Shown here: positions 1-64,000 of the stretch, piece after piece
How the letters are laid out: each line of letters opens with the position of its first letter
Numbering within the stretch: position 1 is the stretch's first letter
From: Eledone cirrhosa
Lineage: Eukaryota
Direction: 5' to 3'
Assembly: GCA_964016885.1 (NCBI GenBank)
Contig: OZ024743.1
Coordinates: 116,064,001-116,128,000, forward strand
Length of the DNA: 64,000 nucleotides
Made by a program: the position numbers and the translations under genes
The notes under the pieces: model-generated
What the model saw: the letters and a program-made list of their open reading frames with translations, nothing else
Databases searched by the model: none
Told to the model about the DNA's origin: nothing

Positions 1-32
<32 letters not shown>

Positions 33-900
33 TGTGTGTGTGTTATATTGTATTTTATTATATCATCCTGAAACACGTGATCAAGGGATTGTTTGGGGAA
101 GCCGTTACAATGCGACTAGGAAATAATATAGTGGATCTTGAGTAGGATAAATTAAACAAGACAAAACTAAACAATTATTTTACCATATATTTCATCATAT
201 TTCCCGGTTAGAAACTCTTTATTAAAGAAGAGAATATCGTAGTACCCTGTATTTACCAACTGAACATTCCTATGCAACTGAGTTTTAAGTAAATCTGTTT
301 TGTTTTCTTATTTGGTTCACCGTTCTTACTTTACTGTATTATTGTATTTCCCATCAGGATTTTATCAGCTTTTCCAATAAATTCTTCATAAAACTTATCA
401 TACATCATATACTATTGTATTATTTCATATATTTCTATACTATACGATATTTAAAAACTCTCTACACATTTCGTAACTCAAAGTTTAACGTTTCTGATCA
501 CAAAACATGAAGCGCACTCATATTTGTATTTTTTGTTCATCCATCTTGTCAATATTTGCAATGTAGCATGCATTCAAGCGCGCTTACAAAGGACTACTGG
601 CGGTTCTGACGATGGGTATTCCAGTTGTTCAAGATATGTAACAGCCTGATCGAACATTTAGCATGCATTTCTATTCCACAGAAACGTGCACCATCAAATA
701 AGTTCTTATGGATATTTAGTGTGATACAGTGTCACACTGATGGCGCTTTGCTAAAAAGGTACAGAACATGTTTGTCAGATGAATGAACTGGAAAAACCGG
801 ATATAAAGTGTTTCCTCAAAGACCTAAACGTGCCGCTAGAAAAAGTTGACATCGTTATCTCTTGACCATGATACTAAGACCATAATTACTAAGCTACGCG

Positions 901-944
<44 letters not shown>

Positions 945-1127
945 AGCACACAATTACACACAAAATATACTAAATAAGTAGCTAACTATGTAGTCAAATG
1001 TATTTATAACTATTTTAGAGACTTAGAATTTTAGAATTCTCTTCCTTCCAATGCTTGTAATTTTAGAGGCGAAATTCTAGCTATGAAATAACCATAGTGT
1101 TTGGAACTGGTTTACAACACTGTAGAC

Positions 1128-1641
1128 CAGGGTTTCCCAACCTGGGTGATATCGCTCACCGGTGGGCGATTTCAACTATCGGGTTGGCGATGAACGTATT
1201 TTTAGGAAATGGTGGGCGATCTAAAATTTTGGTGAGTGACAAAGGACTTTCGGTAATTAAGTATGTTATTGATCATATAATGCCCGGTATGGTGTAATCA
1301 CAGAGCTCGGATTCGCTAGCTGCGTCGCATCAGGCTCAAGAATCACACTGAAAACTAAACATGGTGAGTTTATTGAATATTTAATACATGTATCATTATT
1401 CAATTGTGTTTCATTGAGAAATATTTAGCAATCAAAAACTTCATTCTTCTGATTCTGAATAACGTTTCAACTCCGAATGGCTATTTTGCAATATTTCATC
1501 TCAATAAATATTTCATTTTTTAAGCAACCGTTCTGAATAATGCTTTATTTTGGCGTCCTTAAAATTACTGCACGGGTGGGCGAAGGGAATTTTTGTGTGT
1601 GGAAAAGTGGGCGATAACGACAAAAAGGTTGGGAACCCCTG
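1128..1641. mobile_element. Non-autonomous hAT (Charlie/Buster-like) MITE, 514 bp
   Basis: 16-bp TIRs CAGGGTTTCCCAACCT / AGGTTGGGAACCCCTG (1 mismatch); perfect 8-bp TSD CTGTAGAC at 1120-1127 and 1642-1649. Confidence 0.9.
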
Positions 1642-1885
1642 CTGTAGACTAATTACGCATATATATATATATATAGGTAAGTTATTCCGGATTGAATCGG
1701 AGGTAACCACAGTAAGTATATATATATATGTTGATTTAAAACTGAACTATCCACAAGTGTTTTTTAACCTTCATATCATGTCTTCATGTTTTATCCGATG
1801 AAAACACAAATATTATTGCATGATGATATTTGTTTTTGAAATGCGCATAATAAAATACATGGAACTCTTTTAACCATCTTTTGTT

Positions 1886-1973
<88 letters not shown>

Positions 1974-1975
1974 TT

Positions 1976-2015
<40 letters not shown>

Positions 2016-2073
2016 TAAAAAAATAATGAATAAAACTATGAAACAGTTCCTTATATTAAACAAAAAAAGTTCA

Positions 2074-2220
2074 TTATTTAACGATCGTTTCTAGGATATA
2101 TATGTGTTAGAATTGGCATGCATATTCAACAGATCTATGTACAAAATTATACAAAATTATACAAACTATCAAAATTAAATATACATACCCAACACATATA
2201 TATGCCGTCTTCAGAAATAA
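2074..2220 (-). ncRNA. Candidate type I hammerhead ribozyme with extended stem II
   Basis: Minus strand: TTATTT CTGAAGA [~17-bp stem, ~75-nt loop] GAAA CGATCG TT AAATAA. Confidence 0.5.
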
Positions 2221-2397
2221 TATATATATATATATATAATTGTTTTAGAACGTATGTTAGCTGATTGTCAGTGTTGAATGTTTTCAGCGCAATCAACGAA
2301 ATATGAAGTACTCAGGCGTTATCACTCCACTTCAAGTATACCGATCACTCGCTTTCTTCTCTGTACATATAAGTATATATATATATATATGAGTGTG

Positions 2398-2479
<82 letters not shown>

Positions 2480-3094
2480 TATGAATACAATTAGAGCGAG
2501 AAGACGTCATCAGTGATCTTCCAGCCGTCATTGGTATTTCTTCGCATTAAAGACCATATACCTCTGGCTGGTGCGAGCAATAACTAAAAAAAGTTATTGG
2601 GACACGTAGAATAGGGTGAAGCAAGCGAGACTTGTAAACACACAGAGATGGTAATGCAACGGAATGAGAGGAAGAGGGAAAACAAGTCCGTGATACCTGT
2701 GAAACTAAGTTCGATCAGATCATGGACGAGGAGATCACTCTAATTTTATTCATATGTATCCCATTTGCAACAACGCAGCACGTCATTTTTCACTCACGTA
2801 TACTCACTCACAGACATATATGTATATAAATATATATTTTTTTATCTAAAGACATTTTTTCCAATTACATTCCGCCCGTCCCCTCAATCTATCTTATTCC
2901 TGATTCTTTCTTCTGATAAAGGACTAGCGTCCGAAACGTTAATACCCTCTTCATGCTATATCAAGCGTTAACCTAATATATCCCTTTCATATACTGTACT
3001 GATTGAGTTGTTATTTCCGTGTACCTTTTACATATATACATCTATATATATATATATATAATTATATATATATATATATATATATATACGTATA

Positions 3095-3167
<73 letters not shown>

Positions 3168-3178
3168 GTATATATATG

Positions 3179-3299
<121 letters not shown>

Positions 3300-3387
3300 G
3301 TATATGTGTGTGTATATATATGTATATATCTATATATCTATATATATATATAATATATAAGAACAAAAGATGGTTAAAGGAGCTCCA

Positions 3388-3460
3388 TGTATTTTATTAT
3401 GCGCATTTCAAAAACAAATATCATCATGCAATAATATTTGTGTTTTCATCAGATAAAACA
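3388..3460 (-). ncRNA. Type I hammerhead ribozyme motif
   Basis: Minus strand: TGTTTTAT CTGATGA [long stem II] GAAA TGCGCA TA ATAAAATACA; same family as 1727-1890 and 3636-3963. Confidence 0.7.
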
Positions 3461-3496
3461 ATATATTATTGTACTACAATAAAACTCACCTCCTAC

Positions 3497-3548
<52 letters not shown>

Positions 3549-3635
3549 GGAGGTGAGTTTTATTGTAGTACAATAAAGCAATGCAGATATCGGATAAGAA
3601 GCACTCTACAATGTGTAGGACTGGAGTATACATAA

Positions 3636-3959
3636 TATAAGATCAAAAGATGGTTAAATGAGTTCCATGTATTTTATTATGCGCATTTCAAAAACAAACA
3701 TCATCATGCAATAATATTTGTGTTTTCATCAGATAAGACAGGAGAACATGATATGAAGGCTAAAAAACACTTGTGGATAGTGCAGTTTTAAATCAACATA
3801 TGTTGATTTAAAACTGCACTATCCACAAGTGTTTTTTAGCCTTCATATCATGTTCTCCTGTCTTATCTGATGAAAACACAAATATTATTGCATGATGATC
3901 TTTGTTTTTGAAATGCGCATAATAAAATACATGGAACTCCTTTAACCATCTTTTGATCT

Positions 3960-3963
<4 letters not shown>
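3636..3963. repeat. Near-perfect ~330-bp palindrome with one hammerhead motif per arm (Penelope-like inverted terminus)
   Basis: Arms reverse-complementary around CATATG at 3797-3802; plus-arm motif 3859-3931 (CTGATGA at 3867, GAAA at 3910); single-arm copies at 1727-1890 and 3358-3460. Confidence 0.85.
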
Positions 3964-4031
<68 letters not shown>

Positions 4032-4103
4032 GTATACATGTATATATATATATATACATATATATATTTATATATATGAATATATATATATATATATATA
4101 CAG

Positions 4104-4242
<139 letters not shown>

Positions 4243-4381
4243 AGTAGGAGTGGTATAATGAAATAAATATATAAACACAATAAAAAGGAATAGTTTCATA
4301 AATGTGAAATGTGTGATGCACGCAATTATTAGATGAGTGGTAAAGATAAAAATGAAGGATGGATATATAGAGGGTGGTTAC

Positions 4382-4459
<78 letters not shown>

Positions 4460-4892
4460 GAGACTAACAATATGAGAAAAGAAGAAGAGATATATACCTA
4501 GAAATAGACAAACAACTTCTACACCTAACCAAGACACGGACGCATTTTAAATATTTATGTTTCTCAATAACCAAATTTTGTGATAATTTTTCTAGTTCGG
4601 AATATTACACAGTTATTCATGCTCGTTAATAATTATTATTCAACAAAATCATATATAGATACGAATATTTGTTTTTCTAGTTATTTAGATATATTAGTAT
4701 GTGCTTCCAGGTTTGTGTTCTCTTTTTGACACTTAAGTTTTAAATATTTTTATTGGTGATCTTATTATTGATAATGTGTTTAGTATTTAAACAAAATTCT
4801 CCATCTGGTTAATAAATAAATTCTACTGATCTCTAGATACATATACATATACACACATTTATATATATTTTTTTTCTAGTCGATCGACTTTC

Positions 4893-5094
4893 GTCAAATC
4901 GGACCGAGGAAACTATGTTTCCGTTGGTCTTTCCAATTGCTAATACTATCTATCGGTCGCAACTCCAGGTAGAAGGAGCAACGTGAAATAAAGTGTCTTG
5001 CTCAAGGACATAACGCATCGCCTGGTTCAGGAATCGAACTCACAACCTCACGATTGTGAATCCAATACTCTAACCACTCAGCCACACGCCTTCA
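4893..5094 (-). mobile_element. tRNA-derived SINE with CORE-like central domain
   Basis: Minus strand: A box TGGCTGAGTGG, B box GAGTTCGATTCC, then TGTCCTTGAGCAAGACACTT; second copy at 56758-56955. Confidence 0.75.
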
Positions 5095-5095
5095 C

Positions 5096-5123
<28 letters not shown>

Positions 5124-5126
<3 letters not shown>

Positions 5127-5339
5127 GGAATGAGTAGGACCCGGACGGCTGAGCTCAAGCCATTTCGAATGGCTAATTCTGGACGCAATTAGCCGTCGAA
5201 AGAGTCCAGAATTAGCCGTAGAAACGGCTTGAGCTCAGCCGTCGGGGTCCTACTCATACCTATTACCCACTCTACTACCCTAAGTATTGAGTACTTTGGT
5301 GCGTTATGGTCCACCTGGTTCCTTACCACATTTCCTTCG

Positions 5340-5340
<1 letters not shown>
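5124..5340. repeat. TA-flanked fold-back repeat (hairpin plus shared tail)
   Basis: Inverted arms 5124-5262; related copies at 10092-10280 and tail only at 46649-46726 (TACCCACTCTAC...GTATTGAGTAC...). Confidence 0.7.
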
Positions 5341-5415
<75 letters not shown>

Positions 5416-5582
5416 AAGCAGAACATTGCTAATTGTGATCCAGTTCTTGGTTAAGAAAGCCAGTTTCATGGATGGTTTCAACGTACGGTTAGGGGTGACT
5501 CCACAAGTTTGTAAGAATTCCGTTCAATCTTGGAGTATAAAGTATAAAAGAAAAACACAGGTAAGCATGACTCATTACTTCG

Positions 5583-5643
5583 TATTTTATCTGATGAATG
5601 TGTACCAAAATGTTGGCACCCTTGAAATATATATAATAGAATA
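5583..5643 (+). ncRNA. Type I hammerhead ribozyme motif
   Basis: TATTTTAT CTGATGA [imperfect stem II] GAAA TATATA TA ATAGAATA. Confidence 0.6.
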
Positions 5644-5699
5644 ACTATGATTTCATAAATATAATTTCCATTTATTTAATATCATTGTATAGATATACA

Positions 5700-7440
5700 T
5701 GGAAAACATTAAATATCATTTCTCACTCTTAGTACGACATATACTTAAATATAAGTATGTATACGTACATACATATGTGTATACAGACGTACAGTAGTAT
5801 GTATATACATACATACATGAACACATATATATATATGTACGTATGGGTTTACCGAACATTTATTATAATGTTCGGTTTGTTTGTAAACAAACAGCCTGAA
5901 TTAATCCGTACAATGTTCGGCAACCATATTTGCCGTTCTGTTTAACACTGACAAAGGAACGATGAACTAGTTTCTAGCTTCTTAGCTGTCATCAGCACCG
6001 TCTACCTTCCTGTCAATCGATTGAACATTTGAAAGTATATACTTTCCTCATACATATTAACGGCTGAGCAGCCTAATTTGCATATCGAGTGAGTTAGTCG
6101 GCCGGGCGTACCGAAAACGATAAATGGAAAAATAAAATGTCATTGCTCACACTTAGTACGGCTGATACTTAAACATAAGTATGTATAAGTGCATACATAT
6201 ATGTATGCAGACATACACTAGTATGTATATACATACATACATACATGCACACATATATATATGTACGTATGGGTTTACCGATCATTTATTATAATGTTCG
6301 ATTTGTTTGTAAATAAACAGCCCGAATTAAGCCGTACAGTGTTGGCCAACCATCATGGCCCTTTTGTTCAACACTGACAAAGGAACGATGAAGTAGTTTC
6401 TAGCTTCTTAGCTGTCACCGGTACTGTATACCTTCCTGTTAATCTATTGAACGTTTGAAATTATATACTTTCCTTATGCATATTAACGACTGAGCAGCCT
6501 GATTTGCATATCGAGTGAGTTGCATATATATATTTATGTACGTATACATATATGTATGTACGTATACGTACTTATATTTATGTATCAGCCGTACTAAGAG
6601 TGAGAAATGAAATTTCATTTTTTCCATTTATCGTATACGGTACGCCCGGCTGACTAACTCACTCGATATGCAAATTAGGCTGCTCAGCCGTTAATATGCA
6701 TGAGGACAGTCTATACTTTCAAACGTTCAATCGGTTGACAGGAAATTATACGGTACTGATGGCAGCTAAGAAGCTAGAAACTACTTCATCGTTCCTTTGT
6801 CAGTGTTGAACAAAAGGGCAATCGATGGTTGCCGAACACTGTACTGCTTAATACAGGCTGTTTGTTTACAAACAAACCGAACAGTGTAATAAATGTTCGC
6901 GAAACCCATACGTACATATATATATATATATGTGTGCGTGTATGTATGTATATACATACTACTGTACGTCTGTATACATATATGTATGTACGTATACATA
7001 CTTATAATTAAGTATCAGCCTTCCTAAGAGTGAAAAATGAAATTTCATTTTTTCCATTTACCATTTTTGGTGCGCCCGGCCGACCAACTCACTCGATATG
7101 CAAATTAGGCTGCTCAGCCGTTAATATACACAAGGAAAGTATATACTTTCAAACGTTCAATCGATTGGCAGGAACTTTAACAGTGCTGATGACAACTAAG
7201 AAGCTAGAAACTAGTTCATCGTTCCTTTGTCAGTGTTAAACAGAACGGCAAATATGGTTGCCGAACATTGTACGGATTAATTCAGGCTGTTTGTTTACAA
7301 ACAAACCGAACATTATAATAAATGTTCGGTAAACCCATACGTACATATATATATATATATATATATGTGTGCATGTATGTATGTATATACATACTACTGT
7401 ACGTCTGTATACATATATCTATGCATGTATACTTACTTAT
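5700..7440. repeat. ~425-bp tandem repeat arranged as a large inverted repeat, one hammerhead motif per unit (retrozyme-like)
   Basis: Units start ~5700 and ~6125; inverted units from ~6525 to 7440; motif CGGTG CTGATGA CAGCT AAGA AGCTA GAAA CTAG TT CATCG at 5960-6000(-), with variants at 6386-6425(-), 6751-6791(+) and 7181-7221(+). Confidence 0.85.
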
Positions 7441-8025
7441 ATGTATATATATGTCAGGTCACCAGTTGGTGCCGCTGGTAACATGTATCCCAATACAACC
7501 TGTCCCATGGTCTGGTCGTTGGCGACTAAACTGGCAACCTCACCAATGTTTCTTGCTGAGGAGGGTGATTTTGGACATCTGCAGGACTAAAAACAAAACC
7601 TGTCAAAGGGCCTAATCACCGGGAGAGATGACCCCTTAGCCTTTGTCAAGGCAGAATTCTAGGAGAAGGAAAACTCTGATATAACACCTGCAACTCTGAT
7701 GGTATCCAATGATGTTGCCTTGTTCTTCTTTTTGGTAAATATCATCTTGGTTAAGAGAGTGGGACTGGCTTTGTGCAGTGCCTTTGTTCACTATAAAAGC
7801 TTCACAGCACAGGCATTGCTTTATATCTGGAGATCTCTCTGCACTTGTCGTCACAGAGTACAATGGGCCCAGTACTATGTGTCAATAATTGTCACAAGTG
7901 TAGTGTTTGTACCAGAGTTTTCAAGTAGCTGCTGGACTAAAAGTCACACTCGTTCAGCGCATCGGTAGGGGTCCTCCTACATGGATATAAAGTAGTGGCC
8001 GTACTCGAAAACGAACTGGCAGCCA

Positions 8026-8062
<37 letters not shown>

Positions 8063-8369
8063 TGTGTGTATGTATGTTTACTGATACTGATTTTTGATGT
8101 TACATAACTTAGTATTTCGAGATATAGAGATTTATTAAATAACAGACTTTTGAAATGTCGGTATTGCCATCGACACAATTGATTAAATCTATTGAAACGA
8201 TCCATATAACGATTGATTCCAGAACTAGGTATTTCACTATCGCTCACACATAACTGAAACACTGCGTATAAAATACAGAAATGGCTGCAACGAAGGCCTC
8301 GCTACAATATTAAATTTCTGCAGAAGAAATAATTCATTCTAGCATTGGCTCAACACCAGCTATTTGTGG

Positions 8370-8480
8370 GAAGTTAAAGTCGATACTTTTGACCCCAGTA
8401 TGTCACTGGCATTTTAGTTTATCAACCCTGGAATGATGAAAGGTGGCGGTGACGTCGGTAGAATTTGAACACTGAACGTG
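8370..8480 (-). mobile_element. Degenerate Meta-domain-like SINE fragment
   Basis: Diverged match to the SINE copies at 54469 and 59755 (TTTATCAACCCTGGAATGATGAAAGG...GAATTTGAAC). Confidence 0.55.
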
Positions 8481-9406
8481 ATTCCTAAAAAATTAGTACA
8501 AATGTAAACATGAAAACAAACACGAATAAGTCTAAGAATCCACCTCTATGTGAATGAAACATCAATACTTGCACTACCAAAAGTACTGCGATGAAGTATT
8601 GATTCGGTGATAGACAGATACAAACACTTCCTCTGGTGGTATAGAGAGATCCTTTACATAGATCCTTACAGCTAATCCATGTAAAAAAATGACATGTTCA
8701 ATACTTTTCATCTTTTCGTTATCTGGAATACAGAAACACTAATCTATTAGCTGTTTTGACATCAATGTGATTTACCTATATTCTGGATACCTTAAAAAAA
8801 TATTTGGAGCGTTCAACAGAAAATGAAAAAAGAAACCATAACATTAGTTATTTAAAGAACTACACGATATAACAATTGGTCCAATATATTTTAAATTAAC
8901 CTCCTGAAAAAGGACGATATACTATAAGCTAACTATTTTGAACCGGTCCCAAAATGCGGACACAAAGATCAGTATCTCTAATTTCAAATACAGTCGAATT
9001 GTATAACACTGTATGTATATATGTCGATCATCAACAAATACCTATTTTAAAGAATATTATATATCAGTATTTTACAAAAATAAAAGTCACTCACTTAATG
9101 TAATGATGTTAAAATCCACTAATAGAATATTCATAAGTTTTTCTTCCTATATCATTGTATTTATATGTATTATGGATTATATATAACAAGTTCATTACAT
9201 ATATGTACTATATGTGCCCCCTTTTGTTACTTTACACAGACAGACTGACACACACACACACACACACACACATAATTTTTCTTTTTAAATTCGCTAGCTG
9301 TTTCTAAACATAGCCTGCTTTGTGTCTCCTTATTTATATACATATGTATATGTATAAATAGGGAGACACAAAGAGGCTTTGTTTAGAAAGGGTTAGCGAA
9401 TTTGAA

Positions 9407-9675
9407 AATTAAGTAATAATATTTGCTTACGCCGTATTTGACTAAATATAATTAGTCTGTTAGTTGGGATTTAGTACATAGGACATGAACCCACATCTTT
9501 GATATGGGGTGGCGTGTAATGGTAACACATTGGCCTGGCAAGCTGAAGATGTGGGTTCGTGTCCCATGTACGTCAATACTCATCATCTTTTCCATTCAGA
9601 GTGTGTTTTTAAATCCCAACAAAGCGACTAATTCTATTTAGTCAAATACGGCGTAAACGCATGTTACTACCTAAT
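9407..9675 (+). mobile_element. Fold-back element containing a tRNA(Ala, GGC)-like head
   Basis: 9503-9575 has D-arm GTGT/ACAC, anticodon arm TTGGC-CTGGCAA-GCTGA and T-arm GTGGG-TTCGTGT-CCCAT; acceptor stem broken; left arm is a partial reverse complement of the right. Confidence 0.6.
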
Positions 9676-9909
9676 ATGTGTATGTATATATATATATATA
9701 TATTCGAATGTAAGGTTTTTTTTCAAATAGGTCTCACATGGGTAAAGATATACAATTCGGCATAGCCACACATTTCTCCATCTCTCTTGACCTTTGAAAA
9801 TCATGCAATCTGTGAAACCGTGAAAGTCATAAATTATAATGAATAAACCTTCTGAAAGAACTCTATTGCATTGTCAACTTTTTTTCCCATATATATATAT
9901 ATATATATA

Positions 9910-9950
<41 letters not shown>

Positions 9951-10366
9951 CATACTTATATAGGTGGAATCGGTTGGGGTTCAACCCTGTCCAGTGGGGA
10001 GACTTGTAATCTCAGTCGCTTCACGGCATGGAACAGGGATAAGACAGACTTTAGACTCGTATATATATATAAAATATATATATATATATATATAGGAACA
10101 AGTAGGACCCCGACAGCTGACCTCAATCCGACGGCTAATTCTATACTAAATGAAAATTTAGCCGTCGAAACGGCTTGAGCTCAGCCGTCGGGGTCCTACT
10201 TGTTCCTTTTACCCACTCTACTACCCTAAGTACTGAGTACTTTGGTGCGTTATGGTCCATCTAGTTCCTTACCACATCTCCTTCCACAGACCTTCCACAG
10301 ACCCTCCATCTCAACTCTACTTTTTTTAAAAATAAGACTCCAGTTGCATTTTCGATTTCATCTTTT

Positions 10367-10412
<46 letters not shown>

Positions 10413-10419
<7 letters not shown>

Positions 10420-10556
10420 TAAAATAACAGATTCTAGTTTAAGCAAAGAATCGCTGCTTTCACCCTTAACGGGATCTTCTGAGTTTCAGAAGATTTAGTT
10501 AAGGGTGAAAGCAGCGATTCTTTGCTTAAACTTTCATCTGTTATTTTAATAAATAT
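10413..10556. repeat. Palindrome with variant hammerhead motif (CAGAAGA core) in each arm
   Basis: Inverted arms centred ~10483; related single arms at 60686-60760 and ~54995-55065. Confidence 0.7.
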
Positions 10557-10639
10557 TTGCTCTTCGGTTCTTATATATCTGATATACATTTATCCTTATC
10601 GAGCCCTCTTTGGATTTTAGTCTTCAAATTAATTATTAT

Positions 10640-10684
<45 letters not shown>

Positions 10685-11887
10685 TATATATACATAAGTA
10701 CTGTTAAAGTTACATATTTTTTTATAGTTTTCATTCCTACTGTTTATATACTAAATAGTTATACTTTATCTTTCTAAATTTTTTATTATTTGGTGTACGT
10801 GAATTTCCCATTGCATGTATGGGATTTCGTCAACGAAAATGTCGATATCTTTTCGAATACGTTAGGTTTTATTAATACCTACAAATATATAACCACATGA
10901 ATTTGCTATATACTTGATGAATTCTTTCATAAAGGCAGTGTGAGTCGTTAACTAGATCTGCTATATTTATTTCCTGAGAATTATTTCATTCAGGACATCC
11001 AGAATGTGATTCAATATTCATTTATGAAAATGTTCAAAAATACTAACAGAACCTAAAATAAAATTTCTTCTTACCTGTTTTAAATACTATTTTCCTCCCG
11101 AAATATAAATATTGTACTAATTTACATAATTACTCCAAATAAATTGTGTTATAAACGTTAACTTTTTCCGATGTCTATTGAAGTGCTTCGGGGTATATAA
11201 CACTGTTACTTTTTCTCTCTATTGCTAAGAACACATTTCAGAAAACACCATACTGTGTATTATTCAATTACAATTTAATCCATATAATTGAACACTATGA
11301 ATATATGAAGCGATAGGACATTTCTGCTAAGATCTTTTTTTCTGTTAAAAGGACTGGTACGTTTTTCACGCTTATTTTAATTCCTCCCTAAGTGACATAA
11401 TTTTTTTCAAATTTGTTTTGTACGTTCTGAAGAGGAGGTCAGGATATGATTTGCTCTTAATAAAACCTGGACCTATCGAATCATATATTAATAGTGTTCA
11501 ATATTATGGATTAAATTGTGATTTTGTCCTCTGAAACAATTGTAAGCAAGTAAACACTTTTTCAAGAATGGATGTATAGTACATTTGGCAATATACTGTA
11601 TGTTTAACTAAAAACATTTAGAAGACCATACGCTATCAGATCTAAAGTAGTGACTATGTCACTTACTTATTTTCGGCTTTGGTTTTATTTTCTCCTACTA
11701 TTATTTTGATATTTACGCTCTGATTATATATTTATTGCTTAGCTTGTACTTATTTCGCACGCTCTCGCTGTATACTTGTCCAGCATCATATATGCTAAGA
11801 GAACACTGCCATGCTTGCTATTACTTATTATTCTCACAAACTAATCTCTACTCTCTCCTTCTCGATTACATTGTACACATAAATTTG

Positions 11888-11972
<85 letters not shown>

Positions 11973-12528
11973 CGTGTGTGTGTGTGTGTGTGTGAGTGTG
12001 TGTGTGTGCGTGTGTGTGTGTGTGTGCGTCTAGGTGTGTGCGTGGGAGTGTGTGTGCGTGTGTATCTGTGTGTTTATGTATGTGTGTGTGTGTCTCTCTG
12101 CGTGTTTGTGTCAGTCTGACTGTCTGTCTCTAGTATCAATAGAAAATTCACACAGTTACATAAGACCATCGACAGCTGCGTCTTTAAATAATCAGCCATC
12201 TCGCAGGGTGTGCAGTCTAGCGGATTTAGGTGTTACTTATAAACAATATGTTGATAAGATGCATGTCAGACGATAACAAACAAGGAAATGACAGGAAAAT
12301 TTAAGGATGTCTCTGGACAAACAGTGATAATTTTTTATGTCAAAACTTTACCTCAAGGAATAAACATACTTTATAATGTACAACAAAATAACACTAAGGG
12401 GAATAGGGAAATACGCATTTTATCGCGTAGATATGATCGGGTTACAAAGCTGAAGAAAAAAGGCTCTGTGGCATTCCATGTCTGAAAACAAAAGGTCGAT
12501 GGATTGACCAGACAGGAAATAGTCAAGC

Positions 12529-12582
<54 letters not shown>

Positions 12583-12836
12583 TAATAATAATGCTGTCTT
12601 TATTAACCACAAGGGTTTACATAAAGTAGACATTAACGACAGTACAGGACAATACAGGAGGGTACAAATGGGCATTTCTGCGTGTAAAAAAACAGAGGAT
12701 GTAATAAAAATAACAATGAAAAATTCCTCAATAGAGGGGAGACTTCCGAAAGACATTTGTGGAGAAAGCCCATTAAAAGGCCACAGTGACCCTGACCACC
12801 AGGGCAAGTGCCCTCTCCCAGTTTTCCACCTTTAAT

Positions 12837-15800
12837 TTAAAGACACATACTCAGAGTAGGCCCATTCACTCGGGCCATACTTGCTTCTCTCACCCATCTT
12901 TCAACAAAATGCTGGGAAGAGAGCACTTCCCTCTCTACCCTTATTTTCCTTTTCAAATGAAATTTGAAAAAGTTAATCATGAATCACCGAAGAAGTAAGT
13001 GCTCGTCTTCAGCCCTTTCAAACGTGTTCACCATAATATCTCTTTCGCCATGGCCACCAGACAGATAAAAACTGCCTGCCCTTCCCGGTTAAAGGAAGAG
13101 GGCGGGGCAATCCTCACAATGTACTCAGCTGATAGCCGGATCCGTACTACACGTGACAGCAGGTGTTTGACATAAACCCACAAGTCAGCAATGCTCGGAC
13201 ACTGGACGAGTGCGTGCAGGACTGTTTCGTCGCCCTGCGCGCATCTCGGACATGCCCGACTGACGGCACCTCCATGCCTGTAGAGTTTATCCCGAACTGG
13301 CAAAGCTCCTCGGTAGCACTGCCAGGCCAGGGATTTCTGAAGTTGTCAATAGGCCCCGGCCCGAAAGTCCTTCCGAAGAGATTGGCTAGTTGATTTTCGT
13401 CAACGCCTAGAGTTTCTCCAAGTACGTCGTCGCTCTTCACCTCCACTAATCCTCTATAGAACGCCAAGGTGGAGTTTCTACCGATCACATTGCCCGATTG
13501 GACGAGGGCTGTGAGCGCCTGAAGACATTCCAGTCTGCAAGAGCTCCTCTCGGTCTTCGCTTGACTCAGGACAGCAACTCCGTCAAGGAGACGAGCTGGG
13601 GAAAGACGTGTCTAGCAAACGGCGACCACACCTGATCACCGTCGAGGAAGAGGTGGAGATGTCGTAGCCTGAGTGCGTGTCTGCGCATCATCAGCCACGG
13701 CATGCCGCCCTCCACATAGCGGGTGTTGACAGCAGATGGACCGCCTGACCATCGGAGCGCGTCCCTTCCACAAAATGCGAAAGAGCAAACGCTCCAGCGC
13801 AGTCAGGTCGGGCTTAGGACAAGGTACGATGGTAAGGCGGTAGTAGATCACGGACGCGATGTACGCGTTAGCCACCTTCGCTCGACCTTTCAGGTATAGC
13901 TTCCTCTCCGCCCATTTCTGGGTGAGAGAAGCCACCCTGCCCCGTCACCTCGTCCCAGTTTTTGTCCGTCTGGAGGGCCGGACCGAACCAGACCCCTAGC
14001 AATTTAACCGGTCCGTCCGTCCAGCGCCGGACGACGCCGTTGGACGGCATGGACCTGCCGCTCCAGGTGCCGAGCTGCAGGCCCACTGACTTTTCCTGGT
14101 TGATCATTGCTCCTGTCACCGCTTCGTATTTTCTTAGTGTAGTGCCGATCGCCTCGATGTGTTTGGCGTTCAACACCACTACGGTGACATCGTCCGCATA
14201 TGTTGACACGGATCTTCCGCATCCTAGTTCGCGCGGGACGCCCCTCCCCTCAACGTCTCCAGTTTGTGCAGTAATGGCTCGAGAGTCAATACGTACAAGA
14301 GGGACGAGAGGGGACATCCTTGGCGGACCGAGCGCATGATGTTGAACGGTTCCGAAAGGAGACCGTTCACTCTAACCACACAGCATATGTCGCTGTGCAT
14401 GGCAGCGATCCAGCCTCTGAAGACGGGCCCAAAACCAGCCGCCCTCAGGACTGCCGCTAGGTAACGATGGGCGACCCTATCGAAAGCTTTCGACTGATCT
14501 AAATTGATCAAGGACTCACCCGTGCCAGGTTCCCTAGCTACCCTCTCTACGATGTATCGCATGAGGTGGAGGTTTTCGTGGATGGATCTGTTGGGAATGG
14601 CGCACCTTGGCCAACATCTTGAACTCTGAGTTTAGCAGAGTTATGGGTCTGAAATTATCTATGTTATCCCCCTTGTTCGGATCCTTTCTCAGCAGCGCGA
14701 CAGCTCCTCGGCTCACAGAGTTGGGAATTCTCCCGTTCTTTTGACAGTTGCAGCAGACGTGCGCCAAGAGTCCTCCGAACAAGTCTGGCATCTGTACGTA
14801 AAGTTCATAGGGCAGACCATCCAAACCAGGCGATTTACCCCTTGTGCAGCCAGTCATTGCCTCCCTTACTTCAGCGGCTGTTATCGGCTTTTCGCAACAC
14901 TCCGCCTCAGTGGGCGAGAGCCGCGGCAGTCCGGCGAGGTAGACACTAATGTCCATCCCTCGATCCGGCCCGTCGCTGTCCCCGAACAGCTGTGCGAAGT
15001 GTCATCGAAAAGCTTCACACATTTGCCCGGGATCGATTAGCATGCGCCCGTCGTGGTCCAGCAAAGACCGTATCGTGGCTTTTTTGCCACGACGGGCCTC
15101 CGCCACTCGGGCCCATTGAACGGCTTTCGTCCCCTCGTGTCTGAGAGCACGCACCCTAGCTCTGACAATGCAGCCTTCGTGCTTTGCATTGAAGAATTGG
15201 TCAAGGGCCATATTCGCCGCAAGTACGTCGGTTGCGATGCCTTTGCTAAGCGCCTCGTCTAATTTTCTAACTAATTCTCCCTCTGCTCTATTTTTCTTTA
15301 TTGCTAAAGCCTTACTAAACCTAATGGACTCTATTCTAATTGCTTTTTTCAGAGCAAACCACCACTTGTTGTTGACGATGGCCCCCGTCAACGCTCGCTT
15401 AACTAGTTCGCTAATCCGGTATCTGTAGACCTTGCGTGCTGGCAAGGACGCGTTTAGCTTCCAGTAGCCGGGTCCTCGTCTATGAAGCCTATCTAAGTCA
15501 AGCACACAGATCACGAATTTGTGGTCCGTGTAGCTGACTATCTTGAATTGTGGACAGCCTATGCTAGACCTATCTATTTCCCTACAAAATACTCTATCTA
15601 GATATGTTCTGGATGACCCTATCCGATTTGTCCAAGTCCACATTGGCACATTCGGGAAATTCAATCGGTACCTCTCAGACACTTCAAAACGCCTGAGAAG
15701 TTTGGTGAGACTCTTGCACCCTCCTCCCCTATCCACTAATCTGACACAGTCCCGGCGTGCATCTAAGATCCCGTTCCAGTCGCCCACTAACACTAAAGAG

Positions 15801-16184
15801 CTGGACATTCCAATAAAGGTCTCCAGACGCCGGGGCATAGACGTCGGGGCATAGACGGCCACTAACCTGAAAGCTTGCCCGTCTCCGCTGGTCACTTCCA
15901 GCACAACAAACTTACCTTCTGGGTCCAAGAAGATGGCCCGTATGGCGAGATCCAAACCTCTCCGAAAAAGCACAGCAACCCCCCCCCAATCCCGGACGGC
16001 TGGGAGATGCGTACACATCGTAGCCGCCGAAGATCGGTGCGAAGGCCCGTGCTTCGGAGATTCTGGTCTCGCTGATGGCCACTACATCTATGTTTAGTGA
16101 CCTGAGGTCGTTGAGCAGGTGGCCCTGCTTCCATGACGACCCCAAGCCACGCTCATTTATGCTGCCTATTCTGAGTGAGGTCAT
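12837..16184 (-). pseudogene. Tx1-type ORF2 (APE endonuclease + RT), multiple frameshifts and deletions
   Basis: Fragments MTSLRIGSIN, VGDWNG, SYTDHK, QGCPLS, YADD and CPRC...HALVQC in different frames. Confidence 0.9.
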
Positions 16185-16218
16185 GTTGAAATGGAGTAGA
16201 AAAGATGGGAACGACCAC

Positions 16219-18166
16219 TTACCTTACTCTCGTAGAAGAAGGACTGTTTCTCCATCATTTTCACTGCTTGTGGTCTCCTCAGGAAGGATGTCCTTATAAA
16301 TCCTCCTGGAGAGTGCTTGTCAGAAGTCTCCGATGTCTTTGAGGAATTTTTGTTTTAGTGTGATGTACGTTTTCTGTGTGATGCGAGTGATTTGTATGTG
16401 TGAAGGTGGTGTGAACTTTTGGGTTGTTGTGTAGTCTTTTTCTGTGATGCTGGTGTTGTTTTGGATGTAATGTAATAATTGGTTGTTGTTCAAATTTGAT
16501 GCTGTGTAGTGTGTATCGTTTTGGTTGCTTTGTTTTGTTTGCGTTTATTGTGGGTTTGTTTCTGTTTCGCATTTTGGTGATTTTTGTGGTGTAGGTGATG
16601 GTGCTGTTGGGGTTAATGATGGTGATGGTGTTGGTGTTTGGGGTGATGGCGTTGGTGATGCTGGTGTGGATGGTGGCATGTCTTTCCTAACTTTTTTGTT
16701 TGATAGTTTATTTGTTTTGGGAGGGGGGAGGAAGAGAATTCTTTCTTTTTTGGTTTCTTTTTTTCTGTTTTCTTGAGACTGTTTCCCACTCCCCGTTGTC
16801 ACAATCTGTCTCCAGTTATGATAGGCCGGGGAGTGGAAAATCCTCCACAGGCGTTAGTTTTGGTTGTGGCATGGTGGATGGTGTAGGCGCTGGTGCTAGT
16901 TCTGGCGCGTTGGGTGGTGGTGGTGTTGGTTTTGCTACTGTTGCCGGGGTTGTTGCTGTTACAGTTGCTTCTGTTGTTGCTGCTACAGTTGTTGCTGCGA
17001 TCTCTGCTGCTGGTGGTGTTGGTGGTTGAGTCACTGAGGTGGGTAGGAGAGGTGGCTTCATCCTTTTAGCCTGAGGGCAGAAAGCCCTTAGGTGGGTTCC
17101 TTCACGACAAACGTCCCACCTAGGCCTTCTGCCCTCGAAAATTACGGTGAGGTGGCTGCCGTCAGTGAGGTCTATTACCTCTGGGATCTCCTCAATGCTT
17201 TTTTGGTCCGCTTAGATCAGGAGCTCCATCCCAGATCCGGACCAGTTCTCCTGCTTTTCTTTCGCTATTTCTATTATCTTGGTGTTGGCTTCGATGCCGG
17301 CGAGGACGGCAGCTATTAGCCAGAGATTTTCGATGGCCGGTGGAACGTGGGTTACCCTGATCTTTACGAGTCTCTGGCCTCAATAGCTTGGGATGAGTGT
17401 GAAGTCGTCACTTCTTAATGGTGCCATGGAGTGTTCTCTAGCCTCCTCTGGTGTTTCAAAGAACACATGCACGGTTCCATACTTCTGCCTACGTCTGATG
17501 TGGGTTATTCTTGCTCACACATATCCCAAAGCTTTTTGGATTTGGGACTCGGATGCCCGTTCCACTCGGCGCGATTTTACATTAATTGTTCGATAAGACA
17601 CGGTGCATAGGCGCCGATGCTCCATTTTATTAGGGGGCAAGGGGGGGCTGACCCTGTACCCATCTTTCTTTACCATTATTTTGTCTTCATCTCATTCCTC
17701 CTGATTTACCTGAAGTGCTTCGCACTGTTTTGCTACTCCGTCAAAATTCAGGGTGGTTTTCTTAATGTCATTGTTGCTGTTGTTGTTATCGTTATTTTTG
17801 TTATTATTAATTTTAGTTTCAGTTGTGGTGGTGTTGGCGTCAGTGGTGTTCGGTGTGGAAGAGTTCATTTTGGTTGAATTCATTTCGACATCACGAGCTA
17901 ATTTATTTTTTATTTTGTTTCTGTTGTCGCGGTGGTGGTGGGGGTGGTGGTTGTCGCGGTGGTGGTGGTGGCGGCTTTAACACCTGCAGTCATTGGTAAT
18001 GCCGGGAAATAAATGTCTGCCTGAGACGAATTTAAAATATTGCTACTGCTAATATTTTTTTTTTAGTGTTAGCAAACGTAGTAATATTTACAATGGTGGT
18101 GGCGTTGTGAGGTGTTAGTTTGTGAGGAAGGCTCTCAGTTGCTTGGTGCAGAGGTGAATCAGCCAT
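16219..18166 (-). pseudogene. Tx1-type ORF1, decayed, divergent paralog of the copy A ORF1
   Basis: LNFDGVAKQCEALQVNQEE aligns with ISFAGIAKNLETILITNEE of copy A; same Asn-rich and Pro/Thr-rich layout. Confidence 0.65.
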
Positions 18167-18375
18167 AATTTTTTCAAAGAAATTTGTAGATAATCATAAA
18201 AGTTTAAATTTCGGGCACAAGGCCCCAATTTTTTGGGTGTCCTTTTCGGAAAACAATGTATGTGCGCTTATATAGAGTTAACAATAAATATTTTCCATAA
18301 ATGGCAATTTTTAACAAACGAAAACAACAAACCTTTGCGGGGCTCACGATGATACGATTTACTACGTAGGTCGCC

Positions 18376-18407
<32 letters not shown>

Positions 18408-18694
18408 TAATAATAATAATAATAATAATAATGATTTCTTTATTAACCACAAGGGTTTACATAAAGTAGACATTAAGGACAGTGCAGGACAATGCAGGAC
18501 GGTACAAATGGGCATTTCTGCGTGTAAAAAAACAAAAACAGAGGATGTAACAAAAATAACAATGAAAATAACAATGAAAAATTCCCCAATAGGGGGGAGA
18601 CTTCAGAGGGACATTTGTGGAGAAAGCCCAGTAAAAAGCCACAATGACCCTGACCACCAAGGCAAGTGCCCTCTCCCAGTTTTCCACCTTTAGT

Positions 18695-21600
18695 TTACAG
18701 ATATATACTCAGAGTCGGCCCATTCACTCGGGCCATTCTTGCTTCTCTCACCCATCTTTCAACAAAATGCTGGGAAGAGAGCACTTCCTTCTCTACTCTG
18801 ATTTTCCTTTTCAAATGAAATTTGAAAAAGTCAATCAGAGCATCACCGAAGAGGTAAGTGCTCGTCTTCAGCCCTTTCAAACGTGTCCACCATACTATCT
18901 CTTTCGCCATGGCCACCAGACAGATAAAAACTGCCTGCCCTTCCCGGCTAAAGGAGGAGGGCGGGGCAATCCTCACGATAGACTCAGATGATAGCTGGAT
19001 CCGTCCTGAACGCGACAGCAGGTGTTCGACATAAACCCACAAGTCAGCAATTTTCGGACACTGGACGAGTGCGTGCAGGACGGTTTCGTCGCCCTGCGCG
19101 CATCTCGGACATGCCCGGCTGACGGCACCTCCATGCCTGTAGAGTTTATCCCGAACTGGCAAGGCTCCTCGGTAGCACTGCCAGGCCAGAGATTTCTGGA
19201 AGTTGTCCATAGGCCCTGGCCCGAAAGTTCTTCCGAAGAGATTGGCTAGTTGATTTTCGTCGACGCCTAGAGTTTCCCCAAGTACGTCGTCGCTCTTCCC
19301 CTCCACTAATCCTCTATAGAACGCCGAGGTGGAGTTTCCACCGATCACATTGCCCGATTGGTCGAGGGCTGTGAGCGCCTGAAGACATTCCAGTCTCCAG
19401 GCGCTCCCTCTCGGTCTTCGCTTGACCCAGGACTGCAGCTCCGTCAAGGAAACGAGCTGGGGAAAAACGCGTCTAGCAAACGGCGACCACACCTGATCAC
19501 CGTCGAGGAAGAGGTGGAGATGTCGTAGCCTGAGCGCGTGCCTGCGCATCATCAGCCACGGCATGCCCAGCCCTCCACGTAGCGGGTGTTGACAACAGAT
19601 GGACCGCCTGACCATCGGAGCACGTCCCTTCCACAAAAAGCGAAAGAGCAAACGCTCCAGCGCAGTCAGGCGAGGCTTAGGACAAGGTACGACGGTTAGG
19701 CGGTAGCAGATGACAGACGCAATGTACGCGTTAGCCACCTCCGCTCGACCTTTCAGGGATAGCTTCCTCTCCGCCCATTTCTGGGTAAGAGAAGCCACCC
19801 TGCTCGTCACCTCGTCCCAGTTTTTGTCCGTCTGGAGGTCCGGACCGAACCAGACCCCTAGCAATTTAACCGGTCCGTCCGTCCAGCGCCCGACGACGCT
19901 GTTGGACGGCATGGACCTGCCTCTCCAGGTGCCGAGCTGCAGGCCCACTGACTTTTCCTGGTTGATCATTGCTCCTGTCACCGCTTCGTATTCTCTTAGT
20001 GTAGTGCCGATCGCCTCGATGTGTTTGGCGTTCGACACCACTACGGTGACATCGTCGGCATATGCTGACACGGATCTTCCGCATCCTAGTTCGCGCGGGA
20101 CTCCCCTCAACGTCTCCAGTTTGTGCAGTAATGGCTCGAGAGTCAATACGTACAAGAGGGACGAGAGGGGACATCCTTGGCGGACCGAGCGCATGATGTT
20201 GAACGGTTCCGACAGGTGACCGTTCACTCTCACCACAGAGCAGATGTCGCTGTGCATGGCAGCGATCCAGCCTCTGAAGACGGGCCCAAAGCCAGCCGCC
20301 CTCAGGACTGCCGCTAGGTAACGATGGTCGACCCTATCGAAAGCTTTCGACTGATCTAAATTGATCAAGGACCCACCCGTGCCAGGTTCCCTAGCCACCC
20401 TCTCTACGATGTATCGCATGAGGTGGAGGTTGTCGTGGATGGATCTGTCGGGAATGGCGCATGTCTGCGCCTCTCCCACCAGACCACCAACGACAAGCGC
20501 CAACCTCTTTGCTAGCACCTTGGCCAAAATCTTAAACTCTGTGTTTAGCAGAGTTATGGGCCGGAAATTGTCTATGTTATCCCCCTTGTTCGGATCCTTT
20601 CTCAGCAGTGCCACCGCACCTCGGCTCACAGAACTGGGAATTCTCCCGTTCTGTTGCCAGTTGCAGTAGACGTCCGCCAAGAGGCCTCCGAACAAGTCTG
20701 GCATCTGTACGTAAAGTTCGTAGGGCAGACCATCCAAACCAGGCGATTTACCCCTTGTGCAGCCAGTCATTGCCTCCCGTACTTCAGCGGCTGTTATCGG
20801 CTTTTCGCAACACCTCGCCTCAGTGGCCGAGAGCCGCGGCAGTCCGTCGAGGTAGACACTAAAGTCCATCCCTCTACCCGGCCCCCCGCTGCCCCCGAAC
20901 AGCTGAGCGAAGTGTCGCTGAAAAGCTTCACACATTTGCCCGGGATCGAGTAGCATGCGCCCGTCGTGGTCCACCAAAGACCGGATCGTGGCTTTGTTGC
21001 CACGACGCGCCTCCGCCACTCGGGCCCATTGAACGGCTTTCGTCCCCTCGTGTCTGAGAGCACGCACCCTAGCTCTGACAACGCAGCCTTCGTGCTTTGC
21101 ATTGAAGAATTGGTCAAGGGCCAATTTCGCCGCAAGCACGTCGGTCGCAATGCCTTTGCTAAGCGCCTCGTCTAATTTTCTAACTAGTTCTCCCTCTGCT
21201 CTATTTTTCTCTATTGCTAAAGCCTTACTAAACCTAATCGATTCTATTCTAATCGCTCTTTTCAGAGCAAACCACCACTTGTTGTTGACGATGGCCCCCG
21301 TCAACGCCCGCTTAACTAGTTCGCTAATCCGGTCTCTGTAGGCCTTGCGCCCTGGTAAGGACGCGTTTAGCTTCCAGTAGCCGGGTCCTCGTCTATGAAG
21401 CCTATCTAAGTCAAGCACACAGGTCACGAATTTGTGGTCCGTGTAGCTGACTATCTTGAATTGTGGACAGCCTATGCTAGACCTATCTATTTCCCTACAA
21501 AATACTCTATCTAGATATGATCTGGATGACCCTATGCGGTTTGTCCAAGTCTACATTGGCACATTCGGGAAATCCAATCGGTACCTGTCAGACAGTTCAA

Positions 21601-22114
21601 AACGCCTGAGCAGGTTGGTGAGGCTCTTGCACCCTCCACCCCTATCCGCTAATCCCACACAGTCCCAGCGTGCATCTAAGATTCCGTTCCAGTCGCCCAC
21701 TAACACTAAAGAGCGGGACGTTCCAAGAAAGGTCTCCAGACGCCGGAAGAAATCAGGCCGCCCTGCTCCTGTCGGGGCATAGACGGCCACTAGCCTGAAA
21801 GCTTGCCCGTCTCCGCTGGTCACGTCCAGCACCACCAGCTTACCCTCTGGGTCCAGGAAGATGGCCCGTGTGGCGAGATCCAAACCTCTCCGAAAAAGCA
21901 CAGCAACTCCTCCACCCGATCCAGGACGGCTGGGAGATGCGTACACATCGTAGCCGCCGAAGATCGGTGCGAAGGCCCGTGCTTCGGAGATTCTGGTCTC
22001 GCTGATGGCCACTACATCTATGTTTAGTGACCTGAGGTCGTTGAGCAGGTGACCCTGCTTCCATGACGACCCCAAGCCACGCGCATTTATGCTGCCTATT
22101 CTGAGTGAGGTCAT
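18695..22114 (-). pseudogene. ORF2: APE endonuclease + reverse transcriptase + C-terminal Cys/His motif (~1139 codons, one premature stop)
   Basis: ORFs 22114-21551 and 21427-18695 are in frame, split by TGG>TAG at 21551-21553 (Trp in other copies); motifs GSINARG, GDWN, TDH, FRPITLLN, KAFDRV, QGCPLS, YADD, CPRC..HALVQC. Confidence 0.93.
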
Positions 22115-22149
22115 GTTTAAAATAGAGTGGAAAAGATGGGAAAGACCAC

Positions 22150-24246
22150 TTACCGTACTTTTGGTAGAGGAGGGATGGTTTTTACATCCCTTTTCACTTG
22201 ATCGTCTGGTGAAGGGACCGTTGAATCGTCCCTTCGGCTGGTCGTCGGCTCTTCTAAGAGAATGTCTGAGTATACTCTTCGATTGATGGTTCCTCCTAGG
22301 TCCCTGAAATCACCAACTGCGTTGGGGAATTTCGTTTTAATGTTTGTGTATTGTTTCTGTGCTATTTTTAGCAGTCTTATGTTAGTTGGCGTTTTGATTG
22401 GTGCTGGTATTATGTAGTCCTGTTGTGAAATGTCTGTGTGTTCAATTATGTAAGTCATTAGTTTCTTGTTGTGTGTATTTATTGCCGTGCATTTGTTTTT
22501 CTGGGGGTGGGGTGTGGTTCTGCTATTTTCTTGTCGTTGTTGCTGGGTGTGTGTGTTTTGTTGTTGTGTTTGCGATGTTGGTGCTTGTGGTGGTGGTGTT
22601 GAAGGTGTTGTTGGCGGTGGGGTTGTCGCCGGTGGTGATGGTGGTGCTAGTGTGGGTGGTGATGGTGTTGGTGTTGTTGCTGCTGTGGGTCTCTTTGCAG
22701 TAGACTTTACCCTTTTCTCATTTCTTTCCTCCCTTTTCAAAGGCGACGATGCGCTGCTTCTGCGTTTGTGCCTTCTTGCGACCTTTTGCCATCCCTCTCC
22801 CACCTCACACTCCATGTCTGATTCTGTGAGGTCGGGGAGGGGTACCAGCTCCACTCTTTCACTTGTTGTTGTTGGTGATGTTTGCACTGGAGTCTCTGTT
22901 GCAGCTGCATTTGGTATTGCTGTTGTTGTTGTTAATATTTCCACTGCTGCTGCTGTCTTTGATTTCCGTGGAGTGGGTATGGGTGCCACGGACCTATCGT
23001 TCCTGGTTGCCGCTTGTCCTGTTGCTGGTAGCCGTGGAGCCGGATTCGGAAGGAGGGGGGTTTTCTCCTTTCTCAGGGTCTTCTCGTTGCAGAAGGCCCT
23101 GAGGTGAGTCTTCGATCCACAGCGAAAGCATTTCGGGCGTTTGCCCTCAACACTTATGGGCAGTTGAGTGCCGTTATCGAAGTCTATCACATCCGGGATA
23201 GCTTCGATGCACTCCTGGTTGGTTTGGATTAGCATCTCAATGGAGGAGCCGACCCAATCTTCTCTTACTTTTTTCTGTACTTGCAGTACAGTTGTTTTGT
23301 CCTCGATTCCGACGAGGACAGACGCGGCCAGCCAAGAAGGGGTCATTCCGGGGGGGACGTGGGTCAGTTTGACCCTCACAATTTTTTGCCCACAGTAGGA
23401 GGGCACCAACACCATTTCCTCGCTCCTTAGGGTCACTACTGATTGGGCCTTTGCCTCCTGGGGTGTGGCAAAAAGTACGTCTACGGTGGCATATTTTTTG
23501 CCTCGGGTGATGTGCGTTTTCCGCTGCCACACAGACCCCAAGGCTTTTTGTATTTGGGCCTCTGTGGCTCTTTCCACCCTACGGGATTTTGTACTTACTG
23601 TACGGTACGTGACCGTACAGTGCTCTTGGGTTTCGAAAAAATTTTTCGCTGCCTTGCAGATTGCTCGGTGTCCGTTCTTTGTCACCATCTTCTTCGCTTC
23701 CTCTAATTCCTCATTTGTTATGAGGATTGTTTCCAAATTTTTCGCAATACCTGCAAATGAGATTGGTTTTTCTCTGCTGTTGTTGTTGTCGTCAGAGCTG
23801 CTGGTACTTTTGTTGTTGCTGCAGGTACTACGACTACTGCCTCCGCCGCTGTTGCTGTGGTTGTTGTTGGTGTTGCTGCTGCTAATGCTGTTGTTGTTTA
23901 TGCTGCTGGTGATGCTGTTGCGGCTGCTACTGTTGTTTTCATTGTCACTGTTGCTGTTGTTATTACGGCTGCTACTGCTATTATTCCTGACGTCAGACGA
24001 ATGAACTGGGTTTTCGTATTTCCCGCACACCTGTTTCGTCGCTGTCGTCGTCGTCGTGGAGAAACCTTGCACGCTTTGCACGAGACTTTTCTTTTCTTTC
24101 GTCACTTGCGAAAGAGAAGGGAGGGAGAGAGACACATTTAAAGAAGGGAGGGAGAGAGACAATCTTCTCTCTGCTGTAGTGATGATTGAGGAAGAAGAAG
24201 ACGGAATGAGTGGGAGTGACGTATGAAATTTCTTTTTGGTAGCCAT
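22150..24246 (-). CDS. ORF1 nucleic-acid-binding protein with gag-like zinc knuckle
   Basis: Open frame from ATG 24246; CFRCGSKTHLRAFC = CX2CX4HX4C; Ser/Asn-rich N-terminal and Pro/Thr-rich C-terminal regions. Confidence 0.85.
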   Translation of the reverse strand: MATKKKFHTSLPLIPSSSSSIITTAERRLSLSLPSLNVSLSLPSLSQVTKEKKSLVQSVQGFSTTTTTATKQVCGKYENPVHSSDVRNNSSSSRNNNSNSDNENNSSSRNSITSSINNNSISSSNTNNNHSNSGGGSSRSTCSNNKSTSSSDDNNNSREKPISFAGIAKNLETILITNEELEEAKKMVTKNGHRAICKAAKNFFETQEHCTVTYRTVSTKSRRVERATEAQIQKALGSVWQRKTHITRGKKYATVDVLFATPQEAKAQSVVTLRSEEMVLVPSYCGQKIVRVKLTHVPPGMTPSWLAASVLVGIEDKTTVLQVQKKVREDWVGSSIEMLIQTNQECIEAIPDVIDFDNGTQLPISVEGKRPKCFRCGSKTHLRAFCNEKTLRKEKTPLLPNPAPRLPATGQAATRNDRSVAPIPTPRKSKTAAAVEILTTTTAIPNAAATETPVQTSPTTTSERVELVPLPDLTESDMECEVGEGWQKVARRHKRRSSASSPLKREERNEKRVKSTAKRPTAATTPTPSPPTLAPPSPPATTPPPTTPSTPPPQAPTSQTQQQNTHTQQQRQENSRTTPHPQKNKCTAINTHNKKLMTYIIEHTDISQQDYIIPAPIKTPTNIRLLKIAQKQYTNIKTKFPNAVGDFRDLGGTINRRVYSDILLEEPTTSRRDDSTVPSPDDQVKRDVKTIPPLPKVR

Positions 24247-24483
24247 GTTTTTTTGTTTAAAATGAAATTTTGGGTACAAAACCCCAATAACTGGTTATTT
24301 AACCCCGAAGGGCCAAATAACGGACAGAAAGACCCCTCTCACGAGGAGGAGGGTGTCTTTATCAACAATTTGGTTCAAGTTTTAAACAATTTACAATTGT
24401 TTTAACGGTTAAAAATTACTATACCTTACAGAGCCGAGCCTCCGTCAACCATGGCATTCAATAATAATAATAATAATAATAAT

Positions 24484-26525
24484 GATGTTACCAACTATAG
24501 ACCTATCACATGTCTGCCCGTAATGTGGAAACTGTTGACGAGCATTGTGTCTGAGGAAATCTACCATCACCTCCACACAAACAACTTGTTGCCGGACGAA
24601 CAGAAAGGATGCCGAAAGAAGTCACGTGGTACAAAGGACCAGTTGCTTATTGATAAGATGGTAATGGGGAATTGCAGGAGGAGACACACTGATCTTGCCA
24701 TGGGATGGATAGACTACAGAAAGGCATTTGACATGGTGCCTCATTCCTGGATCACCAAAAGCCTGGAGATCTTCAGGGTGGCAGATAACATCAGACAGTT
24801 GCTGGGCAGGAGTATGGGGTCCTGGGAGACAGAGTTGACATCAACTGGAGTATCCTTGGGAAGCGTGAAGATCAAGAGAGGTATCTTCCAGGGAGATAGC
24901 CTGTCCCCTCTGTTGTTTGTCCTTGCCCTGATGCCCTTGACCATTATGCTGCGAAAAGTGAGAGCAGGATACAAGTTGGGAAGGGGAGAGCTTACCATCC
25001 ATAACCTCCTCTTCATGGACGATCTTAAGCTCTTCGGGAAAAGTGAGAAGGAGTTGGATGTGCTTGTTGAAACTGTCCGTATTTTCAGCAGTGATATATG
25101 TATGCAGTTTGGTATTGGTAAATGTGGAGTCATTGTGATGAGGAGGGGTAGGTTGAGCAGAAGTAACGGGATCCAGATACCAACAGGTGAGATGATAAAG
25201 GAAATTGACTCTGAGGAAGGATACAAGTATTTGGGCGTTCTGGAGGCTGATGGCATAAAGAACAAAAAAATGAAGGAATTGTTAAGAACTGAATACATTC
25301 GGAGAGTAAGGAGCGTATTGAAGTCACATCTGAACAGCAGAAATGCCATAAGCGCAGTAAATTCCCGAGCTGTGTCTATTATTAGGTACAGTGCGGGAAT
25401 TCTGAGATGGAATGTTGCTGAACAAAAAGAAATGGATAGGAAGACTAGGAAGCTATTGACTATCTACAACATGTTCCACAAGAGGAGTGATGTCGATAGA
25501 CTCTACCTAAGGAGATCTGAGGGTGGAAGAGGTCTTATCAGCATAGAGGACTGTGTTCAGATGGAGAAAAACAACCTATACAAATACGTGACCTATAGTA
25601 AGGAGCCAATGCTCAGAGCTGTACTGAAGGAGGGGACAGTAGGCCAGGGGATACCCAAGGAGGAAATAACATCAAGGAGGAAGAGCAGCCTTAAGGGAAA
25701 ATCCCTTCATAGTACCTTCTTTGAGAAAACTGAATTTAGAGATCCACAGACATGGAACTGGTTGAGAAGAGGAGACCTCAAAAAGGCTACAGAAGGAATG
25801 CTAATGGCTGCGCAGGAGCAGGCCCTCAAAACGAAGTGGTTGAAGCACCATATCTACAAGGAGGAGGCTAGCCCACTGTGCAGGATCTGTGGAGAGAGAG
25901 AGGAGACTGTGGCTCACATTGTGTCCGAGTGTAAACACCTAGCCCAGACCCACTATAAGGGCTGGAGACACGATGTGATGGGCAGGGTGATCCACTGGCA
26001 CCTGTGCAAAGTAAACAATCTACCACATTCTGAGAAATGGTATGAGCATAGGTCAGAGGCGGTGATAGAGAACAGTCAGGTGAAGGTGCTGTGGGATTTT
26101 AGGATACAGACGGACAAAAAACTGGAACACAATAGACCTGGCCTGGTGGTTGTGGACAAAGAAAAAAGATCGTGCCTGATTGTGGATGTGGCCTGCCCGT
26201 TCGACACGAGAGTGCAAGAGAAGGAGAGGGAGAAAATTAACCGATACCAGGACCTAAAGTGGGAGGTGAAAAGGATTTGGGACTGCCATGAAGTCAAAGT
26301 GATCCCGATTGTCATAGGCGCACTGGGGACTATCTCCAAAGGTTTCCAGGGATGGTTAAAGAAAATCGGCCCCTTCACGCTTTTTGGAACGCTTCAAAAG
26401 GCATGCTTGCTTGGAACGGCAAGAACCCTCCGATACGTCCTGAATATCTGAGGCTGCAGGTAGTGGCTTGATATTCAATCCAACGGACTTTCCAGTTAAC
26501 CAACATCAATGACTGAGATTCAAGG
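24484..26525 (+). mobile_element. R4/Dong-type RLE non-LTR retrotransposon, family D1, 5'-truncated
   Basis: Open RT ([19 protein letters not shown]), CRIC..HIVSEC knuckle, RHD and RLE domain; this copy has RPG instead of RPD; stop at 26451. Confidence 0.92.
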
Positions 26526-26537
26526 AATAACAATAAC

Positions 26538-26572
<35 letters not shown>

Positions 26573-26577
26573 TAATA

Positions 26578-28988
26578 AAAGAGGCAACGACTTGATCCCT
26601 GGGGCGGAGCAAACTAAAACATTCTGGAGAGGAATATGGGAGCAGGATGTTAGACATAATGTCCAGGCAGGGTGGATTGAGACAGTACAGAGGGAGATCG
26701 GTGAGCAGGCACAGCAACAAACTGATTTGAGTATCACAGTTGAAACTCTTAAGGGGCAGGCCAAAAAACTAACCAACTGGAAATCACCAGGCCCAGATGG
26801 TGTGCAGGGGTATTGGATTAAACATTTAACATCCCTCCACACGAAGCTGACGGCCATGTTCAATGACTCCTTGGTGTCGGGTGAGGTGCCAGAGTGGTTG
26901 ACAAAAGGTACCACAGTTCTGATAATGAAAGACCGAATCAAGGGTAATGATGTTACCAACTATAGACCTATCACATGTCTGTCCGTAATGTGGAAACTGT
27001 TGACGAGCATTGTGTCTGAGGAAATCTACCATCACCTCCACACAAACAACTTGTTACCGGACGAACAGAAAGGATGCCGAAAGAAGTCACGTGGTACAAA
27101 GGACCAGTTACTTATTGATAAGATGGTAATGAGGAATTGCAGGAGGAGACACACTGATCTTGCCATGGGATGGATAGACTACAGAAAGGCATTTGACATG
27201 GTGCCTCATTCTTGGATCACCAAAAGCCTGGAGATCTTCAGAGTGGCAGACAACATCAGACAGTTGCTGGGCAGGAGTATGGGGTCCTGGGAGACAGAGT
27301 TGACATCAACTGGAGTATCCTTGGGAAGCGTGAAGATCAAGAGAGGTATCTTCCAGGGAGATAGCCTGTCCCCTCTGTTGTTTGTCCTTGCCCTGATGCC
27401 CTTGACCATTATGCTGCGAAAAGTGAGAGCAGGATACAAGTTGGGAAGGGGAGAGCTTACCATCAATAACCTCCTCTTCATGGACGATCTTAAGCTCTTC
27501 GGGAAAAGTGAGAAGGAGTTGGATGTGCTTGTTGACACTGTCCGTATTTTCAGCAATGATATATGTATGCAGTTTGGTATTGGTAAATGTGGAGTCATTG
27601 TGATGAGGAGGGGTATGTTGAGCAGAAGTAACGGGATCCAGATACCAACAGGTGAAATGATAAAGAAATTGACTCTGAGGAAGGATAGAAGTATTTGGGC
27701 GTTCTGGAGGCTGATGGCATAAAGAACAAAAAAATGAAGGAATTGTTAAGAACTGAATACATTCGGAGAGTAAGGAGCGTATTGAAGTCACATCTGAACA
27801 GCAGAAATGCCATAAGCGCAGTAAATTCCCGAGCTGTGTCTATTATTAGGTACAGTGCGGGAATTCTGAGATGGAATGTTGCTGAACAAAAAGAAATGGA
27901 TAGGAAGACTAGGAAGCTATTGACTATCTACAACATGTTCCACAAGAGGAGTGATGTCGATAGACTCTACCTAAGGAGATCTGAGGGTGGAAGAGGTCTT
28001 ATCAGCATAGAGGACTGTGTTCAGATGGAGAAAAACAACCTATACAAATATGTGACCTATAGTAAGGAGCCAATGCTCAGAACTGAACTGAAGGAGGGGA
28101 CAGTAGGCCAGGGGATGTCCAAGGAGGAAATAACATCAAGGAGGAAGAGCAGCCTTAAGGGAAAATCCCTTCATAGTACCTTCTTTGAGAAAACTGAATT
28201 TAGAGATCCACAGACATGGAACTGGTTGAGAAGAGGAGACCTCAAAAAGGCTACAGAAGGAATGCTAATGGCTGCGCAGGAGCAGGCCCTCAAAACGAAG
28301 TGGTTGAAGCACCATATTTACAAGGAGGAGGCTAGCCCACTGTGCAGGATCTGTGGAGAGAGAGAGGAGACTGTGGCTCACATTGTGTCCGAGTGTAAAC
28401 ACCTAGCCCAGACCCACTATAAGAGCTGGAGACACGATGTGATGGGCAGGGTGATCCACTGGCACCTGTGCAAAGTAAACAATTTACCACATTCTGAGAA
28501 ATGGTATGAGCATAGGCCAGAGGCGCTGATGGAGAACAATCAGGTGAAGGTGCTGTGGGATTTTAGGATACAGACGGACAAAAAACTGGAACACAATAGA
28601 CCTGACCTGGTGGTTGTGGACAAAGAAAAAAGATCGTGTCTGATTGTGGATGTGGCCTGCCCGTTCGACACGAGAGTGCAAGAGAAGGAGAGGGAGAAAA
28701 TTAACCGATACCAGGACCTAAAGTGGGAGGTGAAAAGGATTTGGAACTGCCATGAAGTCAAAGTGATCCCGATTGTCATAGGCGCACTGGGGACTATCTC
28801 CAAAAGTTTCCAGGGATGGTTAAAGAAAATCGGCCCCTTCACGCTTTTTGGAACGCTTCTAAAGGCATGCTTGCTTGGAACAGCAAGAACCCTCCGATAC
28901 GTCCTGAATATCTGAGGCTGCAGGTAGTGACTTGATATTCAATCCAACGGACTTTCCAGTTAACCAACATCAATGACTGAGATTCAAG

Positions 28989-28989
<1 letters not shown>
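26578..28989 (+). mobile_element. R4/Dong-type family D1, 5'-truncated, one frameshift near 27662
   Basis: ORFs 26592-27722 and 27695-28915: KSPGPDG, RT motifs, [21 protein letters not shown]. Confidence 0.92.
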
Positions 28990-29061
<72 letters not shown>

Positions 29062-32000
29062 TCTCAAAAACATTATCATCACAAACAAACTAAACATTAC
29101 TGACTTAAATCATCTCTATTATGCATCGGCTAAAGTCACCACTCACTTATGTGGAGTGAAGATGAAAAAACAAAGGAATTCCCACAAGAAATCTACTTGG
29201 CAAGATAACATCAATCGCCGAATAAACCTTCTCCGATCTGACATAGAAATTTTAACAAACTATAAAGTAGGTGAACATGTTAAACAAACTAAACTTAGAA
29301 AATTGAAAAAAAAGTATAGTATAAGATCAACATGTGACATAGACATGCTGATAGAAACAATCAAGCAAAAAGTGTCGGCCAAAGCTGCTCGTATAAGGCG
29401 CTTTGAAAAACGATCTAGATTCTATGAGGACAATAATATGTTCAAAAATAACCAAAGAAACTTCTACAGAAAAATTGGTAAGTCAACAATAACTGCTAAA
29501 TCAATACCACCCAAGGAGGAAGTGCAAGAATTCTGGGAAAAGATCTGGGCCGAAGAAAAAGTTCATAACATACATGCCCCATGGATAGACAGACAAATGA
29601 AAGAAACAGCTCACCTTGAAGAACAAACATGGGAAAATATAACAGTTGAACAGCTGCACTTGGCTCTAAGAAAAACCAGCTAATGGAAATCCCCAGGAAA
29701 AGACAAAATACAAAACTTTTGGATAAATGCCTTCACAGAGTCTCATGAGCTGTTAGCCCAACTTTACAATGAAATAGTTAAGGAGCCAGAAAAGATACCA
29801 TCATGGCTAGTTAACGGCATTACATTCCTGCTACCGAAGAATGATGAGACAAACAATCCCAAAAATTACAGACCGATAACCTGCTTGACCACAATGTATA
29901 AAATTTTAACATCAGTCCTAACTGAATACACATATGACCACCTGATAACAAATGACCTATTTCCCATTGAGCAGAAAGGGTGTAAACGAGGCTCATATGG
30001 CTGTAAGGATCAGCTTCTGGTTAACAAAATGATACTGGAAGATTGTCATAATAGACACAAAAATCTATCGATTGCTTGGATAGATTATAAAAAAGCATTT
30101 GATAGTTTGCCACACAGTTGGATTGAAAAATGTTTAGAGATTTTCAAAATATCCGCCGTTATCAGGAGGTTTTTGTCATTCAGTATGAGGACATGGAGAA
30201 CGACACTCCTTTTGAATAGTGAAACAAAATCACTGGAAGCTGGAGAAGTTAACATTAATTGTGGAATTTTTCAGGGTGACTCTTTATCACCGCTTTTATT
30301 CTGCATCGCACTTATACCATTAAGTAAAATGCTCAATGAAACAAAACATGGATATAGAGTCTATGACAAAACCATTAATCACCTGTTCTACATGGATGAC
30401 CTGAAACTATTTGCAAAAAATGATGAACAATTGCAAGGGCTATTATCCACTGTGAAGCAGTTCAGTGATGACATTAAAATGGTGTTTGGACTGGATAAAT
30501 GCGCCAAAGCAACGTTCACCAGAGGAAAGCTGCTGAAGTGTTCAGACATTAATCTTGATCGGGGGAACGTGATAAGAGAGCTTGATCAAGAACAAACTTA
30601 CAAATATCTAGGTGTTTGTGAAGGAGACGGAATCAAGCACTCGACAATGAGGGAAATGATAAGGAAGGAATGTTACCGCAGAGTCAGAGCAATCTTAAGA
30701 ACGGAATTGAATGCAAGGAATAGGATCGATGCCATAAACACGCTTGCCATACCAGTAGTAACCTACAGTTACAATGTCATCAACTGGTCAAGCACAGAGA
30801 TCCGTAGGCTCGATACAAACATCCGAAAATTCTTAACCATGCACAGAATGCATCACCCTAAGGCAGACATAGATAGAATATATCTCCCTAGGAAAGAAGG
30901 AGGACGTGGGTTAATCCAGTTAGACATTGCGTTGAAAACTGCAACAATTGGATTATCCACATATCTAAGGGAATCACATGATTGGATGATCAAACTCGTT
31001 TTGAAACACGAAAGCACCAAAAGATCATATTCCATTACAAAAGATGCACAAAGATACAGTAATGGACTACAAATTTCAGAAGTCCCATTTACTGCTGAAA
31101 TGGAAAACACAGAAAAAGCAAAGCAGGTAAAAGTAACTGCAAAGAAAGAACTGCTACAGAAACTGGCTAAGAAATGGCAAGAAAAGCCTCTGTATGGAAA
31201 ATACCCAGAGCGAGCTAACAATCCTGATGTTGACAAAGCTTTAACCCATCAGTGGTTGGCATCCTCTGGACTGAAATAGGAGACTGAAGGACTGATTATA
31301 TCCGCACAAGATCAGTGTCTGCCAACAAAAAATTACCAAGCCAACATAATAAAAAATGGGTGCAGCCCATTATGCCGTGTATGCAAAAAACAACCAGAGA
31401 CCATTGACCATATAATTTCAATGTGCAGTCCTATAGCTCCAACCGAATACCTAAACAGGCATGACAGAGCTGCACAATACATACATTGGATAATGTGTAA
31501 GCATTTTGACCTGCCCCATCAAAAGAATTGGTGGGAGCATCAACCACCTCCCATACTTGAAAAAGATCACATCTCAATCTTGTGGAACTTTAGCATCCAA
31601 ACAGACCGAAAAATAGATGCAAATAGACCTGATATAATATTGAAGGACTTTCAAATGAGGGTATGCCTGCTAATTGATATGTCTGTTCCAATAGACAAGA
31701 ATGTATCTATAAAAACATTTGAAAAATTGAGCAAGTATAAGGACCTGGAGATAGAAATTGTAAAAATGTGGAAATTGAGAACTAAAACAATACCAGTGGT
31801 TGTAGGCGCTCTGGGAATGATACCTAAGGGGTCTAAGGACTACTTATCGCAAATCCCAGGAAACCCGCGTATAGGAGAAATACAAAAGATAGTACTAATG
31901 GGAACTGCCCATATACTAAGGAAGATCCTTTCAATATAAGTACATCACAAGTCTAAACACTAAGGATGCATGTGTGAATATGTGTGTTCTTTCTTGAACA

Positions 32001-32079
32001 TGGCGGACCTTGTTGTCTCTTGAGGTCACTGGTTGTGACTTGGTGATAACTCGTATAAACATAAAGCAAGATAAATGCA
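29062..32079 (+). mobile_element. R4/Dong-type family D2, 5'-truncated, two in-frame stops
   Basis: RT (QGDSLSP, YMDD) and RLE (RHD, RPDII, DMSVP, EKLSKY); stops at ~29681 and ~31277; distinct 3'UTR. Confidence 0.92.
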
Positions 32080-32108
32080 AATAATAATAATAATAATAAT
32101 AATAATAA

Positions 32109-32563
32109 ACGATCAGGTGAAGGTGCTCTGGGATTTTAGGATACAGACGGACAAGAAACTGGAACACAATAGACCTGACCTTGTGGTTTTGGTCAAGGAA
32201 AAAAATCGTGCCTGATTGTGGATGTGGCCTGCCCATTCGAAACGAGAGTGCAGAGAAGAAAGAGAGGGAGAAAATTAACCGATACCAGGACTTAAAGTGG
32301 GAGGTAAAAAGGATTTGGAACTGCCATGAAGTCTAAGTGGTCCCGATTGTCATAGGCGCACTAAGTACTGTCTCAAAAAGTTTCCAGGGATGGTTAAAGA
32401 AAATTGGCCTCTTCACGCTTTTTGGAATGCTTCAAAAGGCATGCTTGCTGGGAACAGCAAGAACCCTCCGATACCTCTTGAATATCTGGGGCTGCAGGTA
32501 GTGGCTTGATATTCATTTCAACAAACTTTCCAGTTAACTAACATCAATTACTGAGACTCAAAG
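32109..32563 (+). mobile_element. Family D1 3' fragment
   Basis: Matches the D1 RLE-coding end and 3'UTR; (AAT)n on both sides. Confidence 0.9.
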
Positions 32564-32597
32564 AACAATAATAATAATAATAATAATAATAATAATT

Positions 32598-33606
32598 TCA
32601 GAAGTCTCATTTACTGCTGAAATGGAAAACACAGAAAAAGCAAAGCAGGTAAAAGTAACTGCAAAGAAAGAACTGCTACAGAAACTGGCTAAGAAATGGC
32701 AAGAAAAGCCTCTGTATGGAAAATACCCAGAGCGAGCTAACAATCCTGATGTTGACAAAATTTTAACCCATCAGTGGTTGGCATCCTCTAGACTGAAATC
32801 GGAGACTGAAGGACTGATTATATCGGCACAAGATCAGTGTCTGCCAACAAAAAATTACCAAGCCAACATAATAAAAAATGGGTGCAGCCCATTATGCCGT
32901 GTATGCAAAAAACAACCAGAGACCATTGACCATATAATTTCAATGTGCAGTCCTATAGCTCCAACCGAATACTTAAACAGGCATGACAGAGCTGCACAAT
33001 ACATACATTGGATAATGTGTAAGCATTTTGACCTGCCCCATCAAAAGAATTGGTGGGAGCATCAACCACCTCCCATACTTGAAAAAGATCACATCTCAAT
33101 GTTGTGGAACTTTACCATCCAAACAGACCGAAAAATAGATGCAAACAGACCTGATATAATATTGAAAGACTTTCAAAAGAGGGTATGCCTGCTAATTGAT
33201 ATGTCTGTTCCAATAGACAAGAATGTATCTATAAAAACATTTGAAAAATTGAGCAAGTATAAGGACCTGGAGATAGAAATTGTAAAAATGTGGAAATTGA
33301 GAACTAAAACAATACCAGTGGTTGTAGGCGCTCTGGGAATGATACCTAAGGGGTCTAATGATTACATATCCCAAATCCCAGGAAACCCGCGTATAGGAGA
33401 AATACAAAAGATAGTATTAATCGGAACTGCCCATATACTAAGGAAGATTCTGTCAATATAAGTACATCACAAGTCTAAACACTGAAGATGCATGTGTGAA
33501 TATGTATGTTCTTTCTTGAACATGGCGGACCTTGTTGTCTCTTGAGGTCACTGGTTGTGACTTGGTGATAACTCGTATGAACATAAAGCAAGATAAATGC
33601 AACTGT
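32598..33606 (+). mobile_element. Family D2 3' fragment (zinc knuckle + RLE)
   Basis: ORF 32622-33461 nearly identical to the 3' part of 29062-32079. Confidence 0.9.
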
Positions 33607-33627
33607 AATAATAATAATAATAATAAT

Positions 33628-35127
33628 ATCGGGAAGAGTGAGAAGGAGTTGGATGTGCTTGTTGACACTGTCCGTATTTTCAGCAATGATATATGTATGC
33701 AATTTGGTATTAGTAAGTGTGGAGTCATTGTGATGAGGAGGGGTAAGTTGAGCAGAAGTAACGGAATCCAGATACCAACAGGTGAGATGATAAAAGAAAT
33801 CGACTCTGAAGAAGGAAACAAGTATTTGGGCGTTCTGGAGGTTGATGACATCAAGAACAAAAAAATGAAGGAATTGATAAGAACTGAATACCTTCGGAGA
33901 GTAAGGAGCGTATTAAAGTCACATATGAACAGTAGGAATGCCATAAGTGCAGTAAATTCCCGAGCTGTGTCTATTATTAGGTACAGTGCGGGAATTCTGA
34001 GATGGAATGTTGCTGAACAAAAAGAAATGGATAGGAAGACAGGGAGCTATTGACTATCTACGATATGTTCCACAAGAGGAGTGATGTCGATAGACTCTAC
34101 TTAAGGAGATCTGAGGGTGGAAGAGGTCTTATCAGCATAGAGGACTGATTTCAGATGGACAAAAACAACCTACATAAATACGTGACTGATAGTAAGGAGC
34201 CAATGCTCAGAGCTGTACTGAAGGAGGGGACAATAGGCCAGGGGATGTCCAAGGAGGAAATAACATCAAGGAGAAGGAGAAAGAGCAGCCTTCAGGAAAA
34301 ATCCCTTCATAATACCTTCTTTGAGAAAACTGAATTTAGAGATCCACAGACATGGAACTGGTTGAAAAGAGGAGACCTTAAAAAGGCTACAGAAGGAATG
34401 TTAATGGCTGCGCAGGTGCAGGCCCTCAAAACGAAGTGGTTGAAACACCACATTTTCAAGGAGGAGGCTAGGCCACTGTGCAGGATCTGTGGAGAGAGAG
34501 AGGAGCCTGTGGCTCACATTGCATCCGAGTGTAAACACCTAGCCCAGACTCACTATAAGGGCTGGAGACATGATGTGATGGGCAGGGTGATCCACTGGCA
34601 CCTATGCAAATTAAACAATTTACCACATTCTGAGAGGTGGTATGAGCATAAGTCAGAGGCGGTGATAGAAAAGGATCAGGTGAAGGTGGTGTGGGATTTT
34701 AGGATACAGACGGACAAGAAACTGGAACACAATAGACCTGACCTGGTGGTTTTGGACAAAGAAAAAAGATCGTGCCTGATTGTGGATGTGGCCTGCCCAT
34801 TCGACACGAGAGTGCAAGAGAAGGAGAGGGAGAAAATTAATCGATAGAAGGAGTTAAAGTGGGAGGTAAAAAGGATTTGGAACTGCCATGAAGTCAAAGT
34901 GATCCCGATTGTCATAGGCGCACTAGGGACTATCTCAAAAAGTTTCCTGGGATGGTTAAAGAAAATTGGTCGCTTCACGCTTTTTGGAACGCTTCAAAAG
35001 GCATGCTTGCTGGGAACAGCAAGAACCCTCCGATACATCCTGAATATATGAGGCTGCAGGTAGTGGCTTCATATTCATCTCAACAAACTTTCCAGTTAAC
35101 TAACATCAATGACTGAGACTCAAAGAG
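33628..35127 (+). mobile_element. Family D1 5'-truncated decayed copy
   Basis: Matches D1 from GKSEKELD to the 3'UTR, with stops and a frameshift. Confidence 0.9.
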
Positions 35128-35146
35128 TAATAACAATAATAATAAT

Positions 35147-36992
35147 GTTTTCTTTATTAACCACAAGGGTTCACATAAAGTAGACATTAAGGACAGTACA
35201 GGACAATACAGGACGGTACAAATGGGCATTTCTGCGTGTAAAAAAACAGAGGTTGAAATAAAATAACAAAGAAAAATTCCCCAATAGGGGGGAGACTTCC
35301 AAGGGACATTTGTGGAGAAAGCCCATTAAAAGACCACAGTGGCCCTGACCACCAGGGCAAGTGCCCTCTCCCAGTTTTCCACCTTTAATTTACAGACACA
35401 CACTCAGAGAAGGCCCATTCATTCGGGCCATACTTGCTTCTCTCACCCATCTTTCAACAAAATGCTGGGAAGAGAGCACTTCCCTCTCTACCCTGATTTT
35501 CCTTTTCAAATGAAATTTGAAAAAGTTAATCAGGGCATCACCGAAGAGGTAAGTGCTCGTCTTCAGCCCTTTCAAACGTGTCCACCATACTATCTCTTTC
35601 GCAATGGCCACCAGACAGATAAAAACTGCCTGCCCTTCCAGGCTAAAGGAAGGGGGCGGGGCAATCCTCACGATGGACTCAGCTGATAGCTGGATCCGTC
35701 CTACACGTGACAGCAGGTGTTCGACATAAACCCACAAGTCAGCAATGCTCGGACACTGGACGAGTGCGTGCAGGACGGTTTCGTCGCCCTGCGCGCATCT
35801 CGGACATGCCCGGCTGACGGCACCTCCATGCCTGTAGAGTTTATCCCGAACTGGCAAAGCTCCCCGGTAGCACTGCCAGGCCAGGGATTTCTGGAAGTTG
35901 TCCATAGGCCCCGGCCCGAAAGTCCTTCCTTAGAGATTGGCTAGTTGATTTTCGTCGACGCCTAGAGTTTCTCCAAGTACGTCGTCGCTCTTTCCCTCCA
36001 CTAATCCCCTATAGAACGCCAAGATGGAGTTTCCACCGATCACATTGCCCGATTGGTCGAGGGCTGTGAGCACCTGAAGACATTCCAGTCTCCAAGCGCT
36101 CCCTCTCGGTCTTCGCTTGACCCAGGACTGCAGCTCCGTCAAGGAGACGAGCTGGGGAAAAACGTGTCTTGCAAACGGCGACCACACCTGATCACCGTCG
36201 AGGAAGAGGTGGAGATGTCGTAGCCTCCACCTCTCGGGCCCATTGAACGGCTTTCGTCCCCTCGTGTCTGAGAGCACGCACACTAGCTCTCACAACGCAG
36301 CCTTCGTGCTTTGCATTGAAGAATTGGTCAAGGGCCAATTTCGCCGCAAGTACGTCGGTCGCAATGCCTTTGCTAAGCGCCTCATCTAATTTTCTAACTA
36401 ATTCTCCCTCTGCTCTATTTTTCTCTATTGCTAAAGTCTTACTAAATCTAATGGACTCGATTCTAATTGCTCTTTTCAGAGCAAACCACCACTTGTTGTT
36501 GACGATGGCCCCCGTCAACGCCCTCTTAACTAGTTCGCTAATCCGGTCTCTGTAGGCCTTGCGCGCTGGTAAGGACGCGTTTAGCTTCCAGTAGCCGGGT
36601 CCTCGTCTATGAAGCCTATCTAAGTCAAGCACACAGATCACGAATTTGTGGTCCGTGTAGCTGACTATCTTGAATTGTGGACAGCCTATGCTAGACCTAT
36701 CTATTTCCCTACAAAATACTCTATCTAGATATGATCTGGATGACCCTATGCGATTTGTCCAAGTCCACATTGGTACATTCGGGAAATCCATTCGGTACCT
36801 GTAAGACAGTTCAAAACGTCTGAGCAGGTTGGTGAGACTCTTGCACCCTCCTTCCCTATCCACTAATCCCACACAATCCCAGCGTGCATCTAAGATCCCG
36901 TTCCAGTCGCCCACTAACACTAAAGAGCGGGACGTTCCAAGAAAGGTCTCCAGACGCCGGAAGAAATCAGGCCGCCCTGCTCCTGTCGGGGC
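35147..36992 (-). mobile_element. Tx1-type copy, 5'-truncated, with ~1.5-kb internal deletion removing the RT domain
   Basis: 3'UTR and ORF2 C-terminus joined at ~36224-36227 (GCCT microhomology) to the APE/linker region. Confidence 0.88.
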
Positions 36993-37056
36993 AACATAAA
37001 GCAAGATAAATGCAACTATAATGATAATCAACATAAAGCAAGATAAATGCAACTAT
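36993..37056 (+). mobile_element. Two tandem ~25-30-nt 3' termini of family D2
   Basis: ACATAAAGCAAGATAAATGCAACT occurs twice, identical to the D2 3' end at ~33580-33604. Confidence 0.8.
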
Positions 37057-37113
37057 AATGATAATAATAATAATAATAATAATCATAATAATAATAATAA
37101 TTATTATTATTAT

Positions 37114-40100
37114 TTGTTTATTAACCACAAGGGTTTACATAAAGTAGACATTAAGGACAGTGCAGGACAATACAGGACGGTACAAATGGGCATTTCTGCG
37201 TGTAAAAAACAAAAACAGAGGATGTACCAAAAAATAACAATGAAAAATTCCCCAATAGGGGGGAGAATTCGGAGGGACGTTTGTGGAGAAAGCCCAGTAA
37301 AAGGCCACAATGACCCTGACCACCAAGGCAAGTGCCCTCTCCCAGTTTTCCACCTTTAATTTACAGATATATACTCAGAGTAGGCCCATTCCCTCGGGCC
37401 ATTCTTGCTTCTCTCACCCATCTTTCAACAAAATGCTGGGAAGAGAGCACTTCCCTCTCTACTCTGATTTTCCTCTTCAAATGAAATTTGAAAAAGTCAA
37501 TCAGAGCATCACCGAAGAGGTAAGTGCTCGTCTTCAGCCCTTTCAAACGTGTCCACCATACTATCTCTTTCGCCATGGCCACCAGACAGATACAAACTGC
37601 CTGCCCTTCCCGGCTAAAGAAGGAGGGCGGGGCAATCCTCATGATGGACTCAGATGATAGCCGGATCCGTCCTAAACTCGACAGCATGTGTTCGACATAA
37701 ACCCACAAGTCAGCAATTTTCGGACACTGGACGAGTGCGTGCAGGACAGTTTCGTCGCCCTGCGTGCATCTCGGACATGCCCGGCTGACGGCACCTCCAT
37801 GCCTGTAGAGTTTATCCCAACGCCTAGAGTTTCCCCAAGTACGTCGTCGCTCTTCCCCTCCACTAATCCTCTATAGAACGCCGAGGTGGAGTTTCCACCA
37901 ATCACATTGCCCGATTGGTCGAGCGCTGTGAGCGCCTGAGGACATTCCAGTCTCCAGGCGCTCCCTCTCTGTCTTCGCTTGACCCAGGACTGCAGCTCCG
38001 TCAAAGAAACGAGCTGGGGAATACGTGTCTAGCTAACGGCGACCACAACTGATCACCGTCGAGGAAGAGGTGAAGATGTCGTAGCCTGAGCGCGTGCCTG
38101 CGCATCATCAGCCACGGCATGCCCAGCCCTCCACGTAGCGGGTGTTGACAACAGATGGACCGCCTGACCATCGGACGCGTCCCTTCCACAAAAAGCGAAA
38201 GTGCAAACGCTCCAGCGCAGTCAGGCAAGGCTTAGGACAAGTTACGACGGTCAGGCGGTAGCAGATGACGGACGCGATGTACGCGTTAGCCACCTCCGCT
38301 CGACCTTTCAGGGATAGCATCCTCTCGGCCAATTTATGGGTGAGAGAAGCCACCCTGCTCGTCACCTCGTCCCAGTTTTTGTCCGTTTGGAGCGCCGGAC
38401 CGAACCAGACCCCTAGCAATTTAACCGGTCCGTCCGTCCACCGTCCGACCACGCTGTTGGACGGCATGGACCTGCCTCTCCAGGTGCCGAGCTGCAGGCC
38501 CATTGAATTTTCCTGGTTGATTATTGCTCCTGTCACCGCTTCGTATACTCTTAGTGTAGTGCCGATCGCCTCGATGTGTTTGGCGTTCGACACCACTACG
38601 GTGACATCGTCCGCATATGCTGACACGGATCTTCCGCATCCTAGTTCGCGCGCGATGCCCCTCAACGTCTCCAGTTTGTGCACTAATGGCTCGAGAGTCA
38701 ATACGTACAAGAGGGACGAGAGGGGACATCCTTGGCGGACCGAGCGCATGATGTTGAACGGTTCCGACAGGTGACCGTTCACTCTCACCACAGAGCAGAT
38801 GTCGCTGTGCATGGCAGCGATCCAGCCTCTGAAGACGGGCCCAAAGCCAGCCGCCCTCAGGACTGCCGCTAGGTAACGATGGTCGACCCTATCGAAAGCT
38901 TTCGACTGATCTAAATTGATCAAGGACTCACCCGTGCCAGGTTCCCTAGCTACCCTCTCTACGATGTATCGCATGAGGTGGAGGTTGTCGTGGATGGATC
39001 TGTCGGGAATGGCGCATGTCTGCGCCTCTCCCACCAGACCACCAACGACAAGCGCCAACCTCTTTGCTAGCACCTTGGCAAAAATCTTGAACTCTGTGTT
39101 TAGCAGAGTTATGGGCCGGAAATTATATATGTTCTTCCCCTTGTTCGGATCCTTTCTCATCAGTACCACCGCTCCTCGTTGCAGTAGACGTCCGCCAAGA
39201 AGCCGCCGAACAAGTCTGGCATCTGTACGTAAAGTTCATAGGGCAGACGATCCAAACCAGGCGATTTACCCCTTGTGCAGCCAGTCATTGCCTCCCTTAC
39301 TTCAGCGGCTGTTATCGGCTTTTCGCAACACTTCGCCTCAGTGGCCGAGAGCCGCGGCAGTCCGTCGATGTAGACACTAAAGTCCATCCCTCGACCCGGC
39401 CCACCGGTGCCCCCGAACAGCTGAGCGAAGTGTCGCTGAAAAGCTTCACACATTTGCCCGGGATCGAGTAGCATGCGCCTGTCGTGGTCCACCAAAAACC
39501 GGATCGTGGCTTTGTTGCCACGACGCGCCTCCGCCACTCGGGCCCATTGAACGGCTTTCGTCCCTTCGTGTCTGAGAGCACGCACCCTTGCTCTGACAAC
39601 GAAGCCTTCGTGCTATGCATTGAAGAATTGGTCAAGGGCCAATTTCGCCGCAAGCACGTCGGTCGCAATGCCTTTGCTAAGCGCCTCGTCTAATTTTCTA
39701 ACTAGTTCTCCCTCTGCTCTATTTTTCTCTATTGCTAAAGCCTTACTAAACCTAATCGATTCTATTCTAATCGCTCTTTTTAGAGCAAACCACCACTTGT
39801 TGTTGACGATGTCCCCCGTCAACGCCCGCTTAACTAGTTCGCTAATCCGGTCTCTGTAGGCCTTGCGCGCTGGTAAGGACGCGTTTAGCTTCCAGTAGCC
39901 GGGTCCTCGTCTATGAAGCCTATCTAAGTCAAGCACACAGATCACGAATTTGTGGTCCGTGTAGCTGACTATCTTGAATTGTGGACAGCCTATGCTAGAC
40001 CTATCTATTTCCCTACAAAATACTCTATCTAGATATGATCTGGATGACCCTATGCGATCTGTCCAAGTCCACATTGGCACATTCGGGAAATCCAATCGGT

Positions 40101-43000
40101 ACCTGTCAGACAGTTCAAAACGCCTGAGCAGGTTGGTGAGGCTCTTGCACCCTCCACCCCTATCCGCTAATCCCACACAGTCCCAGCGTGCATCTAAGAT
40201 CCCGTTCCAGTCGCCCACTAAATCTAAAGAGCGGGACGTTCCGAGAAAGGTTTCCAGACGCCGGAAGAAATCAGGCCGCCCTGCTCCTGTCGGGGCATAG
40301 ACGGCCACTAGCCTGAAAGCTTGCCCGTCTCCGCTGGTCACGTCCAGCACCACCAACTTACCCTCTGGGTCCAGGAAGATGGCCTGTATTAAGAGATCCA
40401 AACCTCTCCGAAAAAGCACAGCAACTCCTCCCCCCGATCCAGGACGGCAGGAAGATGCGTACACATCGTAGCCGCCGAAGATCGGTGCGAAGGCCCGTGC
40501 TTCGGAGATTCTGATCTCGCTGATGGCCACTACATCTATGTTTAGTGACCTGAGGTCGTTGAGCAGGTGGCCCTGCTTCCATGACGACCCCAAGCCACGC
40601 GCATTTATGCTGCCTATTCTGAGTGAGGTCATGTTTAAAATAGAGTGGAAAAGATGGGAAAGACCACTTACCGTACTTTTCGTAGAGGAGGGATGGTTTT
40701 TACATCCCTTTTCACTTGATCGTCTGGTGAAGGGACCGTTGAATCGTCCCTTCGGCTGGTCATCAGCACTTCTATGAGTATGTCCGAATATACTCTTCGG
40801 TTGATAGTTCCTCCTAGGTCTCTGAAATCACCAACTGCGTTGGGGAATTTCGTTTTAATGTTTGTGTATTGTTTCTGTGCTATTTTTAGTAGTCTTATGT
40901 TAGTTGGCGTTTTGATTGGTGCTGGTATTATGTAGTCGTGTTGTGAAATGTCTGTGTGTTCAATTATGTAAGTCATTAGTTTCTTGTGTGTATTTATTGC
41001 CGTGCACTTGTTTTTCTGGGGGTGGGGTGTGGTTCTGCTATTTTCTTGTCGTCTTTGCTGGGTGTGTGTGTTTTGTTGTTGTGTTTGCGATGTTGGTGCT
41101 TGTGGTGGTGGTGTTGAAGGTTTTGTTGTTGGCGGTGGGGTTGTCGCCAGTGATGGTGGTGCTAGTGTGGGTGGTGATGGTGTTGGTGGTGTTGCTGCTG
41201 TGAGTCTCTTTGCAGTAGACTTTACCCTTTTTTCATTTCTTTCCTCCCTTTTCAAAGTTAACGATGCGCTGCTTCTGCGTTTGTGCCTTCTTACGACCTT
41301 TTGCCATCCCTCTCCCACCTCACACTCCATGTCTGATTATGTGAGGTCGGGGAGGGGTACCAGCTCCACTCTTTCACTTGTTGTTGTTGGTGATGTTTGC
41401 ACTGGAGTCTCTGTTGCAGCAGCATTTGGTATTGCTGTTGTTGTTGTTGTTAATACTTCCACTGCTGCTGCTGTTTTTGATTTCCGTGGCGTGGGTATGA
41501 GAGCCACGGACCTATCGTTCATGGTTGCCGCTTGTCCTGTTGCTGGTAGCCGTGGAGCCGGTTTCGGAAGGAGGGGGTTTTTCTCCCTTCTCAGGACCTT
41601 CTCGTTGCAGAAGGCTCTGAGGTGAGTCTTCGATCCACAGCGAAAGCATTTCGGGCGTTTGCCCTCAACACTTATGGGCAGTTGAGTGCCGTTATCGAAG
41701 TCTATCACATCCGGGATAGCTTCGATGCACTCCTGGTTGGTTTGGATTAACATCTCAATGGAGGTGCCGACCCAATATTCTCTTACTTTTTTCTGTACTT
41801 GCAGTACAGTTGTTTTGTCCTCGATTCCGACGAGGACAGACGCGGCCAGCCAAGAAGGAGCCATCCCGGGGGGGGGGGGGGCGTGGGTCAGTTTGACCCT
41901 CACAATTTTTTGCCCGCAGTAGGAGGGCACCAACACCATTTCCTAGCTCCTTAGGGTCACTATGGATTGAGCCTTTGCCTCCCGGGGTGTGGCAAAAAGT
42001 AAATCTACGGTGGCATATTTCTTGCCTCCGGTGATGTGTGTTTTCCGCTGCCACACAGACCCCACGGCTTTTTGTATTTGAGCCTCTGTGGCTCTTTCCA
42101 CCCTACGGGATTTTGTACTTACTGTACGGTACGTGACCGTACAGTGCTGTTGGATTTCGAAAAACTTTTCCGCTGCCTTGCAGATTGCTCGGTGTCCAGT
42201 TTTTGTCACCATCTTCTTCGCTTCCTCTAATTCCTCATTTGTTATGAGGATTGTTTCCAGGTTCTTCGCGATACCTGCAAACGAGATTGGTTTTTCTTTG
42301 CTGCTGTTGTTGTTGTTGTTGTCGTCAGAGCTGCTGTTACTTTTGTTGTTGCTGCAGGTACTACGACTACTGCCGCCGCCGCTGTTGCTGTGGTTGTTGT
42401 TGTTGTTGCTGCTGCTAATGCTGTTGTTGTTTCTGCTGCTGCTGATGCTGTTGCGGCTGCTACTGTTGTTTTCATTGTCACTGTTGCTGTTGTTATTACG
42501 GCTGCTACTACTATTATTCCTGACGTCAGACGAATGAAATGGGTTTTCGTATTTCCCGCACAACTGTTTCGTCGTCGTTGTCGTCGTCGTCGTGGAGAAA
42601 TCTTGCACGCTTTGCACGAGACTTTTCTTTTCTGTCGTCGCTTGCGAAAGAGAAGGGAGGGAAATAGACACATTTAAAGAAGGGAGGGAGAGAGACAATC
42701 TTCTCTCTGCTGTAGTGACAATTGAGGAAGAAGGAGACGGAATGAGTGGGAGTGACCTATGAAAATTCTTTTTCGTACCCATGTTGTTTTTTTTTTGTTT
42801 AAAATAAATATTGGGCACAAAACCCCAATAAGCAGTTATTTAACCCCGAAGGGCCAAATAACGGGCAGAAAGACCCCTATCACGAGGAGAAGGGTGTTTT
42901 TGTCTACAAGTTGGTAAAAGTTTTAAACAATTTACAATTGTTATAGCGTTCAAAATTTACAATACCTTACAGAGCTGAGCCTCCGTCAACCATAGCATTC
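37114..43000 (-). mobile_element. Tx1/L1-type LINE, full-length decayed copy C (same family as A)
   Basis: ORF1 42782-40668 and ORF2 40632-37361 with stops, frameshifts and small deletions; 5' terminus matches copy A. Confidence 0.92.
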
Positions 43001-43057
<57 letters not shown>

Positions 43058-43562
43058 TCCCACGTTCTGAGAAGTGGTATGAGCATAAGCCAGAGTCGGT
43101 GATAGAAAACGATCAGGTGAAGGTGCTGTGGGATTTTAGGATACAGACGGACAAGAAACTGGAACACAATAAACCATACATGGTGGATTTGGACAAAGAA
43201 AAAAGATCGTGCCTGATTGTGGATGTGGCCTGCCCATACGACACGACAGTGCAAGAGAAGGAGAGGGAGAAAATGAACCGATACCAGGATATAAAGTGGG
43301 AGGTAAAAAGGATTTAGAACTGCCATGAGGTCAAAGTCGTCCCGATTGCCAAGGCGCACTAGGTACTATCTCAAAAAGTTTCCAGGGATGGTTAAAGAAA
43401 ATTAGCCCCTTCACGCTTTTTAGAACGCTTCAAAAGGCATGCTTGCTGGGAACAGCAAGAACCCTCCGATACGTCCTGAATATCTGAGGCTGCAGGTAGT
43501 GGCTTGATATTCACTTCAACAAATTTTCCAGTTAACTAACATCAATGACAGAGACTCAAAGG
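43058..43562 (+). mobile_element. Family D1 3' fragment, decayed
   Basis: [19 protein letters not shown] region plus D1 3'UTR. Confidence 0.88.
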
Positions 43563-43596
43563 ACAATAACATTAATAATAATAATAATAATAATAA

Positions 43597-44994
43597 AAGT
43601 CCTTGTGATGAAGAGGGGTAAATTGAGCAGAAGCAACGGAATTTAGGTTTCAACAGGTGAGATGATAAAGGAAATTGACACTGAAGAAGGATACAAGTAG
43701 TTATGTGTTCTAGAGGCTGATGACATCAAGAACAAAAAAAATGAAGGAATTGATAAGATCTGAATACATTCGGAGAGCAAGGAGCGTATTAAAGTCACAT
43801 CTGAACAGTAGGAATGCCATAAATGCAGTACATTCCCGAGCTGTGTCTATTATTAGGTACAGTGGGGCAATTCTGAGGTGGAATGTTGCTGAAGAAAAAG
43901 ACATGGATAGGAAGACTAGGAAGCTATTGACCATCTACAACATGTTCCACAAGAGGAGTGATGTCGATAGACTCTACTTAAAGAGATCTGAGGGTGGAAG
44001 AGGTCTTATCAGCATAGAGGACTGTCTTCAGATGGAGAAAAACAACCTACACAAATACGTGACTGATAGTAAGGAGCCAATGCTCAGAATTGTACTGAAG
44101 GAGAGGACAATAGACCAGGGGATGTCCAAGGAGGAAATAACAACGAGGAGAAAGAGCAGCCTTCATGAAAAATCCCTTCATAGTACCTTCTTTGAGAAAA
44201 CTGAATTTAGAGATCCACAGACATGGAACCGGTTGAAAAGAGGAGACCTTAAAAAGGCCTCAGAAGGAATGTTAATGGCTGCGCAAGAGCAGCCACCAAA
44301 ACGAAGTGGTTTAAACACAATATTTACAAGGAGGAGGCTAGCCAACTTAGCAGGATCTGTCGAGAGAGAGAGGAGACTATGGCTCACATTGTATCCGAGT
44401 GTAAACACCTAGCCCAGACTCACTATGAGGGCTGGAGACATGAGTTGATGAGCAGGGTGGACCACTGGCACCTATGCAAAGTAAACAATTTACCACATTC
44501 TGAGAAGTTGTATGAGCATAAGCCAGAGTCGGTGATAGAAAATGATCAGGTGAAGGTGCTGTGGGATTTTAGGATACAGACGGACAAGAAACTGGAACAC
44601 AATAGACCTGACCTGGTGGTTTTGGACAAGGAAGAAAGATCGTACCTGATTGTGGATGTGGCCTGCCCATTCGACACGAGAGTGTAAGAGAAGGAGAGGG
44701 CGAAAATTAACCGATATCAGGACTTAAAGTGGGAGGTAAATAAAGATTTGGAACTGCCATGAAGTCAAAGTGCCCCGATTGTCATAGGCACACTAGGTAC
44801 TATCTCAAAAAGCTTCCAGGGATGGTTAAAAAAGTTGGCCCCTTCACGCTTTTTGGAACGCTTCAAAAGGCATGCTTGCTTGGAACAGCAAGAACCCTCC
44901 GATACGTCCTGAATATCTGAAGCTGCAGGTAGTGGCTTGATATTCATTTCAACAAAATTTCCAGTTAACTAACATCAATGACTGAGACTCAAAG
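43597..44994 (+). mobile_element. Family D1 5'-truncated decayed copy
   Basis: ORF pieces 43720-44412 and 44379-44687 match D1; D1 3'UTR. Confidence 0.88.
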
Positions 44995-45027
44995 AACAGT
45001 AATAATAATAATAATAATAATAATAAT

Positions 45028-46188
45028 ATACAAGACCACCATCATTGGACTGGCCAAATACCTTGAAACAACTAACGACTGTATGCTGAAACTTGTTGAA
45101 AAGCATGAGAGAAGTAAGAAGCTTCATTCTATCTTCAAGGAGTGCCAAAAATATGGTACTGATCTCATGCTTGATACCCAGGCTGGACAGACTAAAGAAA
45201 CTGTTGCAACTGATGCTGCTAGGCAAATACAATCACTGGCAAAAGCAAAAGTGCAAATTGGGAGCAGAAACCTCTGCATGGCAAATATGTGGCCCGTAAC
45301 AAACAAGCTGATGTTGACCAAAAGCTCAGCCATCAGCGGCTACGTAGTTCAGGGCTAAAGGCGGAGAGTGAATGCTTCATCTTAGCTGCCAAAGATCGAA
45401 GTTATTGACTCGTAATTACCAGGCCAATGTGATGAGAAACGGAATAAACCCAAAGTGCCGATTCTGCAATGCTGAGGTTGAAACAGTGGATCACTTAGTC
45501 TCTGGATGTAAAGTTTTAGCACCAGTAGAATACAAATATAGACATTAAAGAGTTGGCCAATATCTACACTGGGTAATATGTCGGCATTACAAAATCAAAG
45601 CTGAAGACAAGTGGTACTATCGTCACCCCGAGGCTGTAACTGAAGGAGAAAAAGTAACAATTCTCTGGGACTTTCCTGTACATGCTGATAGGACCATAAA
45701 AGCAAATAGAGCTGACATCATTGTAAAAGATCAACATAACAAGGTCTGTTTATTGATAGATATGAGCATCCCATGTGATCACAATATCGCAGCAAAAGAA
45801 TTTGACAAGCTACGAAAATATAAAGATCTGCTTATTGAAATTGAGAAAATGTGGCACCTCAAGGCCGTTACAATACCAGTGATTGTGGGAGGTCTGGGAA
45901 TGATCAAGAAAGGAACAGAACAATATTTGCGAATGATTCCTGATTTATCCTCTCTGCACTAGGTGTAAAAAATTGTTTTGACTGGTACTGCACACGTATT
46001 GAGAAGAGCTCTATCTCTGTCAGATTAATATCCCTCCTTGTATTTACATATGCATATGCACATGTTTTTTTATAATTATAATCAATGTGCTGTATTAACT
46101 GGCTTACCAATGCACACTGTGAATGTATTTGCCCTAGGTGTCAGGGAGACACTCGGCATATATCTCAGAAACAATGATGAAAGAATAT
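45028..46188 (+). mobile_element. Third R4/Dong-type family (D3), 5'-truncated, heavily decayed
   Basis: KTTIIGLAKYLE..LVEKHE and IDMSIPCD..KEFDKLRKYKDL..IPVIVGGLG are homologous to D2 at protein level; own 3'UTR. Confidence 0.8.
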
Positions 46189-46221
46189 AAAAATAACAAT
46201 GATAATAATAATAAATTTATT

Positions 46222-46600
46222 ATTTAAGCACAAGGCCAAAAACTTTTTGTAAAGGGAAAGTCGATTAAATCGACTCCAGTGCATTACAGGTACTTTATCT
46301 TATCGACCCCATGAGGATGAAACGCAAATCCTTCCTCAGTGAGATTTGAACTCAAAACGTAAAGGGTCGTAACTCTATGCTATTAAGCAATCCACTAATA
46401 ATTGTTCCATTAATAACTGTTTCAATGTTTGGCACAAGGCCAGCAATTACATCAGTGCAACACTGGTACTTTATTTTATCGACGCCGTAAGGATGAAAGG
46501 CAAAGTTAAACACGGTAGGAATTGAACTCAGACCACAAAGAGCCGTAACTTTATGCTGCAAAGCATGGTGTCCGACTTTCTAAAGATACTGCTAATCTAA
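46222..46600 (-). mobile_element. Two adjacent tRNA-derived SINEs with Meta-like domain
   Basis: Two copies (~46222-46395 and ~46415-46600) with B box GAGTTCAA, TTTCATCC...GTCGATAA...GTACC and tail GGCCTTGTGC. Confidence 0.75.
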
Positions 46601-46724
46601 GCACGGACGAGGCGTCAAGTGTTCATTACGTTTAACCCTATACTATATTACCCACTCTACTACCCGAAGTATTGAGTACTCTGGTGCGTTTCGGTCCATC
46701 TGGTTCCTTACCACAAATCTTTCG

Positions 46725-46778
<54 letters not shown>

Positions 46779-46822
46779 AAGTTAAATAAAAGACAAATGA
46801 TTAAAATTTAGCTTGGTTTATT

Positions 46823-46877
46823 ACTGCTATATATATTTCAATGACAGCCATCTTTGGCTGTCACCTCTTCAGGCAGT
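46823..46877 (-). ncRNA. Canonical type I hammerhead ribozyme motif
   Basis: Minus strand: ACTGC CTGAAGA GGTGACAGCC-AAAGAT-GGCTGTCATT GAAA TATATA TA GCAGT. Confidence 0.85.
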
Positions 46878-47838
46878 TTGAATTAGTATGGTATAGACAA
46901 GTACATATGTTGTTTATGTATATATATATAACACAAACGTTAGACTAAATAAATAGTGATAAAAATATGTTCGAATTTATAGTTATATATAGAGTAATCT
47001 AGTAAAGAATATCTGATAAACTTGGAAGAGTCAATCGGTGAAAAGAACTGTGGATTTTAGATATTTATTAAACTAAGCATGGTGTCATTTATGGTACAGT
47101 TGTTGATAGCCAGAGGAACAATTGCACCACAAACGACACCATAAAAAGTTCGATCTCTCTCTCTCTTTCTCACCCCCCTCTCACACTCTCTCTGTATATA
47201 TATATATAAATATATATATAGAGAGAGATAGTGAGAGAGAGAGAAAGAGAGAGAGTGAGAGCTATACATTTTCTACTAAAATAAGTTCGGATTTATATAC
47301 ACATCAGATCTCGATATATTGTTGATGTGAATAACCCATCGAAGCAATGTAAAATTTGTGTTTCTGGAAAAGTGGCTTCGTAACGCATGGTTTCGTGATA
47401 TTTTTTGTGATTTTTCCATTTTGATTATTCAATAATGCACCATAAAGCTGCGTCATCTATATTTATTATTGAAAGAAGAAATACGTATATCAAACGCAGC
47501 AAATTCTCACTAATATAGTTTGAGGCATAAAAATAATAAAAATTGCTCAATGAACATCTAAGCCTCATGATATTCAATGATGTGACATTAATCTGCATGT
47601 TTAGAGAACTGCATCTGGCGTGCAGCTTCGTGCATTAAGGTGTTACTCCTTTTGTAACAGCATCTTGTGCAACTCATTGGTGAGCCTGTCTGTTGGTAAA
47701 GTGGCATGTGAGAAAATATCACAACAAACAATAAACACAAGTTTACGCTGTGCCTTCGAGACTAAACAATCATAAATACATGACACCATCCAAACTAGAA
47801 ATAAGACGACTTTGATGGAATTACGACAATGATAACGT

Positions 47839-47907
<69 letters not shown>

Positions 47908-48120
47908 AGTATAGAAATTATTGTGAGCGTGAAGCCAACAGTATTTCATAATATATAAGTGACTATAACGTCAAAATGGAAACATAGTTAACGTAAGATG
48001 TGGGAAAATAATTCAAACTCAATTTAAAAAAATCAAGACAGATTTATCCACAGAATTTTGTGAAATCCAGGGAAAAATCAATAGAGCCTTAACTCAGAAT
48101 AAAAAAAAATATATATATAT

Positions 48121-48432
48121 CTTATATCTTAGTCTTAGTCTTAGATTCTTCCGCGCCGTTCTGCGCATCGAGCAGTAAGTACTCACCCACGGTCACGATA
48201 AGCGGCAACTTTCTCGAGACCGTGCCAAGTGATGTTGACTGCCATCAGGTCCTTCTGGAACGTTCGTCCCCAGGTCATCGTTGGGCAGCCCCGCTTCCGT
48301 TTACCGCCAGGCGCAGTCCAGTTCATCGTTGTTTTCGGATGCCGTTCATTTGGCAGACGCAGAATATAGCCAGCCAGGGGGCACCGACGCTCCGTGACCA
48401 CTCTCTGTAGCGTCCACGACTCGGCTCTCCAC
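48121..48432 (-). mobile_element. RTE-clade LINE 3' fragment
   Basis: [27 protein letters not shown] resembles the RTE ORF C-terminus; short (TAAGAC)n tail. Confidence 0.75.
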
Positions 48433-48577
48433 ATATATATATATATGTATCTATATTTATATATATATATGTATATTTATATATATATGTATATTTATAT
48501 ATATATATGTATATATGTATATATATGTATATTTGTATATATATATTTATATGCATATACATATATATATACATTTC

Positions 48578-49751
<1,174 letters not shown>

Positions 49752-49973
49752 TGTGAACTGAGGAATACTCTAATTCCGATCCTTCTATAATTAACGAGCC
49801 CCAAATTGTTGAGCTAATAAATTTGAATGGCTGGGCTTGTCTCTCTAGCATTTCCCCAATTCATGAGAGCCGTTATTTGATGCAAATAACACGTGTTTAT
49901 GCGCTGCTCTGGGCAGCGTGTATATTTGCGTTCTCTCTTTCCATTAGGCTAGATGTGTAGCTAACAATTCCAC

Positions 49974-50051
49974 ACTTGCTGACTGAGGACCGTGTGGACT
50001 TTTACACTACACATTTCAGTGGCGAAACGAAATAGATTCGTATCAGCAAGT
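49974..50051 (+). ncRNA. Type I hammerhead ribozyme candidate
   Basis: 9-bp stem I ACTTGCTGA/TCAGCAAGT, CTGAGGA, GAAA, stem III CGAA/TTCG, GUA site; base of stem II is one nucleotide out of register. Confidence 0.7.
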
Positions 50052-50906
50052 TATAGTTATAAGGTTAGTAATTTAAAACTCTACTTCGGAGATTTTATTC
50101 TGACTTAGGGTTCTTTCTATTTAATTGCCAACCTGTAGGTGTTGTTTACCATACAGTAACGGTTAAACTCACATGTAATAATTCTTTACACACATCTCTC
50201 TGAGTAATATATTTATAAATATATATATAAATATATATATACATATTTACATATATATATATATACATATATACATACATATACTTATATATATATATAT
50301 ATACTTTTATAAATATATATATATATACTTTTATAAATACATATATATACACTTTTATAAATATATATATATATATACTTTTATAAATATATATATATAT
50401 ACTTTTATAAATATATATATATATACTTTTTTTTTTAATTCGTTTTGAAAGATTTCTTATCTGAAAAGGTATGTTGAAACATATATTGTTGTTATACTGT
50501 TCGTTTTCACTTCAATTTATTATCATATTCATAATATTATCATAAATTGAAGATGAATCCATGAGTGGGCGTGTGTTTTTACAGGCAGCATGACCCTCCC
50601 AAAGTATAACAATATATATAAAGACTTGTAATAGAAATGGAAGTATCCCCATAAGTCATATATATCACGATATGGTTCAGTTCAATGTATTATAATTAAT
50701 AGTACTCATGTAAGACAAACATAACGCAACCAGGTTAATTGACAACAAAAGTATTAGAGTATAATATATTATTAGAGAAACTTATCCAAAGAAACACATG
50801 AAATTAACATTTTGTGAGGGCAATAAATGTTTTTAATTGCTAGGTGTATATCTTTGGTTAACTTTCTTTAATCTTATTTATAAATATATAAATGTATATA
50901 TGTATG

Positions 50907-51039
<133 letters not shown>

Positions 51040-51043
51040 TATG

Positions 51044-51141
<98 letters not shown>

Positions 51142-51807
51142 CATGTATATATATATATATTTACATAATATATGCATATATATAATATGTGTGTGTTTGA
51201 GTGTTTGTGTATATTTATGTGTGCATGTATGTGTCTACAAAGCAAAACAACAAATGCAAAAGTTTATACATACATTTATAAAAGAAAAAAACACTAATAA
51301 ACAGAACTTTGTTGAAACTCCCACTTACCTTTCAATAGGTGCTTTTACTTTAGCTCACTCTTGTTTTAGCTGGTGATTATATATATAGAGATATATATGA
51401 AGGTGTACTTTTCTATTTAATAAATCTTCAAATGTTATTACACTTTTTATCCAGATTTTTATACATAGATGTAAGTTGACACATAGTTGAATATATTTGT
51501 GTTGTTGTTACCTTAGGCTTCTCCCGTTCCAGTGTGTAAACAAGAAATCCAGATTTGTTTACATTTTTCCCTCTTGGTTTTGATATGTTCTTTGTTTTCT
51601 TTCAAAAGTATTAATCTTCTTTTTGATGTTTTTATTCCTTTTTTTTTACTTCCCTTGATATTTATGTTTTGGTTTGTACTATCATATCTATATATATATA
51701 CTAGACATGTAAAAACAAATTGTATATATATATATATATATATGTATGTTTGTGCGTATGTATGTTGTATGTATATATATATATAGAGAGTGAGAGAGAA
51801 GGGAGAT

Positions 51808-51839
<32 letters not shown>

Positions 51840-52057
51840 TGAGAGAGATAGATAGATGGCGTCAGTTAAATAGATAGAAAGATCGATTGATAGATAGATA
51901 GATATTTATTTTTATTTCACGCCGTAACAATATTAAATATTTGATTTGTATTTAATGACAGTTCGTTTATGAAAGGAAATCTACCTGACTATACCATATG
52001 TAAATAAATTCATGCCGACATATGTGTATTTCCTCGATTGTTTATACTTGTATAGAC

Positions 52058-52165
<108 letters not shown>

Positions 52166-52531
52166 ATGACAATGAATGTGTATTTACGTGCTACCTTGCG
52201 TGTGGTTTTCGTTTGCAAATTTATGTGTTTATGAGTGTGTGATCACGCTTGTTTCATTATATGTTAGAGAGTTTATGTATGTGTTAGAGAGTATATGTAT
52301 GTATGTGAATGTGTGTGTGTATATATATATATATATATCGAAGTGCACGTGTGTACGCTAGCATCAAAACAAATCGATCGATGTTATTTCATGTTATTGC
52401 CATGTGATTAAATAGATCGAAGGCTATAACAGTTGATCTGTTACGCATTACATCAGATAATTTCTATCACCCAACAATAAACATTACAACTCCAACTATC
52501 TATCACTTTTACAAATAAAATAACAGCAATA

Positions 52532-52635
<104 letters not shown>

Positions 52636-53058
52636 TGTAGTGCTGATAATGTCTGTGCTAGTTAATATTATTATTATTATTGTCGTGTTTGTTGGTGTTG
52701 TTGTTGTTGTTGTTGTGATGATGAGGATGATAATAATAATAGTAATTGTTTCTTTATTGTTGCGTAACTTCAATCTAGGTCTTAGTGAGGAAAGCTATGA
52801 ATATATTGATGATTTGATGTGATGGAAAGAAAAAAGAAATGTCGCTAAATATATATATATATGTATGTATTTATGTATATATGTATTTATGTATGTATGT
52901 ATGTATTTATGTATGTATGTATGTAGGTATACAGAGGAGAGAATGAGAGAGGGGGAGGCAGATGGGGAGTTCAAATGAGAAACTGTAAACATGTTAAAAC
53001 CGGCTTCTAAATGTATATCTTTAGTGATATTTATGTATGCTTATATATATAAATATAA

Positions 53059-53152
<94 letters not shown>

Positions 53153-53655
53153 TTATGTATGTATATAGTGCCTTACGCTTTTGTGTTTTAAGAAGAAATA
53201 TCCCGCTGGTGTAGCTAGTTAGTTATTAGAGTGAGCGAAATACGAAGCTATTTTGTCTTATTAGGGAATATATGTGTGAGAACAGATGTATGGGTATATG
53301 TTAAGTCCTGCTTGATTAGTAGTAATAAAAAAGTTTTAGAAGAAAATGGTAAACGACAACCGGCAATACTGCTTCTATACAACGATAGAGTAAGTGCGTA
53401 ATGCTCTCTCTTTCTATTTTCATTTCTAAACATCAACCCCTTTCCCCAACTAGATTGTTTCGCGTTCTGTATGCATGCGTATTTATGTATGTGTGTGACA
53501 GTGTATATGTGTATGTATGTGTGTGACAGTGTAATTGTGTATGTATGTCTGTATGTGTTTGTCTATCCCATACATTCTTCGCTCTTTCGTTCTCTCTCTC
53601 ATTGTAACACCACTCATTCATACAACACATATATATATGTTGGTGTGTGTATGTA

Positions 53656-53758
<103 letters not shown>

Positions 53759-53759
53759 T

Positions 53760-53790
<31 letters not shown>

Positions 53791-54468
53791 GTATATATGT
53801 ATGTATTTATTTATTTATATCCCACTTACGTCTTCCTCGTTTGTTGCGGAAGAAGCAATTTCCCTTGGTACTTTACGTTTTATTTGTTGTTAAAGGTCTG
53901 CAGCAACAACAACAACAGGAACAACATCGATAAATGATAACAACAGCATCAACACAGTTTTCTCTCTCTATCACCCCTCTCTCTCCCCCTCCATCTCTCC
54001 TTCTCTCCCTCTGTCTCCCTCTCTCTCCGTCTCTCTTATTTTCTCCTGTCCTCACACACGCCCATATACCCACTTTTATAGGTAAAAATACAGTCACATT
54101 TTAAACTCATTCTCGCTTTGTATAATCAGTGCCCATCACAGTCTTTACACTAGTATTGTACTGCGGTTTATTTAACCGACTTTCCACGTTCCCCAAATAA
54201 CTAACCTGGTGCCTAGATTAGAAATTGTTGTTTTGTCACCACACCTACTTAAATGAAAGCAAATATGTTGCATTAGTCATTAAGCAAATGATCAAATATA
54301 TATATGTAAGAGAAGTTTATACTTTACACGAACTAAGCCCCTAAAGATCTGACTTAGTTGTTAGAACTAACAGCTCAAAAATACCATCAAATCGTCTCCT
54401 ATTAATTCTGAGAAGGGAAGGATAATTTGATAATCCCATTATAGCTATAGAAAGTACTTAAAATTAAT

Positions 54469-54651
54469 TGTTTCTACTTTAAGCACAAGGCCAGCAATTA
54501 CCCAGAGCATTACTGGTACTTTATTTTTCGACCCCGTAAGGATGAAAGGCAAAGTCAACCTCGGCGGGATTTCAACTCAGATCGTAAAGGGACGTAACTA
54601 TGCTGGAAAGCATGGCGTCCGACCCTCTACCGATACTGCCAATCCACCGCC
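54469..54651 (-). mobile_element. tRNA-derived SINE (Meta-like domain) with TSD
   Basis: TSD CTTAAAATTAAT at 54457-54468 and 54652-54663. Confidence 0.85.
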
Positions 54652-54773
54652 CTTAAAATTAATAAAGGAAAGAAAGTTCTTGTCTACTACATCTGTGCAG
54701 TCCTGGGTCTAAACAGCAGTAGAATCTATCAAACACTGGTACTGATTCACTCCTAAGTCAATTAACACGCAGC

Positions 54774-54829
<56 letters not shown>

Positions 54830-54923
54830 GAGATGAATGAATACTGCGTGGTTGCATATGGGTTACATACGATAAAAATAGTCCTTCATCAGTGATTTTC
54901 CAACCTTCATTGGTATTTCATCG

Positions 54924-54980
<57 letters not shown>

Positions 54981-56757
54981 ATAATATTAAATGTGAAGTC
55001 TAAAATCCGTTAATGGTGGAAACAGCTATTCTTTGCTTAAACTTTAATCCGTTATTTTAATAAATACACACACACAACACACACGCACACACACACGCAC
55101 ACACACATACACCCCCCACACACACACGCGCACACACGCACACACATACACACACACATATATAAATATATATATATGCAGGATGTCTGTAGATAAAATG
55201 TGAAAGAAAACAATGCTCAATCTATTTCAAGAGAGCTTTTTTAGTATAATTAAAATGTCATACGCATATCATGCATGCTCGACCTTCATGTTAAGCATAT
55301 TAAATTTTAATTATACTTATTTATATTTATGGTAGGCGGTGTAGATGTTTAAATTGCACATAGTCCATGGCAGTTTTATGCGAGTGATGTCTGAGGTAGA
55401 TTCTATACATGAGTTGAGCAGAGTGAGCTGTGGTTAGGATAAAAAGATTAAAGGGTGAAATTATAACAACAATTACTATATTTACCTTGAGGATGTAAGC
55501 TGTTACTGTCTACAAGCCGGTTTATTATGGATTAGTTTCTGTTTAACGGTTAGCATATTTGCATCTAAAATTCTTCATCACACTCTGTTGTTCAGGTTTG
55601 ACAAATTCTTTACCCGTCGGATTGTGCGTACACCTTTTTCCAAACGTCCAGATGACTCCGACGATTCAGAGATGATTCTGGCTTCCTAATGAAATGCGCC
55701 TCTCTTATTCGAAGGCTTATCACGAGAACCAACTCTAAACAAACGTATTGATCCTGATACTTGTAAGCAGTTGTACATATAGTCCAGGGGAAAAGGATTT
55801 GCCAAACATAAACAAGTGTCTGGCGAATGATGTTAGATTAAAAAGCGCTAGCCGCTAAATATTAACTAACCCATACTCGCCAAAATTATGTCATTCTCAA
55901 AAGTATGTCCCTACATTCTGCCACTCAAAAAAGTATGAGAGGAAGATGGCCCTTAACTTCTGATGGAGTTGTAGCGACGCTGTCATGACTTAAGGCGTGT
56001 CATTCGCATTTTACTCCCGGCAGAATCCACCCCTCACCACGTTGAAAATGTAAGAAAATGATAGAGATTCAGTGAAGTGATAAAAAAGAATAGGGACCCT
56101 TATAGTCAACTGGTAGTTTTTCTTTTTAAAAAATAGATTACATTTATTTATGGAATATATCATGGAAATACTGTTAATAGAAAAAGAAAAAATATTAGAT
56201 TGAGGAGAAAGAATGGAATGTAAAATAGGAAAATATGAAGAAAAAAGAAAAAAAAACGGTTAAGGGAGGGAACGGGGAAGGTGATTGACCTGTGGGCTTC
56301 GGGCGCAGCCGTAATGGGGCTGCGCCCCGCAGACATTACCGCAAAGGCATTCCTACGGTCAATGGCCAGCGACACGATCTCCAAAAAATGCAAGTTAAAA
56401 GGCAAAGTTGAACAGAGTAGCATTTAAGCTCTCGGAGTTCTATTAGCCTGAGCTGGTGTATTTAATCCGCCAATTCTCCGCCTTCATCCATATATGTACC
56501 TATTCTTTCTTGCTTACCGCAAAAAGCTCTTAATCTACCTATATAAACTAACCTACCTGCCATCTCTCTCTCTCTAACTATCTCACATACACAGACACTT
56601 TTCTGTCTCTATTTCCCTTACTAACTGTTTACCATGTAATTCACCACACATTTTACCTTACTCTCTCTCTCTGACTCTTTGAATGTCTTTGCATCTCGTT
56701 CATTGTTTATGTGTTTGTGTTTCTCTATTGTGTGTGTATATATATATATATATATAT

Positions 56758-57142
<385 letters not shown>

Positions 57143-57143
57143 C

Positions 57144-57359
<216 letters not shown>

Positions 57360-57441
57360 TTATATATATATATGTTAGAAAGTGAGGTTTTTTTTACAAA
57401 ATGAAAAATAACCGAGGTGTCCTACACGAGTGAAAGTATAA

Positions 57442-57730
57442 AGAAAAAGAGATGAAATCGAAAATGCAACTGGAGTCTTATTTTTTTTTTAAATATATAT
57501 ATTTATTTGGTTCCTTTACTGGTTTCGCAGTTCTTCTGCTTTTCAAAAGGTGAGTTGAGATGGAGGGTCTGTGGTTTTTGTCACATCTGAGAAAAACCAC
57601 AGACCCTCCATCTCAACTCACCTTTTGAAAAGCATAAGAACTGCGAAACCGGTAAAGTAACCAAATAAATATATATATTTTTTTTTAAAATAAGACTCCA
57701 GTTGCATTTTCGATTTCATCTCTTTTTCTA
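57442..57730. repeat. ~290-bp palindrome with U3-A8 hammerhead variants in both arms
   Basis: CCTT TTGAAAA GCAG-AAGAA-CTGC GAAA CCAG TA AAGG at 57513-57550(-), counterpart at 57621-57658(+); partial copy at ~10293-10370. Confidence 0.8.
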
Positions 57731-57734
57731 TATA

Positions 57735-57783
<49 letters not shown>

Positions 57784-57816
57784 GTGTGTATATGTATATA
57801 TGTATATGTATATATG

Positions 57817-57889
<73 letters not shown>

Positions 57890-57929
57890 ATATGTATATA
57901 TATATATATGTATATATATATATGTTATG

Positions 57930-58053
<124 letters not shown>

Positions 58054-58298
58054 TGTGTGCGTGTGTGTCAATGTACGTAGGAATCAGTGTATCAATTTTA
58101 TCTATGACTGCCTATCAAACTGTCAGTGCCTATTGAAACAATGTTATGTGTGCGTGAGTGTGTGTACGTGTGTGTGTGTGTATATTTGGCCCACATACAC
58201 CCACACACGGTTAATTCTTTCCATTATCTGACGTCTTTTCTTCTTTCTCTCACTATCTCATTTGTATAGTGTAGAGGACGCAACAACAGAAGCAGCAG

Positions 58299-58438
58299 AA
58301 GAAGACGAAGACGAAGAAGAAGGCGAAGAAGAAGAAGAAGAAGAAGAAGAAGAAGAAGAAGAAGAAGAAGAAGAAGAAGAAGAAGAAGAAGAAGAAGAAG
58401 AAGAAGAAGAAGAAGAAGAAGAAGAAGAAGAAGAAGAA

Positions 58439-58470
<32 letters not shown>

Positions 58471-58471
58471 T
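58299..58471. repeat. (GAA)n/(GAC)n microsatellite
   Basis: Direct observation. Confidence 0.95.
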
Positions 58472-58696
58472 GAGAAACTGCAATGATAGCGATTCCTAGA
58501 GTCAGCAGATTCTTTGCCTACATGCTAGAAATAACAGTCAATTCTTCCTCATTTCCTACATTCTAAAGTCTTATTGAGTTAATCTTGGAAAATATTTGGC
58601 TATAAGTCTGCTTAATCATGGTTTTTATGGGGCTAAACAACAATATAACCAAGATATTACTCATACCATTTAATGGTTTTATATTATATTATTTTG

Positions 58697-58880
58697 GTGA
58701 AGTGGCAGTATCAGCAGAGGGTTGGACGCCATGCTTTCTAGCATAGTTACGCCCCTTTACGGTCTGAGTTCAAATCCCGTCGAGGTTAACTTTGCCTTTC
58801 ATCCTTACGGGGTCGATAAAATAAAGTACCAGTAATGTACTGGATAATTGCTGGCCTTGTGCCAAAAGTAGAAACAATTA
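58697..58880 (+). mobile_element. tRNA-derived SINE (Meta-like domain)
   Basis: High similarity to 59755-59932. Confidence 0.85.
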
Positions 58881-59754
58881 TATTTATTTTACTATGACTT
58901 ATCTTCTTTTCACACTGATATATATATATATATATTTATTCAGGTTTGAGGTTCATCACTTGATAGAGCTGGTCTATTCCGTATGGTCAATCGTAATGTA
59001 ATAATATAGAGAGTACTCAACGTGAAGCAGTTCAACCGTCTTTGTTTTTGTAGTTGGTGGTGCTATTACGGAGTTAAATATTATAATGAAATGACAGGAG
59101 GCTGGATTTGTGTAAATCCTTGAAAGGTTTATTATACTATGAACATTTCAATGTCCGGGTTCCGTATGAATCCGGTGATATAATCAGGTATTCGAAATAT
59201 AATACGTGAAGGTAATAGATAAAATCCATGGGGCTGAAAATCGAGGACCCGAGGGCGATCGCTATCCTGTACCTTCTACCTTAGCCGGTCGCCCTCGAGT
59301 GACGTGGCTAAAGCTTACAGTGTGCTACTACGGGTCAGATAAAGGAAAACAGAAAGGGATGGGAACATAAGTTAGCGTTAATCTCATCCCACAAGACAAA
59401 AGAAAGAAAGAAAGGAGGGAGAGAGAAGAAGGGGGAAGGAAGAAGAAGAGACGCCAGGGTTAATGTCAGCTATAAGAAGAAAGACAGAAAGAAAGAGGAG
59501 GAAAGGTCGGTATTTCAGTCAGGCCAGGATTGCCGCCAAGAATTTTTTTTTATTCTACGGGACCCGTATCTAAACAACTACTACCGGTCAGATATAGGCA
59601 AACAAAAAGGGGGTAGGAAGATAAGTCTGCGGGAGAAAGACAGAAAGAGAGGAGAAGAGAAGGAAGAGAATGAAGAAGTAGAAAAGTAAGGGTTGGTGGC
59701 TACAAGAAGGAAGATAGAAAGAAAGAGGAAGAAAGGTCGATATTAATGTCAGAC

Positions 59755-59932
59755 GGATTGGCAGTATCGGTAGAGGGTCGGACGCCATGCTTTCCAGCAT
59801 AGTTACGTCCCTTTACGATCTGAGTTCAAATCCCGCCGAGGTTGACTTTGCCTTTCATCCTTACGGGGTCGATAAAATAAAGTACCAGTAATGCACTGGG
59901 TAATTGCTGGCCTTGTGCCTAAAGTAGAAACA
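59755..59932 (+). mobile_element. tRNA-derived SINE (Meta-like domain) with TSD
   Basis: TSD ATTAATGTCAGAC at 59742-59754 and 59933-59945; B box GAGTTCAAATCC. Confidence 0.88.
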
Positions 59933-60015
59933 ATTAATGTCAGACTACACTCAGGCCAGGAGTGGCGCGAGAAAATTTTCACAGAGACCCGTATCTTAGC
60001 AGAGGTGAATATATT

Positions 60016-60114
60016 TGTTTCTACTTTAGGCACAAGGCCAGCAAATACCCAGTTCATTACTCGTACTTTATTTTATCGACCCCGTAAGGATGAAAGGCAA
60101 AGTCAACCTCGGCG
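60016..60114 (-). mobile_element. 5'-truncated SINE of the same family with TSD
   Basis: TSD GGTGAATATATT at 60004-60015 and 60115-60126. Confidence 0.85.
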
Positions 60115-60753
60115 GGTGAATATATTGGGGGTCAGTGTGTTATAATGTGTGAGCAGAATATTGGAACGTTACATTTTTGTTTAGACTTATAGGATGAAGT
60201 TAAAAATTAATAATTAATATTTAATATTAAAGAAATTAGAAAATTTAAAGTTAAGCAGTTTAACATTTTAAGGTTGATATATCTAATAGTTCTGATTTGA
60301 TCTGAAGCGGAGAATCATTCGGTTTCCTTGTTAGAATTTTAGTCTACGACTTCAGCTATACCATTTACGTGATTTTGTCTTTGCGTGCAACTGTTCCCCA
60401 CGCACCACATATGACGTATTATCTTCGTTTTTTCCGTTCATTGCCACATAACGTCTCTATGAACCACCTAAGAGAACATTAGTATACGACTTCGTTTATA
60501 CCATAAACGTGGTCCTGTCTTTGCGTGTAATTGTTTTTCACCGCTCCTATTAATGACGTATTATATTCGTTTTCTCCCGTTCTTTGCCAGGGAACGTTCC
60601 ACGAACCAAAGTATCGTCTTCCTGTCTTCCTCCGGTTGCAACGTTCTTTGAAATATCCACTTCTGCGTTTACAGATTGACTTTGTTAATTTCAGAAGATC
60701 CCGTTAAGGGTGAAAGCAACGATTCCTTGCTTAAACTTTAATCTGTTATTTTA

Positions 60754-60817
<64 letters not shown>

Positions 60818-60821
60818 TATA

Positions 60822-61390
60822 CGAGGCCTATGCCTCCGTTAATTTAGCATGATATTTCGCTCCTAATAACAGTCTTTCATAACTCTGTTTGGTTGAGCAC
60901 ACTTCTCTGAGTGGCTTTGGGTTGCCCTTTCTAGCAGTTCGTCCCTCAGAGGCCACTGGTTCACTGCCCTTAAACACGCTGTGACTTCTCTCTCCCACGT
61001 GTAGTTGGACAGTCACTTTTAAAATTATCTTAGTGTTGTCTGAAATGTATAGCCTTACACACGCTGATGAATCGGGGCTAACCCATTTCTTTCAACAAAT
61101 TATTGGTGAAACATATCTTTGGATTTGTATGTGTGTTATATAGTTATAGAGGTATTTATTTACGCTTTAATTTATATTTTTAATTATCGTGTCTATAGTC
61201 TGCCTTTCATAGGTTATCGACTCCATACACTGGTGGTTTTTTCCCTGTTTTATTGATAGCGCACTGTATATCTCTCTCTGGTGCGTTACCTTTGCAACAT
61301 ATTGTATTTTAAAGAGCTCAGGATTTCTTCACTTTGAGCACATTATTTACAGGGAATAGCGAGGGCCTATGCCTCCGTTAATTTATCGTG
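60822..61390 (+). mobile_element. TA-flanked ~570-bp element with terminal direct repeat and internal hammerhead
   Basis: GGCCTATGCCTCCGTTAATTTA at ~60825 and ~61364; hammerhead motif at 61057-61136. Confidence 0.7.
61057..61136 (+). ncRNA. Type I hammerhead ribozyme motif
   Basis: ACACACG CTGATGA ATCGG..TTGGT GAAA CATATC-TTTG-GATTTG TA TGTGTGT. Confidence 0.78.
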
Positions 61391-61457
<67 letters not shown>

Positions 61458-61535
61458 TATATATATATATATATATATATTTCGTTTCTGAATTTGTTTA
61501 GAAAGATTCATATATATATAGAGAGAGAGAGAGAT

Positions 61536-61703
61536 TTCACCGTATTTTTTTTACTAAAGAAATTTTAGTCTGATAATGGGGTTTAGAACCCTCAGATAAA
61601 TGGAAAAAGATGAGTACATCAATACTCATCTTTTTCCATTTATCTGAGGTTTCTAAACCCCATTATCCGACTAAAATGTCTTTAGTAAAAAAAATACGGT
61701 GAA
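61536..61703. repeat. Palindrome related to the tail of the 9.5-kb tRNA-headed element
   Basis: Inverted arms centred ~61619; shares CAATACTCATC..TTTTCCATT..GACTAA..TTTAGT..AAATACGG with 9574-9650. Confidence 0.7.
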
Positions 61704-61837
61704 AGTTATTCTGTTTCTAATTTCAAACCTGCTCACTGTTTCAAAACATACTCACTTGTCATATATATATACACACATATATATATATATATGAAGGAGG
61801 TTATAGTTCACTTGAAGCATTGTGTAATGAGGTATAC

Positions 61838-62068
61838 ACGTTTGAATATGTATAATAAAGCCAAAACAATGCAGGTATGGACATAGAAAAAAGAATGCAA
61901 TTGCAAAAGATATTGTTGACAATTCGTCTTTTACCTTAGATTTATTTTAAAATTTAAAATAAATCTAAGGTAAAAGACGAATTGTCAACAATATCTTTTG
62001 CAATTGCATTCTTTTTTCTATGTCTATACCAGCATTGTTTTGGCTTTATTATACATATTCAAACGTTT
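61838..62068. repeat. Near-perfect ~230-bp palindrome
   Basis: Arms reverse-complementary around ~61952. Confidence 0.9.
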
Positions 62069-62095
62069 ATATATATATATGTATATTCATGTATA

Positions 62096-62329
<234 letters not shown>

Positions 62330-62396
62330 TTTATACTCTGCTATGTATTGAGTACCTTACTTACTGGCGCTACCTCCGATTCAACCCGGAATAACC

Positions 62397-62435
<39 letters not shown>

Positions 62436-62764
62436 TATAAAGAAAGAAGAAACATTAGATATAAATAAAAAGATATAATATACCTAAATTCCTTCATTAT
62501 CTTCGATTTCGTAGTTTGGTGGCTATTATGCAAAAACATTACACCATATAGATGCAGAATTGTTGTGAGTTTTGCCGACTTATCAAGAGGATACCTCATT
62601 TAAAGTTTCAAAACACGTCCGTTGGACTAATCCATTCAGATTATTTCGTCCCTATTAATCATAGAGCAACAACGGTTAAGGTTGGCACCACACAAATTCA
62701 GAGATATATGTGGGTATATGCATGTATATGTATGTATTCGCATGTTCTGTGTATTTCTTTGTAT

Positions 62765-62809
<45 letters not shown>

Positions 62810-63288
62810 TATATATATATATATATCTATATATATATATATATTAATAAGAGGAATTCCAACTTTGTCTGATTTACTCGTTTTATTTACAATCCTTTAA
62901 AATATATAATGGTATTATAATGAAATAGTATGATAGAATATTAAATTCTAAGTGTTAATTGAACAAGTACTTTCATGCTTTCGCAATCTTCAGGTTCATA
63001 ATGTGTGGTGACAGTCAAGTTTGCAATTATATATATATATATATATATATATATCCTCAGGCACTGATGGTGATTATTGCTAAATACTAATATTGATTTG
63101 ATTATCAATATTGGTATTATTGGACACCCACTGTAGAATTATAAGAGTCCACTTGAATATGTATCTGTTGATCTTATACAAACTCCTACATAAATTGGTA
63201 TAATTTCACCCAAATTGTATGAATCTTATAATGAAACGAGACGTCCATCTGGGAAGAGATATATTCGATATGTCTCATATGAAATAAT

Positions 63289-63462
63289 TGTTTCTACTTT
63301 AGGCACAAGACCAGCAATTATCCAGTGCATTACTGGTACTTTATTTTATCGACCCCGTAAGGATGAAAGGTAAAGTCTACCTCGGCGGTATTTGAACTCA
63401 GATCGTAAAGAGACGTAACTATGCTTGAAATCATGGCGTCCGACCCTCTACCGATACTGCCA
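63289..63462 (-). mobile_element. tRNA-derived SINE (Meta-like domain) with TSD
   Basis: TSD ATGAAATAAT at 63279-63288 and 63463-63472. Confidence 0.85.
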
Positions 63463-63604
63463 ATGAAATAATACAGCCAATTTTCCACACAATACAATTA
63501 GTTAGCACCCCGAACGTTTAATTAGGAATATACTCACTTATTTCCTAATGTTTGTTGTGTGAGTTGGGATTTGGCCGGAGTATCGCTAAAAGCTTTCTCT
63601 GATA

Positions 63605-63716
<112 letters not shown>

Positions 63717-63895
63717 CGAGTAGGATTCCCATGTAAATAGGGAGTCGACCACTGTTAAAAAAATCAACTATACGTTAATAGAGTATCGATATATTGTTCA
63801 TTCGTAATAAATCATTCGTAATAAATCATAATAAGACAATTCCTTCCTGGTGATTTTTTATGAATGAAACAAGACTAGCCCTGTAGAAGTCATTC

Positions 63896-63971
<76 letters not shown>

Positions 63972-64000
63972 TACATACTAAACTCAAACATATATGCATA

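Follow-up and report, generated by a model that had tools for sequence, protein, structure and literature searches.

A 5′ splice site (donor) at the end of ORF1 is, on comparison of the sequences, conserved and constrained in 12 of 12 examined families of Tx1-like LINEs in the genome of Eledone cirrhosa, and this donor is apparently used by the spliceosome. The reading that we hold to be probable joins several propositions, namely that the donor is conserved, that the spacer following it is always retained, that ORF2 would be translated from its own AUG, and that three lineages would have been born by splicing at the donor. The analysis starts from element A and the related copies B and C in a stretch of 64,000 nt (the window) and extends to the 3.0 Gb of the genome searched. 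The features of the window on which the argument relies are all on the minus strand:

18433..24459, minus strand: element A, a full-length Tx1-like LINE (ends approximate)
22150..24243, minus strand: ORF1 of element A, 697 aa, derived from family P down to 22197
18695..22114, minus strand: ORF2 of element A (APE endonuclease, RT, zf-RVT), with its ATG at 22114
22196..22197, minus strand: joint 1, from the P ORF1 end at the donor (22197) to B sequence after the CAG (22196)
22154..22196, minus strand: B-derived last stretch of ORF1, 43 nt, a micro-exon between B's CAG and B's donor
22148..22156, minus strand: conserved 5′ splice site over the ORF1 stop, with the cut point between 22154 and 22153
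22101..22153, minus strand: candidate intron, made up of a pyrimidine-rich spacer and the first 14 nt of ORF2; every copy found retains it
22478..22483, minus strand: AATAAA in the A-rich ORF1, 330 nt before the donor, expected from base composition
16171..16266, minus strand: copy B, with a CAG at 16266-16264 (the acceptor in the A lineage), the donor at 16222 and a 52-nt spacer to 16171
40619..40715, minus strand: copy C (A lineage), with the joint between 40715 and 40714, the donor at 40671 and the spacer to 40619

Element A is about 6 kb long and is inserted into (ATT)n, head-to-tail directly before copy B. At least 40 genomic copies are 100% identical to it over a 351-nt junction. Its ORF1 is laid out as an RRM/CCHC-like middle followed by a low-complexity tail, with one CX2CX4HX4C motif, no Pfam match above cut-off and atlas neighbours of the CCHC/ZCCHC3-RBD type at 0.91-0.93. 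ORF2, which in this copy is interrupted by an in-frame stop at 21551-21553, matches PF03372, PF00078 and PF13966 (N-terminal APE endonuclease, RT and C-terminal zinc finger, respectively). Among solved structures, the endonuclease comes closest to L1 endonucleases (E 7e-05); its nearest named relatives come from Argonauta hians and Octopus sinensis, which points to an octopod host. By its domains and its target, element A is a Tx1-like LINE, and it displays the target preference and the 3′ AATAAA before the repeat tail that are traits of the Tx1/L1 clade; insertion targets are (ATT)n for families A, B and F, and (ATCT)n for D and E. The ORF2 sequences of A and B are 96-97% identical, while their ORF1s can be aligned only as patches of 62-73%. 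Other elements lie nearby in the window. Several single-ORF RT elements of another clade, which we take from their motifs to be Dong/R4-like, occupy positions 24406-35000 on the plus strand, in the same (AAT)n tracts and opposite to the Tx1-like copies; elements of this kind also follow many copies of family P. An Rfam tRNA match of 37 bits at 9514-9567 on the plus strand is probably the head of a SINE.

The sequence-only reading of the window had proposed that a short GT-AG intron fuses ORF1 to ORF2 in frame. Its description of the junction is largely borne out. The spacers run from 22153 to 22101 in A and from 40671 to 40619 in C (53 nt each) and from 16222 to 16171 in B (52 nt); all read GTAAGT...CAG, and the TAA stop of ORF1 sits within the donor motif. 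Removal of the spacer joins CG to A in the ORF2 frame in both A and C. The equivalent AG+A join described for B is found in typical B-family copies elsewhere (in most of these, ORF1 ends at the donor with A's phase), and it fails in window copy B itself, where a 1-nt deletion just before the donor makes the copy's own ORF1 frame stop ahead of it. The unspliced offsets do differ and are out of frame, with 35 nt from stop to ATG in A and 34 nt in the B family, and the candidate acceptor indeed comes without a strong branch point. The donor of element A is the sole site in the 6-kb element that scores at least 8/9 against the donor consensus, and the candidate acceptor is a Leu-Arg codon pair at the start of ORF2; judged by its letters, the donor exceeds chance and the acceptor does not. 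When the spacer at 22153-22101 is compared with a U2-type intron, it has a 5′ splice site predicted to pair with U1, and it lacks a conserved branch point, a YAG acceptor in conserved phase, and intron-less retrocopies.

Because splicing would remove neither the 3′ tail nor the RT coding sequence, a spliced RNA should leave genomic copies, as spliced human L1 RNA does. Intron-less copies, which would have supported the fusion, were sought across the whole genome with a pattern in which a gap of 0-8 nt represents the spliced form and a gap of 48-58 nt the retained spacer. This returned 0 copies of the former against 4,572 of the latter, placing the 95% upper bound on the frequency of spliced copies at about 0.07%; for full-length human L1, the accessible text of PMC5860796 gives about 2% (131/6,609). 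Exon ends without the donor next to them were also checked singly. The spacer was kept in 12/12 and 43/44 A/B exon ends, the sole exception among the 44 being a deletion at an ACG (non-AG) microhomology, and likewise in 10/10 for G, 13/13 for F and 24/25 for D. The remaining D copy (L389) has its exon end joined into ORF2 near TAG-GT, one G short of a clean splice, and may be read as a deletion or as a spliced copy. Among 41 such E1 exon ends, 16 keep the spacer, 2 are unrelated and 23 are chimeric. Among the families, these searches properly covered A/B, D, E1, F and G, and the gap-free ones are blind to second exons starting with GT (e.g., a CAG at +122). A distal acceptor in the 3′ UTR (CAG at 18520-18518), whose use would drop all of ORF2, was rejected, since it yielded 0 retrocopies and the CAG exists in A/B only. 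Two sets of observations are not counted as evidence: no 53-nt skip appeared among the 15 of 96 joints displayed, in contigs of four of six runs of unrecorded kind, and one contig each from X2, X5 and X6, also of unrecorded run kind, crosses the donor unspliced. Weak searches for fused relatives gave no fused ORF1 among long proteins and no ORF1 fusion among four endonuclease matches; within the best 150 of 1,759 representatives, the three long N-termini inspected proved to be two degenerate read-throughs and a tick gene model. The Ixodes persulcatus protein model P0153 holds ORF1-like and endonuclease parts in one chain, as an artefact or a true fusion. The literature searched gave no figure for the smallest octopus intron.

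Other ORF2 starts were searched genome-wide, with 2,737 and 4,290 matches. Inspection of 178 junctions placed 176 of them in nine families; with J, P and the chimera K, identified afterwards, the total is 12. Among the three properties expected to be conserved in a functional intron, only the donor was found to be so, in all 12 families, which share descent, so that its conservation counts as one history, in an alignment anchored on the motif; acceptor and phase vary among sister families, which is the second of the two outcomes that the sequence-only reading had itself named as counting against it. The donor reads (A/C/G)G-GTRRGT (hyphen at the cut) in every family and lies over the ORF1 stop or 5 nt before it; TAA, TGA and TAG are all found as stops, in two phases. 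By the strict pattern it is intact in 28/28 copies of B, 13/14 of D, 11/17 of E1, 32/33 of E2, 12/13 of F, 19/20 of G, 4/4 of H, 5/5 of I and 23/25 of P; the A loci were partly picked as mutants. Positions -1, +1, +2, +5 and +6 are invariant in 9/9 family representatives, against none of the 35 other positions from -15 to +25, and only 14 of 66 fourfold ORF2 sites are invariant, A differing from D, E, G, H and I at about half of them. The predicted U1 duplex at the donor ranks 2/314 among the GT sites of A, 1/279 in E2 and 1/301 in D. Two E1 copies (L078 and L086) have a G-to-A change at donor +5 in common, and L152, an unclassified copy, is without the donor. The donor as a general trait of Tx1/L1 elements was rejected: 80 metagenome loci included 23 with a readable ORF1 stop, and only 2 of these 23 distant elements score at least 7/9. 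L205 and L222 are distant metagenome L1/Tx1 elements with a donor-like motif at the ORF1 stop.

The other parts of the junction behave differently. The donor is in phase 2 in A, B, D, E1, G, I and J and in phase 1 in E2, F, H and P, a distribution that requires at least three phase changes on the ORF2 tree. Of the nine families, only A, B and H keep the frame at the first YAG past 45 nt; in D, E1, E2, F, G and I this YAG is out of frame, and a further, in-frame CAG is present in E1 at 30-37 nt. The AG that matches the candidate acceptor is preceded by A in E1, E2, G, H and I, and is absent in D. With the donor conserved and both phase and acceptor variable, constraint acts on the donor and not on the acceptor. 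The ORF2 ATG is preceded by AC in 9/9 families and has A at -3 in 8/9, a context that fits invertebrate translation starts. Some families have other arrangements around the junction. Young E2 copies (L133, L091-L120) have open frames of 1,150 aa in which ORF1 and ORF2 are in frame, with one TGA and 33 nt between them, and the two ORFs are also in frame in family I and in one G subfamily. The last 60 nt of ORF1 in D, E, F, G, H and I contain an in-frame Met 13-18 codons before the stop, after a C/A-rich tract, which could serve as a short upstream frame for ORF2.

A hairpin is predicted over the donor in 15/15 representatives, pairing about half to four fifths of it. It exceeds shuffled spacers in F and H and does no better than these in 11/15 representatives at p<0.1, so that, being significant only in F and H, it was rejected as a conserved feature. 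In L161, L157, L169 and L464, the F hairpin over the donor is a perfect 9 bp and the H hairpin 7 bp, and P has a near-identical arm. Three 5′-truncated copies (L112, L173 and L428) start 4, 8 and about 20 nt before the donor, and the RT may pause at the fold. A poly(A) hexamer lies within 500 nt upstream of the donor in 7/8 representatives, about the rate set by composition, and young E2 has none there. ORF1 is 36-43% A, and the poly(A) hexamers that it contains, including an ATTAAA at 22341 in element A, are no more than composition predicts.

Three chimeric lineages consist of one family's ORF1 up to the exact donor and of another family's sequence directly after a CAG, the overlap between the two being AG only. 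In 3/3 joints (A, K and K2), the 5′ part ends at a parental GT donor and the 3′ part starts after a parental AG, which is the signature of the spliced integrated retrotransposed elements (SpIREs) of human L1. SpIREs have both sites in one element and are dead ends; here there are two parent families, and the products were amplified. Joint 1 is that of family A, which, in the comparison of ORF1 ends, carries two terminal units in tandem. Its 5′ parent, family P, was found by a search from locus L148; at least 40 copies of it match at 95-100% over 261 nt. Over about 2 kb, 12/12 P copies have a 5′ part that is 84-91% identical to A, two of these copies being back-recombinants with A. The 5′ part of P ends in an intact donor exactly where A becomes B-type. 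Conversely, the ORF2 of P is only 80-85% identical to that of A in 24/25 copies, whereas A and B are 96% identical from the joint onward. In B, the switched-in stretch follows a CAG in 27/30 copies, and early A copies are B-type throughout this stretch. A is the derived form, because the end of P is homologous to the end of the more distant F. The end motif common to A, P and F has 2,802 matches in the genome, and 25 of the first 30 are A-type, which places A among the largest young families in the genome.

The two other joints involve E1. Joint 2 accounts for 20 of the 41 E1 matches and links the E1 end at the donor to the last 23 nt of the G ORF1 after G's CAG; in the 8 of these 20 that were compared, the downstream part is 93-96% identical to G, against about 80% for E1. 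Joint 3, found in 3 of the 41, has the E1 end followed by the final 99 nt of the E1-G chimera, again after a CAG. This CAG has the highest pyrimidine share of 34 AGs, and the B acceptor used at joint 1 is weak (pyrimidine share 0.5, rank 16/33). Joints 1 and 2 were first met unaimed; a donor-aimed search supplied joint 3 as well as the figure given for joint 2. Random joints with at least 2 nt of microhomology would fall at the donor in 0.2-1.8% of cases and would also follow a YAG in 0.03-0.3%. Among 290 distinct junction upstreams, a set enriched by donor-aimed searches, no multi-copy out-of-register chimera was found away from the donor.

Both parents of family A also occur as neighbours. 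P followed by B head-to-tail is found in 3/20 P loci, with 5,335-6,195 nt from donor to acceptor, and D-G and E1-D tandems are also present. One of these loci, L500 (G000:C2:46713300-46723299), has the P-then-B order, and its B copy alone carries the extra G of the A lineage, with 5/5 A-lineage states against at most 2 in 52 others. L500 was rejected as the proven source of family A and stands as a candidate only, since its P neighbour has just 5/54 A-lineage states and the 3′ tree does not resolve the matter. Loci L479, L487 and L482 are in-register A/P recombinants, with an A-type 5′ part and a P-type end, or a P ORF1 and an A/B-type ORF2.

Several explanations compete for these observations. 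The fusion intron proposed at the outset, a 52-53 nt intron spliced to give an ORF1-ORF2 protein that supplies the ORF2 activity while only unspliced RNA is copied, would account for the strong donor and for the frame in A, B and C; it would place Val where ORF2 has Leu4, and some AG within 41-62 nt joins in frame in most families. We nevertheless judge it very improbable, given the 0/4,572 spliced copies from an RNA that would retain its tail and its RT, the phase changing at least three times, a first YAG in frame in only 3/9 families, young D copies that have no in-frame AG within 125 nt, the conserved ATG context of ORF2, and the lack of long fused relatives in admittedly weak searches. 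The claim that a spliced fusion expresses ORF2 is thus abandoned. It would also be conceivable that the chimeras arose by template switching of the RT, or by DNA repair, at 2-nt microhomologies, the motif being kept as a fold or a translation signal. In-register recombinants do exist, every family has the predicted hairpin, which in F and H outdoes shuffled spacers, and two 5′ truncations (L112 and L173) end 4-8 nt before the motif, where the RT may pause. Yet 3/3 joints fall at an exact exon boundary after a CAG with only AG as homology, 17 nt of identity lying 23 nt away in E1/G went unused, the motif varies in the way that the donor consensus does (A/G at +3 and +4), and the hairpin is no better than shuffles in most representatives, which makes this origin unlikely.

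Two further proposals accept splicing and differ in what the donor does from day to day. The donor could routinely produce a spliced, early-ending ORF1-only RNA in the style of EVD/copia, which would be without the 3′ tail and hence leave no genomic copies. This would explain at once the conserved donor, the free phase and the absence of spliced copies, it has a precedent in Ty1/Copia (in the accessible part of PMC5580714), and it is compatible with splice-born chimeras. It is doubtful, since neither a conserved acceptor nor a conserved poly(A) hexamer follows the donor, ORF1 has its own stop and so does not need splicing, and the 3′ UTR CAG is confined to A/B and unused. Alternatively, the donor may have no day-to-day use and persist only because new families born by splicing inherit the donor of the second parent. 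Every chimera has an intact donor, and family A is one of the largest young families; against this, there are three births only, the long branches between families would erode an unused site, and most families are without such a joint in the 290-junction scan. We regard this as quite improbable.

Altogether, we favor the reading in which the donor is conserved, the spacer retained and the three chimeras born by splicing. Since the spacer is retained in every copy found, ORF2 is likely translated from its own AUG on unspliced bicistronic RNA, which is usual in two-ORF LINEs, according to the accessible text of PMC3894237. Rare read-through RNAs would span head-to-tail elements, and splicing would connect the donor of the first element with a cryptic CAG close to where ORF1 of the following element ends. 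The chosen AG lies 23-99 nt before the second donor, and U1 bound there would help to define the short exon, so that the AG would be selected by exon definition. The spliced read-through product, presumably made by cis rather than trans splicing, would then retrotranspose in cis. It would consist of a whole ORF1 with a short tail, an intact donor, the spacer, ORF2 and the 3′ tail, and because it inherits working parts, it could found a family. It seems rather likely that the donor lets the spliceosome graft the promoter and ORF1 of one element onto the ORF2 and tail of the next, and that microsatellite targeting combined with splicing offers a recurrent route to successful families, the large young family A being one of these. 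The weakest step is the day-to-day role of the donor. By analogy with EVD, where U1 at a comparable site blocks early termination (PMC5580714, as far as its accessible part goes), the leading though uncertain candidate is U1 binding without splicing, which may shield the full-length RNA from early polyadenylation, and the predicted hairpin over the donor may keep splicing rare.

These elements resemble known systems in part. The Tx1-clade Kibi and Koshi, as described in the available portion of PMC4494074, likewise have two ORFs, an APE-RT-zinc finger ORF2, microsatellite insertion and tandem clusters; the elements described here differ by their (ATT)n or (ATCT)n targets and by the donor over the ORF1 stop. 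Human L1 SpIREs, from what is accessible of PMC5860796, share the retrotransposition of spliced LINE RNA, the fossil junctions and a conserved, rarely used donor, yet they are spliced within the 5′ UTR/ORF1 of one element, whereas here splicing would join two elements and found families of tens to thousands of copies. Gene-exon/L1 chimeras of the RAP1GDS1/L1PA2 type (10.1101/2025.02.02.635956, accessible part) also have a donor-ended 5′ part, an acceptor-started 3′ part and a retrotransposable product. There, a host gene is the 5′ partner and lends its promoter; here, the partner is another LINE family, which lends its 5′ UTR and all of ORF1. EVD and other Ty1/Copia elements (PMC5580714, in the part available) likewise end their structural ORF in a conserved U1 site, at which bound U1 prevents early termination of the full-length RNA. 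They are, in contrast, LTR elements: they have a single GAG-POL frame and regularly splice a GAG RNA to a conserved acceptor, neither of which was seen here. L1-Tx1 families are listed for Octopus vulgaris in the accessible text of PMC13282606, and the octopus papers, in their available portions, mention L1-Tx1 families and RTE transcripts but neither the donor nor spliced chimeras. Within open-licence papers and preprints, we found no description of a fertile spliced LINE RNA or of a conserved U1 site in a non-LTR element.

LINE lineages swap their 5′ UTR and ORF1 repeatedly, which is usually ascribed to template switching, and the joints are seldom preserved. The presence of parents, product and tandem substrate in one genome, with exact donor-CAG joints, makes the mechanism of such module swaps testable. 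It suggests that spliced LINE RNA is not necessarily a dead end, and that a conserved cis element of a non-LTR retrotransposon may be a U1 site.
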